Shown piece after piece: positions 1 through 64,000 of a DNA stretch of 64,000 nt; positions within the stretch are counted from its first letter, which is position 1, and each line of letters opens with the position of its first letter. The notes under the pieces are model-generated. The model had not been told where the DNA came from. It saw only the letters and a list, made by a program, of their open reading frames with translations, and ran no database searches. The position numbers were made by a program, and so were the translations under genes. The DNA comes from Candidatus Eiseniibacteriota bacterium (GTDB lineage: Bacteria > Eisenbacteria > RBG-16-71-46), in assembly GCA_963717505.1 (NCBI GenBank), contig OY970342.1, forward strand, positions 256,001-320,000, read 5' to 3'.

Positions 1-2
1 GC

Positions 3-281
3 ATTCCGCAGCTCGACTTCATGCGCTACGGGGTGTTCGCGGCGCGGCGGGCGTGGCTGACCAAGGACCTGGTGCTGAACGCGTTGCCGTTCGCGCGCTT
101 CGACAAGTGGCGCGGCGGCAAGCGGCAGGGCGCTCGTCCGGCGGCGACGAAAGCCGCCCGCACCGCTGCGTCGGCAGCCCAGGGCCCGCGGCCCACCCGA
201 AAACCCGCGACCGCGAAGTCTTCGACCCCACGACGAACCACTCGCAGGACCGCCCCTCGGGGCCGAAAGGAGAAGTCATGA
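3..281 (+). CDS. polX: 3' end of a DNA polymerase X / PHP-domain protein with a basic K/R/A/T-rich tail (5' partial)
   Basis: QLDFMRYGVFAARRAWLTKDLVLNALP matches the end of the PolX PHP domain. Stop overlaps the next start (ATGA at 278-281). Confidence 0.75.
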   Translation: MPQLDFMRYGVFAARRAWLTKDLVLNALPFARFDKWRGGKRQGARPAATKAARTAASAAQGPRPTRKPATAKSSTPRRTTRRTAPRGRKEKS

Positions 282-631
282 TTCCGAGAGAGGCCACGCT
301 GCTTCGCGTGTTCATCGGCGAGAGCGATCGCTGCGACGGCCGGCCACTGTACGAGGCCATCGTGCTCAAGGCCCGCGAGCTGCATCTGGCCGGGGCCACC
401 GTGCTGCGCGGCATCATGGGGTTCGGCCGCAGCTCGCGCCTGCACACGGCCAAGGTTCTGCGCCTGTCCGAGGATCTGCCGATCGTGGTCGAGATCACCG
501 ACGACGAGGCCAGGATCCAGACCCTGTTGCCCTGGCTCGAGCAAGTGGTCACCGGCGGATTGATCACGATGGAGCGGGCGCATGCGATTCGTTACGCGGG
601 ACGCGGGCCGGCAGAACGCGAGGGGGCGTGA
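278..631 (+). CDS. DUF190 (PII-like) protein
   Basis: LLRVFIGESD...GATVLRGIMGFG...LSEDLPIVVEI. RBS GGAG upstream. This family is typically found next to crcB. Confidence 0.9.
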   Translation: MIPREATLLRVFIGESDRCDGRPLYEAIVLKARELHLAGATVLRGIMGFGRSSRLHTAKVLRLSEDLPIVVEITDDEARIQTLLPWLEQVVTGGLITMERAHAIRYAGRGPAEREGA

Positions 632-668
632 TGGTCCCCCGCCCGAAGGCCTCCGCGAGGGCCTGCTG

Positions 669-1055
669 ATGAGCCCGACCTTCCAGACCTTGCTCCTGGT
701 CGCCCTCGGCGGCGCCGCCGGCACCCTCCTGCGATTCGCGCTCGGCGGCTGGCTGGCGCGTGCCACGGGCGGCGTATTCCCGTGGGAAACCCTGATCATC
801 AACGTCGCGGGCTGCCTTGGGGTGGGCGTCGTTGCCGGGGCGCTCGATCGCGGAGCGCTGCTGTCGCCGCCGGTGCGGATGGCCCTGATGGTCGGGCTGT
901 TCGGCGGCTTCACGACGTTTTCGACGTTCGCGCTGGAGACCCTGCGGCTCGCATCGGCGGCTCAATGGGGAGGCGTGCTGGCCTACGTCACCCTGTCGAA
1001 CGCGCTCGGACTCGGCGCCGCGTGGCTGGGCCACCGCGTTGCGTTCTGGGCTTAG
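669..1055 (+). CDS. crcB: Fluoride efflux channel CrcB/FluC
   Basis: GGAAGTLLR, FPWETLIINVAGC and GLFGGFTTFSTF signature motifs; four TM segments. Confidence 0.95.
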   Translation: MSPTFQTLLLVALGGAAGTLLRFALGGWLARATGGVFPWETLIINVAGCLGVGVVAGALDRGALLSPPVRMALMVGLFGGFTTFSTFALETLRLASAAQWGGVLAYVTLSNALGLGAAWLGHRVAFWA

Positions 1056-1168
1056 CAGGTTCCCGGTCGCAGCAGAAACTCCACGAGAAAACGCACTCGG
1101 CAACCGCACTCGCACTCGGCTACACTCATCCCCCTGACTTTCGACCCGGCCGACCAGGATCAACCCCC

Positions 1169-2527
1169 ATGCGACTTCCCGCGATTGCACTGGCCGCTGC
1201 ACTGCTCCTGACGCTACGCGTCTCCCCCGCACCCGCCGCCGTCCCGGCCAACTTCGTCGATCAACCCGTGGTCAACATGCTCGAGGCCCCGGTCGGATTC
1301 GCGTTCCTGCCCGACGGGCGCATCCTCGTGGTCGAGCAGACGACCGGAAACATCAAGCTCCACACGGCGATCTTCCCGGTGACGCTCGCCACGCTTCCCG
1401 ACTTCCAGGTCAGCTACGAGGAAGGATTGCTCGGGATCGCGGTCGACCCGCGCTGGCCGACCAAGCCGCACATCTACGTGCACTACACCAGCAACGAGTC
1501 CCCGAGCATGATTCACATCACGCGGTTCACGCTGGCGGGTGATCTGACCGGAACCAGCGGCGGCGCCATGACGCTCGACCTCGGAACGCGTTACGAAATC
1601 CTGAGCGACATTCCGAACCTGAACTTCAATCACAACGGCGGCACGGTGCGCTTCGGCCCCGACCAGATGTTGTACGCAAGCGTGGGCGACGACAATCTCG
1701 CCTGCAATACCGCGCAGGATTCGACACAGCTGAGCGGCAAGATCCTGAGGCTCGACATTCGAGGCCTGCCCGACGGCCCCGGCGGCCCGGCCGACAAGGC
1801 GACGATCGCGCCGGCCGACAACCCGGCCGCTTCGCACCCCAACCTGAACGCCCGACTGGTGTGGGCCATGGGGCTGCGCAACCCGTTCCGCTTCCACATC
1901 GACGCGCTGACCGGCGACCTCTTGATTGCCGACGTCGGCCAAACGGAGTGGGAGGAAGTCGACCTGGCCGAGACCGGAGGCCTCAACTTCGGTTGGCCGT
2001 GGCGCGAGGGTCCCGTCCCATTCAGCGGCTGCGCGACCGACCCGACTTCGGGCTTCACCGACCCGATCTATTCGTTCGACCACAGTGTCGGCGCGTCGGT
2101 GATCAGCGCCGGGGTCTATCGGCAGAACGGCGGCGCCAGCCAGTTCCCCAGCGACTATGAAGGCGACATTTTCTTCAGCGACTACTTCAGCGGCGAGATC
2201 TATCGGCTGAAGAACATTGGCAGCGGGTGGACGATCGCGCCCCCGGTGCCCGGACAGCCCTCGCCCACCGCCTGGGCCGACGGGTTCTTTGGAGTGACCG
2301 ACTTCGCGATCGGGCCCGATGGCGCGCTGTGGTACCTGCGCCAGGGAACCGACGAACGCATCCATCGTATCGCCTACGTCGGGCCCACCGCGGTCGACCC
2401 GTCGTTCACCCCGGCGCCTTCGCCGGACCGCGCCTTCTACGACCTGCAAGGCCGGCGTGTCGACGAGCCCAAACAGAATGGTCTCTACTTCACGCGGGAG
2501 GGCCGTCGCAAGGTCGTCGTGAGGTAA
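1169..2527 (+). CDS. Exported PQQ-dependent sugar dehydrogenase (glucose/sorbosone dehydrogenase family), copy 1, with short C-terminal sorting tail
   Basis: Signal peptide; EEGLLGIAVDP, HNGGTVRFGPD, GKILR, GLRNPFR and DVGQ..WEE motifs; tail YDLQGRRVDEPKQNGLYFTREGRRKVVVR. Confidence 0.9.
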   Translation: MRLPAIALAAALLLTLRVSPAPAAVPANFVDQPVVNMLEAPVGFAFLPDGRILVVEQTTGNIKLHTAIFPVTLATLPDFQVSYEEGLLGIAVDPRWPTKPHIYVHYTSNESPSMIHITRFTLAGDLTGTSGGAMTLDLGTRYEILSDIPNLNFNHNGGTVRFGPDQMLYASVGDDNLACNTAQDSTQLSGKILRLDIRGLPDGPGGPADKATIAPADNPAASHPNLNARLVWAMGLRNPFRFHIDALTGDLLIADVGQTEWEEVDLAETGGLNFGWPWREGPVPFSGCATDPTSGFTDPIYSFDHSVGASVISAGVYRQNGGASQFPSDYEGDIFFSDYFSGEIYRLKNIGSGWTIAPPVPGQPSPTAWADGFFGVTDFAIGPDGALWYLRQGTDERIHRIAYVGPTAVDPSFTPAPSPDRAFYDLQGRRVDEPKQNGLYFTREGRRKVVVR

Positions 2528-2532
2528 GCGTC

Positions 2533-3876
2533 ATGCGAATCGCTGCCTGCCTTGCCTTGTTCCTCCTTTCGGCTCCTGCCGTGGCGCCCGCGGCAACGCC
2601 CACGGACTTCATCGACGAACTCAGAGCCAGCGGACTCAGCGAACCGGTCGGCATGGCATTCCTGCCCGACGGCCGGCTGCTGGTGGTCGAGCAATTCAGC
2701 GCCGCAATCAAGATGGTTCGCAACGGCGTCGTCAGCACGTTGACGGTGGTCCCCAACGTCCAGACCGGCGGCGAGCAGGGGCTGCTCGGCATCGCGGTCG
2801 ATCCGCGCTGGCCATTCCAACCGCACATCTACGTGCACTACACGTTCGCGGAATTGCCGGGGACAATCCGCATTTCGCGCTTCACGCTTTCCGGGGATCT
2901 CACCAACACGGAAAACGGATCTCTCACGCTCATCCCCGGCTTGCGCTACGACCTGATCACCGACATCGCGAACGACTTCACCAACCACAACGGCGGCACC
3001 GTCCGCTTCGGCCCCGACGGCATGCTGTACGTGAGCCTGGGCGAGGATGCGCGCGCGTGCCTCGCCCAGGACTCGACCGAACTCAACGGCAAGATCCTGC
3101 GACTCGACGTCACCCGGCTTCCCATAACGCCCGGAGGTCCGCCCGCCCGGTCGTTGATCACCCCGCCCGACAACCCGTTCGTCAACCACCCGAATGCCAA
3201 CGCCCGCCTGGTGTGGGCGATGGGGCTTCGGAATCCGTTCCGCTTCCACATCGACGCGCCGACCGGCGATTTGTTCATTGCCGACGTCGGACAGAGCGCG
3301 TGGGAAGAGATCGACCACGCGACCGGACCCGGACTCAACTTCGGCTGGCCGTGGCGCGAAGGCCCCGATCCCCTGGGCGCGTGCGGGAGCGGACCGACCA
3401 CCGGATTCACGCCGCCGATCCATGCTTTCGATCACGACATCATGACGGTCGCAATCAGCGCAGGGCTCTATCGGAGGAACGGAGGCGCACTCCAGTTTCC
3501 TTACTCCTACGAGGGCGACTACTTCTTCTCGTCCTACTACGACGGCGCGCTGTATCGACTCAAGGAGTCGGGCGGCTCGTGGTTCATCGCGCCCCAGGTT
3601 CCCGGCCAGACGGGCCTCGCGTGGGCGACCGGACTCCAGAATGCCGCCGACTTCGCGATCGGTCCCGACGGCGGCCTGTGGTACTGCCGCCAGGGTGTGG
3701 GCACCGTCCGGCGGATCTCGTTCATCGGCGTCACGGCGGTCGACCCGGCGCCCCTCCCGGGCCCGGATCCCGAGGACCGCGCCTACTACGACCTGCAGGG
3801 CAGGCGGGTGGACGAACCCAAGCAAAATGGGCTCTACTTCACCCGTGACGGCAGGCGTAAGGTCGTACTTCGCTAG
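2533..3876 (+). CDS. Exported PQQ-dependent sugar dehydrogenase, copy 2
   Basis: Start at MRIAACLALF; same GSDH motifs and C-terminal tail as copy 1. Confidence 0.9.
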   Translation: MRIAACLALFLLSAPAVAPAATPTDFIDELRASGLSEPVGMAFLPDGRLLVVEQFSAAIKMVRNGVVSTLTVVPNVQTGGEQGLLGIAVDPRWPFQPHIYVHYTFAELPGTIRISRFTLSGDLTNTENGSLTLIPGLRYDLITDIANDFTNHNGGTVRFGPDGMLYVSLGEDARACLAQDSTELNGKILRLDVTRLPITPGGPPARSLITPPDNPFVNHPNANARLVWAMGLRNPFRFHIDAPTGDLFIADVGQSAWEEIDHATGPGLNFGWPWREGPDPLGACGSGPTTGFTPPIHAFDHDIMTVAISAGLYRRNGGALQFPYSYEGDYFFSSYYDGALYRLKESGGSWFIAPQVPGQTGLAWATGLQNAADFAIGPDGGLWYCRQGVGTVRRISFIGVTAVDPAPLPGPDPEDRAYYDLQGRRVDEPKQNGLYFTRDGRRKVVLR

Positions 3877-3933
3877 GTGGCTGTGCTGCCGCAAACGCGG
3901 CCACGCCTGATTGTGCCGCAGAGAGATGGTTCC

Positions 3934-5286
3934 TTGCGTTACCTCAGTTTGATCATGGCCGGCGCGCTGGCGCTCGCGCCCACAACCAGCACGGCGAGCA
4001 CGCCGCTCGGTTTTGTCGACCAACCCCAGGTGACGGGGCTCGAACGCCCGGTCGGGTTCACCTTCCTGCCCGACGGGCGCATCCTGATCGTCGAGCAGTT
4101 GTCCGGGGCGATCCGCGCGGCGGAGAACGGCGTGGTATCGACGCTGACCGTGGTGCCCGACCTGGTCGCCGGGGGCGAGCAAGGGTTGCTGGGAATTGCG
4201 GTCGATCCCCGGTGGCCGGCGGCGCCCTACATCTACGTCCATTTCACCCGCGCGGGATTCCCGTCGACGATCTGCGTGACGCGCTACGCGCTCGGCGACG
4301 ACTTCGAACGCGGCGGCGGCGGCTTGAGCATAGACCCCGCCTCGCGCTTCGACGTGTTGAACGACATTCCCAACGACGATCCGATCCACAACGGCGGCAC
4401 GTTGCGCTTCGGTCCCGACCGGATGCTCTACGTCAGCATTGGCGACGACGCGATCGCGTGCCGGTCGCAGGACACGACCAGCTTGAACGGCAAGATCCTG
4501 CGGCTCGACGTGCGCAACCTGCCCGACGGCCCCGGCGGCCCGGCCGACAAGGCTTTGCTGGCGCCGGCCGACAACCCGTTCGCCAGCCACCCGGACCCGA
4601 ACGCGCGGCTGGTGTGGGCCATGGGCCTCCGCAACCCCTTCCGATTCAACATTCATCCAACGACCGGCGAGGTGTTCGTGGCCGACGTCGGACAGGACGA
4701 ATGGGAAGAGCTCGACATCGCGAGCACCCCCGGCCTCAACTATGGTTGGCCATGGCGAGAAGGTCCGTGGTCGCTCGGCATGTGCGGCGAGAACGCGGAC
4801 AGTGGATTCGTCGAGCCCACGCAGGCGTTCGATCACGGCGAGATGAGCGCCATCATCAGTGGCAGCGTCTACACGCGTAACGGCGGCCGCCACCAATTTC
4901 CGCCGGAATACGACGGCGACTTCTTCTTCTCGGACTACGGGTCGGGGAATCTGCTGCGACTCGAGAACACGGCCGGCGTCTGGTCGATCGCACCCCCGGT
5001 GATCGGACAGCCCTCGTCGCGAGTCTGGGCTGACGGGCTGATTACGGCCTCGGACTACTCGATTGGCCCCGACGGCGCCCTTTGGTATGCCAGCAACCGA
5101 TTCGAAGGCTCCCTCAACCGGATCGCCTACGTCTTCGGGATCGACGAAGAGGAACCCCCACCCGGGCCGGATGTGGGACCCGAGGATCCCGTCTACTACG
5201 ACCTGCAGGGCCGGCGCGTCGACGACCCCAAGCAGAACGGGCTCTACTTTACGCGCACTGGGAAGCGGAAAGTCGTGCTTCGTTAG
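3934..5286 (+). CDS. Exported PQQ-dependent sugar dehydrogenase, copy 3
   Basis: Probable TTG start (MRYLSLIMAGALALAP); GTG at 3877 is an alternative. Same motifs and tail. Confidence 0.88.
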   Translation: MRYLSLIMAGALALAPTTSTASTPLGFVDQPQVTGLERPVGFTFLPDGRILIVEQLSGAIRAAENGVVSTLTVVPDLVAGGEQGLLGIAVDPRWPAAPYIYVHFTRAGFPSTICVTRYALGDDFERGGGGLSIDPASRFDVLNDIPNDDPIHNGGTLRFGPDRMLYVSIGDDAIACRSQDTTSLNGKILRLDVRNLPDGPGGPADKALLAPADNPFASHPDPNARLVWAMGLRNPFRFNIHPTTGEVFVADVGQDEWEELDIASTPGLNYGWPWREGPWSLGMCGENADSGFVEPTQAFDHGEMSAIISGSVYTRNGGRHQFPPEYDGDFFFSDYGSGNLLRLENTAGVWSIAPPVIGQPSSRVWADGLITASDYSIGPDGALWYASNRFEGSLNRIAYVFGIDEEEPPPGPDVGPEDPVYYDLQGRRVDDPKQNGLYFTRTGKRKVVLR

Positions 5287-5332
5287 CGAGCCCTTGACCC
5301 GGGGCCGCCGGTACATCTAGATAGCGGAATCC

Positions 5333-8146
5333 ATGAAGGCCACCCCGACAAGACAGATGGTGGGCGCCGCCGCACTCTTGACGATGGTGTTCTCAGCGCC
5401 CGCGACCCGCGCCGCCGACGCGCCCGCGACCTCGGACACCTTGTTCGCCCCAGTGCGCGCCCAGATCGAACGCGGGGCCGTCCCCGCCAAGGCCAAGACC
5501 GGAGGATCGGTGCAGGCCGAGGTCGTGTTGGCCGTGCTCAGCTCCGGCCGAGTCGACGAAGCCACGGGGTTGCTCGGCCGAATCGACGGCGACCCACGCC
5601 TGGTCGCCGCCACCAAGCTTCAGGTGCTGCTCGCGCGCCAGGATTTCGTCAACGCCCGATTGGTCGCCGATCAGATCGTGAATCGCAAGGAACCGACGAC
5701 TGCCGAGCGCGTGGCCCGTTTCACCTGGCTCTACGCGATCGACGACGCGGCGACCGTCGATCGCCTGACGCGCGACCACTCGCTGGCGCCCGGCACCAAG
5801 GCGCCGATTGCCGATCTGCTCGCGGCCGGCCGGCTCGCCTACGACCTCTTGAACTATCCGCGCGCCGAGTCGTGCTTTACGCGCGTGCTCGAAGCCACCG
5901 AAAAGGCGACTCCCTACCGCGGCGACGAAGCCAGCCAGGAGCGCGACGTGCGCGTCGGCATGGCAGTCACGCGCGCCGCGCGCTCGGCCGCGCTGCGCGG
6001 CATGGGCCAGGTGCTCCACAAACGACGCGACTACGACGGCTCGCTCGATCGGCTGGTGGCCGGGTCCAGGTTGCACGCCACACCCGATCTGATGCTGTCG
6101 ATGGCCGAGACGCTGATTCGCCTCGGCCGCACCGACGATGCGGTCACCGCCGGCGAATACGCCGTGAAGCTCGGCCCCTATCACGATGGCGCCCACTACC
6201 TGCTCGGCAACGGCTACGCGCGCAAGACCTACACCGAGCTGGAAGCCGCGCACCCCAGGGCCTTCGCCGGCACCGCCGCGCGCGCCGAGTTCGCTCGCGC
6301 CGATCGCATGCGTGCCGCCGGCGACCGCAAGGCGGCGCGCACCATTCTCGACTCGCTGCGCAAGGCGCAGCCGGTCTGGGCCGATGTGCGCGTGCGCCTG
6401 GCCTCGCTCGACTTCGACGAAGGCTGGTACGAGCTGTCGCGCGACCACGCGATCGCAGCCCTGGCCCTGGTGCCCGACTACGGCCGCGCGCACGCCGTTC
6501 TGGCCAAAGCGCTCGAGCTGCAGCGCTTCATGGTCGACGTGCACCGGCAGGCCTACGAGCGCCGGTTCGCCGCCACGGCCATGCCGATCGTGCCCGGCAT
6601 CGACAAGTTCGTGGTCAACTGGTCGTCGCTGTCGCCTCGGCACCGGAAGCGGGTGGCGATGTCGATCGCGCCCTGGAAGCAGTTCATTCCGGTGCTGATC
6701 GAAGGCGGCTCGACCTACTACATCAAGCCACTGCACGAACTGCTCTCGGACTGCCCGGGCCTCGAGACCCTGCGCGACACGCGCATCGAGTACGACTCGC
6801 GGCTGTGGGACGACGTGCGCGGCGCCGGCGGCTACAACACCGTGACCGGCGTCGAAGACGTCGAGCGCACGATCTTCGATCGATACAACACCGTGCTCCA
6901 CGAACTGAGCCACCAGGTGCACGGCGTGATGACCGCCGACCAGAGCCGCGTGATCCAGGAGCACTACCGCCGCGCCAAGGCAAACGACGACACGACCCAG
7001 AACGGATTCATGTCACGCTACGCTGGCGGCAGCGTGTACGAGTACTTCGCCGAAGGTGCCAACGCGCTTTATTCGCCGAAGCGCGATGCTTACGACCCAC
7101 GCGAAGTCGTGCTCGAGCGCATGCAGGCACTGGACCCGCCGCTCGACACCCTGGTGCGGCAGATGGTCGCGATCACCGACGTCACGCCCAGCTACCCCGT
7201 GGCGTTCGTCAACGCCGGCGACGACCAGGTCTACCGAGGCAAGGTCGACAAAGCGATTCCCTTCTATTCGAAGGCGCTGGCGCACGCGCCCAAGGAGGAA
7301 ACCGCGCTGCGCTCGATGACCTCGGCGCTGACCTTGAAGGGCGACCGCGAAGGAATGATCGCCGCCGGCGAGCGGGCGCGTGCTGCGCATCCGACCAGCG
7401 GCAGTATTGCCAGTGCCGCCGCCGAGGCCCTGTGGCGCGGTGGCCGCGGCTTGGACGCCGCGATCGCCCAGCTCGACGCCGCGCGCGCGACCGTGCGGGC
7501 GGAGGATCGATATCTCGTCGACCAGGACCGCGGGCGACTGCGGTTGGTACGTGGTGATGCCGGCGGAGCGCTCGCGGCGTACGACTCGGTGCTCGCCTAC
7601 CAGTCGGACCACCCGCAGGGCCTTTGGGGCCGGGCCGCGGCGCTGGCCGAAGCCAGGCAATGGGACGAAGCGTTCCCCGCGTACGACAAGGCCGTGCGCA
7701 TGCGCACTGGGATCGCCGCGCTGCGATGCGACTACGCGCGGGATCTCATTCGCGCCGGACGGCTGGATTCGGCGAAGGTCCAGCTCGACGAGGCGGGGCT
7801 ATTGGATGTCGAGAATCCGACCGCCGAGGCGTTGCGCGGCTGGCTGGCCTTGGAGCGCGGTCAGGCGGATTCGGCGAAGGCCCACGCCGAGAAGGCGATC
7901 GAATGGGGCGAATGGTCGGACCTGGCGCACATCGTGCTGTCGCGCGCACACACGGCTCTCGGGAATTCGACCGCAGCCTCTGCAGCGCTGGATCCCGTGC
8001 GGCAGCGGATCGAGAGCGGGATGCCGCCGCAGTACGTGTACCGCGCGAAGCTCAGTTCCTGGGAGTCGGTGCACGAGCTGCCGGAGTGGGAACGCGCGAT
8101 GGTGAATGGGAAGGGCCCGGTCGACGGCCCCTCGGGCGGGCGTTAG
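5333..8146 (+). CDS. Exported TPR-repeat protein with a central HEXXH zinc-metallopeptidase domain
   Basis: Signal peptide; TPR-like helices on both sides; NTVLHELSHQVH followed by SRYAGGSVYEYFAE. Confidence 0.75.
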   Translation: MKATPTRQMVGAAALLTMVFSAPATRAADAPATSDTLFAPVRAQIERGAVPAKAKTGGSVQAEVVLAVLSSGRVDEATGLLGRIDGDPRLVAATKLQVLLARQDFVNARLVADQIVNRKEPTTAERVARFTWLYAIDDAATVDRLTRDHSLAPGTKAPIADLLAAGRLAYDLLNYPRAESCFTRVLEATEKATPYRGDEASQERDVRVGMAVTRAARSAALRGMGQVLHKRRDYDGSLDRLVAGSRLHATPDLMLSMAETLIRLGRTDDAVTAGEYAVKLGPYHDGAHYLLGNGYARKTYTELEAAHPRAFAGTAARAEFARADRMRAAGDRKAARTILDSLRKAQPVWADVRVRLASLDFDEGWYELSRDHAIAALALVPDYGRAHAVLAKALELQRFMVDVHRQAYERRFAATAMPIVPGIDKFVVNWSSLSPRHRKRVAMSIAPWKQFIPVLIEGGSTYYIKPLHELLSDCPGLETLRDTRIEYDSRLWDDVRGAGGYNTVTGVEDVERTIFDRYNTVLHELSHQVHGVMTADQSRVIQEHYRRAKANDDTTQNGFMSRYAGGSVYEYFAEGANALYSPKRDAYDPREVVLERMQALDPPLDTLVRQMVAITDVTPSYPVAFVNAGDDQVYRGKVDKAIPFYSKALAHAPKEETALRSMTSALTLKGDREGMIAAGERARAAHPTSGSIASAAAEALWRGGRGLDAAIAQLDAARATVRAEDRYLVDQDRGRLRLVRGDAGGALAAYDSVLAYQSDHPQGLWGRAAALAEARQWDEAFPAYDKAVRMRTGIAALRCDYARDLIRAGRLDSAKVQLDEAGLLDVENPTAEALRGWLALERGQADSAKAHAEKAIEWGEWSDLAHIVLSRAHTALGNSTAASAALDPVRQRIESGMPPQYVYRAKLSSWESVHELPEWERAMVNGKGPVDGPSGGR

Positions 8147-8156
8147 CGGACGACGC

Positions 8157-10832
8157 CTACTGTAAGAGTATGAGCTTCCGGTTCATCGACCTGCCGGCGG
8201 ATGTCCAGCGAACGAAGTAGACGCCCGCGGGGAGCCGCAGGTTCCCGCGGCGGCCGTCCCAGAGCATCGAGTAGCTCCCGGCATCCATCGGTCCGTCGGC
8301 GAGCACGGCGGCCTCTCGCCCGGTGACATCCACCACGCTGATGCGGACCTGATTCCTGCGCACGAGCGCGAAGCTGATTTGGGTGCTGGCCGACACGGGA
8401 TTGGGAGCGATTCCCGTGAGGCCGCTGACCTGGACCGCCAGGATCGTCGCGGCGCTGATGGGTCCGAACGTGACGTGGGTTCCATCGGTGAAGTTCGCGG
8501 TCAGACGGTAGTAGTAGGTCTCGCCGGCTGCAGCCGTTGGGTCGAGGGCCTCGGTCCCGTCAGCCGTGCGGCGACTCTCCAACGTCAGCGGCATCCACGG
8601 ACCGTGCGGATGCGAGGCTCGCTCCAGTGCGACGCTGACGACGCGCTCCGGCTCTCCAAATTGCCATCGAAGCTGGACCCCGGCGCTCGTCGCCTCGGCA
8701 TCGAAGCGGGCGAGGAGCGTGGGCGTGGGTGAATCCTGCATGGCAGCGAAGCCGCGGGCATTGCGCCCGCCGATACTCGAGAAGGAGCCGCCAGCGTACA
8801 CGGTCGAGCCGCCGATGGCCAGCGCGTAGATCGTTCCATCCGGATTCGGGTTCCACGCGGTGGCGAGCCCAGTCTCGGCATCCAGTGCCGCGAGATGACT
8901 GCGGGTCTGCCCGCCAATGACACTGAAATCGCCGCCCGCATAAACGGTCGAGCCGCTCACGGCAAGCGTCCCCACGATGTTGTCGGCCCCGGGGTTCCAG
9001 TCGGTGGCGAGCCCGGTCGTGGCATCCAGTGCCGCGATCAGCTGGCGGCTTTGCCCGCCGATGGTGGTGAAGTAGCCGCCCACGTAGATCGTCGAGCCGT
9101 TCAAGGCAAGACCGTATATATATGAGCCGATCGGTGCCGCGTCGAAGCTCGTGGCGAGTCCGGTGGTGGCATCCAAGGCCGCGATCAGGTTGCGACTTTG
9201 CCCACCGATGGTCGTGAACGTGCCGGTCGTGTACACCGTCGAGCCGCTCACCAGAATGTCACCCACGGGGGCATCCGCACCGGCGTCCCAGGGTGTGGCG
9301 AGCCCCGTCGCAGCGTCGAGCGCCGCGATCCCCCGGCGGCTCTGACCACCGATCGTGAAGAAGGATCCACCCGCGTACACGGTCGAGCCGCTCACGGCCA
9401 GTGCGGTCACGTAGGAGTCGACCTGGGGATTCCACGCAGTTGCGAGTCCCGTGGTCGCATCGAGTGCCGCGATGCCGAAGCGGTTCTGCCCGCCGATGTA
9501 GGCGAAGCGCCCTCCGGCGTATACCGTCGACCCGCTGACGGCCAGAGCGACCACGAAGTCGTTGGCCCCCGGGTTCCAGTCAGTGGCATGCCCCGTCGTG
9601 GCATCCAGTGCCGCGATGTATTGGCGACTCTGTCCGCCGATCATGGAAAAGAGCCCGCCCGCGTACACCGTCGAGCCACTCACCGCAAGCGTGCGGACAT
9701 AGGATTCGGCGCCCGAATTCCACGCGGTGGCGAGTCCGGTCGTGGCATCCAGCGCGGCGATGTAGTTGGAGCTTCCGCCGCCCATGGCGAAGAACTCACC
9801 CCCCGCGTACACCGTCGAGCCGCTCACCGCGATCGTGAACACGTGATACCCGGTCGCCCCGGGGTCCCACTCGGTCGCGAGTCCGGTCGTGGCATCGAGT
9901 GCCGCGATCAACGTTCGGGCCTGGCCGCCGATGTGATAGAACCCGCCACCGGCGTAAACAATGGGGCCGTTCACCGCCAAGGCGAAGACTTCGGCGTCCG
10001 CCCCCGGATTCCAATCGGTGGCGAGCCCCGTCGAGACATCCAGTGCGGCGATGTGGCCGCGGCTCTGACCGCCAATGCTGGTGAAATAGCCACCGGCGTA
10101 CAACGTCGAGCCGTCCAGCGCGAAGGCAACCACGCTTTGATCTGCCCCCGGGTTCCAGTCCGTCGCGAGCCCGGTCGATGCGTCCACCGCCCCGATGTAG
10201 CCGCGGCTCTGTCCGCCGAGGGTGCTGAAGATCCCGCCCACATAGACGGTAGAGCCACTCGCCAACACGGTCCACACGAGTGCGCTCGCCCCGGGATTCC
10301 AGTCCGTGGCGAGCCCGGTCGATGCATCGATGGCCGCGAGGTTGCTGCGGCTCTGTCCGCCGGCGCTGGTGAAGGCGCCACCCGCGTATATGATCGAGCC
10401 GCTGACGGCCAGCGAGAACACGGAGCCGTTCGCCCCCGGGTTCCAGTCGCCGAGCGACTTGTCGGCAAAGATGTGGGCGAGCCGGTTTCGAGCAACGCCT
10501 CCGACGGCCGTGAACGTTCCTCCGATGTACCACCCGCCCGCCCCATCCGGCGCCGAGGCGAACACGTTGCCATCGACCCGCGGCCAGCCGGCCTCTGGCG
10601 TCCCCGTCCCAACGTCGAGTCCGACGAAGGAGCCCGTGCTGGGACCGACGAACGTGAAGCTTCCGCCCAGGTAGACGGTATTCCCCGCTGTCGCGACGGC
10701 GGAGACGTAGCCGTTCGTGCTCCACATGTTCGGATCGACGATCTGCGCCCGCGCCGCTTCGGCCGCAAGGCCGAGCGCGATCAGGGTGGCGACCATGCAC
10801 CGTGTGAGGTGCCGCACGGGAGCGTTGCTCAC
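8157..10832 (-). CDS. Exported tandem-repeat beta-propeller protein with FlgD-Ig/T9SS-like C-terminal domain
   Basis: About 13 repeats of ~48 aa (ALAVSGSTVYAGGxFxxIGGQSRxxIAALDATTGLATxWNP). CTD APNP...DVTGRE...WDG...GVYFVRW. GTG start overlaps the upstream stop. Confidence 0.85.
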   Translation of the reverse strand: MSNAPVRHLTRCMVATLIALGLAAEAARAQIVDPNMWSTNGYVSAVATAGNTVYLGGSFTFVGPSTGSFVGLDVGTGTPEAGWPRVDGNVFASAPDGAGGWYIGGTFTAVGGVARNRLAHIFADKSLGDWNPGANGSVFSLAVSGSIIYAGGAFTSAGGQSRSNLAAIDASTGLATDWNPGASALVWTVLASGSTVYVGGIFSTLGGQSRGYIGAVDASTGLATDWNPGADQSVVAFALDGSTLYAGGYFTSIGGQSRGHIAALDVSTGLATDWNPGADAEVFALAVNGPIVYAGGGFYHIGGQARTLIAALDATTGLATEWDPGATGYHVFTIAVSGSTVYAGGEFFAMGGGSSNYIAALDATTGLATAWNSGAESYVRTLAVSGSTVYAGGLFSMIGGQSRQYIAALDATTGHATDWNPGANDFVVALAVSGSTVYAGGRFAYIGGQNRFGIAALDATTGLATAWNPQVDSYVTALAVSGSTVYAGGSFFTIGGQSRRGIAALDAATGLATPWDAGADAPVGDILVSGSTVYTTGTFTTIGGQSRNLIAALDATTGLATSFDAAPIGSYIYGLALNGSTIYVGGYFTTIGGQSRQLIAALDATTGLATDWNPGADNIVGTLAVSGSTVYAGGDFSVIGGQTRSHLAALDAETGLATAWNPNPDGTIYALAIGGSTVYAGGSFSSIGGRNARGFAAMQDSPTPTLLARFDAEATSAGVQLRWQFGEPERVVSVALERASHPHGPWMPLTLESRRTADGTEALDPTAAAGETYYYRLTANFTDGTHVTFGPISAATILAVQVSGLTGIAPNPVSASTQISFALVRRNQVRISVVDVTGREAAVLADGPMDAGSYSMLWDGRRGNLRLPAGVYFVRWTSAGRSMNRKLILLQ
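8760..10440 (-). repeat. Intragenic ~144-bp tandem repeats encoding propeller blades
   Basis: Recurring + strand blocks 'accgtcgagccgctcac' and 'gtggcgagcccggtcgtggcatcc'. Confidence 0.85.
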
Positions 10833-13055
10833 TCCAACACCACCGCCCGCGCGTGGCGGATCTCATTCCCCTGGACCAGGCGTAGCATGTAGACCCCGGG
10901 TGGAACACGCGGCTCCGTCGCCGAGATGAACCACGTGCGGGCCGGGGCCGAGAGCGCCGACCTCGCGGGCCTGCACCCGGCGCCCGGCCAGATCGAGCAT
11001 CTCGAGACTCGCGGGCTCGGTGCTCACCAGCGAGAAGTGAATCGTGAGCCCCCTTCCGGTGGCCGGATTCGGCCGCAGGCCCGCCAGCGAAAGCGCCACT
11101 CCATTTGGCACGTCGATCTGCACCTCGTCGGCGATTGCCCACTGTCCGTCCGACCACACGCTCAGCCGATAGGCATAGTGGCCGCCGGCTTCGATGTCGC
11201 GATCCTCGAACGAGACCTCGCCGGTGCCGTCGGAACTCGCCTGCCCCACTTCGAACCAACTCGAGGCTGTCGTGCTCCGCTCCAGTCGCGCGACTCCACC
11301 CTGCCCCAGCCGCCAGTGCAGAACCACGTGGTCGGGTGAGGCGTCCACATCGATCAACGAAGCCAGCGTCGCGGTCGAGCCGTCGGGCGTGAACCTGTAG
11401 TTGGCGTTGTAGATCTGCAGGGCCCTCGCCACCGAGCCGCGCATCTGGTCGAGATCGGCGCCGAAGGCAAGTGCGACGCTCATCCGCTCGGTCGCTCCTG
11501 CCTCGAGGCGGAACGGCCCAGAGGCCAGCAGGAACCCGACGTTGTAGTTGGACGTCAGCGGTTCATCGAAGCGTGCCGGCTCGTAAGGGTCCGTGAACTT
11601 TTCGTACAGCCGTTGCGGCCAGTTGTTCTGGTCCGTGAAGAACACGATGTTGTCGACGGTCGGGTTGGGATTCCCTTGCCCGGCGTGGATGCGGTTCAAC
11701 TTGAAGCCGCTGAGCCCGATCTGATCCGACTCGTTGAGATCGGTGCGGCCGAAGTTGGGCTCGCCCTCGGTTGGGTTGCCGTCGAGCTCGCCGGTGTCCT
11801 TCGTGCCTGCCACCCCGTCGGCGCCGACGTCGTCCACTTGGGAATCCCAGTCCAGTTCTTCGTCGCCGGTCCACCAGACGCCACTCTGGTAAGCCGGGCG
11901 TTGATCGAGCGGGCCGTAGGCGATTTCGAGCTTGGTCAGGTCGTAGACGGCGGTGACGAAGTCACGGATGGCCTGCTGGCCCTGGATCAGCATTCCCGGC
12001 CCGTTGTCGCGCGCCTCATCGGTGATCCCGTCGTCGTCGTTGTCGACTCCGTCGAACGGGTTCCCCGGGCTCTCGAGGAAGGCGTATCCCAGGTAGCCGG
12101 TGGCGCCACAGAGGCCCGAGAGATCGACGCCGTGACCGTAGAGGTCCCACGTGTAAACCACGTCGAGCGGTGCACCGGTCGAGGTCGTGGAACGATCCAA
12201 GTAGACGCCCTCGTCGTCGGACTCGAAGATCCCATCGCACGAGAGCCGCGAGCCGCCGATACCGGTATCCACGTAGAGGCCGAAGATGATGTTGTCGTCG
12301 TAGTCGGTAGTGCCTTCGTTGGTGATGTCGTAGAGCCAGAAGGCCACGTTGCCGGCTTGGGTGTGGGCCCACTGCAGGCCGCGCACCTGAACACGCAGGC
12401 CGAGCCCGCGTCGGGTCGGGTCGTTGCTGTCGGGGTAGAAGTCCCAGGCGTCGTAGAAATCGTCGTCCGTGACCGTGTAGCTCTCCTGGTCGGCCGCGGG
12501 GTACTTGCCGAAGTAGCCATTCCAGGAACCCCGCCAGCCGGGATCGCTGGGGTCGTCGAGCTTGTCGGGCCAGGAGTCCGGCCAGGTGCGCGGGTCGTTG
12601 CTGATGGCCGGAGAGCGTGCCTGGTTGACACTGGGATCCGGCTGGATGTAGCCGGGCCGGGGCTCGAAGCGCATGACACGGTTGGTGAGCGGGCTGATGC
12701 CCTGTCGCTCGCGGAACCCCGTTTCCATGATGTAGGCGTCGCTCCCGTTGTTCTGCCGGATCTTCGCCAGCACGAACGGCGTGAAGCCCTCGCCGTAGTT
12801 CATTCCCGAGCCCTTGGGCGCTTCGATCGAATGGAAGATGCTGAGATCGACGTTGAGGGGATCCTGCGGGAAGTCGCCGACCATGCCGAAGTTCCAGAAC
12901 ACCGTGCGGATTCTCCCGGTGTCATGCGTGCCGGCGCGCTCGGCTTGGGTGGTGCCGCGCTGACTTGGCGGCACGCTGGTCGGCGCGGCGCCCGCCGCGG
13001 ACACCGGCGCCATGAGGAACAACACGATCGCCAGCATCACGCGTCCCGGTCTCAT
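10829..13055 (-). CDS. Large exported protein of unknown function with DxDxDG Ca-binding loops and a CTD; single frameshift near 10908
   Basis: RBS GGAGG, then MRPGRVMLAIVLF. Contains DGVDNDDDGITDE. The CTD continues in another frame as VPPGVYMLRLVQGNEIRHARAVVLE*, ending at a GTGA overlap with the next gene. Confidence 0.75.
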
Positions 13056-13182
13056 CGGCGACCTCCGGAGGCAGTATACACCCCCGGTTGTAAGACCTCG
13101 CGCCCAAACGTGTCCGCGTCTGTCCGCGCGCTCCACACTTCGGGCCGTTGCAGGCAATCCTCGCTAGCGTCATCCTGTCGGG

Positions 13183-14145
13183 ATGCGCGCGCATTGGTTG
13201 TTGGTTTCCGGCCTGCTCGTGGCCGTCATCGGCTGCGGCGGCGATAAGAGTCGCATCCACGCGAGTGGCATGCTCGAAATGGACGAAATCGACGTCGCCT
13301 CGCTGGTCGGCGGTCGAGTGGCCCGGCGGTACGTCGACGAGGGTGCCACGGTCCGCGTCGGCGACACGCTGGCGGTGCTCGAGCGCGACGAGGTGGTGGC
13401 CGAGCTACGCGCCCAGACCGCGGCGGCCAATCGCGCGTCGGCTCAGTCCCGCGAGGTCTCCCGCGGCCCGCGTGCGGAAGAGATCGAGGAAGCCCGTGCC
13501 ACGCTGGCGTCGAGCGAGGCGCGGCTGACACTCGCCGAATCGGACCTGGGCCGCATCACGCAACTGTACGAGGCGAAGGTGGTGGCCGCAGCCGACTACG
13601 ACCGCGCGCTCAACGCGCGCGACGAGGCGCGGGCCCAGCGCAACGCCGCCCGCGAGGCGCTCCGCATGCTCGAGGCCGGCAGCCGCCAGGAGGAAATCGT
13701 CGCCGCGCGCGAAGCCGCGGTCGTGGCCGACGCCGAGCTGCAAGCTGCACAAAGTCGCAGCCGCGAGCTGGTGCTGCTCTCGCCGGTGAACGGCGTGGTG
13801 CTGCTCTGCAACTTCGAGCCGGGCGAGCTGGTCCAGGCCAACCAACCGGTGGTGACGCTCGGGAACCCCGACAGCCTGTGGATTCGCGCCTACGTGGCGG
13901 CACCCCTGGTCACAAACATCCGGCGCAACGCGCGAGCGACGGTGCACCTCACCGGCGATTCACGCGGCTTTCCCGGCCGGGTCGCCGAGATCGCGACCCG
14001 GGCCGAGTTCACGCCCCGCGCCGCCCTCACCGAGGAGGAGCGCGCGAACATCGTGTTCGCGGTCAAGGTGGTGCTCGATCCGACCAACGGAGCGCTCAAG
14101 GCCGGCATCCCGGCCGACGTCGTGATCGACATCGCGGAGAAGTAA
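13183..14145 (+). CDS. HlyD/YbhG-family membrane fusion lipoprotein
   Basis: Lipobox VIGC, biotinyl-like hairpin, coiled coil and AEFTPR motif. Confidence 0.9.
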   Translation: MRAHWLLVSGLLVAVIGCGGDKSRIHASGMLEMDEIDVASLVGGRVARRYVDEGATVRVGDTLAVLERDEVVAELRAQTAAANRASAQSREVSRGPRAEEIEEARATLASSEARLTLAESDLGRITQLYEAKVVAAADYDRALNARDEARAQRNAAREALRMLEAGSRQEEIVAAREAAVVADAELQAAQSRSRELVLLSPVNGVVLLCNFEPGELVQANQPVVTLGNPDSLWIRAYVAAPLVTNIRRNARATVHLTGDSRGFPGRVAEIATRAEFTPRAALTEEERANIVFAVKVVLDPTNGALKAGIPADVVIDIAEK

Positions 14146-14146
14146 C

Positions 14147-14878
14147 ATGAGCGATGCGGTCGTTCGCGTGAGCCACCTCACGAAGACCTTCGGTCCCGTG
14201 AAGGCGGTGCAAGACGTCTCGTTCGACATCCACTCGGGCGAGCTATTCGGGATCCTCGGGCCCAACGGATCCGGCAAGACCACCACGATCCGCATGCTGT
14301 GCGGCCTGATGACTCCGACTTCGGGATCGGCCACGGTCGCCGGCTTCGACGTCGCAACCCGGCCGGATTCGGTCAAGGCCCACATCGGTTACATGTCGCA
14401 GGCCTTCGGTCTCTACGGGGACCTGACCGCCGAGGAGAACCTGCGCTTCTACGGTGGGCTCTACGGGATCGAGGCCGAGTTGGATCAGCGGATCGCCTGG
14501 GCCCGCGAGCGGATGCGGCTCGATGAGATCTTCGGCCGACTCGTGGATCCCATGTCGGGCGGGCAGAAACAGCGGCTCGCCCTCGGGTGCGCGATGTTGC
14601 ACCGCCCGCCGGTGCTATTCCTCGACGAACCCACCGCGGGCGTGGACCCCGGCGCTCGCCGGCTCTTCTGGCGGATCATTCGAGCGCTCGCGTCGGAGGG
14701 CACGACGATCATCGTCACCACGCACTACATGGACGAGGCCGAGCGTTTCGACCGAATCGCGTTCCTCTCCCGCGGGCGCCTCACCGCATTGGGTACGCCG
14801 GCCGAAGTCCGCGCGACCTTCGGCGAGAACCTGACCCTCGAGGACATCTTCGTTCAACTCCAGGAGCAGGACGCATGA
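14147..14878 (+). CDS. ABC transporter ATP-binding protein (YbhF-like)
   Basis: Walker A GPNGSGKTT, signature MSGGQ, Walker B LFLDEP, H-loop TTH. Confidence 0.95.
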   Translation: MSDAVVRVSHLTKTFGPVKAVQDVSFDIHSGELFGILGPNGSGKTTTIRMLCGLMTPTSGSATVAGFDVATRPDSVKAHIGYMSQAFGLYGDLTAEENLRFYGGLYGIEAELDQRIAWARERMRLDEIFGRLVDPMSGGQKQRLALGCAMLHRPPVLFLDEPTAGVDPGARRLFWRIIRALASEGTTIIVTTHYMDEAERFDRIAFLSRGRLTALGTPAEVRATFGENLTLEDIFVQLQEQDA

Positions 14879-15999
14879 GCTTCGCGCGGTTGCGCTCGAT
14901 CTTCTGGAAGGAGTTCATCCAGATGCGCCGCGACCGGCACACCTTGCGGCTGCTGCTGCTCGTGCCGGTGATGCAGCTTCTGATGTTCGGCTTCGCGATC
15001 CGCCAGGAGGTCCGCAACCTGCCGACCGTGGTGCTCGACCTGTCGCGCTCCCAGCAGAGCCGCGATCTCGTGCAGAAATTCGAGGCGACGGACAATTTCG
15101 AGATCCGCGGCGCCGTGCCCTCGTATGAGTCGGCGATCGCACGCATCAATGCCGGCCGCGCCAAGGCGGCGATCGTGATTCCCGAAGACTACGCGCGCAG
15201 CCTCAAGCGGGGACGACCGGTCGAGGTTCAGGTGCTGGTCGACGCCACCGATCCGACCGGTTCGCAGGCCGCGATCGGCGCGGCGCAAATGGTCGGACTC
15301 AGCATCAGCAGTCAGCTGATGCGCGCCGCCACCGGGACGCCGCGCAATACGGCGACCCCGCTCGACGTGCGGGTCCGGCCGTTGTACAACCCCGCGCTCA
15401 CGAGTGCCCTGTTCATCGTGCCCGGCATCATCGGGATGATCCTCTCCAACATCCTCATCCTCATGACCGCCATGGCCGTGGTGCGCGAGCGCGAAGTCGG
15501 GACACTCGAGCAGCTCATCGTGACCCCGCTCAGGAACAGCGAGATCATGCTCGGGAAGATTCTGCCGTACGCGCTGGTGGGCCTGGTGCAGATCACGGCG
15601 GTAATGGTGGTCGGACACCTGCTCTTCCGGGTTCCGATCCGCGGCAGCCTGGTGCTGGTCTACCTGATGGCGCTGCTGTTCATCGTGGCCAATCTCGGCC
15701 TCGGACTCTTCATCTCGACCCTGACCAAGAGCCAGGTCCAGGCAATGCAGACCTCGTTCCTGTTCATGTTGCCGAACGTACTGCTCTCCGGGTTCATGTT
15801 TCCACGCGAGGCCATGCCCGATGCCGCACGCTGGATCGGCTACGCGCTGCCCCTCACCTACTTCCTGCAGGTGATCCGGGCCATCTTCCTCAAAGGCGCG
15901 GGCTTGCCCGAGCTGTGGCCGCAAGCGCTGGCGCTGGTGGGGTTCGCGGTCCTGTTTTTCACGTTCTCGACGCTGCGCTTCCACAAGCAGCTCGAGTAG
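14875..15999 (+). CDS. ABC-2 type transporter permease (YbhS/YbhR-like)
   Basis: KEFIQMRRD, VREREVGTLEQLIVTP, LSGFMFP; ATGA overlap with the ATPase. Confidence 0.93.
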   Translation: MSFARLRSIFWKEFIQMRRDRHTLRLLLLVPVMQLLMFGFAIRQEVRNLPTVVLDLSRSQQSRDLVQKFEATDNFEIRGAVPSYESAIARINAGRAKAAIVIPEDYARSLKRGRPVEVQVLVDATDPTGSQAAIGAAQMVGLSISSQLMRAATGTPRNTATPLDVRVRPLYNPALTSALFIVPGIIGMILSNILILMTAMAVVREREVGTLEQLIVTPLRNSEIMLGKILPYALVGLVQITAVMVVGHLLFRVPIRGSLVLVYLMALLFIVANLGLGLFISTLTKSQVQAMQTSFLFMLPNVLLSGFMFPREAMPDAARWIGYALPLTYFLQVIRAIFLKGAGLPELWPQALALVGFAVLFFTFSTLRFHKQLE

Positions 16000-16069
16000 C
16001 CGCCCTCCTCGCGGAAACCCTGCGAATGCTTGGCGAGAATGATCGGGCTTTCGCGCTAGACTGCCGCCC

Positions 16070-17452
16070 ATGCGCCTGACCGAGGTGCTGGCCGCAGTCA
16101 ATTACCGGGTCGCCGGGATGGTGATGGGCACCACCGCCCGGATCTATTTCCGCGAGATCGCGACCCGCGACCTCGACCGCATCCCGGCCAAGGGCCCGCT
16201 GCTGGTGGTCGCCAACCATCCGGCGTCGATCACCGACGTCATCGTCCTGGCCACGGCGGTCCCGCGCCACCTCCACTTCCTGGCCATGGCCGGAATCTTC
16301 AAGCCATGGATCCGCGGGTTCGCGCTGCGGCTGTGCGGCACGCTGCCCATCTACCGGCGCCAGGACGATCCGACCCAGATGCACCGGAACGAGGACACGT
16401 TTCGCGCGTGCCACGAGCTGCTCGACCGCGGCGGGGCGGTGCTGATCTTTCCCGAGGGCACCAGCATCACCGACCGCCAGATCGTCCCGATCAAGACCGG
16501 TGCTGCGAGGCTCGCCCTCGCGCAGGAACGCCGGCCCGACCAGGCGGGCCGCCTGACGCTGCTCCCGATCGGGCTCCATTTCGCCGATCGCACCGGCTTC
16601 TGGACCGAGGTCACGGTTTCCGTGGGAACACCGATCGACCTGTCTGCATTCGTCCAACAATCCGCGGCCGATGAGCCCGAAACCGTCCGCCAACTGACGG
16701 CACACATACAGGGTGCCCTCGAAGGACTCATCCTGCACGTGCCGGAGACCGAGCGCGTTCCATTGGTCCATGCGATCGAGGAGATCTACCGGACCGATCT
16801 CGAGGCGGACACCGGTGCACGTGGTATCGAGGCCGCGCGCGGCATCGCGGAATGCATCGAGCATTTCTCCCGCGTCGATCCCGAGCGCATCGAGAGGGCC
16901 CGCGCTCGGGTCGATCGTTACTACCGCCACCTTGCCGCGCTCCGGGTTCACGACGAGACCGTGAATCAGATGCTGCCGGCTCCGGGGCGAGGCTGGGAGC
17001 GGCTGCGACTCGTGGTACTTGGATTGCTCGGGCTCTTGCCGGCGTTGATCGGACTCTTGATTCACTACGTTCCCTACCGCCTGACGGCTGCAGTCGGCAT
17101 GCTGACATCGGATCCCACACGCAAGGCGGCGTTCCGGATGGGTTCGGCGGTGGTCTGGTTCCCGCTGACCTACGCGGCTCTGGCATGGCTCTTCGCCAGT
17201 GTTTTCGGCTGGTCGCCGCTCCAAGCGATCGCGGGGCTGTTGTTCTCCGCTGCCCTCGGGCTCCACGCCTTGCTCTACATCAACTGGCTGGCGCGCCAGT
17301 CCCTGCGCATTCGACTCGTGATCCTCAAGGTGTGGCATCGCCGCTCGGTGGCTCGGCTCAGGCGCGAGCGACACGAGATCATTCGCATGTGCGACGCGTC
17401 CAAGCGCGAGTTTCGGACGACCCGGGCGAACCGCGAGACGGGCGCCGCGTGA
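16070..17452 (+). CDS. PlsC-family lysophospholipid acyltransferase with C-terminal TM segments
   Basis: NHPASITD (HxxxxD), IFPEGT and KTGAARLA motifs. Confidence 0.88.
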   Translation: MRLTEVLAAVNYRVAGMVMGTTARIYFREIATRDLDRIPAKGPLLVVANHPASITDVIVLATAVPRHLHFLAMAGIFKPWIRGFALRLCGTLPIYRRQDDPTQMHRNEDTFRACHELLDRGGAVLIFPEGTSITDRQIVPIKTGAARLALAQERRPDQAGRLTLLPIGLHFADRTGFWTEVTVSVGTPIDLSAFVQQSAADEPETVRQLTAHIQGALEGLILHVPETERVPLVHAIEEIYRTDLEADTGARGIEAARGIAECIEHFSRVDPERIERARARVDRYYRHLAALRVHDETVNQMLPAPGRGWERLRLVVLGLLGLLPALIGLLIHYVPYRLTAAVGMLTSDPTRKAAFRMGSAVVWFPLTYAALAWLFASVFGWSPLQAIAGLLFSAALGLHALLYINWLARQSLRIRLVILKVWHRRSVARLRRERHEIIRMCDASKREFRTTRANRETGAA

Positions 17453-17458
17453 GGCGGC

Positions 17459-20245
17459 TTATCGAATTCTCACCACCGCCCGAACCCAATCCCGGCCCTC
17501 GGCGGACAACCGGACAAAGTAGACGCCAGCCGCCACGCCCTTGCCGTCGCTGCGCCGGCCGTCCCAACGCAGGCTCTGTGGCCCGGCTTCGAGCCACAAA
17601 CCCTTCGCGACCGCCCGGACCTCGCGGCCGAGCACGTCGTGGATCGAAAGGCTTACCGCGCCGGGCTCTGCGAGGACGAACTGGACCTCGGTTGCCTGAC
17701 GGAACGGGTTCGGTCCGACCGAGCGCAGACCTGAACCGACCGGCAACGGATCGACCCCGACCAGGGCCGGCGTCGATGCCGGGTCGCCCGGATCGCTGCC
17801 GCCCGCGACCTCGTCGGCATCGAGGAAGGTGTCACGATCGCGGTCGATGCCCATACGCGTTCCGGTGCCTGGCGGAATCGCCGTGAACGTCACTTCGCTG
17901 CCCGGTCCGGCGAGCGCCAGGATCTCCGCAGTCGAGAAGCTGATGCCGGCGGCGCGATCGGGCCGCCATTGATCGCCACCAAGATAGAGCCAGCCGCGCG
18001 GCGTTCCGGCTATTCGGCCCTTGGCGATCAGATCACAGCTCGCCGATTGCCCTTTCAACGTATCGAGCAGCGCCGCGGTCGCCGGCGTGCCACTCGGACT
18101 GTCGAACGACACCTGCCGGCCGACCGCGGTGGCCAGCCCGGATCCCATCGAAAGCAGGAACGCCTCGAAGTCGCGGCGCTTGTTGGTGGCGATGGTGCCG
18201 AGCCCGATCGTGAAGATCGGGCTCTCCAGGAACTTCTCGATGCTGGCGAAGCCGCCGTCGTGCGAGAAGCCGAACCCGCGCTTGCTGACTGCGCCGGGCT
18301 CCCGGGACATGCCGACCTTACGATACAGGACCCGCAGCGTCGCGGTCTTGACGTCCTGGTCGCCGAATGTGTTGCCGCTTACAAGGACACCGCTGGTCAG
18401 CGCCGGTCCCTGGTGGCAGGTGTTGCACCGGGTGACGTTGCTCCGGTCGAACACCTTGGCGTTGAGGAACAGAAATTCTCCTCGCTTTGCGCTCGGCTGG
18501 CCGACGGGCGCGTCCCTCAGTGTTCCGTCGAGGTAGCGATTCGGATTCGGCGGATGGGACAACGGCAGCACGAAGCTGCTGAAGGCTGCCAGTTCGGTGT
18601 CGGGCAGCATGGACGTCCGTCCCAGGAGATCGCGGAACGTCTGATTGAACTCGGTGAGGTTGGTGCGATCCGCTCGCCAGTGCATTCGGCCGGCACCCGG
18701 TAGCCCGCGCAGCGTCTGGGTCACCATCGGCCCCTTCATCGGATCGAAACCTTCTCCAGGAAAGGGCGTGCCCGGGGGCACATGGGAGACGACCCCATTC
18801 GGCTCACCCAGATCCCAGGCCAGCGCGTCGAAGTCGCCGAACACGTGACAGCTCGCGCACGCCTGGTCGCCGTGCCCGGAAGTGAAGCCGCCATAGAAGA
18901 ATCGCCGGCCGTTCACGATCGCATCCGGTGTCGGGTCGAAGCCGATCGAGGCGACGGCGACCGGCGCCAGGCTGGTGGCCGAGTGGGTCTGGAGCTGGTT
19001 GCGGAAGCGCCCGACGACGTAGATGCGGTCTCTGGCCTGATCGACGACCACGCCGGTCGGTCCGGCCACGGTCGGAACTCGGGCGACCACTCCCGCTCCG
19101 TCGGGGTCCACCACAGCGACGCGGTTGCTGGCCAGCGAGGTCAGGTAGAGACGCTGGCCGTCCGGCGCAAACGCGATGCCGGTCGGAACGCCGAGCGACG
19201 AATCGCGTTCCGAGGCGGGTCCGGGCGTGACCGCGTAGTTGATGTGCGGGTTCAGGTTGATCAGCGACTTGGACCCGGCGGCGGTCACTAGGCCGAGCCG
19301 CGTGTCGACCGTGCGGCCCCGCAGTCGATTCTGGAAGCGCAGCAGATTGAGGGCCTCGGTTGCCGCGACCGCGATGCGGCCATCGAGCGGGCTCACGGCC
19401 ACCGCGAAGTTGACCGTGCCCAGGTCGCCGAACGTTCGCGTCACGCTGGCGGACGCGGTGGAGATCTCGGCGACGTCGACCTCGTGCATCGAGAAGGGCA
19501 TCTGGGCGGACCAGTCGTTTCCGTACATGTCACGCCACTGCGAGCCCTGCTGCTGGACGATCAGCGCGACATTCGGCGGGTCGGCCGGCAGCGACGGACT
19601 GCGCGGGAACTGGGGATCGATCGGCATGCTGCCCTCCGGGATGGCATCGAAGGGCACGGTCGACGTGCGGTTCCCGGCGGTGAGTACGGCCGCGTAGACG
19701 TTCGCCCCGTCGGCGCTCCGCGCCAGCGCCCGCGGCAGCCGGCCGTTGATCGGGACCACGGCGACCGGCGCACCGAGGCTCGCCGGGTCGTAGACTTTCA
19801 CCGCGTCTTCCTGAGACACGCTGACGTAGGCGCGGACCGGCGACCCTGCGAACACGACATCGGCTGGCTCATCACCGACCCACAGGGTGGCGCGCACGTG
19901 CCGCGCGTCGAGGTCCACGACGCTCACGTCGTCGGACAAGTGATTCACCACCCACGCCGTGTGATCGTCGAGGCACGCGACCGAGATCGGCTCGAGGCCG
20001 ACCGGAATCTCGGCTACTCGCGCAGGAGCCTCGCCGGTCAGGTCGAAGACCGAGAGGCGCCCGTCAGCGGTGTTGACGACCAGCAATCGCTGGCCGTCGG
20101 GAGTCAGCGTGGCCGGCCGAACGTGACCGCTCTCGAAGTGGACGAAATCGGGGACACCGACGGCACTCGAAGGGATGTGGCTCGGCGCGAGCATGAAGAC
20201 GACGCTGGCAAGCGTGAGGACCAGGAACCCGAGCAAGCGGCGCAT
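17459..20245 (-). CDS. Exported YVTN/YncE beta-propeller plus diheme c-type cytochrome domain, with CTD
   Basis: Signal peptide; IPVGLEP and VGDEP repeats; CASCH and CNTCH heme motifs; DRDRDTFLD Ca loop; GPNPF...GVYFVRL CTD. Confidence 0.82.
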   Translation of the reverse strand: MRRLLGFLVLTLASVVFMLAPSHIPSSAVGVPDFVHFESGHVRPATLTPDGQRLLVVNTADGRLSVFDLTGEAPARVAEIPVGLEPISVACLDDHTAWVVNHLSDDVSVVDLDARHVRATLWVGDEPADVVFAGSPVRAYVSVSQEDAVKVYDPASLGAPVAVVPINGRLPRALARSADGANVYAAVLTAGNRTSTVPFDAIPEGSMPIDPQFPRSPSLPADPPNVALIVQQQGSQWRDMYGNDWSAQMPFSMHEVDVAEISTASASVTRTFGDLGTVNFAVAVSPLDGRIAVAATEALNLLRFQNRLRGRTVDTRLGLVTAAGSKSLINLNPHINYAVTPGPASERDSSLGVPTGIAFAPDGQRLYLTSLASNRVAVVDPDGAGVVARVPTVAGPTGVVVDQARDRIYVVGRFRNQLQTHSATSLAPVAVASIGFDPTPDAIVNGRRFFYGGFTSGHGDQACASCHVFGDFDALAWDLGEPNGVVSHVPPGTPFPGEGFDPMKGPMVTQTLRGLPGAGRMHWRADRTNLTEFNQTFRDLLGRTSMLPDTELAAFSSFVLPLSHPPNPNRYLDGTLRDAPVGQPSAKRGEFLFLNAKVFDRSNVTRCNTCHQGPALTSGVLVSGNTFGDQDVKTATLRVLYRKVGMSREPGAVSKRGFGFSHDGGFASIEKFLESPIFTIGLGTIATNKRRDFEAFLLSMGSGLATAVGRQVSFDSPSGTPATAALLDTLKGQSASCDLIAKGRIAGTPRGWLYLGGDQWRPDRAAGISFSTAEILALAGPGSEVTFTAIPPGTGTRMGIDRDRDTFLDADEVAGGSDPGDPASTPALVGVDPLPVGSGLRSVGPNPFRQATEVQFVLAEPGAVSLSIHDVLGREVRAVAKGLWLEAGPQSLRWDGRRSDGKGVAAGVYFVRLSAEGRDWVRAVVRIR

Positions 20246-20371
20246 GGCTTCCTCTGTGCGGGGCCGGAAACCCGTGGGCGGCAGCGCCCCGAGGTTGCCC
20301 ACGGGATCCGCACGTCGGCCGGCAGAACTCGGTGGGGGGTTCGAGGTCAGCTCGGTCTGCAGACCGGCGAA

Positions 20372-20399
20372 AGACTAGCACCAAGACTGCACCCGTCAA
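20372..20399 (-). promoter_or_regulatory. Candidate sigma70 promoter for the diheme propeller gene
   Basis: TTGACG-N16-TAGTCT with an extended -10 TG. Confidence 0.5.
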
Positions 20400-20429
20400 T
20401 GGGAGATCGAGTCTCTCGCTCGATCGAAG

Positions 20430-21824
20430 CTAGGAGGCCGGCTCGCCTGCGCCCAACACCGCGGCGCCTGCGGGCGCGGTCGCCGGCGTGAACGCCAGGC
20501 GTTGCTTCAACACCACCCGTAGCATGCTCAAGCTCAGGATCATCTGGATGGTCACCGACGTCACCGCCAGGTACCACATCCAGCTCAGCTTGAAGCCCGG
20601 CAGCCGCGAGAGCAGGACCGCCGGCACCACTGCGATCGCGATCCGCACGGCTGACGCGATCAGGGACGGCATCGTGTTTCCGACTGCCTGGAACATGCTC
20701 GAGGCGACGAACACCACGCCCGCGGCGACGAAGTTCCACGACACGATGCGCAGGTACTCGTCGCCGACCGCCAGCACTTCGGGATCACTCGAGAAAACCG
20801 CGATCAGCGCCTTGGGCGCGATGTGGCAGAGCAGCGCGAAGATCGCCATCACCACGACCGCGAGGGTGATCGCCACGCGAAACGTGGCGCGCACGCGATC
20901 GGGGTGGCGGGCGCCGAAGTTCTGGCCGGCGACCGGCGCCACGGAGAATCCCAGCGCGATCACCGGCATGAACCCGGCCTGCATGACGCGCATGCCGATG
21001 CCGAAGCCCGCCTGCGCAGCGGCGCCGAAGGGCCGGCTGAGCGCGTAGACCACGAACAGGTACACCGACATCAGCCCGAACTCGGCGCCGGCGGGCAGGC
21101 CGACCTTGAGCATGTCGCCCCACAGCTCGAGCTTCGGCTTCCAGTCCCTGGATACGAACTTGAGGTACGACTTGGCCGGGATGAAGTAGTTGATCAACCA
21201 CAGCGTGGCGACCAGGACCGAGATCAGCGTGGCGATCGCGGCACCCGCGACTCCGAGCGGCCGGTTCGTGAACCAGCCGAAGATCAGGATCGGCGCCAGG
21301 ATGATGTTGAGGATGACGGTCACCGCCTGGACCACCATGCCGGGGATGAAGTTCCCGGTGCCACGCAGGGCCGAGCCCATCGTCACGATGCCGAACTGTA
21401 GCGCCATCGCCGGAATGAACCAGCGCAGGTAGTCCATGGCGAGACCAGCCGTGACTGCATCGGCTGACAGACTGTTGGCGTAGAAGCCCTGGGCCAGGAA
21501 CGCCAGCACCAGGAATGCGGCCGCCACCAGAGTCGTCAGCACCAGCGACTGGTTGAACACCAGCAGTGCGCGTTCATGATCCTTCCGGCCGACAGCGTGC
21601 GAGATCAGCGTGGTCGTGCCGACCCCCAGAACCTGCGAGACCGAGAACACCAGGAACATGATGTTCCCCGCCACGCCGACCGCGGCCACCGCCTCCTTGC
21701 CGAGCCGCCCGACCCAGAACAGGTCGACCAGGAAGTACAGCGTCTGAAAGACCATGAAGACCAGCATCATGCTCATGGTCTGGAGCAGGTGGCGGGTAAC
21801 GGAGCCGGTGGTCAGGTCGCGCAT
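20430..21824 (-). CDS. MATE-family efflux transporter
   Basis: DLTTGSV, VDLFWVGRLG, LRGTGN and AGQNFGA motifs; about 12 TM segments. Confidence 0.93.
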   Translation of the reverse strand: MRDLTTGSVTRHLLQTMSMMLVFMVFQTLYFLVDLFWVGRLGKEAVAAVGVAGNIMFLVFSVSQVLGVGTTTLISHAVGRKDHERALLVFNQSLVLTTLVAAAFLVLAFLAQGFYANSLSADAVTAGLAMDYLRWFIPAMALQFGIVTMGSALRGTGNFIPGMVVQAVTVILNIILAPILIFGWFTNRPLGVAGAAIATLISVLVATLWLINYFIPAKSYLKFVSRDWKPKLELWGDMLKVGLPAGAEFGLMSVYLFVVYALSRPFGAAAQAGFGIGMRVMQAGFMPVIALGFSVAPVAGQNFGARHPDRVRATFRVAITLAVVVMAIFALLCHIAPKALIAVFSSDPEVLAVGDEYLRIVSWNFVAAGVVFVASSMFQAVGNTMPSLIASAVRIAIAVVPAVLLSRLPGFKLSWMWYLAVTSVTIQMILSLSMLRVVLKQRLAFTPATAPAGAAVLGAGEPAS

Positions 21825-21949
21825 GGGTCGTACTCCGGAAGGGCGAGCAATTCGAGCGGCGGATTCTAGCGCACCGGTTCGGCTGACGCTCGGGGATCGC
21901 ACGAACGTGGCGAATGGTAGCCCGGTCGCGCAGTGTGTAGTCTGGCGCG

Positions 21950-22657
21950 ATGCGCACAACGAGAGCCGTCACCATTTGCTTCGCCCTGATGTTGCTGAGC
22001 GCGCCAGCCCACGCCCAGGTGCTGATCGGCTACCTGCTTGGCGAGGCACTTTACACGCCAGACTTCAACATCGGCTTCGAGGTCGGCGCCAACTTCTCGA
22101 ACGTCGACGGATTCTTCGACGATCCGGACCGCATGAATCGGACGGTGTTCGGCCTGTTCGCCGATTGGCGATTCTCGGAGCACTTCCACTTAGGCGGCGC
22201 GGTGTTGCCGATTGCCGGCCGCGGCGCCGAAGGGCTCGCTCCGGTGCAAACCGGCGACCCGGACTTCGACGGCCAGACCGCCGGCGGCGCCATGACCCGC
22301 AGCCTGAACTATCTGGAAATCCCCGTGCTGCTGAAATGGGCGCCCAACCGCAAGGAAGGATTCCGCATCGGGGCGGGACCGTCGTTCGGCATCGTGACCG
22401 GGGCCACCGATCGCTACGACGCGATCTCTCCTGCCGGCACGCACTACACGCTCGAGCGTGACATTGGTGACCAGCTACCCGGACTCGACTTCGGTGTCTC
22501 GTTCGACGTCGAGTGGCGCCTCGAGTTCCTCTCGATCGCGGCTCGCTATACGCATGGGCTCACCGACATGAGCCACGACGGGTCGACCGACGAGATCCAC
22601 ACCCACGTCCTGACCGGGACCGGGCGGATCTACCTGGGCAGGAAGCCGGGTTCCTGA
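21950..22657 (+). CDS. Outer-membrane beta-barrel (porin family / PorT-like)
   Basis: Signal peptide AHA|Q; LNYLEIPVLLK, IGAGPSFG and ARYTHGLTD motifs. Confidence 0.75.
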   Translation: MRTTRAVTICFALMLLSAPAHAQVLIGYLLGEALYTPDFNIGFEVGANFSNVDGFFDDPDRMNRTVFGLFADWRFSEHFHLGGAVLPIAGRGAEGLAPVQTGDPDFDGQTAGGAMTRSLNYLEIPVLLKWAPNRKEGFRIGAGPSFGIVTGATDRYDAISPAGTHYTLERDIGDQLPGLDFGVSFDVEWRLEFLSIAARYTHGLTDMSHDGSTDEIHTHVLTGTGRIYLGRKPGS

Positions 22658-22700
22658 AAGGCGTTCGCCGGCCGAGTGGTGGCGAGGCGCGGCCCCCGAT

Positions 22701-23831
22701 CTACAGCCCGAAGCGGTATTGCGCGCCCGCGATCAGGTGGGTTCGCGAGGTGATAAAGCCCACCTCGAGCCGGAACATCCAGCTCTTGTTGAGCTGATAC
22801 TGGCCGCCCACGGTGAAGTTCCACATGTCCGCGGGGCGCTTGTCGAGCGAGTACTGGACCGTCGCGTTCGCGGCGTTGCTCACCGCCTGGTCCGCTGATT
22901 CCAGGAGCCCGCCGGCGCGATCGAGCGCCGCCTTCGTTCCTTCGTATCGCGCGCGATTGGCGGGATCGGCCTGCTGCGCCGGCGTCAGGCTGTTCCACCA
23001 GGCCTCGTTCTCCTGGCTTCGCCGGGCGACTTCTTGTTTCGCCTGATCGACGGTGCCCTGCCATTGGTCGATCGGCAGAGCGTCGCCCAGCGGGATCGAC
23101 CCGCTGGTGCCGGTGTTGAGCGCTACGCGGAATCCACCAACCCAGACGTTGATGTTCTCGTCAGCCCTCCGGAGCCTGAAGGCCTTGCCCACGCGCGGGT
23201 CGAACACGAAGGCCGAGGCCGGCTCGTTGAGCTGCGGAATGTCGGTCCAGGTGAAATTCATGTCGAGGGCCATCCAGCCGCCTCCCACGCCGAGCGTCGG
23301 CGTCAGCCCGAAGCCCATGGTAGTGGCGGTGAAGTCGACCGTGCTGCCCAACGAGATCAACTTTTGTTCGTTGCCGGCGGAATCGGGAAGCCAGAGGCTG
23401 TAGCCGACGTTGGTGGAGGCTTTCGACACGCCGAAGATGGCGTAGAGGTTCAGGAACGGGAACAGCCAGATGTCCGGCCGCAAGGACGCCCCGTCGCTGA
23501 TGGCTTCCGCCTTGTCGAAGCGAACGATGCCGTCCAGGTCGTACGTCGGGCCGTTGTTGAACCCCACCATCAGGTTGTCGATTGTGATGTCCGAGCGCTG
23601 GCCGTAGTACTGAACGCTCAGCCCCGCGGGGTACGGAATGTTGTACCCGCGCTTGACCGCCTTGGCGCCCCAGATGGGAAGCGCGTACGGATATTCGGTG
23701 GTCTTGAGGCTGTCGACCAGCGCCTGGTTCTTCTGGCCGACCTCTTTGTTGGAGAACACCTGGGCATGAACAACCGTGGCAACGGCCATGAACGCCATCA
23801 GCAGGAACGCGCTCAGGTACCTTTGCGTCAT
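22701..23831 (-). CDS. Putative outer-membrane beta-barrel protein with a helical insertion
   Basis: Signal peptide MTQRYLSAFLLM...VHA|Q; DIWLFPFLNLYAIFG; ends GAQYRFGL. Its fusion to M13 in the ORF track is a frameshift artefact. Confidence 0.7.
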   Translation of the reverse strand: MTQRYLSAFLLMAFMAVATVVHAQVFSNKEVGQKNQALVDSLKTTEYPYALPIWGAKAVKRGYNIPYPAGLSVQYYGQRSDITIDNLMVGFNNGPTYDLDGIVRFDKAEAISDGASLRPDIWLFPFLNLYAIFGVSKASTNVGYSLWLPDSAGNEQKLISLGSTVDFTATTMGFGLTPTLGVGGGWMALDMNFTWTDIPQLNEPASAFVFDPRVGKAFRLRRADENINVWVGGFRVALNTGTSGSIPLGDALPIDQWQGTVDQAKQEVARRSQENEAWWNSLTPAQQADPANRARYEGTKAALDRAGGLLESADQAVSNAANATVQYSLDKRPADMWNFTVGGQYQLNKSWMFRLEVGFITSRTHLIAGAQYRFGL

Positions 23832-23863
23832 CGCAGTCCTCACGGTCGGACGAACGTCGTCGC

Positions 23864-25952
23864 CTACCAGATACGAACCCGCTGATCGGGCGGCAGGTAG
23901 AGCTTCGACGTCGTATTCACGCCGAACGCGTCGTACCACTCGTCCATGTTGCGCACCGTGCCGTTGGCCCGGAACTCGCCCGGCGAGTGGTTGTCCGACA
24001 CCACCTGCTGGCGGAGCGCCTCTTCGCGGAAGAGCGAGCGCCAGATCTGACCGAAGCCGAGGAAGAATCGCTGCGAGCTGGTGAACCCGTCGATCGCCGG
24101 CGGCTCCTTGCCGGCCAGCGAGATCTTGTAGGCCTCGAGCGCGACGTTCAAGCCACCGAGATCGCCGATGTTCTCGCCCAGCGTCAGACTTGCCGTTGAC
24201 GAACAGGCCCGGCAGCGCCTCGAACTTCGAGTACTGGTCCGACAGCTTGCCCGTGAGTTCCTTGAAGCGCTTCTCATCCTCTTCGACCCACCACTTGCGC
24301 AGCACACCCTTCTCGTCGGACTTGGAGCCCTGGTCGTCGAAGCCATGGCCCATCTCGTGGCCGATGACCGCGCCGATGCCACCGTAGTTGACTGCGGGAT
24401 CCGCGTTCAGATCGAAGAACGGCGGCTGCAGGATGGCGGCCGGGAACACGATCTCGTTCCAGGTCGAGTTGTAGTAGGCATTCACCGTCTGCGGCGCCAT
24501 GCCCCAATCGTTGCGGTCGGCACCCTTGACGAGCCGAGCGATGTCGCGCGCCCGCTGGAACGCATTTTCGCTCTGCCGATTGCCGAACGCGTCGCCGGCC
24601 TTGATCTCGAGCGTCGAGTAGTCGCGCCACTGGTCCGGGTAGCCGATCTTGACGTTGATGGTCTCGAGCTTGCGCAGCGCGGCTTTCTTGGTTTCTTCGG
24701 TCATCCACGGCAGCTTGGTGATGCGCGCCTTGTAGGCGGCGCGCAGATTTTCGACCAGCTTGGCCATCTCGGCCTTGGCTTCGCGGCGAGAACGTGCGCT
24801 TGACGTACAGCTCGCCCGTCGCCTCGCCCATCGCGGCGTTGAACGGCGTGCCGCTCATGGTCGCGACCGCGCGTTTCCAGCGCTCACGCTGCATCGGCGG
24901 CCGGTGAGCGCCTTGCCGTTGAAGTCGAATGCCGAGTCGTCGATACGCCTTCGGCAGCACGTCGGAGTTGGCGTTCAGGTAGTGGAAGGTCAGGTAGGCA
25001 CGCCAGGTCGCCACCGGTGTGGCGCGGTAGAGCTTGGCCAGCGACTGCACCGCGTCCAGCTGGGCGACGATGAACTCGTCTGTGCGCCGGCGCGCCGAAC
25101 GCGGTGAGACGCGCCTCCCACGGGAACTCGGGCGCGAACGCCAGCAGCTCCGTCCGATTCTTCGGGTTGTAGGTCAGATCGCGGTCGCGCGACTTCTCGC
25201 GCGGCCAGTGGATCACGGCGATACTCTTCTCGACAGCCACGATCGAGTCCGCGTTGGCCGCTGCCTGAGCGTCGCCTGCGAGCTTGAGCATGCTCTCGAC
25301 GTACGTGCGGTACTTGGCGCGCGCGTCGGCGAACTTCGCATCGTCCTTCAGGTAGTAGTCGCGGTCCGGCATGCCCAGGCCGCCCTGACCGATCGCGACG
25401 ATGTAGACATCCGGTCGCTTGGCGTCGAGCGTCACGCCCATGCCGATCGGCAGGTTCGCGCGGAACGACGCGCCGCCCGACAGCTTGGCGATGTCCTCGT
25501 GCGTCTTGGCCGCCGCGATCGCCGCCAGGTCCGCTTTGGCCGGTTCGATGCCGCGCTTTTCGATGGCCGCTGTGTCCATGTAGCTGACGTAGTAGTCGAC
25601 CGCCTTACGACTCGCTGAGCCCTCAGCCGGCTTGGCCTTGGCGGCCTCGTCCAGGGCCGCGCGAACGTCGTCCTCGGACTTGGCTCCGAGAATGCTGAAC
25701 GCAGCCCCAGCGCGCGCGGTCGGCCGGGATTTCCGTGGTCTTCATCCAGGTGCCGCCGGCGTAGCGGAAGAAGTCGTCGCCGGGCTGGATGGACTTGTCC
25801 ATAGCGGTCAGCTCGACGCCCCAGGTTCCGAGCACGGCTTTGCCGGTTTTGGCCTGCGCGGCCATGTGAAGACCGGTGACTGAGCCCACGATCAAAGCGA
25901 AGACTACAGCGACGCCGCACAGCAAGGTGCGATGACCATGAGATAGCGACAT
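23864..25952 (-). pseudogene. M13 (neprilysin/PepO-like) zinc metallopeptidase broken by at least 5 frameshifts (assembly error or true pseudogene)
   Basis: PGDDFFRYAGGTW, LGMPDRDYY, VNAYYN, IGHEMGHGFD, ENIGDLGG and HSPGEFR lie in successive different frames. Confidence 0.85.
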
Positions 25953-25983
25953 TGCTGATTCCCTTTCATGTGGGTGAAGGTCC

Positions 25984-27579
<1,596 letters not shown>

Positions 27580-27832
27580 GGCTTCCTCCTGAGGGTCGGG
27601 GCACGAGCAGCGCTCGGCGCGGGCAACCGCGTGGGGTGCGTGTTTGCGGGCAGTCTATCCGATGCCGCTTGGGCGAGGGAATCGCCGTGGCGCAGGCCAC
27701 GGCAGCGAGCGCCGCGCTGGCGTTCCCGGGGGTCGGCTCGTATTCTGGCCGGCGTGCGATCCCGCCGACGTTCGGGACTCGGGCGTCGCCGGACATGGGA
27801 GGTCTAGCCGTACCCATCAGGGAGGAACTGTC

Positions 27833-28258
27833 ATGAAGCGTTGCTTGAGATTCACCGTTGTGCTGGCCATTGCCGCTCTCGCCTTTGCCCCCGCCACGGG
27901 CTGCAAGGAATCCGCCACGCTGATCGAGAACGTGGGCGGCACGAACATGCTCTCGAAGTACAACGACGCGCTGGCCGCAAATCTGGCGGCCAATGCCGCG
28001 ACCAGCAAGTTCCTCGATGCCGCCGCGATCGACATGGTCAAGCGGGGCGTCACCACCGAGGTTGGGAAGTACAGCAACGTGCCGCTGCCGACCGATGGTG
28101 TGGACCTCGCGGCCGTGCTCAAGGAAAAGAACATGGACAAGGAAGGCGTCCAGGGATTCAAGGACAGCGCCGAGAAGGCCTGCAAGGACGTAGCACTGTC
28201 GCCCGATGCAACCAAGGGCATGATGGCCATGTTCAATGGGGTGCTCAAGAGTCTGTAG
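27833..28258 (+). CDS. Probable lipoprotein with group-1 truncated-globin-like spacing but no proximal His
   Basis: RBS GGAGG; signal peptide ending ATGC; TLIENVGG...GVDLAAVL aligns by eye to SLYERLGG...GRDMxxAH. Confidence 0.55.
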   Translation: MKRCLRFTVVLAIAALAFAPATGCKESATLIENVGGTNMLSKYNDALAANLAANAATSKFLDAAAIDMVKRGVTTEVGKYSNVPLPTDGVDLAAVLKEKNMDKEGVQGFKDSAEKACKDVALSPDATKGMMAMFNGVLKSL

Positions 28259-28337
28259 CAACGCGTAGCACTGCGCTGTACACCGGACGCCCGCCCACGA
28301 CGTTGGGCGGGCGACACCGGCCGCCTCGAGGTAAGCC

Positions 28338-29117
28338 ATGGCCCTCCACTCCAAGTTCCTCCGTTCCCTGCTCGCCGCTCTGCACCTGGTCGGGATCATC
28401 GCGTGCGTGCTCCCGCTGCCGGCGCAGGCGTCACCCGAAGAGGACATGGACAAGCTGATGGCGCCGATCGCGCTCTACCCGGACGCCTTGCTGGCGCAAA
28501 CCCTGACGGCAGCTACCAGTCCCGAGCAGGTCACCGAGTTCCACAAGTGGCTGGGAGAGCAGACGGCGACCGGCAGCGACCTGCAGCAGGCGGCGCAGGA
28601 CGCCAAGTTCGACGCAGCATTCGCTTCGCTCGCCGTGTTCCCCGACGTCATCAAATTGCTCGCGGAGAACATGGACTGGACCAAGGCGATCGGCGCTTCG
28701 TACCAGAGCGACAAGAAGGCTGTCGAGGCGTCGATCCAGCGCCTGCGCGCGCAGGCGAAGCAGCAAGGCAACCTGGAGACCAACGAGCAACAGAGCGTCA
28801 AGGTCGAGACCGAAGGCAGCACGCAGGTGATCATCATCGAGCCCGCGAATCCGCAGGTGGTCTACGTGCCGGTGTACGATCCGGCCAAGCGCGACCGCGA
28901 GGTGATGACCGCGGCGATGATCGAGCGCTGGTGGCTCGTGATGAAGGGCGGCTTCGCGATGCTGGCGTGGCCCGCGGAATACGGCCAGAGCGGCGTGATG
29001 ACGTTCATGGTCGGTCCGGACGGTGTGCTGCTGCAAAAGGACATCGGTGAAGCAACCGCCACCGCTCCCGAGGCGATCACGGCGTTCGATCCCGACAGCA
29101 CATGGAGCACGCCCTAG
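28338..29117 (+). CDS. Chimeric protein: DUF3300 N-terminal part fused to the DUF2950 C-terminus
   Basis: LMAPIALYPDALLAQ...IEPANPQVVYVPVYDP, then GGFAMLAWPAEYGQSGVMTFMVGPDGVLLQKDIG. Confidence 0.75.
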   Translation: MALHSKFLRSLLAALHLVGIIACVLPLPAQASPEEDMDKLMAPIALYPDALLAQTLTAATSPEQVTEFHKWLGEQTATGSDLQQAAQDAKFDAAFASLAVFPDVIKLLAENMDWTKAIGASYQSDKKAVEASIQRLRAQAKQQGNLETNEQQSVKVETEGSTQVIIIEPANPQVVYVPVYDPAKRDREVMTAAMIERWWLVMKGGFAMLAWPAEYGQSGVMTFMVGPDGVLLQKDIGEATATAPEAITAFDPDSTWSTP

Positions 29118-29130
29118 GGCGAACGGGGTT

Positions 29131-29703
29131 CTAGGCGGCAGCGCGCTCCGGCTTCAATGTCCACAACTCCTGCTGAACGGCCGCCTGAATCCGGTGCTGC
29201 GCTGCAACCTTCTTCGCGAAGTGGTCGAAGGTACCGGCAAAGTGCCAAATCTCTTCGAACTGTGTCGGCTCCAGGAAACTATTGCCAGGCTTGGCTAGGT
29301 ACTTCTGGAACGACTTCAGCAGGATCACGCGAACGCCAATCTCTTCGGGGAAGCTGAGGCCAGGGTTCTTCCTCGCTTCCCTGTCAGCAATCGTTGCCCG
29401 ACGGGGACACTGAAGCAATGAAGCAAGCTCGCCCTGGCTCAATGCACATGAGCGTCTGATGAATCGGAGTTCGGGCCCCGTGAGCGGTTTTGGCTCCATC
29501 AGTATCCCCGAAGCGATTACCTGAAGAAGCTGCGGCTCCTTCCAGATCCGAACAAACTTCTCTCCGCATGCCCGGCACCGAGTTTCGGTGACTCCACCGT
29601 GGAGCCAGACGTTGTCCAGCCCGGACTCCAGGTAGTGGTACGTGGGAAGTCGCCGAACGGTCGCAGTGTTCTTCCCGCACTTCGGACAAATGGCCTTGCT
29701 CAT
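29131..29703 (-). CDS. MqsA/YgiT-type zinc-finger plus HTH antitoxin
   Basis: CPKC...YHYLESGLDNVWL...CRAC, then LTGPELRFIR..LSQGELASLL HTH. Confidence 0.82.
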   Translation of the reverse strand: MSKAICPKCGKNTATVRRLPTYHYLESGLDNVWLHGGVTETRCRACGEKFVRIWKEPQLLQVIASGILMEPKPLTGPELRFIRRSCALSQGELASLLQCPRRATIADREARKNPGLSFPEEIGVRVILLKSFQKYLAKPGNSFLEPTQFEEIWHFAGTFDHFAKKVAAQHRIQAAVQQELWTLKPERAAA

Positions 29704-30021
29704 CGTGCTCCCCGTCTGGTTGGGTTTGTCGCCTTATCCACCATGATGCTCACAAGTACGCACGGCCCATCGGCTCGAAGATCAACCACCAAAAGGGTTC
29801 GCCGACCTTCCAAACACTTGCCAACAAGCCGCACCCGGAATGCCCCGCTAGACATTTCCTCGGGAGCGTTCCTCATTAGTGTGTGATCTCAGGATCGGAT
29901 TGATGGCTTGGACCGTGAATCCCTCCTGGGCACAGTTCTCCCAGAAGTGCTTGGTCCGATAGTAGTCTCGTGCTCCCGACAGCAAGTCCCCGATGATCTC
30001 TTCAGCTTCCTTGCGGGTCAC
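29700..30021 (-). pseudogene. DUF4258-like type II toxin, frameshifted near 29880 (absent from the ORF track)
   Basis: GTG start MTRKEAEEIIGDLL...TKHFWENCAQEGFTVQAINPILRSH, then a shift in a CACACAC run to LMRNAPEEMSSGAFRVRLVGKCLEGRRTLLVVDLRADGPCVLVSIM. Its TGA overlaps the antitoxin ATG. Confidence 0.65.
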
Positions 30022-30053
30022 ACGTTCACTCTTATGGGGCGAGAACGGCTAAG

Positions 30054-30083
30054 ATCCTAGCAGTCTGTACGCCAAACGTACAG
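30054..30083 (-). promoter_or_regulatory. TA promoter with a palindromic operator
   Basis: Extended -10 TGcTAGGAT; perfect inverted repeat CTGTACG-N5-CGTACAG at 30065-30083 over the -35 region. Confidence 0.55.
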
Positions 30084-30105
30084 GCCCTCGGTCCCGACTC
30101 TGTTG

Positions 30106-30447
30106 TCACCCCTGGGTGCGAATGGCTGGAATGCCAAACGTGCCTTCGACGACTTCCACGAACGAGCGCTTCTCGCGCAGGATCAGCCGGCGGTCGTTGG
30201 CGAACGCGAAGTTCGCTCGCCCCTCGGGATCGGACTTGAGCTTCGCGCGGTACGTCTCGTAAGCCGCCAGGCTGTCGAACGCGATCAGCCCCCAGGCCAC
30301 GTTGTTGGTGCCTTCGTGCGGCAGGAAGTAACCCACCAGGTGGCCGCCGCAGCGCGGAATGATGCTCCCCCAACGCTGCGCGTAACTGGCGAACTCGTTG
30401 CGCTGCCAGGGATCGATCTCGTAACGAATGACGCAGACAATGCCCAT
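30106..30447 (-). CDS. NIPSNAP family protein
   Basis: [40 protein letters not shown]. Confidence 0.88.
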
Positions 30448-30493
30448 TGGGCTCCTCCTGCGACCACGATAGTTCTTGCCCGGCCCGCCATGC

Positions 30494-30509
30494 TTCGGCT
30501 ACCGTCGAA
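30494..30509. promoter_or_regulatory. Candidate ArsR-type operator (TTCG-N8-CGAA) between divergent genes
   Basis: Inverted repeat immediately before the regulator's start codon. Confidence 0.4.
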
Positions 30510-30511
30510 AT

Positions 30512-31195
30512 GTGCTCGACGCCCCCGACATCGCCCCGGTCGCGGTCCTGCTCGGCGATCCCACGCGCGGCAGAATGCTCGCATTGCTGATGGACGGCCG
30601 CGCGCAGACCGCCACCGAACTCGCCCTCGAAGGAGGCGTCACCGCGTCCACCGCCAGCAGCCACCTGGCGCGGCTGACCGACGCGGGGCTACTGACCGTC
30701 GTCCAGCAGGGGCGCCACCGCTACTTCCGGATCGCGAGCCCCGAGGTCGCGGCGACGATCGAAGCGCTGATGAGCATTGCTGCACGCCGCGGTTTTCACG
30801 CGACGCGAACGGGTCCGAGCGACGATGGCCTGCGCGAGGCGCGCGTGTGCTACGACCACCTCGCGGGCCGAGCCGGAGTTCGCCTGATGGATCGCCTGCG
30901 CGCGCGAGGAATCGTCGACGATCGCGACGGCGCGGTGGCGCTCACTCCCGAGGGCGAAGTATGGTGCGATCAATTGGGCGTCGATCTCGCTGCCATGCGC
31001 AGCCGGCGGCGTCCGCTCTGCCGGCCGTGCCTGGACTGGAGCGAGCGTCGCATGCACCTGGGCGGTGCGTTGGGTGCGGCGCTGCTCGACCGCATGTTTG
31101 CGCTACACTGCGCTCGCCGCGTGCCGGAGAGTAGAGCCGTGGTCCTTTCGTCTCGAGGAGAGTCCTTCGTCGAACGCCTCGAACTTGCGCGCTGA
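30512..31195 (+). CDS. ArsR/SmtB-family transcriptional regulator (long form)
   Basis: LGDPTRGRML, TASSHLARL, QGRHRYF, ARVCYDHLAG and CRPCLDWSERRMHLGG motifs. Confidence 0.88.
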   Translation: MLDAPDIAPVAVLLGDPTRGRMLALLMDGRAQTATELALEGGVTASTASSHLARLTDAGLLTVVQQGRHRYFRIASPEVAATIEALMSIAARRGFHATRTGPSDDGLREARVCYDHLAGRAGVRLMDRLRARGIVDDRDGAVALTPEGEVWCDQLGVDLAAMRSRRRPLCRPCLDWSERRMHLGGALGAALLDRMFALHCARRVPESRAVVLSSRGESFVERLELAR

Positions 31196-32114
31196 TTCGG
31201 AGTCGCCGGCCGCACCGCCGCAACCCACCGGCAGCGCCAGCGCAGCCACCGCCTGGGCCGCGTTCTTCACCTGCTCCCTGATCTGGGGGAGCACGTTCCT
31301 GGTGATCAGCATCGGGAACGACACGATGCCGCCGTTCTGGGCCGCAGCCGTGCGGCTCGGACTCGCGTGCGTGCTGCTGACGGCGGTGACCTACGCGAGA
31401 GGCAGGTCCTGGCCACGCGGCGCGGCGTTGCGCGCTGCGATGATGTTCGGGTTCCTCAACTTCGGGCTCAGCTTCTGCCTGCTCTACTGGGGTGAGACGC
31501 ACGTGCCGTCGGGATTGACCGCGGTGGTCTACGGCACGATCCCGCTGACCACCGCACTGTTCGCGCGCACGTTCGGACTCGAGGCGCTGCGCCCACTCAA
31601 GGTCTTGGGCGCTCTGGTCGCGTTCGCCGGCGTCGCGTTCATCTTCTCGGGGCAACTGCGCGCCAACGTTCCGCTCGCGCCGTTGCTCGCGATCCTGGCC
31701 GCAGCAACCTGCGCGGCGCTGTCGGGCATCGCGCTCAAGATGGGTCCGCGTCAGCCGCCCTTGGCTGCCAATGCTGCCGGCGCTGCCGTGGGTTTCGCCG
31801 TGTGCCTGATCGCCAGTCTGCTGGCGCGCGAGACGCGCGTCGTGCCGACCACGACTGGCCAGATCGCGCCGATCCTCTACCTGACGATCATGGGCTCGAT
31901 CGGCGCGTTCAGTCTGTACGCGTGGCTGGTCAACCGCTGGAAGCTGACGCGCATCAGCTTCATAGCGGTGATCGTTCCGGTCGTGGCGTTGATCCTGGGC
32001 GTGATCTTCCGTGGCGAGCGCGTCTCGGGCGCGGCGATCGCCGGCACGGCGCTGGTGTTCACCGGCCTCGGACTGGGGATCGTCGCCGACCGAATGGTTT
32101 CTGCTCGGCGATGA
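31185..32114 (+). CDS. EamA/DMT-family transporter
   Basis: IWGSTFLVI and PPFWAAAVRL motifs; about 10 TM segments. Start uncertain (TTG 31185). Confidence 0.88.
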   Translation: MRADSESPAAPPQPTGSASAATAWAAFFTCSLIWGSTFLVISIGNDTMPPFWAAAVRLGLACVLLTAVTYARGRSWPRGAALRAAMMFGFLNFGLSFCLLYWGETHVPSGLTAVVYGTIPLTTALFARTFGLEALRPLKVLGALVAFAGVAFIFSGQLRANVPLAPLLAILAAATCAALSGIALKMGPRQPPLAANAAGAAVGFAVCLIASLLARETRVVPTTTGQIAPILYLTIMGSIGAFSLYAWLVNRWKLTRISFIAVIVPVVALILGVIFRGERVSGAAIAGTALVFTGLGLGIVADRMVSARR

Positions 32115-32121
32115 CCCCGAG

Positions 32122-33132
32122 CTATTCGAACGCGAACACGTGCTTCCAGTCGTCCTTCATGCTGACGACGATCCAGCCGCTGGCGGTGGCCTCGTCGAGC
32201 GCCTTGTCCAGCTTGCCGATGTGCGAGTCGCGGTCATAGGCCCATTCGCGCTCGGCATCGGTGTGGTGGACGATCACGCCCAGTCGCGGCCCTGATCCCG
32301 CGGTCGTCCACTGCAGCATCTGCAGATCTCCATCGGAGTTGCCGAAGGCCGCGATCGGCCGGCGTCCGATGAACGTCTGGATGCCGATCGCTTTCCCTTC
32401 CTTGTCGTCGACGAACTGAACGTCGGGCAGCTTGACTAGCACCGGCTTGCCGTCGCGCATCTCGAACTTCAACTTGCCCTGGCTGCCGACCACCTGCTCG
32501 GGCGGAATGCCGTAGACCGACTCGCTGAAGGCGCGCATGAATTCGACGCCGCCACCGGACACGATGAAGGTCTTGAAGCCGTTGGCGCGCAGGTAAGCCA
32601 GCAGCTCGAGCATGGGTTGATAGACCATTTCGTCGTAACCGCGCCCGGTGTTGGGATGCTTGGCGTTACCCAGCCAACCCCCCACGGTCGATGCGAACTC
32701 CTCGGTCGTCATCCCCGAGTGCGCGGCCGCCAACACCGCCATCAGCGACTTCTCGCCGCCGGCCATGAACGCCTTCATATCGCCGGCGAGCAGGTGGTTG
32801 AACGGCTCCTTGGTTTTCCACTCGGGGTGCTGCGGCGCCATCGCCTTCACGCGGTCGAGCGCGAACTGGAACTGAAAGTAGACCGGCTGCTCGGCCCACA
32901 GCGTGCCGTCGTTGTCGAAGGTGGCGATGCGCTCGGCTGGCGGCACGAAGTCCGGGCCCCCCTCGGTGGTCACGCGTGTGACGAACGCAGTGATCGCCTG
33001 CTTGGCGGCGCCGTCATTCCACGAGGCGAGCGGGTCGCCTGGAGCATCCGTCTGGGTGGTGGGCGAAGGACTCGCGCAGCCGAGCACCAAGGACAACAGC
33101 AGGCACGCCGCGAACGCGAAACTTCGGGCCAT
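32122..33132 (-). CDS. HAD-family hydrolase (acid phosphatase-like) lipoprotein
   Basis: Lipobox VLGC; FDNDGTLWAEQP, IVSGGG and FGNSDGD motifs. Confidence 0.88.
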   Translation of the reverse strand: MARSFAFAACLLLSLVLGCASPSPTTQTDAPGDPLASWNDGAAKQAITAFVTRVTTEGGPDFVPPAERIATFDNDGTLWAEQPVYFQFQFALDRVKAMAPQHPEWKTKEPFNHLLAGDMKAFMAGGEKSLMAVLAAAHSGMTTEEFASTVGGWLGNAKHPNTGRGYDEMVYQPMLELLAYLRANGFKTFIVSGGGVEFMRAFSESVYGIPPEQVVGSQGKLKFEMRDGKPVLVKLPDVQFVDDKEGKAIGIQTFIGRRPIAAFGNSDGDLQMLQWTTAGSGPRLGVIVHHTDAEREWAYDRDSHIGKLDKALDEATASGWIVVSMKDDWKHVFAFE

Positions 33133-33327
33133 GAGGTTGCTCCTTTCGAGATCAACCATGGTTGTGGGCTGCCCCGTGCGTTCACGCCTCGGCCCGGAAC
33201 TGCAAGGTGGGTTGGCGGTTGTGCGTCCGGGCGGGGCAGGCGCGCAGGATAGCATCCGACCCCCCGAGCGGGTAGAATCCCGCCCACTTTCCAACGACAC
33301 TGACCGGAAAACCACAGGAGCAGCCGG

Positions 33328-33936
33328 ATGAATCAGCCGCCGAGCAGCGATCCCAAAGAACCGCGACCACCGCAACGCAAGCCCATGCTGGACTTCGACG
33401 ATGAGGTCGAGGACAAGGGCAGCCCGTGGATGGCGGTGGGCATGATCGCCGCGATCGTGGTGATCGGCGCGTTCGTCGCGTTCGGCATTGTACAGCGCGG
33501 CAAGCAGGAAGCGAGCGAAGCCGCGGCCGCCGCCGAGCAGCACGAAGAAGAGTCGGCACCGCCCGATTCAGCGGCGTTGGATTCGCTGGCGCAAACCGCA
33601 AGGGCGGAGCGAGAGGCGAGAGAGGCCGAGGCGGCGAAGGCGGCCGCGGAGGCGGCGAAAGCCACCCAGCAGGCCGCCCAGCCGGTGGAGCCTGCAACGC
33701 CCGCAAAATTCGGAATCCAGGTCGGCAGCTACTTGTTCGAGGACAAGGCCAACGAGGTCCTGGCCGCACTGACCTCGTCGGCCTCGGTCGAGGGTAAGGT
33801 GGTTGCGGGCGACGATGGCAGCTTCGCGGTCGTGCTCGGTCCGTTCGACAGCCGGGGTGCTGCGGAAGCGAAGGGCACGTCGTTGCTCGAGTCGGGGGCG
33901 GTCACCGAGAGCCGAGTGGTGCCGATCAAGGAGTAG
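33328..33936 (+). CDS. Membrane-anchored SPOR-domain protein
   Basis: Single TM segment, Ala/Glu-rich linker, FGIQVGSY...VVLGPFDSRGAAE. Confidence 0.8.
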   Translation: MNQPPSSDPKEPRPPQRKPMLDFDDEVEDKGSPWMAVGMIAAIVVIGAFVAFGIVQRGKQEASEAAAAAEQHEEESAPPDSAALDSLAQTARAEREAREAEAAKAAAEAAKATQQAAQPVEPATPAKFGIQVGSYLFEDKANEVLAALTSSASVEGKVVAGDDGSFAVVLGPFDSRGAAEAKGTSLLESGAVTESRVVPIKE

Positions 33937-33972
33937 CGGCTGGGCATCAGCGAACCCGCCCGACAAAACCAT

Positions 33973-34010
33973 TCGAGGCGCTGGCCTGTGGCCGGCGCCT
34001 CGATCGTTTC
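33973..34010. terminator. Hairpin between convergent genes
   Basis: TCGAGGCGCTGGCC-TGT-GGCCGGCGCCTCGA. Confidence 0.55.
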
Positions 34011-34025
34011 ACCAACGCCGAACCG

Positions 34026-36829
34026 CTATCTCACGTAAAGCATCTTCCGCGTTGCGGAAAACGTCTCCAGCCCTTCAGCCGGTAGAAGTAGACCCCAGCT
34101 CCCGCGCCATCGCGCGTCCCTCCGAACGGCGCGCTGTGCTCCCCCGCCTCCTGCCATCCGTGGACCAGCGTCGCCACGCGCCGGCCACGCAGGTCGAAGA
34201 CTTCGAGGGTCACGTCCGACGCCACCGGCAGCGCGTAGCGGATCATCGTCCGGCCGCCGAAAGGATTCGGCGAGTTCTGGAAGAGCGCGAACGCCGACGG
34301 CTGGCCCGGCACGTTGGTGTTGTTGCTACCACGGCCGATCACGGTGACCTGCTGGGTCCCCAGGCCGGTCGCCACCACCGACAGCGTGGCCGTGTCGGGG
34401 CCGGCGGCGAGCGGGTGGTAGAAGACCGTTATCGTGTCGGCCTCGCCCGCAGGAATAGCCAACGCGGTGCGGCTGACCGAAAATTCGGTGTGGTTGCTGG
34501 TGATCGAGGTGATCGACAGCGTAGCCGTGCCTGGGTTCTCGAGGTGCAGGGTGTCGGCGAACGTGAGGCCGGGGATGACCACGCCCATATTGAGCGGGTT
34601 CGGGAACGCGGCGAAGGTCGGCGACAGGATCGTGAACGGGATGTCGCACACGTCGCTCGGGCTGCCGTCCCAGGCATCGCTGATCCGGAGTTCCGCTTCG
34701 TAGGTCGCGTCGCTGGGAATCGTCCAGTCGTAGCCACCGTGGTAACCGGGCACGTCGGCGACGAGTTGCCAGGGATCGGCCGCGCTCTTTCGATACTCGA
34801 TCCGGGCAATCGCGATGTTCTGGTGGCTCCAAACCACCGACCGCACCGACCCGGCAAGCCAGGACTCGCCGCCATTGGGCGAATTGACGTTCACGTACTG
34901 CGCCGAAACCGGCGTGTACGAATAGGTCGGCTTGAGCTTCCAGATTCCCGGTCCGGCTCCGGTTCCGACCAGGCTCTGGGTGGTCAGGATCAGCTCGCGA
35001 TCGCGCGCGTAGAGCCCGTAGTTGGAGCCCGAAACCGTCGAAGCGCCCTGCCAGGTCGAGCCCGCGTCGGTACTCAGGAAGAAGGTCTGGCCCGAGTACT
35101 GGCCGAACATGATCACGTTGGGATCGTCGCGCGCGATGTCGATCCCCCACGCCTGCGGCGAAGGCTGCACCTGCGTCCAGGTCGTGCCATGGTTGGTACT
35201 GCGCACCGTGCCGCCCCCGGCCCACTGCGTGCCGATGGCGACGCCCTTGTTCAGCCGACTGCAGGCCATTCCCGGCATCTCCGACGCGTCCTGCCCGCCC
35301 GGACCCGAGTACATGAGCTGGAACGTGAGCCCAGCGTTGGTCGACTTGTAGACCTGCGCCGGCGGATTGGTGCTGTTGGTGGTGCCGTCGCCGACCAGGA
35401 CGATCTCCGAGCTGTCGGGTACCACGATCAGGTCGCACGGACTGCGGAACGCGCTGTCGGTCGTCCACTCGGCCCAGGTAGACCCGAAGTTGGTCGATCG
35501 CCAGAGCGGCGCGTTGGCCGGTCCAAAGTAGAGTGTGTCGGGCCGGTCGGGGTGCATCTCGAGCGGGATGCCGTATTCGCCGTACGCCATGGTCAGCTGC
35601 GTCGACCAGGAGGCTCCGGCATTGGTCGAGCGCACGATCTGGCCATCGAGTCCGGCGACCGCGGCCACCCACAGGTTCGTATCCTTGGGCGACACCACGA
35701 ACGCATTGGCGCGGGAGGCACCCGGAACGGGTATTCCGACCGGAGACCACGTCTCGCCCTCGTCGAGGCTCTTGTAGGCCTGGGCGCCCAAGAGAGCGAA
35801 CAGCGTGCGCGGGTTCTGCGGATTGAGCGCGATGGTGCTGCCGCGAACCGTGGTCGCGAACGGGATCTCGAGCTTTTGCACGAAAGTGCGCGAGAAGGTC
35901 GCCAACATCGGCATGCCCCACAGGCTGCCGGCGTCCGCGGTGCGGAACACGACGCGATGGCGATCACTGCACAAGTAGAGTCGAGGGCCGAAGCCCGCGA
36001 GGGCACTCGGGCGCGCGAGCATCGTGTGCCGCTGGAACGTCCAGTTGGTGCCGCCGTTGACCGTTCGGCGCACGAACCCGCCGCCGCCCGCGACGTAGAC
36101 GTCGCTGGCCGAGACCACGCGCACGGCGCGCACGTCGGAACGCACGTCGAGCTTCAGGTTGACGTGCGACCAGTTGGCGCCGCCGTTGCTGCTCTTGAGG
36201 CAGGTGCCGAGGACGCCGCCGATCCAGATTTCGGTCCCCGCCTGGTCGATCGCGAGCAGATCGTTGGAGGTCGGGACCAGCGTCGGAGTCCAGTTGGCGC
36301 CGCCGTTGGTGGTGCGCAACACGGTGCCGCCGTCACCCACCGCCCAACCGTTCTGGGCGTCGGTGAAGCGCACGGCGCGCAGCGTGGTTGCGACCCCCGA
36401 GGTCTGTGCACTCCAGGTGACGCCGCCGTCGATCGACTTGCGAATCGTTCCGGAGGAACCCACGGCGTAGGCGGTCCCGAAGACCGGGATCGCGAGTGAT
36501 CGAAGGTCGGGGGCGCCGGCGAGATCCTGAGTCGACCAGGTGCCGCCGAAGTCGGTGGAGCGATAGACCCGCCCGCCGGCTCCGACCGCCAGGGCGACAA
36601 AGCCCGACGAAGCGATGCCGTAGAGCGGGAGTGGAGACGGCCCCGCGGTCAGACGCTGATAGCTGACCCCGGCGTCGGTGCTCAGGTAGATGGCGCTGCT
36701 GTCCCCCGCGGCCCAGACCGCCAGCCCGTCCGGGGTGAACACGGAGTGGAGGCCTTGGGCTGAGCCCAAGCTCGGTATGAGGGCGACTGCGAGGGAAACC
36801 AGGGCTGCGCGGGCGACGGTGCGGATCAT
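34026..36829 (-). CDS. Exported YCF48/BNR (Asp-box) beta-propeller protein with Ig-like domains and CTD; frameshift near 34070
   Basis: Many SxDxGxTW repeats; SPNGGESW; NSPNPF...FDLRGRRV. The C-terminus continues in another frame as ETFSATRKMLYVR*. Confidence 0.82.
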
Positions 36830-36855
36830 GGTTTCCTGAGCCGCCAACCGGCGGG

Positions 36856-39206
36856 CTAGGGATCGAGCGCGATGCGTGCGCGGGTTTCGATTTCGGCGAT
36901 TCCCACGCGCGGGTGTCCCAACATGTTTCCGGTGCTGCGGAGCGGCCGCACCTCGAGCGCATCGACGCGCGTGCCCCGCATGGGGATGCGGGTTCCGAGT
37001 GGCTTTAGCTCCTGGCGGACCGTCTCGGTTGCGACCGCCTGGCCGCCCCGGTAGAGGGCCACCTCGACTTCGCGCACGTTCAAGTCCGACTCCGGCCAAC
37101 TGCGGCGTAAAGCGTAGAGAATCAAGGTGTCTACTTCAATGGCCGTCTGCCATTCGAGCCGGATCCATTGGCCGGCGTTGGAATCCGCAATCCAGCCGAC
37201 CCGAGCCGGATTGCCCCGCGCACGGCGGTCCACGGCCGCCCGCTCCCCGGCCGTGCCGGCCGCAACGCTCGAGGCGGTGACCCGGGCCGAGGGCGAGGCG
37301 TTGAACCGCAAGGCCGTGGCGTAGTTGTCGGGGACCGGGAGCACGGAGTGTCCGCGGTGGCAGCCCACGCACTGGGTGCCGGCGCCGAACCGGGTGGCGT
37401 TCATTCCGGGCACGTGGGCGGGGCCGTCCTCGACGCGGAGGACCCTTCTTTCGCCCGGTTCGGGGGTCGACTCCTGACCCCGCCCCCCGCTCGACTCCCT
37501 TCCGTGGGCCGAAACCAGCTGCTCGAACATGGGCAGATCCGACGGCATGCTGTCTTCGTGGATGCCGCCGCCGGCCTGGACTTCGGCGTCGCGAACCAGC
37601 ACAGCGGTGTCGCCGCCGGCGTGGCCGGGCCGCGAGAGGGCGGCGAAGAACTGGATGCGCACGTCGCGCTCGAAGGGCGGCGCGTCGGGCGTCGGAAAAT
37701 CGATCGGTCCACTCTCGAACGTGTTCATGCAGTCGAAGCGGAACGAGGCGCCTGCCTGGTAGGCGTCGACCAGCGTGAGCGGCGGCTGGTCCATCGGCAG
37801 AGCGCTCGAGTAGGGACGGAACACCGGCGGGAGTTTGCGCGCGGCGAGGATCGCGGGGTCCAAGTCGTGCATGCCCGGCGTGTCGGCGATCAGCCAGTAG
37901 CCCTTGGGTCCGCTCGTTGCGGCGGCTTCGTCGTCTTCGTCGCCGAGCGCCGCGACGGACGCGAGGTAGATCCCGTAGTCGGGGATGCCCGTGCTCGTGA
38001 AAACGTCATAGCCTGTCCGGACGGCGACCGGCGCCATCGCCATCAGAATGCGGCGGTCGTTGACCGACACCGGTGCGCACGCGCGCATGGGCATTCGTCG
38101 ATCACGTACGCCTTCGCCGGCACCCAGCGTGCGGAGGAGAAACCACCGGGGAACACCTGGAGCCACGGCCAGCGGACCGCAGGCGTGAGCGATGGCGGAT
38201 CGGCGCGCACGCCGATCAGAGTTCCGTCGGCGAGCACACACGGCTGATACGCGATCGTCTCCTCGCGCACGCGGGGATTGCCGCCGGCCAGTTTGCCGCG
38301 ACCGCCGTCGGGGTTGATCGAGATCGCGTGCCACAGGTCGACGGGCTGGTGCGGGACCGCGTCGCCGGCATGGGTCGTGATGCCCGACGGAGTTCGTTCG
38401 CTGGCCAGGAAACGATTGGTCCAGCGACGGGCGAACACGATGTTCCCGGTGCGCGGGTCGACCGTCGGCTCCTCCGCGCCGTGCCGCTCCGACGTGATGC
38501 GCCGCATTCCGGAACCGTCGGCGCCGACCACGAACAAGTTGCTGGCTAGCCCGCCGTCGCCCGCGACCTGCGGGTAGCGCGTGCTGGCGAAGCAGATCGT
38601 GCCGTCCGGCAGCCAGGTCGGGTCGAAGTCGTCGTAGCGCGCGAAGCGATGCGCGTCGCGTCCCCAGCGCGACAGGTCGAGCGCGCGGTCACTGCGCGAC
38701 ACAGGACGCAGGTCGCGACCGCGGTCGTCGGTCATCCAGATCCGCCACGCACTGTCGGGCGCCAGAGTCGCGGCAAAGGCGACGCGCTTGCCGTCCCACG
38801 AAACTGCGGGATCGGCGATATCGAAGAACGGGTTCTCTTGCAGAAACGGCCGGACGTCGCCCTGGCGCGTGCGCAGGTAGAGCGCGCCGCCGACAGCCAG
38901 TGTGCGACCGAGGGGACCGAGACCGGGAATGATCGAGTCGCCGGGTGCGCGATTGCGCGACACGAAGACGATCGCCGGAACCTGCGGAATCCTGCCGCGG
39001 TAGCCACCCGACCACACGCCACCCGGACTCGACCCCGGTTTGGGCCTGATGATCGGCTCCGAAGTGTTGTCGAGCGACGAGGCCTGCGGTGCCCCCTTGG
39101 TGGTCGGCTCTTCTGCGCCGCTTCCAGGTCCGCCGGCGCACAGCGCGACGATACCGGCCGTCATCGCGAGTAGCACCGCCGATGGACCACGAAGCTGGCG
39201 AAGCAC
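36856..39206 (-). CDS. TolB-like beta-propeller plus monoheme (HZS-alpha-like) and discoidin-like domains; one gene split by a frameshift near 38120
   Basis: IADPAVSWDG and DFDPTWLPDGTICFASTR; PMFEQL...CVGCH; ASSVA...AAVD...GW...QWIRLEW. Confidence 0.65.
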
Positions 39207-39219
39207 GTGCGCGCCGCGG

Positions 39220-40749
39220 CTAGCGGACGATCGGAATGCGTCGCGAATGGGTTCCGCCACCGACTTCGAGCAGCGCAAAGTAGAGACCCGAGGGCACCAG
39301 TCGCTGCTCCTCGTCGAGGCCGTCCCAGACGACGCTGTTGGGGCCGGCGGGTGCGGCACCGTCCTCGAGGACCGTGCGTATGCGCGCGCCGGACATGTCG
39401 TAGATCACGAGCCGCACGCGCGAAACCTGGCCGAGCGTGAAGTCGAATGTCACCGGGCCAGCGGAGGGTGACGGGTAGGGCGAACGGAAGTCCACGCTCG
39501 GCGGCGGCGGCGGTGGCGGCGGAGTCGTGGTGGTGTCGGCGACGACGCGGCGAATCTCGCCGCCCTGGTGGCAATACCAGAGCGATCCGTCAGGACCCAT
39601 CGCCCAGTCGGAGACGTTCTGGAAGCCGGTCCCCCAGTTCTGCGCCGACGGCTGACCTGGCACGGCCGGCGCCAGGATCCAGCTGCCACCGCTGTTCACG
39701 AGACGGCGCATGACGCCCGCGAAGTAGTCGGTGTAGAACACACTGCCTTCGTACGCATTCGGCCACGGACGCGAGGCTGCGGCCGGCGAACGGTAGACAC
39801 CGGCGCTGATGATCGATCGCGCGCCGGTGGCGTCGCGATCCAGCTCGGCGATCGGCGCAATGGCCGGACCGACCAGCGGCGAGCCGTTGTCGAAAGGCAG
39901 GCTGCCCTCGAATCGAGGCCAGCCGAAGTTGCGGCCCGGCGCGTCAGCCCAGTCCAGCTCTTCGCGCGCGCTCTGGCCGACGTCGGCGATCCAGAGATCG
40001 CCGTTGGTCGGATCGACCTGGAAGCGGAACGGATTGCGCAGGCCCCACGCCCACAGCAGCCGCGCGTTGAGCCCGCCCGTGGTCGAGAACGGATTGCCGG
40101 GCGGCGTGATCAGGTCGCGGGCCGCCGATCCGGGTCCCGCCGGCAGACGCGACACGTCGAGTCTCAGGATCACGCCACGAAGACTGGTGGTGTCCTGTGC
40201 AGCGCGTGGCGTGGCGTCTTCACCGAGGCTCACGTACAAGTAACCGTCGGTGCCGAAGCGCACCGTGCCGCCATTGTGGTTGCTGGCGGCGTCGGGAATG
40301 TTGGTGATCAGATCGAAGCGCGATGACGCGGCGAAGCTCAGGTCGCCGTTGCCGCTGAAGTCGAGATCGCCCGACGCGGTGAAGCGCGAGATCCGAATCA
40401 CCGCGCCGGACGACGTCGCGTGGATGTAGATGTAGGGGCGCGACGGCCAGCCGGGGTCGATCGCGATGCCGAGCAAGCCGCGCTCGCCGCCGATCGACAC
40501 GCTGGGCACGGTCAGGGCCGGATCGGTCTGGGCGACACCGTTGCCGATCACGGTGCGCACCTGCGCGGTGAACTGCTCGATCACCAGCAGACGGCCGTCG
40601 GGCAGGAACGCCATCCCCACCGGGACGTCGAAGCCGGCAATCACCCGCTCGTCCACGAAACCATCCGGGATGTCGACCTGGGCCGCGGCCGGCAGTGAGC
40701 CGAACCCCACGATCCCTCCAACCGCGATGGCGACGAGCGTGCGATTCAA
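39220..40749 (-). CDS. Exported PQQ-dependent sugar dehydrogenase, copy 4, with full-length FlgD-Ig CTD
   Basis: RBS GGAGG and TTG start; same GSDH motifs; poly-Pro linker; PYPSP...YDMSGARIR...WDG...SGLYFA. Confidence 0.88.
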   Translation of the reverse strand: MNRTLVAIAVGGIVGFGSLPAAAQVDIPDGFVDERVIAGFDVPVGMAFLPDGRLLVIEQFTAQVRTVIGNGVAQTDPALTVPSVSIGGERGLLGIAIDPGWPSRPYIYIHATSSGAVIRISRFTASGDLDFSGNGDLSFAASSRFDLITNIPDAASNHNGGTVRFGTDGYLYVSLGEDATPRAAQDTTSLRGVILRLDVSRLPAGPGSAARDLITPPGNPFSTTGGLNARLLWAWGLRNPFRFQVDPTNGDLWIADVGQSAREELDWADAPGRNFGWPRFEGSLPFDNGSPLVGPAIAPIAELDRDATGARSIISAGVYRSPAAASRPWPNAYEGSVFYTDYFAGVMRRLVNSGGSWILAPAVPGQPSAQNWGTGFQNVSDWAMGPDGSLWYCHQGGEIRRVVADTTTTPPPPPPPPSVDFRSPYPSPSAGPVTFDFTLGQVSRVRLVIYDMSGARIRTVLEDGAAPAGPNSVVWDGLDEEQRLVPSGLYFALLEVGGGTHSRRIPIVR

Positions 40750-40990
40750 GCGTTTCCTCCTGGGCCTCGGTCCCGCGCAAGGGGGCGAAAAACGCAGGCG
40801 CACGAGCCACGTTACGACATTCGTCGAGGGGCGTCATCCGTCCGAACGCGAGCCGCGTAGAGGGTTCGAGCCGAGCCGCGCCGGCAAGGCGTCTTCTTCG
40901 CGCAGTTCGCGATGGACGGCACGGTGGTCAGCCGGCCCGGCCGGGTTTGCCATTGCGCGTGTCGAGCCGCCTGCGCATACTGCCGCCGTG

Positions 40991-41917
40991 ATGCGCCGCG
41001 AACCCGCTTGGGCCGTTCTACTTCTGACGCTGGCACTGGCCGGCTGCACGAGCCGGAAGGAGCCGGCCACGCCGCCCGCCCCGCTCACGCTCGAAGAACT
41101 CAAGAACGCGACCTATCGCGGCCTCGAGGGTCTCGACCCGATCAAGCTGATGCACGGCCGCTGGGAGGACACGCCGATCGAGGGTGGCGCGCCTCGCTCG
41201 GTGCAATTCGTGCGCGACTTCGTCCGGACCGGGGATCTCGACGGCGACGGCGCCGAAGACGCCGTGGTGTTGCTCGCCGAATCTTCGGGCGGCAGCGGCG
41301 ATTTCCTCCACCTCGCGGTGGTGACCCGCCGTGACACCGTAGCCGTGAACTCGGCCACGACGCTGATCGGCGACCGGGTCCAGGTGCGCTCGGCCACGAT
41401 CGACAGCAATCGCATCGTGCTCGAAGTGGTCCAGTCGGGAACCCTCGACCCCGCGTGTTGCCCGGGCGAGCTGGCGACGCGGACCTGGACCTACGACGGC
41501 GCGACGCTGCTCCCCGGCGAGGACGACGTCGTCACCGGCCGACTGGCGGTGGCGGTCCTGAACGGCTCGGAGTGGGTGCTACGCTGGTGGGACTTTCTCG
41601 AACCGGCGACTGAGGACGTGATCGTCACGATCACCTACCAGGAAGGCCGCGTCGCCGGCAGCAGCGGCTGCAACCAGTATTCGGCCCTGGCCAAGGACGG
41701 CGAGATGCCGGGCGATCTCACGCTCGGCCCCGCGATCGGAACCCGCATGGCCTGCCCGGGACCAGCAATGGAAGTCGAATCGCGCTATCTCAGGAATCTC
41801 GCCGCGGTGAAGAAGATCGGCTTCATGGCCACGTTGCTGGCGATCAGCTACGAGCTGGACGGCCAGTACCGAGTGATGCTGTTCGAGCGCCGCGAACCGA
41901 CCTTGGCCGGAAACTAG
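40991..41917 (+). CDS. META-domain (HslJ-like) lipoprotein
   Basis: Lipobox LAGC; GDLDGDG; AGSSGCNQY...GTRMACP. Confidence 0.82.
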   Translation: MRREPAWAVLLLTLALAGCTSRKEPATPPAPLTLEELKNATYRGLEGLDPIKLMHGRWEDTPIEGGAPRSVQFVRDFVRTGDLDGDGAEDAVVLLAESSGGSGDFLHLAVVTRRDTVAVNSATTLIGDRVQVRSATIDSNRIVLEVVQSGTLDPACCPGELATRTWTYDGATLLPGEDDVVTGRLAVAVLNGSEWVLRWWDFLEPATEDVIVTITYQEGRVAGSSGCNQYSALAKDGEMPGDLTLGPAIGTRMACPGPAMEVESRYLRNLAAVKKIGFMATLLAISYELDGQYRVMLFERREPTLAGN

Positions 41918-41920
41918 CGC

Positions 41921-43183
41921 GTGCATCGCGGTTTGTCGGTGCGGATGCTCATCGGCCTGGCCGCGGGCATCCTGCTCGGCGTCGTCGCGCATCTGACCCT
42001 GCACGACACGCCGTTCCTCACCAACTTCGTCCGCTACGTCACGGACCCGGTCGGCAAGATCTTCCTGCGCCTGCTGTTCGTGCTGGTGATCCCGCTGATC
42101 GTGTCGGCGCTGGCGCTCGGCGTCGCCGGGGTCGGCGACATGAGCCGGCTCGGACGCATCGGGCTCAAGACGCTGGCATACACGGTGGTGGTCTCTGCGA
42201 TCGCCGTGCTGATCGGCGTGGCGCTGGTCAATCTGGTGCGACCGGGTGAGGGGCTCTCGCCCGAGATCAAGCAGCAATTGCTGGCGCGGCCGGCGGCGGC
42301 GCTGCCCGCAGCACCCAGCGCCGGCAACAGTGGTATGGACTTCGTGGTCGCCCTGGTGCCGATGAACGCGATCAAGGCGATGGCCGAGGGCGACATGCTC
42401 GCGGTCATGGTGTTCTCGCTGCTGCTCGGCATCGGGCTGACGCTGACCCGCACCGAGCCGGCCCGACGCCTCGAGGAAATGCTCCAGGGGCTCTACGACG
42501 TGGTCATGAAGCTGCTCGGATTGGTGATCCAGATGGCGCCGATCGCGGTCGCCTGCCTGTTGTTCACGCTGACCGCCAACCTCGGCTGGGGAGTTCTGCT
42601 CCAACTCGGCGCTTACGTGCTGGTGGTGGTCACCGCACTCGCGATCCAGCAGTTCGTCGTCTACTCGATAACCGTCTCTTGGCTCGGCGGCATGAACCCG
42701 ATCCACTTCTTCCGATCGATTCGCGAGGCGATGCTGACCGCGTTCTCGACCGCATCGAGCAACGCCACGCTGCCGACCTCGATTCACGTTGCCGAGCAGA
42801 ATTTGAAGCTGCCGCGCCACGTCAGCCGGTTCGTGCTGACCATCGGCTCGACCGCAAACCAGAATGGCACCGCGCTGTTCGAAGGCGTGACCGTGCTGTT
42901 CCTCGCCCAGTTCTACGGCATCGACCTGAGCTTCGCCCAGCAGCTGACCGTGGTGTTCATCTGCATCCTGGGCGGCATTGGCACCGCCGGCGTGCCGGCC
43001 GGATCGATCCCGGTCGTCATCATGATCCTCGGCATGGTCGGCGTTCCGGCCGAAGGCATCGGCATGATCCTCGGCGTCGACCGGTTCCTCGACATGTGTC
43101 GGACGACGCTCAACGTCACCGGCGACCTGGCGGCGGCGGTGGTGGTGTCGCGCGGCGAGGCGATCGAGCCCGAAGGGCTGTAA
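41921..43183 (+). CDS. Dicarboxylate/amino acid:cation symporter (GltP family)
   Basis: AFSTASSNATLP, ANQNGTALF and DRFLDMCRTTLNVTGD motifs. Confidence 0.93.
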   Translation: MHRGLSVRMLIGLAAGILLGVVAHLTLHDTPFLTNFVRYVTDPVGKIFLRLLFVLVIPLIVSALALGVAGVGDMSRLGRIGLKTLAYTVVVSAIAVLIGVALVNLVRPGEGLSPEIKQQLLARPAAALPAAPSAGNSGMDFVVALVPMNAIKAMAEGDMLAVMVFSLLLGIGLTLTRTEPARRLEEMLQGLYDVVMKLLGLVIQMAPIAVACLLFTLTANLGWGVLLQLGAYVLVVVTALAIQQFVVYSITVSWLGGMNPIHFFRSIREAMLTAFSTASSNATLPTSIHVAEQNLKLPRHVSRFVLTIGSTANQNGTALFEGVTVLFLAQFYGIDLSFAQQLTVVFICILGGIGTAGVPAGSIPVVIMILGMVGVPAEGIGMILGVDRFLDMCRTTLNVTGDLAAAVVVSRGEAIEPEGL

Positions 43184-43186
43184 CTG

Positions 43187-44830
43187 CTACCGCGTCGTAT
43201 CCGGCGTGGCCGTCAGGTTGCGCAGGTCGTAGACCGAGTACTTCTTCGCTGCGTACAGGAAGTACGGCGCCAGGTCCGGCCGCTCGCCCTTCATCATGTA
43301 GTGCGTCGCGCCGTACTTTTCACGCAATGCGATCAGTTCCGGGATCGATAGGCTGTCGACGTTGGCCTCGAGCTGCTTGCCGATCCGGAAGCCTTTCTCG
43401 GTGAACGCCTCGCCCCGGTTCAAGTCCATCAGGCGTTCGCGCCATTCGATCAATCGGCGATCGAGCGGCGGGTGGCGCATCGACGCGATCTGCGCGCGCT
43501 CGGCGACCGGCCAGAATCCGTAGATGGTCGAGGTCACGAACACGGCGTCCTTCGGCGTGTTGTCGCGGATCCAGTCGAGCAGCTCCTCTTTCTCCTGGGG
43601 TCGCGGCCAGTCGCCGCGCATCACTTCGCCCAGGAATGTGTCGGGGGCATCGAGCGCCTTCTTGAGCACGTCGCGCTTGTACACCATCCAGCCGCCACCA
43701 GCGAGCACCAGGATCCACACCACCCACCCGAATCGCTTGATCGCCTCGCCGCTCGCCATCCACCCGAACAGGAAGATGAAGAAGAATAGCGGCGGCAAGG
43801 CACTCCCCAACTGGCCGGGATAGACCTTGAGCACGGTATCGAGCGCCAGTCGCTGCGCCACCACCGCGATCATGAAAAACCCGATCATCGCCAACACCCA
43901 CGCGCCGACGAATCGCGCCTCGCGCCGCTGCGGCCAGGCGAGGATCAGCAACGGCGCGAGCACGAACACGATGCCGGCGCCGGTCCACCGGTCCTGGCGC
44001 AACATGTAGTAGTCGACGTCGCAGCAGTGCGGCATCGCGAAGCGCACATAGATGTGGTCCATGAGCGCGCGTTCCTGGCTGGTGGCGCCCGAGGAGTGGA
44101 ACAGGACGACCGCGCCGACCAGCGGCACGATGAACGGGGCCGCGGCCGCCAGGAACACGAGGACCTGCCGCAGCGTGTATTCCTTGCGGCGCACCAGCAA
44201 CGTGATTGCCATCGCCAGCAAGGCCCACCCGCCGACGATGATGTGAAACGCTGTACCGAGTCCGGCCGCAGCACCGGCCCATGCCATTCGGCCGCGCAGC
44301 AGCAGCCAGACGGCGAAGAACATCAACGGGTACGAGAACGACTTGGGCTGGAAGCCCTCGAGCATCGAGCCGCACCAAGCCAGGGTCTGCCCCCATACCA
44401 GCCAGACCGCGAAGCCGGCGACCATCGCCCAGGGCCGGATGCGCAGCTCCTTGCAGACCAAGGCGATCGACCACGCGAGCAGCCCCCAGCACAGGAGCCG
44501 GCCGAGGATCACGATCAGGAAGCCGTCGCGGCTCAGTGCCCACAGTGGCGCCAACAGGTAGTCGTAGAGCGCGGTGGTCGCCGGCAGCTTGGCCCAGGTG
44601 AAGTCGTTGGCCAGGAACGACGGGTCGTGCACTCGGCGCGAGCCGATCAGATAGAGCTGCTCGTGGAACGCGACCCGGGTCTCCCAGCAGAAGACCAGCA
44701 TGAACAGGAAGATGAACCCGGCGGCGATCGTGTAGGGGTCGCGCAGAAGACGGAGCACGCCGCCCCCGGGGGGCCTGGCGTCGGTCGAGCGGTCGGTGGG
44801 TGTGTTCGAGGGCTGGGGGTGGACGAGCAT
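43187..44830 (-). CDS. Polytopic membrane protein, GT-C / DUF6798-like
   Basis: DPSFLANDF, PKSFSYP, AFHIIVG, WIRDNTPKDAVF; about 12 TM segments. Confidence 0.55.
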   Translation of the reverse strand: MLVHPQPSNTPTDRSTDARPPGGGVLRLLRDPYTIAAGFIFLFMLVFCWETRVAFHEQLYLIGSRRVHDPSFLANDFTWAKLPATTALYDYLLAPLWALSRDGFLIVILGRLLCWGLLAWSIALVCKELRIRPWAMVAGFAVWLVWGQTLAWCGSMLEGFQPKSFSYPLMFFAVWLLLRGRMAWAGAAAGLGTAFHIIVGGWALLAMAITLLVRRKEYTLRQVLVFLAAAAPFIVPLVGAVVLFHSSGATSQERALMDHIYVRFAMPHCCDVDYYMLRQDRWTGAGIVFVLAPLLILAWPQRREARFVGAWVLAMIGFFMIAVVAQRLALDTVLKVYPGQLGSALPPLFFFIFLFGWMASGEAIKRFGWVVWILVLAGGGWMVYKRDVLKKALDAPDTFLGEVMRGDWPRPQEKEELLDWIRDNTPKDAVFVTSTIYGFWPVAERAQIASMRHPPLDRRLIEWRERLMDLNRGEAFTEKGFRIGKQLEANVDSLSIPELIALREKYGATHYMMKGERPDLAPYFLYAAKKYSVYDLRNLTATPDTTR

Positions 44831-44887
44831 CGGCGAGCAACCATAACACCAGCCTGGAGAAACGGATCGGGCTACCGGGAATGATTT

Positions 44888-44913
44888 GGGGGTGGCGTAG
44901 GGGCGCCACCCCC
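44888..44913. terminator. Hairpin downstream of the IPTL-CTERM-like gene
   Basis: GGGGGTGGCG-TAGGGG-CGCCACCCCC; no clear U-tract. Confidence 0.4.
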
Positions 44914-44935
44914 GGGTGCGGCCTGGAGGACCAGT

Positions 44936-45781
44936 CTAGGCCGCGATACGCGCGCGCTTCTTCCGGAGCACGACCAACCCGACGCCGGCCAGCGCGAAAC
45001 CGAGGAGTGCGATGCTCACCGGCGACTGACCGGGCACGTTGACGGCCCCCTCGGTGTGGCTGGACGACCCGACCGCCGCCGTCGCCGACGAAGGGACATT
45101 CACGATCTTCGTGACATTGTTGGCGCGAATGTTCAGCGTATTTCCGGCCGATTGGTCGATCACGAAATTGCCGGAAGTGAAACCACCCGCGAACGACGCC
45201 GTGGGCACCAGCCCTGGTCTCGACTCGACCCGGATCGTGCCGACGAACACCGCGCCGGCGCCGTTCCCGTCGACATCGGCCTGGGCGGTGGCCGCGTCCG
45301 GATAGACGCGCAGGTTGCTGCTCGTGCCGGTCGAGCGGTTGGACGGGCTCTGAACCCGAAGCAGACCGTTCATGACCACCTGGACCTGAGTCGCGTTGAC
45401 CGGAGTCATGACGATGTCCATCGAGTCGATGACCGTGGTGTCGCCGACGGCCGCCACGCCCGGACCCGCCGTGGCGAGTCCCTTGATGAAGGTGCGGCGA
45501 AAGATGTCCCCATCGGCTGCGCCTGCGCGCGCACTGCCATAGCCAACATTGGCGCCGGCGTTCCCTGAACGGAAGCACACGCGGGCCAGCACACCGCCAC
45601 CCGCGACAGCGAAATCACTACACGGTCCAATGCCACCCGCCGCATCGGCTCCGACGCTGACGTAGCGGAACCCCGGGGCCGAGATGGCCACAGCGTGCGC
45701 TCCGGCCAGGGCGGCAAAGCCCGCCAAGCCTACGGCGGTGAGGAGTGCGACGGCGGCCTGCTTGTGAACGTTTCGAATCAT
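44936..45781 (-). CDS. Exported protein with an IPTL-CTERM-like (exosortase-type) C-terminal anchor
   Basis: RBS GGAGG; signal peptide AHA|V; ends VPGQSPVSIALLGFALAGVGLVVL-RKKR. Confidence 0.7.
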   Translation of the reverse strand: MIRNVHKQAAVALLTAVGLAGFAALAGAHAVAISAPGFRYVSVGADAAGGIGPCSDFAVAGGGVLARVCFRSGNAGANVGYGSARAGAADGDIFRRTFIKGLATAGPGVAAVGDTTVIDSMDIVMTPVNATQVQVVMNGLLRVQSPSNRSTGTSSNLRVYPDAATAQADVDGNGAGAVFVGTIRVESRPGLVPTASFAGGFTSGNFVIDQSAGNTLNIRANNVTKIVNVPSSATAAVGSSSHTEGAVNVPGQSPVSIALLGFALAGVGLVVLRKKRARIAA

Positions 45782-45851
45782 CGTGTTTCCTCCTGTCCCG
45801 TCGACCAAACCGGCCGGCGGCACGTATGGGATGGGAGGCTGCGAGCCCATG

Positions 45852-45911
45852 AACAAAAAGAAACGAGCCGGCCCCTCAATGGTGAACTTCGACCGAGAGG
45901 GGCTCGGCTCG
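45852..45911 (-). terminator. Intrinsic terminator or attenuator hairpin
   Basis: CGAGCCGAGCCCCTC...GAGGGGCCGGCTCG followed by TTTCTTTTTGTT. Confidence 0.7.
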
Positions 45912-45920
45912 ATGCGCGGA

Positions 45921-45948
45921 ATTATGCGCCCGACGATCGGAAAGTCAA
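45921..45948 (-). promoter_or_regulatory. Candidate sigma70 promoter
   Basis: TTGACT-N16-CATAAT. Confidence 0.55.
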
Positions 45949-45982
45949 CGACTTGTTTCGGGGTCGGGTTTCGCCGCGAATT

Positions 45983-47020
45983 CTAGGGTGTTTGCGGCCG
46001 GTTCCCGTTGCCGTAGCGGGTCATCGCCAGCTCGACGATTCCGTTGATCAGCCCGGGGTAGTCGCGGCCTGACTCCTGGGCCGCCATCGCGAACTCGGCG
46101 CCGGGCAACAGGTGCGGGTTGGGGTTGACCTCGAGCACGTGCACCGTGCCGTCGCTCGCCACGCGAAAGTCGATGCGGCCGTAGTCGCGCAGCTCGAGCG
46201 CCTGGAACGCCTGGACCGCGGTCTGCTGGAGCTTGGCGGTCAGCTCCTCATCGAGATCCTTGGGGAAGAACGGCTGCGTGATCTTGTACGCCTCGGTGTC
46301 TTCCTCCCACTTCACTTCAGTGCCCGCGATCTTGGGCGTGCCCTTCGGCAGCTTGGACAGATCCAGCTCGACCACGGGTAGCGCCTCGGCGCGCTCGTTG
46401 CCGATCACCGCGACGTAGAACTCGCGGCCCTCGATGTACTCCTCGATCAGCGCCGGCGTATCGAAGTGCGCGTGGATGTAGTCGATGCGCTCCATCAGCT
46501 CCTTGATCGACCCACACACGGCACCAAACTGGATGCCGATCGAGCCGTCCTCGCGCGCCGGCTTGACGATCACCGGGAACGAGATGTCGTGCGCGTGCTC
46601 GGTGCGGCCGCGGAACACCAGGGCGAAGGTCGGCGTGTGGATACCGTGGAACTGGAAGATCTTCTTGGCCAGGGCCTTGTCCTGCGCCAGGTAGAGACCG
46701 TGGGACCCGGCGCCGGTGAAACGCCGGCCGAGCAGCTCGAGATACGCGGCGACGTTGGTGTCGTAGCCGTCGTTGCCGCCGAACGACTCGACCAGGTTGA
46801 AGATCAGGTCGGTCTCGGTCTCGGCCAGCTCCTTGAGGCAATCCGGCGTGCCGTCGAGCCGCAGGAAGATGGGGCTGTGCCCGACTTCCTTGAGCGTCTC
46901 GTAGATCTTCTGGATGTCGTCGTCGGGCGACTGGCGCTTGGGGCGCGGACGTTCGCCGTCACGCGCCTCGTCTTCGTCCCACCAGTAGTCGTAGAGCACG
47001 CCGATGCGGAGCTTGGCCAA
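45983..47020 (-). CDS. D-Ala-D-Ala ligase-like ATP-grasp enzyme
   Basis: FNLVES, DKALAK, VKPAREDGSIGI, EEYIEGRE, YGRIDFR and LEVNPNP motifs. Confidence 0.85.
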   Translation of the reverse strand: MAKLRIGVLYDYWWDEDEARDGERPRPKRQSPDDDIQKIYETLKEVGHSPIFLRLDGTPDCLKELAETETDLIFNLVESFGGNDGYDTNVAAYLELLGRRFTGAGSHGLYLAQDKALAKKIFQFHGIHTPTFALVFRGRTEHAHDISFPVIVKPAREDGSIGIQFGAVCGSIKELMERIDYIHAHFDTPALIEEYIEGREFYVAVIGNERAEALPVVELDLSKLPKGTPKIAGTEVKWEEDTEAYKITQPFFPKDLDEELTAKLQQTAVQAFQALELRDYGRIDFRVASDGTVHVLEVNPNPHLLPGAEFAMAAQESGRDYPGLINGIVELAMTRYGNGNRPQTP

Positions 47021-47072
47021 TGGATGCCTCCCGCCCCTGGGAACTCGGGGACCCCTTCCGTGGGTTCCGGGC

Positions 47073-48086
47073 TCAGCTCAGGACGAATCTCCCCCGCGTC
47101 AGGTAGTTCATCGCCATCGTGGTGCCGTACGCGGTCAGCTCCACGAGATATTCGCCCTCCCGGGTGGTCGCGGCCTGGAGCCCGAGTTCCCGGCAGGTGC
47201 GGATGATGCGCTCGACCAGCGCGCGCACGACCGGGCGCTTGACCCCGGTCCAGTAGGTGATCTTGTCGGTCAGCGTCTCGCGGTGCGCCTGTAGAAGATC
47301 GGCCGCCGGGCGCACGTTCTTGCGCCGGCGTCCGGCCGGAATGAACAGATCGGCAAGGTCGCTTTCCAGCGCCACGTTCACGCCTGCCCCGTTCTGGCGA
47401 ATCAGCCGCCGGTAGAACTGCGCCACCGTGAGCTTCATGTCCTCGACCGTGATGTCGAAATCTCCAGTCGACACCGCCGGATCCTGATCGCGGACCGAAC
47501 GTACGACGCGGTCAACATACCGCAGCTTGATGAGCGCTGGCCAGAGCTTGTACTTGTGCCGCCAGTTGGAACGCGGCGTCAACCACACCGCAAACGTTTC
47601 GGCGAAGTCTTCGTCGGGGTGCTTCTGCGCGTACCAGCCCGCAATGTGCCGCACGTACTTGCGGCTGAACGGCACCGGACGGTAGTGGTCGCGATAGCGT
47701 CGGTTGTAGGGGCCGAACAGCTTGCGCCACTCGGGCGTCGCATACAGACGATACGCGTAGTTGAACGCGTGGCCGGCCTCGTGACGCAGGTACATCATGA
47801 TCTCCTGCGCGTCTTCGAGGTCGTTCATCTGGCGTTCGAGTCGGGCGAGCTTGGGATCGGCGAGATAGAACGGAATCCCGATTACCGGCTGTCCGTCGGG
47901 ACAGCCCCACTCGTCGGTCAAGTAGCACACCGGCCGAAATTTCTTGAGCCCCTTGCGCTCCAGCTCGCGATAGAGCTGATGGACGAAGTGCTCGACCGGC
48001 GAACCCTCGAGCCGCAGTCCGAGCTGGCTGATGCGCTTGCCGAGCAGCTCCTGAACGTCGGGCGGGGTTTTCTCGAAGTCGGTCAT
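47073..48086 (-). CDS. Putative zinc-binding metallopeptidase, partner of the ATP-grasp ligase
   Basis: DEWGCPDG, IPFYLA, LRHEAGH and YAQKHPDEDFAETF motifs. Confidence 0.82.
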   Translation of the reverse strand: MTDFEKTPPDVQELLGKRISQLGLRLEGSPVEHFVHQLYRELERKGLKKFRPVCYLTDEWGCPDGQPVIGIPFYLADPKLARLERQMNDLEDAQEIMMYLRHEAGHAFNYAYRLYATPEWRKLFGPYNRRYRDHYRPVPFSRKYVRHIAGWYAQKHPDEDFAETFAVWLTPRSNWRHKYKLWPALIKLRYVDRVVRSVRDQDPAVSTGDFDITVEDMKLTVAQFYRRLIRQNGAGVNVALESDLADLFIPAGRRRKNVRPAADLLQAHRETLTDKITYWTGVKRPVVRALVERIIRTCRELGLQAATTREGEYLVELTAYGTTMAMNYLTRGRFVLS

Positions 48087-48184
48087 GGTTCCGGATGAGG
48101 GTCGAGGGGCTGAGGCAGCCGCTGATGCTATCCGGCCCCTCGGGGGGCGACAAGCGCTGCGCGGTTCCGCTAGATTGGGCGGGA

Positions 48185-48889
48185 ATGTCGGCAAAGACGC
48201 GACCTCGCGAACCACGTCACTGGGTGTGGCGCATTTTGACGATGCTGGCTCTGCTCGCGGGGCTCTACGATCCGGCGTGGGCGCAGTCCGACCCGGCGCC
48301 GGCGCCGCCCAAGCTCGCACGGCCACGCTCGGTGGTCCCCACCTGAAGTGGTTGACCCGGCGAGGGGGCGCCGCTCCGGGGGAGCGGACTTCATACTCCG
48401 TGGACCATGTCGTTGCGCTGGGTGGACTTCGAGGTCGAGCGCGCGCGCTGGCGGGCGACTGCGGCTTATCGGATCCTGCACACCGTTCAGCTCGGCGTTG
48501 AGTACAATATCGCCGCCAACGAGTTGGCGCCGCTCGCGACCTGGTTCCTGATGACCGAGGACGATCGCCGGCCGGCGGTGTTCCTGGGGACCAGCTCCGA
48601 TCGGATCGGTTCGCCGGAAGGCACGCAGTCGTACTACCTGACCGCAGCCAAGGCGTTCCCGGTCGTGCGCACGGCGCCCTACGTGACCATCAACTACTCC
48701 GAATGGGATTCCGGATGGAACATCCCCTTCGGGGCCAACGTCGACCTAGGTGGCGGGTTCTCGGTGCTGCCGATGTACGATGGCGAGCGCGGGCATCTCA
48801 CCGGCAGCTGGTCGAACGACCGAATGAGCGTCACGGCGCTTTGGGTGTGGTTCGAACATTTCGGCGTGGCCGCGGCCGTGGGATTCTGA
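48185..48889 (+). CDS. Candidate selenoprotein (234 aa): signal peptide, UxxU motif (two in-frame UGA at codons 54 and 57) and an outer-membrane beta-barrel
   Basis: ORFs 48095..48346 and 48407..48889 share one frame and are joined by ACC-TGA-AGT-GGT-TGA-CCC. A SECIS-like hairpin follows. Ends in the barrel-type signal FGVAAAVGF. Confidence 0.7.
48371..48387 (+). promoter_or_regulatory. Candidate bacterial SECIS hairpin
   Basis: CCGCTCC-GGG-GGAGCGG; G-rich apical loop about 22 nt after the second UGA and about 31 nt after the first. Confidence 0.55.
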
Positions 48890-48911
48890 ACTCTCGAAGG
48901 AGATCGATGTC

Positions 48912-49604
48912 ATGAGATTCGCGATGATCGCGTTGCTCCTGTGCCTGGGGGTGTCGACGGCGTCGGCCGGCGAGCCCGCGGCCGCGGCGAGCGACAAGGC
49001 CTCCAGCGATGCGCCGGCGCTGCAGACTGCGGTCTGCCCGGTGTGCCGGCTCAACGGCGAAACCGAGCCCGAAGCGGTGAAGGCGACGCGCATCTGGAAC
49101 GGAACCACCTACGGGTTCTGCTCCGACAAGTGCGCGCAGACCTTCGACGCCAATCCCGCCGCCTACGTGCTCGGCGAACTGCCGTACACCGCACCCGCGC
49201 TCGCGGCCAAGGGGCTGGACGGCAAGCCGGTCACCCTCGAGAAGCATGCCGGCCAGATCGTGCTGGTCGACTTCTGGGCGACCTGGTGTGCGCCCTGCAT
49301 CAAGACCATGCCCGAGCTGCAGAAGCTGCACGATCGCTACGCGTCGCAAGGTGTGGTGATCCTCGGACTGTCGGTCGACGAGGATCCCAAGAAGGTCACC
49401 AAGTTCCTCAAGGGCAAGAAACTCACCTACCCGATCGCCCTCGATGCCGGCGAAACGCCGGCGTTCCAGACCTGGGGTGTTCAGGCCGTCCCGGCCGCGT
49501 TCCTGGTCGACCGTAGCGGCAAGGTGGTGGCGCGCTGGCTGGGTCGCACGGACCCGCGCGCCGTCGAGGAGGAAATCGAACTCCTTTTGAAAGCCGGCTC
49601 CTGA
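48912..49604 (+). CDS. Exported YHS-domain plus TlpA-like thiol:disulfide oxidoreductase
   Basis: Signal peptide; CPVC...YGFCSDKCAQTF (YHS); VDFWATWCAPC (TlpA); AVP cis-Pro loop. Confidence 0.9.
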   Translation: MRFAMIALLLCLGVSTASAGEPAAAASDKASSDAPALQTAVCPVCRLNGETEPEAVKATRIWNGTTYGFCSDKCAQTFDANPAAYVLGELPYTAPALAAKGLDGKPVTLEKHAGQIVLVDFWATWCAPCIKTMPELQKLHDRYASQGVVILGLSVDEDPKKVTKFLKGKKLTYPIALDAGETPAFQTWGVQAVPAAFLVDRSGKVVARWLGRTDPRAVEEEIELLLKAGS

Positions 49605-49753
49605 CCGAATTGCCGAATACCGGGCTTTGGCCCGGCTTCGGTCAAGGTCCGGACAAGATTACGCGACCTCCTGCAATTCCGTGGGACAACACACATCTCA
49701 ACCGGTAGCCTGTCGACTCTGGTTCCCGTCCTCCCTCTGAAAGGAGCAACTTC

Positions 49754-50407
49754 ATGAAGCGCGTACTCATGCTGGCGGCAATGGCCCTGGCCGCGACGGC
49801 GTCGCTGGTCGGCGCCGAGCCCGCCCCCTACAAGATCGACGTGACCCACTCGGAAGTCGGCTTCCGGATCCGCCACTTCTTCTCGAAGACGCCAGGCCGG
49901 TTCAACGACTACGCCGGCACGATCATGTTCGACGACAAGAACCTCGCGAACTCGTCGGTGGACGTGACCATCCAGACCGCGAGCATCTACACCAACAACG
50001 AGAAGCGCGACGGCCACCTGAAGAGCGCGGACTTCTTCGACGCCGAGAAACACCCGACGCTCACCTTCAAGAGCACCAAGATCGAGCCGGGCGAAGGCGG
50101 CAAGTTCAAGATCCACGGCGACCTGACCATGCGTGGCGTGACCAAGCCGGTGGTGCTCGATGCCGAGCTGGTCGGCAGTGGCAATCTAGGCCAGATGGGC
50201 ACGCGCGCCGGGTTCGCCGCCTCGACCATGGTCAATCGCAAGGACTACGGCATCCTCTGGAACCGGACGCTCGACCAGGGCGGCACCATGCTCGACGACA
50301 ATGTCACGATCGAGATCCAGATCGAGGCGATCAAGGTGGATCCGGCCAAGGAAGCAGCCGCAAAGGAAGCGGCGAAGCCGGCGGCGCCGGCCACGACTTC
50401 GAAGTAA
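49754..50407 (+). CDS. yceI: YceI-family lipid/polyisoprenoid-binding protein
   Basis: IDVTHSEVGFRIRH, RDGHLKSADFFD and GDLTMRGVTK motifs. Confidence 0.92.
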   Translation: MKRVLMLAAMALAATASLVGAEPAPYKIDVTHSEVGFRIRHFFSKTPGRFNDYAGTIMFDDKNLANSSVDVTIQTASIYTNNEKRDGHLKSADFFDAEKHPTLTFKSTKIEPGEGGKFKIHGDLTMRGVTKPVVLDAELVGSGNLGQMGTRAGFAASTMVNRKDYGILWNRTLDQGGTMLDDNVTIEIQIEAIKVDPAKEAAAKEAAKPAAPATTSK

Positions 50408-50430
50408 CCCTTCGCCGTCTCGGCAAAGCA

Positions 50431-50466
50431 AACGGCCTCCCGTCACCGGGAGGCCGTTCTGTTTTC
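50431..50466 (+). terminator. Rho-independent terminator
   Basis: AACGGCCTCCCG-TCAC-CGGGAGGCCGTT followed by CTGTTTT. Confidence 0.8.
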
Positions 50467-50515
50467 GCTACGGTAGGCCGCCGCCGCTTCCTCGCTCGAC
50501 GCGGGGCGGGTGCGA

Positions 50516-51130
50516 CTAGGGCTTGGTCTGGCTGGTTTCCGATGCCGAGCCTTCGACTGCCTTCGCACCAGTGCCGGCTTCCGCATCGGGGTGCGCGGCG
50601 ACCCACGTGTCGATCGCGGTCTTGAGTGCCGCGTGCTCTTCGGTGGCGCGCAGGCGCTCGAGTTGCGCGAGCTGCTCGCGAGCGCCCACCAGGTTGCCCA
50701 TCGCCAGGTGGGTTTCGCCCAGGTACTCGCGCGCCGGCGCATAGTCGAACTTGATTTCGAGGCACTTCTCGTACGCGGCCAGCGAGCGTTTGTAGTCGTT
50801 CAAGTTGCGCGCGGCGTAGCCGACCAGGTTCCAGGCTTCGAAGTACTTCTCGTCGAACTGGGTCGCGCGCTCGGCGCGGTCGAGTGCTTTGCGGAACTTC
50901 TTCTCGGCGTTCTTGGTCTTGCCCTTGGCCAGATCCTGCTTGGCCTTGCCGATCTCCTCGTAGGCCCCGGCGTAACTCAGCTCGGCTTCCTGCCGCGGGG
51001 TCTTGGCCTCGTTCGAACTCTCGGGCAGCGAAGAGGGCGTCGAGGGCGGTGAGGGCGGCGGCGAACCCCCATTGGCGTACGCGCTGCCAGCCACCAGCAG
51101 CAATGCGGGAATCAGCTTTCGAACGTTCAT
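50516..51130 (-). CDS. Exported TPR protein
   Basis: Signal peptide; EAWNLVGYAAR and AREYLGETHL TPR motifs. Confidence 0.8.
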   Translation of the reverse strand: MNVRKLIPALLLVAGSAYANGGSPPPSPPSTPSSLPESSNEAKTPRQEAELSYAGAYEEIGKAKQDLAKGKTKNAEKKFRKALDRAERATQFDEKYFEAWNLVGYAARNLNDYKRSLAAYEKCLEIKFDYAPAREYLGETHLAMGNLVGAREQLAQLERLRATEEHAALKTAIDTWVAAHPDAEAGTGAKAVEGSASETSQTKP

Positions 51131-51246
51131 GACGGACCTCACGGTTACGGCCGGGACATCGCCCGTCTACCCGCTCGCAGGTTCGACGCGGCTGGGCGCT
51201 CGTCCGAATTCTGCCACGGTTCCCACCGCGGTGGTAGTCTGCACCC

Positions 51247-51888
51247 ATGCCGACCCGACGAGGATCACGGCCGAGTCCGCGACGGTCCGCGACAAAACGA
51301 CGCAAGACGGTGCGTCCCAAGTCCATCGCCGCTCGTTCGAGAGCGACCGCCGCCGGGCCGGCACGCCGCAAGGCCGTCGCCGCACGCCCCACCCCCGCCC
51401 AGGACTCGATGTACCGATTGCGCATCGTCGAGATGCTGTCGGGAGGCAACGCTCACGTCACGTTCGCCGGCGCGATCGCCGAGTTCCCCGTGGAGTTGCG
51501 CGGCCAGCTGCCTCCGGGTGCAGCGCACACCCCATGGCAGGTGCTCGAGCACATGCGCATTACCCAATGGGACATCCTGGAATTCAGCCGCGACCCGGCT
51601 CATGTGTCGCCCAAGTTTCCGGATGGCTACTGGCCGGTCGAGGGCACACCCCCCGACGCCCGCGCGTGGGACCGTTGCATCGCCAAGTTCAACGCGGACC
51701 TCGATGCCATGAAGAAGTTGGTCGCTGACCCGCGGCGCGACCTGCACGCGCGCCTGATCCATCCGGACGCCAAGCCGCATCACACGCTGGCGCGCGAGGC
51801 CCTGGTGCTCGCGGATCACAACTCCTATCACCTTGGCGAGCTGATCCTAATCCGCCGCCTGCTCGGCGCGTGGCCCCGGACCCGGTAG
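51247..51888 (+). CDS. DinB/YfiT-family protein with a basic N-terminal extension
   Basis: HTPWQVLEHMR and ADHNSYHLGE metal-binding histidines. Confidence 0.85.
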   Translation: MPTRRGSRPSPRRSATKRRKTVRPKSIAARSRATAAGPARRKAVAARPTPAQDSMYRLRIVEMLSGGNAHVTFAGAIAEFPVELRGQLPPGAAHTPWQVLEHMRITQWDILEFSRDPAHVSPKFPDGYWPVEGTPPDARAWDRCIAKFNADLDAMKKLVADPRRDLHARLIHPDAKPHHTLAREALVLADHNSYHLGELILIRRLLGAWPRTR

Positions 51889-51938
51889 CCGCACACTCGC
51901 CCCGCGGCGTTCGCGGCTGCCTGGGTCGGTAGCCGACC

Positions 51939-53297
51939 ATGCGCCTGCCCAACCTGCTCGCGACGCGCAAAGGTCGTCTCGCTGCGTTCTTCGCGCTCTA
52001 CCTGACCGAGGGTATCCCACTCGGCTTCACCGCGACCGCGATCGCCACCCAGATGCGCCGGCAGGGCCTGGGGCCGGCCGAGATCGGCGCCTTCGTCGGC
52101 TCGCTCTATCTGCCGTGGGCCATGAAGTGGGCGGTCGGGCCGTTCGTCGACGTCTTCTCGTCGGAGCGCTTCGGCCGGCGCCGGCTGTGGATCCTGCTCA
52201 TGCAGTTCGCGATGGTCGGGTCGTTGATGGCGACGCTGCCGGTCAACTTCACCACCGAGCTCAAGCTGTTCACGCTGCTCATCCTGATCCACAACGCGTT
52301 CGGAGCGACGCAGGACGTGGCGATCGACGCGCTCGCGGTCAACTCGTTGCACGAGAACGAGCGCGGACTCGCGAACGGACTGATGTTCGGCGGCGCCTAC
52401 CTGGGTCAGGCGATCGGCGGCGCCGGTGTTCTGTTCCTGACGCCCTACGTCGGCTTCCAGAACACCTATTGGTTCGTGGCCGCGTGGATCCTGGCGGTCA
52501 CGTTCTTCGTAGCGCTGCCGATGCGCGAAGCGGCGAGCCCTCCCCAACCGCCGCGAACCAAGGGCGCGCTGGTCACGGCGATGCTCCAGGTCTGGCAGTT
52601 CATGAAGGACACGTTCATCGCCTTCGTCGGGCAGCGCGGCGCCCTGCTCGGCCTGCTGCTCGCTCTGCTACCGGCCGGGGCTTATGCCCTCGGACTCGCG
52701 CTCCAGTCCAACCTCGCGGTCGAGCTGGGCCTGGACGACACCCGGGTTGGGGCGCTCAACTTGTGGTCGACCGTGATCTCGGCGATTGGCTGCGTGGTCG
52801 GCGGCTGGCTGTCGGATCGCTTCGGCCGGCGCCGCACACTCGCGCTCTACTTGATTGGCACAGCGATTCCCACGGCCTACCTCGCCTGGGTCATGCAGCA
52901 AGTGGGGTGGATCATGCCGATCGATCCCCAGGCGGCCAATCGCCCGGTGCCACCCGAGGCATTGGTCGGCACGTTCTGGGCGATGGTGCTCGTCTACTCC
53001 GTGTTCCAGGGGCTGATGTACGGCACGCGCTCCGCGTTGTTCATGGACGTGACCACGCCCAAGGTCGCGGCCACCCAGTTCACCGCGTACATGGCGCTGC
53101 TCAACTTCGCGATCGCCTACTCGGCGCGCTGGCAGGGCCTGGCGGTCGAGCGGTGGGGCTACCCGATCACGTTGCTGCTCGATTCGGTCGCCGGAATCGT
53201 GTGTATCGCCGTGTTGCCGTTCATGGGTCGGCTGACCACACGCGATTCGCGCACGGTGCCGGTCGGAAGTGCAGTGCCCGAAGCGATCGGGCCGTGA
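51939..53297 (+). CDS. AmpG-like MFS transporter
   Basis: LYLTEGIPLG, LPWAMKW, ATQDVAIDA and ATQFTAYMA motifs. Confidence 0.88.
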   Translation: MRLPNLLATRKGRLAAFFALYLTEGIPLGFTATAIATQMRRQGLGPAEIGAFVGSLYLPWAMKWAVGPFVDVFSSERFGRRRLWILLMQFAMVGSLMATLPVNFTTELKLFTLLILIHNAFGATQDVAIDALAVNSLHENERGLANGLMFGGAYLGQAIGGAGVLFLTPYVGFQNTYWFVAAWILAVTFFVALPMREAASPPQPPRTKGALVTAMLQVWQFMKDTFIAFVGQRGALLGLLLALLPAGAYALGLALQSNLAVELGLDDTRVGALNLWSTVISAIGCVVGGWLSDRFGRRRTLALYLIGTAIPTAYLAWVMQQVGWIMPIDPQAANRPVPPEALVGTFWAMVLVYSVFQGLMYGTRSALFMDVTTPKVAATQFTAYMALLNFAIAYSARWQGLAVERWGYPITLLLDSVAGIVCIAVLPFMGRLTTRDSRTVPVGSAVPEAIGP

Positions 53298-55051
53298 AGC
53301 TGGCGTCGCCAGCCCTGAGCACATTGGCGCGCCGGTGTTGGATGGCGACGTTGGCGCTGGCCGCACCGGCGTTGGCGGCCGATCGATCGCCCAACTTCCT
53401 CAACATCAACCCCGCCTGGTCGCCCGACGGCACGCGTATCGCGTTCGAATCGCGCCGCGACGGGCAGGCCGAGATCTACGTCATGAACGCCGATGGCTCG
53501 GGGCAATGTCGTCTGACCTGGACGCCGGCCGACGACACGCATCCCTCGTGGTCGCCCGACGGTCGCCGCATCGTGTTCGACTCGAATCGCGACGGCGTCT
53601 GGAACCTCTACGTGTTCGACCCCGACGGCACGAACATCCGGCGGATCACCCACCAAGGAACCGCCACCGGCGAGGAGTTCGGACGCCATCCGTCGTGGTC
53701 GCCCGATGGCCGACACATCGCGTTCGACTCCGATCGCAACGGCAACCACGAGATCTACGTTTGCGAGCCGGACGGCTCGGACCCGGTGCGGGTGACGCGC
53801 GATCCGGGGTCGGACAACCACGCGTCGTGGTTTCCCGACGGCAGCCTGGTGTTCAACTCGAACCGCAGCGGCGACCAGGAGATCTACCGCGTCGGCGTTG
53901 ATGGTTCGCGCCTCACACGTCTGACCACGAGCCCGGGCGACGATGCCGGCGCCAAGGTCTCCCCCGACGGACAGCGCATCGGCTTCTTCTCGGCGCGCAC
54001 CGGTGGCCAGACCGACCTCTACGTGATGAACGCCGACGGCTCGGCACCGGTTCCGCTGGTCCCCGGGCCCGACACGGTCTACGAGCTGAGCTGGTCGCCC
54101 GATGGCAAGCAGATCGCGTTCTACTCCGACCGCGACCAGCGCTTCGAGATCTTTGTGATGAATGCGGTGATGGACGCCGAAGCCCGTGCGATCACGAACT
54201 CCGGCTTCGACAGCGTGTGGCCGGCCTGGTCGCCCGACGGCGAGTATCTGACGTTCTGCTCGAACCGCACCGGCGACATGGAAGTGTGGACCATGCGCCC
54301 CGACGGCTCGAGCGCCGAACGTTTGACCCACACGCCCGGGCGCGACGCTCACCCGGCGTGGTCGCCCGACGGCAAGCGCATCGCCTTCCAGTCGCCCCGC
54401 GACTTCGCCGTGCCGGAGCAGGTCGAGCTGTACGTGATGAACGCCGACGGCACGAGTCAGACGCGACTCACTCGGCTGCCGGGCTTCACCGGGGTTCCCG
54501 CGTGGTCGCCCGACGGCATGCGCATCGCGTTCCAGTCGCACGACGCCAAGCTCGACCGCTGGCGGATCTGCGTGATGAACGCTGACGGCACAGGCATAGG
54601 GACGATCACTCCGGGCCGGGCCAACGACCAGGTGCCGCACTGGTCGCCCGACGGGCGGCGGCTGCTCTTCTTCTCGGACCGTGCGGGCAAGAATCAGCTG
54701 TTCGTCATGGACTCGAGCGGCGCCAACGTGCGACCGTTGACCCGAGATACCACCGAGGCCTTCGCGGGTTCCTGGTCGCCCGAGGGCTCCCGGGTCGCGT
54801 TCATCTCGGGTCGCGGAGACTCGACCGAAGTCTTTATCATGAACGCCGACGGCACCGGCCGCGTGCCCCTGACTTCGGGGGCCCGCGCTACGGGGCAGCC
54901 GGCGTGGTCGCCCGACGGGAAGCGGTTGGCATTCCACTCGGCGGCCGCCGGCCGGAACGACATCATCATCATGCATGCCGACGGCTCGGAGTCGGTGCGG
55001 ATCACGCGCGGCGCCGAAGGCTGGCGTCACTGGAGTCCGGCAGCACCCTGA
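53294..55051 (+). CDS. Exported TolB-like protein with about 12 PD40 repeats (double propeller)
   Basis: Repeated PAWSPDG..IAF.S.R.G..EIYVMNADGS; GTGA overlap with the MFS gene. Confidence 0.88.
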   Translation: MKLASPALSTLARRCWMATLALAAPALAADRSPNFLNINPAWSPDGTRIAFESRRDGQAEIYVMNADGSGQCRLTWTPADDTHPSWSPDGRRIVFDSNRDGVWNLYVFDPDGTNIRRITHQGTATGEEFGRHPSWSPDGRHIAFDSDRNGNHEIYVCEPDGSDPVRVTRDPGSDNHASWFPDGSLVFNSNRSGDQEIYRVGVDGSRLTRLTTSPGDDAGAKVSPDGQRIGFFSARTGGQTDLYVMNADGSAPVPLVPGPDTVYELSWSPDGKQIAFYSDRDQRFEIFVMNAVMDAEARAITNSGFDSVWPAWSPDGEYLTFCSNRTGDMEVWTMRPDGSSAERLTHTPGRDAHPAWSPDGKRIAFQSPRDFAVPEQVELYVMNADGTSQTRLTRLPGFTGVPAWSPDGMRIAFQSHDAKLDRWRICVMNADGTGIGTITPGRANDQVPHWSPDGRRLLFFSDRAGKNQLFVMDSSGANVRPLTRDTTEAFAGSWSPEGSRVAFISGRGDSTEVFIMNADGTGRVPLTSGARATGQPAWSPDGKRLAFHSAAAGRNDIIIMHADGSESVRITRGAEGWRHWSPAAP

Positions 55052-55081
55052 GTCGACGTTCGAGGAAGAGGAGTCACACCC

Positions 55082-55321
55082 ATGGAATTCTTGCTTGCCC
55101 CGATCGTGGCGGTGATCGTCGTAGCCGCCATCTCCTGGTTCGCAGTGACCCTTCACCGCCGGACGCGACTGCAGGCGCCCCAACGCCAGCTCGAGCGCAT
55201 GGTGGGCCCCGAAGCGGCGGAACGGCTGACCCGCTTCGAACGCGAGCGCGACCCGAACCTGCCGGCGGCTGAGGCGGCGCGCCGAGCGCTCGAGCGCGCG
55301 GAGTACGACCGGGGTCGCTGA
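55082..55321 (+). CDS. Small single-TM membrane protein
   Basis: RBS GAGGAG; N-terminal hydrophobic helix. Confidence 0.6.
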   Translation: MEFLLAPIVAVIVVAAISWFAVTLHRRTRLQAPQRQLERMVGPEAAERLTRFERERDPNLPAAEAARRALERAEYDRGR

Positions 55322-55431
55322 ACGCAGCTCGGCGCGCGAGGGCGCCGGGCAACCTCAGTAGTGTCCCTGAGGTGAGTCGCTACGCGAAGCCATTCGGCAG
55401 CAACAGGATCAGTCCGTAGATGATTTTCTTG

Positions 55432-55459
55432 TTGACCCGTTCCAGTGGCGGCGTATTGT
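55432..55459 (+). promoter_or_regulatory. Candidate sigma70 promoter
   Basis: TTGACC-N16-TATTGT upstream of 55552. Confidence 0.45.
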
Positions 55460-55551
55460 CGGCTGTGCTCTAGCAGTTCCCCTTCCGCCGGAGATTCCCC
55501 CGCGTCAACCATGGACCGGGAAGGTCTATCGGGCCGCGCAGGGAGAATCCC

Positions 55552-58316
55552 ATGTCGAATCCAGTGTTGTCCCGCGTTGACTTGTTCATCACCAGGGACA
55601 AGTCCGCAGCCGATCGATCGCAGATCCCGCTCCCCAGTGCTCGGGTCGAGTTCTACGGTCAGGGAGCGACAGTGGCGGACGATGTCACCGTTCCGGGTTC
55701 CGGTTCGGAAGATGTCGACGTCTACGATCCCGGCGATCTCGAAGTCGGAAGCACACTTCGAGCGAACGGTTCGGGACCCGAACTCACCGTCACGGCCATT
55801 ACGACAGTACCTGCGTTTCCGGGGGTAACGCAGGTCACCCTCTCCAACGGCGGAGCCTCGGACCTCGATCTGACCACGGGAATGCGTCTGATCATTACCT
55901 CCAACCGGCCGACGCTCTACAGCGATCCGCTTGGGACGGTCGACCTCGGCAACCCATACGTAACCGCCGACAACGACAGTCGAGTCCTCGCCTACATCAA
56001 TCGTCGTCGGTACGACTACACGATTCCCGGCAAGGTCTACGCTCAGGTGACCTCGAACGGCACCTTGGCGGGTGGGAACGTGCTGTCGTGGAACCACAAC
56101 GACACCAACATCACGGCTCCCAACCGAATGGTCCTGGTCGGAATTTCGTGGCAGGGCTCGGTCGGCGGTGAGACCATCGACTCCGTCACGTACGGTGGAG
56201 TCGCTATGTCGTTGGTGGGCCAAACTAGCCTGACATCGGTCTACAAGCTTGCGAACCCACCGACCGGGCTGCAGACGGTGGTCGCGAACTTTGGAGCGTC
56301 GTCGCCGCCGGCGGTAGTTTACGCCGTCGGAGGAGCGGTCACCTATTCCGGCGTAGACGCCCTCTTGCCACTCGGCTCGGCATCAACGGCAACCGGGACC
56401 TCGACGGCACCCAGCGTTGGTGTCGGGACGACGTACGCAGATGGCCTAGTGTTCGACACAATGAGCGCGGGTGGCACCACCACGGCCAGCGCCGGCAGCG
56501 GGCAGACGCCGCAATGGAATCAAGCCTCGGGTGGAATCACCGTCCGCGGATGCGGCTCCCTGGAAGACGGAACGGGCTCCTCGGTGACCATGAGCTGGAC
56601 GTTGGGCACGAGCCGACCCTGGGGGATCCTGGGCGTAGGGCTCAAACCTGCGCTGCGAATTCATGTCGACGCGTTGGGAGGCACCCAGCGGTCACCATCA
56701 TGGCTCAACGCGAGGGATTTCGAGAGCATTCAAGTCGCGATCGACACCCTCCCGCCAGCAGGCGGAGTTGTCTACATCCCAGGCGGCGAGTACGAAGTCT
56801 TCGGCGAGGTTGACACCGTTCCAGGCCTCTTGATTCCGCCGGGGAAGGCAGTACATCTGCTGGGCGATGGGGCGGATCGAACGATCATCTTCTGCAGCGA
56901 CAAGAACGTCGACGTGATCTGGGTCCAGGGCTCCTACTCGACAATCGAGAACCTCACAATCCGTGGCGTTCCGGAAGTGCCAGATGGGGCGACGGAGGAG
57001 ATTCGGAGGCGAAGAGGACGCGGGATCGTCGTGGGTCAGGTCGGTGGGGCGGCCGAAGTAATGCGCCGGATCTCCATTCTCGGCTGCCGCATCATCGACA
57101 CCGCAAGTTGGTGCCTCTTCTTCTTGGACGAGGACGAACCGAATGGAGAGGCGGAGAAGACCCTGACGATTTGGGTCCACGTCGAGCGATGCGAGTTTCG
57201 CAATAACATTGTCGCCGGCGTACTGGGCCTTGGCAAAGGCTGCTTTCAGCACCTCTACGTAAGTTGTGGGTGGGAGTTCTTCAGAGGCTTCGCGGTGAGC
57301 GCCATAGGAGCCGAGGGAGTTACATTCCAGACCTGCACACTCGAGGATCGGCGAAGCGTGCCTGAGACGGTTATTGCGCCAGAGGACGAGTTTCCATATG
57401 TCGCATTCGATGGATGCAAGAATATTCGCGTCTTGTGCTGCTGGTTCGAGTCACATGCGACCAGCGCGGGTGACAACGAACACGACACCAAGTGGAGGTT
57501 CATCAACGTCGGCCCGACGTTAGCGTGTGAGGACGTGACAGTGGATAGTTGCCGGTTCGTCAGGCACGCAGGCAACTTTCCTAGGCTCATGAAGGTCAAG
57601 AACGCTTCCAAGGCCATCTCTCTGATCAACCCAACCTGCACACTCCTTGATACTTTGACGACAATAGGTTCACATCAACAGACCCTAATGACCTCGATGT
57701 CGTGGCAGAGGAAGGTAGCGAAGGCGAGATCGGGAGCGAGGTCTACCTCTCCGGAGGCATAGCTCACGCAGCGTCTGGAGAGATCAATTCCGTTGCCCTC
57801 TTCCTACCGAGCGTGAAGGGTCTCTCCATCTTCGCGTCGGGCCCCAGGGTAACGCCGCCTAGCGTGTCATCGGACGATCGGGACAGTACCCAAAGCCTGG
57901 CTCTAGACGCGAAGCAGGGAGACATGATTTTCAACACCACGACCGACCGTCCGGAGGTCCGCATCGGTGCCAGCTGGCAGCAGATTCCAAGTCGAGCAGC
58001 GTCGGCGGAGTTTGTGGACGACACCAGCATGTCGACTCCAGAAGACCTAATTTCGGATGGAGTTGCCGGTTTCTACCGGATCTCAGTGTACCTCGAGAAA
58101 GTGACAAGCGGCGCCGGCACTGTTCAGGCCGATGTAACGTGGACCGACGACGCAACGCAACGCACTCGTTCAGTGTCGGTGACCGACTCGGGGGCGAACG
58201 TGCTCGCCAGCGACGAATTCCCGATCTACCTCGCCGCTGGCGAGTCCATCGCATACCAGATTCTGACCCCCCAGAGTCATCAGGCGAGGGTACGATTGCA
58301 GGTAGAGGTAGCATAG
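55552..58316 (+). CDS. Phage tailspike-like / pectate-lyase-fold beta-helix protein; one gene split by a frameshift near 57650
   Basis: N-terminal ARVEFYGQG...LYSDPLGT...NP; WLNARDF..IQVAIDTLP..GGVVYIPGGEY beta-helix cap; continues YFDDNRFTSTDPNDLDVVAEEG into ORF 57702..58316. Lower GC than the flanks. Confidence 0.65.
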
Positions 58317-58318
58317 CA

Positions 58319-59716
58319 ATGAATTCTCCTTGGGGCTGTGGTCTGTTCCGTCATACGAGCTTGGCCATGGCCCTGGGGGTCACATGTCTTGTGCGTCCGG
58401 TGGCCGCCCAGCTGACGTTTGATTCACCTCTTCGGTATCCTGCGAACGACGCTTATGTTGTTACCTTCCTTCATTTCGACGGCGACCAAGCGCTCGATCT
58501 AGCAGTTCTTCAGGACGGTGAGGGTACTTTCGACGACTCTCTACTGGTCTTCTTGAACGACCGGGCAGGCAGCTTCGTCGCCGGCCCGGCGTTTCCCTGT
58601 AGCGCAGGCGTCGGGCGCATTGCGGCTGCTGACCTAGACCATGAAGGGCAGGATGATCTCGTAGTTACGTGCGTCTATGGAGATGTGATGGTCTTCTTGA
58701 ACAAGCCATCCGGCATCATGGTGACCACTTACCAGGTGCTCTCGAATCCAGGCTACGTCGATGTCGTCGACATCGATCATGATAGTGACATGGACTTGGC
58801 GATTGCCATCAATGGGTCGAACGGCATTCAATTGCTGACGAACAGTGGCAACGGCCAGTTTACATTTGGTCAACGACTAACTGGGATAGGGGTAATTGGT
58901 CAGATTGATTCTGCAGACTTCAACGAAGATGGCCACGTCGACATCGTTGTCGGCGTCGAAAATTCATCACGGTTAAACATCCTCTACGGGGATGGCGCGG
59001 GCAACTTCACACGAACGTGGTTCTCTTGGAACCCGCAATTTGCAGTGGCATCGGCGGACTTCGATGATGACGGCCATGCAGATATTGCCGCACGGGATGG
59101 GTCCCTGCGGTTCTTCTGGGGTGATGGTCAGGGTGGGTTCAGCGGGCCGACGTCAGTGTCGACTTTTGGGGCCGGGCTGTTGACGGTTGACGATTGGAAT
59201 CGGGATGGCCTTCCGGACTTAGCCGTGTCGTCCTACCTGAACCAATCGTACCAGACGTTTGTTGAGAATTTGGGCGCCCGCGGCTTTTCTGCCCAACCCT
59301 ACGACCTTGGTGGCTTCGGCACTGCGAGACTCGCGTCTGGAGATGTCGATGGGGATGGCTGGCCGGATCTTGCGGGAGGCAGCAAGTCCGCTTCGATCGT
59401 GTCGGTTCTTCGGAATGCCAATGCCCCAGCTACAGGGGTAGAGAGGTCACCACCAGCGGTCCGTCTGACCATCGCTCCGAATCCCGCGCAGCGTAGATTC
59501 ACCGCGGCGTTCGATCTGTCCGGAGCAGCCACCGCGACCCTGGAGCTCTGGGACGTGCAGGGTAGACGCCTGGACCGGCGTGACGTCGGCTCGTTCGGTC
59601 CCGGCCGCCACCAGATTGCATTCGGGAACAGCCGCCGACTGGCGCCTGGGATCTATCTCGTCCGACTGATCCAGGGAGATCGAGTGACCACCGCACGCGC
59701 CTGCCTGATTGAGTAG
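58319..59716 (+). CDS. Exported FG-GAP/VCBS repeat protein with CTD
   Basis: ADFNEDGHVDI, DFDDDGHADI and GDVDGDGWPDL repeats; APNP...DVQGRR...PGIYLVRL. Confidence 0.85.
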   Translation: MNSPWGCGLFRHTSLAMALGVTCLVRPVAAQLTFDSPLRYPANDAYVVTFLHFDGDQALDLAVLQDGEGTFDDSLLVFLNDRAGSFVAGPAFPCSAGVGRIAAADLDHEGQDDLVVTCVYGDVMVFLNKPSGIMVTTYQVLSNPGYVDVVDIDHDSDMDLAIAINGSNGIQLLTNSGNGQFTFGQRLTGIGVIGQIDSADFNEDGHVDIVVGVENSSRLNILYGDGAGNFTRTWFSWNPQFAVASADFDDDGHADIAARDGSLRFFWGDGQGGFSGPTSVSTFGAGLLTVDDWNRDGLPDLAVSSYLNQSYQTFVENLGARGFSAQPYDLGGFGTARLASGDVDGDGWPDLAGGSKSASIVSVLRNANAPATGVERSPPAVRLTIAPNPAQRRFTAAFDLSGAATATLELWDVQGRRLDRRDVGSFGPGRHQIAFGNSRRLAPGIYLVRLIQGDRVTTARACLIE

Positions 59717-59821
59717 CAGACTAACAGCGGCCCGAGCGCCTGCCCGGCGAAGTTGCCGGCTACCAGCCGCTGGTCGCACGCCTCGGAAGGCCTCGAGCGG
59801 GTGCTTCGGTAGCGTTCAGAA

Positions 59822-62590
59822 TCACGGCACGAACGCGACACGCGCGGTCGCAGACTCGGCGCCCTGCGACACGCGCAGCCAGTAGATTCCCGGGCGCTCC
59901 GGGCGGTCGCGCAGCGTCACCACGTGACTCCCGGCGCCGAGTGAGCCGACGTTTTCGGTGGCGATCCGCCGCCCGGTGACGTCGTAGAGCGAGATCGTCG
60001 CCTGCCCATCGCCCGGAAGCGTGAACGAGACTCGGATCTCTTCTCGCGCTGGGTTCGGCAGAACCATGTGGATCGTGATCCCGTTGGCGGCGGCCGACGT
60101 CCCGCCTCCCACCGCCGGACCGCTCACCCGCACTGTCATGCCTTCCGACGGCACGCCCTGGTCGTCGACCACGAACAGCATGTAGTGGCCCGGCAGGCAG
60201 CGGGCGGAGTCGACCGGCACGGCGACGTTGAGCCCGCCCGGCACCAGGGTGAACTCGACCGGCACGATGCGTTGGTTGGCGTCCCACGCGTGGGTCACTG
60301 AGCCGTGGCGCATGAGGCGAACCGCGGTGATGTTGGCGGGATCGTGGACTTGGACGTGGAACGTCTCGCCAAACCTTACTGCTGCCGGCGCCGCGTGGAT
60401 CATGGGTCGCGTCCCGCGAAACAGGTAAGGCGGCGAGAACAACTCGGCATCGCGACGGTTCAGGTGGCCGCGCGGCGACGGCGCGCCGCCGCCGGCGCTC
60501 ATCACGCGCCCGTCGGGAAGCAGCAGCGCAAGCGAATGGTAGAGCCGGGGCACGGTCATCGATGAGAGGGTCGTCCAGCTCCCGGTCGCGGGGTTCAGCA
60601 GCTCGGCGGCGAGCACGGCGCCGACCGGGTTGTTGCTTCCGAGACCGCTGGTGCCGCCGGTCGCGAGCACAGTGCCGTCGGGCAGAAGCGTCGTGTTTAG
60701 GTGCCGGCGCGGATAGGCCATGGGCGCACCGGCGATCCACTGCAGAGCGGGATCGTCGAGATCGATCCCCTCGGTGGATGCGGTCGGCGTGATGGTCGGC
60801 GGAACGGCGGTGTCGTAGGAGCTGCCACCGATCACCAGGATCTTCCCGTGCTCGAACATCACGGACGAGCCGTACTCGCGATACCCGAAGCTCGTGGCCG
60901 TTGGGTTCGTCCACGCGCCGGTGCCGCGAGGATCGAGGTACCACGATTCCCCCTGCCAGCCGGCACAGAAGACGCTGTCCTCCCCGATCACATACATCCA
61001 CGGGTAATAGCGCCAGAGCAGCGGTTCACCGAGCCGCGCGTCGGTCAGATCGCGCCAGGCGTGCGCTCGCACGTCCCAGACCTGCGGCAAGTCGTTCATG
61101 AGGGTCTGTGAGATCGACCCCGCGGTCACCAATAGATCGCCGTTCGGCAGGACGGTGTTGGTCGGATACCAGCGGCCGCCGTTCATGTCGGGCAGGTGTT
61201 CCCACGTGTTGGTCACCGGATCGTAGAACGCGGCGTTCGGCAGGCCCTCGGCCTCGGCGATGTGCCCGCCAGTGACGAACACGCGGCCGTCGGCGGCCAG
61301 CGTGTGGCCCGAACAGAAGAGATCGAAGCCGGCCTGGGCGATGCCGTGGACCATGCCGCCCATCGGATCCCAGCGGACCGGATGGTCGCCGCCGTTGCCG
61401 CCGATGTGCTGTTCCTCGCCCGGCCACATCATGACTTCGCCGCTCGGCAGCAGCGTTGCGTGGATCGCGACGATGGGCAGGCACACGGGATCGCTCCAGT
61501 GGCCGAGCGCCCGCGCCTGCTCGTCGTCGACGATCGTCACCAACGCTTCCGCCGGTCCGGCGATCGCAACCGGGCCGCCCACATCGAGCAACTGGACGCT
61601 GAACGCGTCGTCGCCTTCGGTGACGGCGTCGTCGTGGATCGGAATCGGTACGACCTTGGCGGTCTCTCCGGGACCGAATGCGATGAGCGTCGAGGTTGTG
61701 TCGTAGTCGGCCAGAGTCGCGGACCCGGGCGTGGTTCTGACGCGCACCTGAACCGAGCTCTGCAGACCGCCGACGCGATCAATCCGGACCCCCGCGGCGC
61801 CGTCGGTCTCGACCGGCGAGTACTTGGCCGCGGAGAAGCTCAGCACGCTGGTCAGCGAATCGACGAACTGAACCCGCACGTTGTCGAGATCGTGAAGTGC
61901 CGTCTGGCCGCCCGAGCGTGCCATGAAGTGGACGCGCGACTCGTAGGGCGCGAGCCCGGGAACGGCGAAGCGATCGACCACGGTGATCGGCGGTCCGCTG
62001 CATGGCGTCAGGATCACCGTGACGTCGGGCGGGTTGTGCGCCGGCCGGGCAATCACGCGCGCGTGGTTGAAGTAGCCATTCGCGAGGTCGATCTCATGCG
62101 ACAGGTCGAACTCCGCGAGCTTGGTGGTGTTCCAGTGAACCGAGACGTGGTCGGCGCTGATTTCCCCCGCGCCCTGATTGATGTCGAAGCCGATGCCCAG
62201 CGAGGCGTCGAGGTCGGCCTCCTCGGACTCGCCGCCGATCGCGCCGGTAGTGTCGAACAGTGCCGTGCTCGCCAAGGTGAAGCCAAAGCCGTCGGCGCGG
62301 CTGACCGCCGACTGCGGCGTCATGCGGAAGTCGAAGTCGGCGACGATGACGTCGTGCGCCCCGGGGTCACTCAAATCGAACGCGATCGAGTTGACGTTGG
62401 CGAGCGTGGTGTCGGCGAGGCGCAGGAAGTTGCCGCTCGGCCCGGCGAGGCACCCCGGCGCGGGCGGAACGCCGAACGATCCAAACGTGAAGGGCGTTCC
62501 AGGCGTGTCGCAGTCGTGCACGGTGGCCGCGCCGGCGGGCGATCGCCACGCCAGAGCGATGAGTGCGGCCAGGATCAACCGGTGACGCAT
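59822..62590 (-). CDS. Exported galactose-oxidase-like copper radical oxidase (L-type lectin, Calx-beta, Kelch, DUF1929 and CTD domains)
   Basis: DLFCSG, GRWYP, PRLYHS and SVTH copper/cofactor motifs; ADGFGF lectin motif; FGPGETAK...DDAVTEGDD Calx-beta. Confidence 0.87.
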   Translation of the reverse strand: MRHRLILAALIALAWRSPAGAATVHDCDTPGTPFTFGSFGVPPAPGCLAGPSGNFLRLADTTLANVNSIAFDLSDPGAHDVIVADFDFRMTPQSAVSRADGFGFTLASTALFDTTGAIGGESEEADLDASLGIGFDINQGAGEISADHVSVHWNTTKLAEFDLSHEIDLANGYFNHARVIARPAHNPPDVTVILTPCSGPPITVVDRFAVPGLAPYESRVHFMARSGGQTALHDLDNVRVQFVDSLTSVLSFSAAKYSPVETDGAAGVRIDRVGGLQSSVQVRVRTTPGSATLADYDTTSTLIAFGPGETAKVVPIPIHDDAVTEGDDAFSVQLLDVGGPVAIAGPAEALVTIVDDEQARALGHWSDPVCLPIVAIHATLLPSGEVMMWPGEEQHIGGNGGDHPVRWDPMGGMVHGIAQAGFDLFCSGHTLAADGRVFVTGGHIAEAEGLPNAAFYDPVTNTWEHLPDMNGGRWYPTNTVLPNGDLLVTAGSISQTLMNDLPQVWDVRAHAWRDLTDARLGEPLLWRYYPWMYVIGEDSVFCAGWQGESWYLDPRGTGAWTNPTATSFGYREYGSSVMFEHGKILVIGGSSYDTAVPPTITPTASTEGIDLDDPALQWIAGAPMAYPRRHLNTTLLPDGTVLATGGTSGLGSNNPVGAVLAAELLNPATGSWTTLSSMTVPRLYHSLALLLPDGRVMSAGGGAPSPRGHLNRRDAELFSPPYLFRGTRPMIHAAPAAVRFGETFHVQVHDPANITAVRLMRHGSVTHAWDANQRIVPVEFTLVPGGLNVAVPVDSARCLPGHYMLFVVDDQGVPSEGMTVRVSGPAVGGGTSAAANGITIHMVLPNPAREEIRVSFTLPGDGQATISLYDVTGRRIATENVGSLGAGSHVVTLRDRPERPGIYWLRVSQGAESATARVAFVP

Positions 62591-62642
62591 TCGGCACTTC
62601 CCTGTGTCGGCCTTCGAACTGCGAGAATCCGAAGCTCGGCCG

Positions 62643-64000
62643 CTAGACTCCGAACTTCTCCGGCTCCCACTCGAGCCCGAGGTCGCCGGGCGGCCCCATG
62701 TAGCCGAGCAGTGCGCTTGCCGCCACCACCGCCGGGCTCGCCAGGTAGCCTTCCCCACCCACACCCATGCGGTTCGTCCAGTTTCGGTTGAACGACGTGA
62801 TCGCGCGCTGTCCCGCGGTCAGGGCATCCGGGCCCTGGCCGAAGCACGGCCCGCACCACGACTCTCGGATCTCGCCGCCGACCGAGCGGAAGACGTCAGC
62901 GATCGAAGCACCGCCCAGACGAGGATCGGCGCTTTCGATCTGGCGCTTCACGCCGCCCGATCCCGGGAAAATGATGAACGGCTTGGCGACCTCGCCGCGC
63001 CGCGCGGCGTGGATCACCAGTGCCGCCGACAGCAAGTCGTCGTAGCCGCCGTTGGTGCAGGAGCCAATCATGGCTTTGTCGAAGGTGAGTCGCTCCTTGG
63101 CGATCTCCTCGGCCGGGAACGCGTTCCCCGGGCTGAACGGCCGGGCGATCATCGGCACGACCTCGGGCAGATCGAGCGCCTCGTCGATCTCGTAGCGGGC
63201 GTTTGCGCCGGGCGCGATCCGCGGGTAGGGCAGCTCGTTCATGCCCTTCTTGCGATACCACTCATAGGTGATGTCGTCGGCCGCGAAGATGCCGTTCATC
63301 GCCTCGCCTTCGGCCATCATGTTGCAGATGGTGTTGCGGAAGGCGACCGGAAGTTGTTTGCCGGCGTCGATGAATTCGACCGACATGCCCTGCGATTGCT
63401 TGGCGCCCCAGCGCTTGAGCAACGCGAGCACGATGTCCTTGCCTGTGACCCACGGCTGGAGCTTGCCGGCGAACACCACGCGCCGCTGCTTGGGCACCGT
63501 GAAGTAGATGTAGCCGGTCGACCAGCCGAAGCCGAGCGTGGTCGAGCCGACCCCGATGCCGATCGCACCGTAGGCGCCGTAGGCGCGGCTGTGCGAATCG
63601 GCCCCGGGGATGAACTGCCCCGGCATCACCAGGCCCTGCTCGGGAAAATAGAAGTGGAAGATGCCGTCGCCCGGTGTGGCGTAGTAGGGCTTCTCGATTC
63701 CGTGGTGCTTCGCGAACGCGCGGCCGATCGCGGTCTGGCGATCGTCGTCGGCCTTGCCGGTGAACACGAAGTGATCGTTGGCGACCGCGATCTGGCGCGG
63801 GAAGATGGCGTCGCCGCCCGTGATCTGGTTGAACGTGTGGATCGAGAACGGTGCGGTGCCGTCAGAAGCCGGAAGTAAGTCTGCAAATACCCGCAGCGTC
63901 GCCCCCGGCTCGACCCGCGCGTCCTTGTCGACTCGATGCGCCCACACGATCTGCTCGGTTGTGGTCAGGTTGCGCGCGACGTCGGCGCCGGCCCAGACGA
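62643..64000 (-). CDS. Aconitase / 3-isopropylmalate dehydratase large-subunit family protein (5' partial)
   Basis: NDH, GADSHS, IGSCTNG, CGPCFG, TSFNRN and LASPAVVAASA motifs; frame stays open to the window edge. Confidence 0.88.
   Translation of the reverse strand, partial: VWAGADVARNLTTTEQIVWAHRVDKDARVEPGATLRVFADLLPASDGTAPFSIHTFNQITGGDAIFPRQIAVANDHFVFTGKADDDRQTAIGRAFAKHHGIEKPYYATPGDGIFHFYFPEQGLVMPGQFIPGADSHSRAYGAYGAIGIGVGSTTLGFGWSTGYIYFTVPKQRRVVFAGKLQPWVTGKDIVLALLKRWGAKQSQGMSVEFIDAGKQLPVAFRNTICNMMAEGEAMNGIFAADDITYEWYRKKGMNELPYPRIAPGANARYEIDEALDLPEVVPMIARPFSPGNAFPAEEIAKERLTFDKAMIGSCTNGGYDDLLSAALVIHAARRGEVAKPFIIFPGSGGVKRQIESADPRLGGASIADVFRSVGGEIRESWCGPCFGQGPDALTAGQRAITSFNRNWTNRMGVGGEGYLASPAVVAASALLGYMGPPGDLGLEWEPEKFGV

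Follow-up and report, generated by a model that had tools for sequence, protein, structure and literature searches.

Does the region between positions 48185 and 48889 of the window, by which we mean the whole stretch of 64,000 nucleotides from a Candidatus Eiseniibacteriota contig that was analysed, contain two short genes or a single gene with two in-frame UGA codons that are read as amino acids? The original prediction was that an ORF encoding a signal peptide and an ORF encoding a beta-barrel that ends in Phe share one reading frame and are separated only by P-T-UGA-S-G-UGA-P-G. Inspection of the sequence bears this out. The only internal stops of the frame are the TGA at codon 54 and the TGA at codon 57, the residues around them read ...VVPT-U-SG-U-PGEGAPLRGSG..., and the product begins with MSAKTRPREPRHWVWRILTMLALLAGLYDPAWA|QSDP and ends with ...AAAVGF. 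The two apparent short genes with two stops between them probably form one gene, whose product would be a small channel protein of the outer membrane that bears two selenocysteines in its N-terminal arm. The features of the locus are listed in Table 1.

Table 1. Coordinates of the proposed selenoprotein gene, its parts and the genes and signals downstream of it, numbered by position in the window
Feature	Position	Strand	Remarks
Proposed whole selenoprotein gene	48185..48889	+	234 codons, then TGA stop at 48887-48889; full-length matches with two TGAs in related genomes
Signal peptide, residues 1-33, ending ...DPAWA|QS	48185..48283	+	Read from the sequence; without a lipobox Cys
Flexible N-terminal arm, residues 34-72	48284..48400	+	RPR..PT-U-S-G-U-PGEGAPLRGSG; kept in 28/30 genome loci
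UGA1, predicted Sec54	48344..48346	+	TGA in 108/108 aligned loci
UGA2, predicted Sec57	48353..48355	+	TGA in 108/108 aligned loci
Candidate SECIS core	48371..48387	+	CCGCUCC-GGG-GGAGCGG; 7-bp stem, GGG loop
Predicted 12-stranded transmembrane beta-barrel, residues 73-234, Gly-Phe end	48401..48886	+	AlphaFold2 and fold matches
YHS and TlpA/ResA-like thioredoxin (WCAPC) gene, with signal peptide	48912..49604	+	22 nt downstream, co-oriented
YceI-like periplasmic protein gene	49754..50407	+	Pfam YceI 6.1e-53; also downstream in locus L013
Terminator-like 12-bp hairpin and T-run, past the YceI-like gene	50431..50458	+	Consensus scan

A search of the phylum (201 genomes) returned 51 match rows, 46 of which had two TGAs inside the match. 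Three of the other five rows do not cover residues 54-57, and two belong to a single frameshifted remnant in genome G048, one of them nominally beginning at residue 54. The 30 genome loci all carry PT-U-[S/A/G]-G-U-PGEGAPLRGSG in frame, save for one-residue variants in L013 and L030, with a variable signal peptide upstream and a GF-ending barrel downstream. One of these loci, L004, comes from an unpublished genome (G015), and without it the count is 29/29. A scan of metagenomes, from which 80 loci were kept, found U-x-G-U in 79 (72 USGU and 7 UVGU), while the 80th begins past the site, and the arm motif was near-invariant across these loci. The view that a pair of UGAs in this spacing is unlikely to be chance or error therefore holds, since both TGAs are kept in 30/30 genome loci and in 79/79 informative metagenome loci. 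In public sequencing runs, the TGAs are confirmed through relatives only. Contigs from public runs that cover the site (two runs, one RNA library) show no difference at either TGA and represent relatives of about 90% identity, but this genome's own reads, sought in public runs, were not found (the best run held at most 0.20 of the sampled words).

Homologs with cysteine at these positions exist as well. PTCAGCAGEAR aligns with PTUSGUPGEGAP in the database proteins P0135, P0138, P0152, P0184, P0141, P0162 and P0167. Among 19 Armatimonadota loci, 17 encode PT-C-A-G-C and two (L052 and L068) encode PT-U-A-G-C; at the position of UGA1 there are thus 17 TGC and two TGA codons, and at the position of UGA2 the codon is TGC in 19/19. 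The original prediction had proposed a search for Cys or TGA homologs at both positions, and TGA/TGA, TGA/TGC and TGC/TGC were all found. Two of the features by which a selenoprotein is recognised are present here, namely a Cys homolog aligned to the UGA position and an in-frame UGA, kept among orthologs, with coding sequence on both sides. A series of CxxC, UxxC and UxxU at one position is the standard signature by which a real selenoprotein family is known. The present family is probably widespread and represented in databases by truncated forms only.

A GC hairpin with a G loop had been placed 22-31 nt downstream of the UGAs, and both its coordinates and its spacing were confirmed, the loop starting 31 nt after UGA1 and 22 nt after UGA2. 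The bSECIS model calls for a loop of 3-9 nt, a stem of 4-16 bp, G at loop positions 1-2, a distance of 16-37 nt from the UGA and an MFE of -7.5 kcal/mol or lower (PMC13188914, section 5). The hairpin at 48371-48387 satisfies this model for both UGAs, with a 3-nt loop, 7 bp, distances of 31 and 22 nt and -12.8 kcal/mol when folded alone (z -2.2; 8/200 shuffles fold as well). In a rule-based scan, a qualifying hairpin at or below -7.5 kcal/mol was present in 90/94 Sec forms, 3/17 Cys forms and 58/282 shuffles. The hairpin is also kept in homologs, as the original prediction would have it, and shows compensatory changes: across 94 distinct sequences, 99.2% of 658 stem cells are paired and 6 cells are changed on both sides, levels reached by 0/500 shuffles, although kinship inflates such shuffle controls. 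Pair 45-51 is C-G in 89 of the 94 sequences and U-A in 5, and pair 42-54 is G-C in 75, G-U in 14 and A-U in 1. The UVGU lineage preserves the stem by means of a bulged U54 and a paired G57. Wobble positions are near-invariant within the stem and variable just upstream of it.

RNAalifold favours another, long stem that is mutually exclusive with this hairpin, in which the UGA region pairs with the hairpin's 5' arm. This stem is 95.4% paired; its pair 18-42 is never broken and has 5 double changes, and other pairs are broken in 19, 19, 10 and 9 of the 94 sequences. Single-sequence folds of 56-84 nt around the UGAs did not stand out from shuffled controls (z -0.4 to -0.5). The same genome provides two further SECIS hairpins for comparison, GGGUCC-GGC-GGACCU in selD and CUGGCCC-GGC-GGGCCAG in the gene for an UshA-like selenoprotein (NF041198), and a C-closed GGN-loop apex is common to all three. 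A genome-wide scan for this apex motif gave 13 candidates, two of them confirmed selenoprotein genes (selD and the UshA-like gene). One candidate was rejected as the ordinary stop codon of a sigma-54-type regulator, and the other 10 do not have the look of real coding sequence.

Gene callers annotate the region as two units, a short upstream ORF to 48344 and a 160-aa protein from 48407, and lengths of 137-169 aa are likewise seen in the best 120 of 842 database homologs. On such a reading the very conserved nucleotides 48344-48387 would be a regulatory RNA other than a SECIS, for which the alternative long stem, with some covariation, could be cited. We consider this very improbable. The barrel alone would have no signal peptide, and no start is conserved at 48407, as the offset of the first possible start 3' of UGA2 takes 7 values, from +46 to +130 nt, in the 30 loci. 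The upstream frame and the signal peptide are conserved in phase with the UGAs: in 103/103 loci this frame runs 40 codons or more upstream without a stop, and in 87/103 it encodes a hydrophobic 12-mer there (KD >= 2.0), compared with 3 and 1 for the other two frames. From the UGAs to the hairpin, substitutions follow codon positions, those directly 3' of UGA2 varying at the wobble positions of GGY GAR GGN, and in Armatimonadota the coding sequence runs through this stretch without a break, with Cys codons and seldom a qualifying hairpin. Still less credible, to the point of being negligible, is a pseudogene, or a pair of TGAs that arose as assembly or sequencing errors. Nothing but the two stops speaks for it at this locus. 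Decayed copies are present in other genomes, G048 having a frameshifted remnant and G050 and G187 remnants of the arm alone, but these look quite unlike the intact loci, with frameshifts, loss of the barrel and mutations in the hairpin. Both TGAs are the same in each of 109 independent loci, and the protein around them is conserved at 50-67% identity. The core of the original prediction, a secreted beta-barrel protein with its UGAs read as UxxU and a SECIS just 3' of them, was thus supported in the checks that were run.

The decoding of UGA as selenocysteine calls for selA, selB, selC and selD, and the genome was checked for them. SelA (8e-147), SelB (345 bits), SelD (347 bits, with an in-frame TGA of its own) and tRNA-Sec(UCA) (67 bits) are all present. 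SelA was found in 187/201 genomes of the phylum sample and was not found in 4/45 genomes with a barrel hit (G043, which is 94% complete, G168, G199 and G103); a Sec-type SelD was found in 5/5 Armatimonadota genomes tested. With SelA in so many genomes of the sample and SelD in all five from Armatimonadota, co-occurrence with SelA does not discriminate. The second above-threshold Rfam match was tRNA-Ser(CGA), and the next ones checked were tRNA-Leu and tRNA-Ser. ARAGORN, run on the whole genome, reported one tRNA-SeC(UCA), one ordinary 75-nt tRNA-Cys(GCA) and one unassigned call, which the tRNA-Sec model did not match. We infer that selenocysteine, and not another residue, is inserted at both codons.

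Structure prediction agrees with the proposed outer-membrane beta-barrel. The AlphaFold2 model (overall pLDDT 82.6, pTM 0.74) is a barrel of 12 strands, at a pLDDT of about 90, with a terminal Phe, so that the signal-like N-terminus, aromatic end and even strand number looked for in outer-membrane barrels are all predicted. The pLDDT is about 83-94 in the barrel part and 53-59 in the arm. The model resembles solved barrels, namely FapF (5o65; Z 16.7), the COG4313 channel (4rl8; Z 16.1), KdgM (4pr7; Z 16.0)/NanC (2wjr) and autotransporter beta-domains, with Z of 13.6-16.7 and rmsd of 2.3-3.1 Å over 150-168 residues. It differs from these 12-stranded barrels in sequence, at 6-12% identity and without Pfam membership, and they are absent from the selenoprotein catalogue of a recent review (PMC13188914). 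With FapF, COG4313 and the autotransporters the match reaches into model residues 46-57, N-terminal to the first strand, a hint that the arm, itself modelled at low confidence, might occupy a plug-like position. Neither Pfam nor NCBIfam has a family that matches the Sec form or 10 homologs at cut-off. The KdgM/NanC porin family and other named Pfam or NCBIfam barrel families were rejected for want of a family-model match, as was the label 'DUF3570' that one source attaches to one homolog, which has no such Pfam match. In the ESM Atlas, the matches of P0138 are unnamed barrel clusters only.

The product of the gene just downstream matches Redoxin (9.6e-25) and YHS (2.1e-7) in Pfam and ResA/TlpA in NCBIfam, and a same-strand YHS and TlpA gene adjoins the barrel gene in 29/30 loci. 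In 17/19 Armatimonadota loci, the CxxC barrel has YHS-like domains fused to its N-terminus (three stretches were scored with Pfam in the representative P0141, and the others were read by eye), and tblastn places a TlpA-like gene just downstream in 14 loci. There was no tblastn match to a downstream TlpA in L052, L061, L062, L064 and L069, and the contig of L068 ends soon after the gene. The YceI-like gene is possibly the third gene of the operon; its linkage is weak because it is conserved in 2/30 loci, most of which were spanned for only about 1.5 kb past the barrel. Terminator-like sites in the consensus scan numbered 2 against 1.7 expected, and the promoter scan gave no sigma-70-like site. 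Pfam identified no copper or selenium enzymes among 8 ORFs between 41.9 and 53.3 kb.

We think it likely that 48185-48889 is one secreted selenoprotein gene that works as follows, including a role with soft metals. A Sec-type signal peptide would direct export of the protein, and residues 73-234 would fold into a 12-stranded outer-membrane beta-barrel closed by the Phe end. The flexible N-terminal arm would bear Pro-Thr-Sec-x-Gly-Sec, presumably on the periplasmic side, since this is the usual topology of such barrels. SelB and tRNA-Sec would recode both UGAs, 9 nt apart, to selenocysteine under the direction of the single SECIS hairpin at 48371-48387. The partner would be the co-transcribed periplasmic YHS-domain/TlpA-like thiol-disulfide reductase. 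The two selenolates would most likely bind or pass on a soft metal ion at the channel mouth, with Cu(I) as the leading candidate, and the thioredoxin domain of the partner would keep them reduced. From domain names and gene linkage alone we suggest that the protein may handle soft metals or take part in redox chemistry at the outer membrane, its arm carrying a diselenide or a metal-binding site.

Two alternatives keep the gene model and change the chemistry. One or both UGAs might be decoded as Cys, via SelB with a tRNA of the tRNA-ReC/selC* type or according to selenium supply, in which case the mature protein would be CxxC, UxxC or CxxU. Such tRNA-ReC-like genes occur in about 56% of genomes with UXXU hydrogenases, including 5/5 Armatimonadota, and the authors caution that either UGA may then give Cys (PMC13582414); the barrel family, moreover, accepts Cys at both positions. 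We nevertheless judge Cys decoding improbable here, as a single tRNA-Sec-like gene was found in the genome and the retention of TGA at both sites in 109/109 loci is hard to explain if Cys is the product. The other alternative, that the same selenoprotein is purely redox-active and metal-free, deserves more weight, though it too is unlikely. In this case the UxxU arm would cycle between diselenide and diselenol and be recycled by the TlpA domain, acting as a peroxide or disulfide relay or as a redox gate of the pore. The partner is indeed a thioredoxin-fold reductase, and most predicted bacterial selenoproteins have thioredoxin-like folds with redox-active motifs (PMC13188914). The arm, however, has no thioredoxin fold, and a pure redox relay leaves unexplained why both phyla retain a YHS/TRASH-type domain, attached either to the reductase or to the barrel. 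Extending the soft-metal reading, we tentatively envisage an envelope system of Eisenbacteria-like bacteria and Armatimonadota in which a channel with a CxxC/UxxC/UxxU 'hook', serviced by YHS and TlpA, would form a selenium-dependent gate or relay that carries soft metals or metalloids through the outer membrane, one minimal SECIS hairpin decoding the two UGAs. The hook arm may lie at the pore mouth or inside the pore, and the cargo may be copper or possibly selenium.

If the selenoprotein reading is true, the family would lie beyond the 119 catalogued in 2026 and would be unusual in kind, its members being small porin-like barrels of the outer membrane whose flexible arm bears two selenocysteines. 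A systematic error of annotation would be put right as well: the best 120 of 842 homologs are entered as truncated 'hypothetical proteins' without the signal peptide and the active motif. The occurrence of CxxC, UxxC and UxxU forms with YHS/TlpA linkage in two phyla points to an uncharacterised envelope system, for which a metal or a redox role can be hypothesised. In this mRNA a single minimal SECIS hairpin would naturally serve two nearby UGAs, and a hairpin so short and near-invariant offers a compact natural model of the limits of SelB/SECIS spacing.

The 2026 catalogue, which lists 119 selenoprotein families, does not include the present one (main article, PMC13188914). Literature searches at the level of main articles found nothing on selenocysteine in Eisenbacteria, only two reviews on selenoprotein outer-membrane beta-barrels with SECIS, and nothing on porin selenoproteins; the deep-Sep paper makes no mention of a barrel, the outer membrane or UxxU. 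The original prediction that no beta-barrel selenoprotein of this kind had been described stands in so far as none of those known is the present family, but other outer-membrane barrel selenoproteins had been predicted before, in the GSU2204/MtrB-PioB family (NF041027) and in an FCYXU-type TonB-dependent receptor (NF049945). These resemble the present protein as outer-membrane beta-barrels with in-frame Sec codons, all of them predicted only, and differ from it in being much larger, in belonging to other families and in having only one Sec. Membership in either was rejected, with no match at E <= 1.

The assumption that UxxU is known from SelL alone did not hold. Bacterial UxxU families include a Prx-like thiol:disulfide oxidoreductase, the NF041115 metal-binding protein and an FmdB-family protein (Table 1 of PMC13188914). 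Group 4 [NiFeSe] hydrogenases of UXXU type were reported in 2026, with the suggestion that both codons might share one SECIS (PMC13582414). As in the bacterial UxxU selenoproteins, the UGAs here are three codons apart in place of CxxC and are followed by one SECIS-like hairpin, and CxxC and single-Sec relatives exist. Fold and cell location are unrelated, however: the present UxxU lies on an unstructured arm of a membrane barrel, whereas the known ones lie in a thioredoxin, HMA or Ni-binding site. The known families (Prx-like, NF041115 HMA-type and FmdB) and SelL were rejected as relatives, as none gave a model match and the motif, which in those proteins belongs to a thioredoxin, HMA or zinc-ribbon fold, here lies in a segment of low model confidence in front of a barrel.

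TlpA with ScoI/CoxB is a copper-linked periplasmic TlpA-type reductase. The Scs system is reported to be Cu-induced (PMC10907172). The locus is like these copper-linked systems in that an envelope thioredoxin-fold reductase is genetically tied to a metal-binding module, and unlike them in that the reductase carries YHS and is accompanied by a conserved neighbouring gene for an outer-membrane barrel that has a di-Sec arm. SelL, for its part, is a eukaryotic UxxU selenoprotein with a thioredoxin fold and decoding by a 3'-UTR SECIS; the present protein shares its motif but not its fold. A SelL-related model gave no match to the barrel protein and a weak match to the product of the neighbouring YHS/TlpA gene.

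The candidate selenoprotein gene is interrupted only by two internal stops, the TGA codons at 48344-48346 (UGA1) and 48353-48355 (UGA2). Its product begins with MSAKTRPREPRHWVWRILTMLALLAGLYDPAWA followed by QSDP..., continues through ...ARPRSVVPT-U-SG-U-PGEGAPLRGSGLHTPW... (U, selenocysteine), and its last 160 residues end in ...AAAVGF. The original prediction had described the frame, both TGAs, the termini and the hairpin correctly, as we found on re-reading the sequence. Upstream of UGA1 the UGA frame had no stop for 40 codons or more in all 103 loci with enough sequence, and a strongly hydrophobic 12-mer was found there in this frame in 87 of the 103, as against 3 and 1 in the other frames. 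The amino acids of the RPRP.A.APT segment just before UGA1 are kept, while its third codon positions vary. Homologs starting at 48407 would have spoken for a separate downstream gene, but the first possible start codon after UGA2 lay at seven different offsets among 30 loci, and 48407 is thus not conserved as a start; a protein beginning there would also lack a signal peptide, as had been claimed. Several results thus agree that 48185-48889 is one gene, not two, and we consider it highly probable that it is a single read-through selenoprotein gene.

Coordinates of the candidate gene, its hairpin, the adjacent gene and two further selenoprotein genes of the same genome (G000)
Feature	Position	Strand	Details
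Candidate selenoprotein gene	48185-48889	+	single frame, 234 codons, TGA stop 48887-48889
Candidate SECIS hairpin	48371-48387	+	CCGCUCC-GGG-GGAGCGG; GGG loop, 7-bp stem, -12.8 kcal/mol
Signal peptide + YHS + TlpA/ResA-like thioredoxin gene	starts 22 bases after the stop of 48185-48889		WCAPC
selD, itself a selenoprotein gene	G000:C1:3020964-3022153 (outside window)		TGA 3020994; ...ACAG-U-AAKMG...
UshA-like PCGU protein, second unannotated-type selenoprotein	G000:C1:2064250-2065701 (L152:1351-2802; outside window)		NF041198

The downstream 160 amino acid ORF had 842 homologs in a set of 5.8 billion proteins. The best 120 of these, among them a few named homologs from Candidatus Eisenbacteria / Eiseniibacteriota MAGs, were all 137-169 amino acids long, which implies that gene callers invariably place their starts downstream of the TGAs. 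When the read-through protein was used to query 201 genomes of the phylum, 45 genomes matched in 51 rows, 46 of which contained two TGAs; of the other five, three did not extend to residues 54-57 and two were pieces of one frameshifted remnant in genome G048. All 30 translated loci (29 of 29 without L004, from the unpublished genome G015) read ...PT-U-[S/A/G]-G-U-PGEGAPLRGSG..., L013 and L030 each departing from it at one residue. Of 237 relatives from a metagenome scan, 80 were kept, and 79 of these had U-x-G-U (72 USGU, 7 UVGU), the 80th beginning after the site. One genome carries two tandem gene copies, each with two TGAs (G164:C18:2432-3064 and 3620-4219). The decayed G048 copy (L154, C144:27300-28500) is a barrel that has a frameshift and lacks the arm, the N-terminal segment bearing PT-U-S-G-U, and adjoins an RND-pump gene; L155 and L156 (G050:C401, G187:C106) are identical arm-only remnants with the barrel deleted and a stem mismatch in the hairpin.

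When 1.84 billion representatives were searched exhaustively without a profile, the relatives found to span the UGA site included the database proteins P0135, P0138, P0152, P0184, P0141, P0162 and P0167, which have PTCAGCAGEAR where the window has PTUSGUPGEGAP. A species-genome scan placed the Cys-form proteins in Armatimonadota (Fimbriimonadaceae, Chthonomonas), where 17 loci encode PT-C-A-G-C and two (L052, L068), which have TGA at just the first of the two positions, encode PT-U-A-G-C. All three forms proposed for homologs, CxxC, UxxC and UxxU, therefore coexist in the family, and in comparative work such a series is the standard hallmark of a true selenoprotein family. At the positions of the family's U or C, database proteins P0227, P0271 and perhaps P0144 read W (WSGW, CVGW). 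These residues are probably TGA translated by a gene caller under a Trp-reading code, and P0144 may be a CxxU form.

A 2026 review describes the bacterial SECIS as having a loop of 3-9 nt with G at its first two positions, a stem of 4-16 bp, a UGA-to-loop distance of 16-37 nt and an MFE of at most -7.5 kcal/mol (PMC13188914). The candidate hairpin fits this model for both codons, its loop beginning 31 nt downstream of UGA1 and 22 nt downstream of UGA2. Conservation of the hairpin in homologs, a check suggested with the original prediction, was borne out: in 94 distinct sequences from 108 loci, 99.2% of 658 cells were paired. Pair 45-51 was never broken (C-G 89, U-A 5), and pair 42-54 was G-C in 75, G-U in 14, A-U in 1 and unpaired in 4. 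These four belong to the lineage of metagenome loci reading UVGU, in which a bulged U54 and a lineage-specific G57 can restore the 7-bp stem. Four-fold degenerate sites inside the stem were nearly fixed (one base in 89, 89, 86 and 89 of 94), while three just upstream varied freely. In a rule-based scan, 90 of the 94 Sec forms had a qualifying hairpin, against 3 of the 17 Cys forms and 58 of 282 shuffles; median energies were -14.9 kcal/mol for the Sec forms and -4.2 for the Cys forms. Of the UxxC loci, L052 carries a similar, equally distant hairpin, and the hairpin of L068, with a UUCG loop, failed one rule. As an internal control, the two recognised selenoprotein genes of G000 carry the same type of hairpin apex: GGGUCC-GGC-GGACCU, 17 nt from the UGA, in selD, and CUGGCCC-GGC-GGGCCAG, with a 7-bp stem 25 nt from the UGA, in the UshA-like gene.

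RNAalifold favours a different structure, a long stem between the UGA region and the 5' arm of the hairpin that excludes the short hairpin; the Ser-Gly codons between the UGAs are complementary to that arm (alignment columns 16-21/39-44; window 48347-48352/48370-48375). The long stem was 95.4% paired over the 94 sequences, and its pair 18-42 was never broken (C-G 69, U-G 20, G-C 4, U-A 1; 5 double changes), but pairs 12-48 and 21-39 were broken in 19 sequences each, 4-54 in 10 and 17-43 in 9. Ribosome footprints place the 5' arm of the long stem inside the mRNA channel when a ribosome stands on UGA1, and for this reason the short hairpin is our working SECIS; the long stem may be a competing, ribosome-free resting conformation. 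A 2026 UXXU hydrogenase paper cautions that tRNA-ReC can decode such UGAs as Cys (PMC13582414). In G000 (4.16 Mb, one contig, of which the window is C1:256001-320000), neither Rfam nor ARAGORN detected a second tRNA-Sec-like gene; the following hits examined were tRNA-Ser and tRNA-Leu. The expected Sec machinery is present: SelA (8e-147), SelB (above its cut-off at 345 bits), SelD (347 bits, from a gene with an in-frame TGA of its own) and one tRNA-Sec gene with anticodon UCA about 170 nt downstream of selD. There is also one ordinary tRNA-Cys. ARAGORN reported a 91-nt 'tRNA-???' at C1:3623405-3623495 (complement), with an odd anticodon loop and no match to the Rfam tRNA-Sec model. SelA was found in 187 of the 201 genomes, so its co-occurrence with the barrel cannot discriminate; it was not found in 4 of the 45 barrel-hit genomes (G043, 94% complete; G168; G199; G103). 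The UshA-like protein, whose gene has an in-frame TGA at 2064454, scored 283 bits with NF041198 (cut-off 275) and carries four C-terminal CxxCH haem motifs.

An AlphaFold2 model built on a 37-sequence alignment (pLDDT 82.6, pTM 0.74) predicted twelve strands over residues 73-233 (pLDDT about 83-94), consistent with the outer-membrane barrel originally proposed; the Sec-bearing arm scored only 53-59. The model resembled solved 12-stranded outer-membrane barrels: FapF (Z 16.7), the COG4313 channel (16.1), KdgM (16.0), autotransporter beta-domains (about 14) and NanC (13.6), while the copper transporter PcoB matched at just 8.7.

A YHS-TlpA homolog lies beside the barrel gene on the same strand in 29 of 30 loci (28 downstream, 1 upstream), and the remaining locus reached a contig edge. 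In 17 of 19 Armatimonadota loci a signal peptide, YHS/TRASH-like domains, PTCAGC and the barrel form one protein; Pfam scored three YHS stretches in P0141, and by tblastn 14 of these loci also have a TlpA-like gene just downstream. This domain fusion and the conserved adjacency in two phyla argue that the arm, the YHS module and the TlpA-type reductase function jointly. In the window, a YceI-like gene and then a terminator-like hairpin follow the YHS-TlpA gene, and no copper or selenium enzyme was found in the wider neighbourhood.

For 48185-48889 we have thus documented a gene model, recoding signals and gene linkage. In the mechanism we propose, the mature protein would reside in the outer membrane with its arm periplasmic or in the pore, the two selenolates would bind a soft metal that the YHS domain takes up or hands over, and the TlpA domain would keep the pair reduced. 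Thr precedes the pair in the GMTCxxC metal-binding motif, as it precedes the first Sec here. Metal binding is a tentative reading, and a purely redox role of the arm is its main functional alternative.

No model in Pfam or in NCBIfam release 20.0 covers the Sec or Cys forms. Table 1 of the 2026 review covers 119 selenoprotein families; its accessible text gives UxxU only for a Prx-like oxidoreductase, an NF041115 metal-binding protein and a member of the FmdB family, as outer-membrane barrels it names only GSU2204/MtrB-PioB and one TonB-dependent receptor, and the family described here is absent from both lists (PMC13188914). Literature searches covering main texts returned no paper for selenocysteine with Eisenbacteria, no description of the family for selenoprotein with outer-membrane barrel or porin, and no mention of it in the deep-Sep paper. 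The decoding mechanism is already known; the novelty lies in the family, where it is located and the envelope system to which it belongs.

Two other neighbours were noted. The divergent gene at 47073-48088 (-) weakly matches putative zinc metallopeptidases (Peptidase_Mx, 1.2e-8), and a scan of the 96-nt gap before 48185, the expected home of both promoters, found no sigma-70-like site. In six of the 30 loci (L003, L004, L005, L008, L009 and L015), a gene for a small secreted Cys-rich protein (about 110-140 amino acids, CC..x..CC..C..C) lies just upstream on the same strand, about 180-620 nt from UGA1. It is absent from the corresponding position in the window, and its product may be a further partner of the barrel/YHS-TlpA system.
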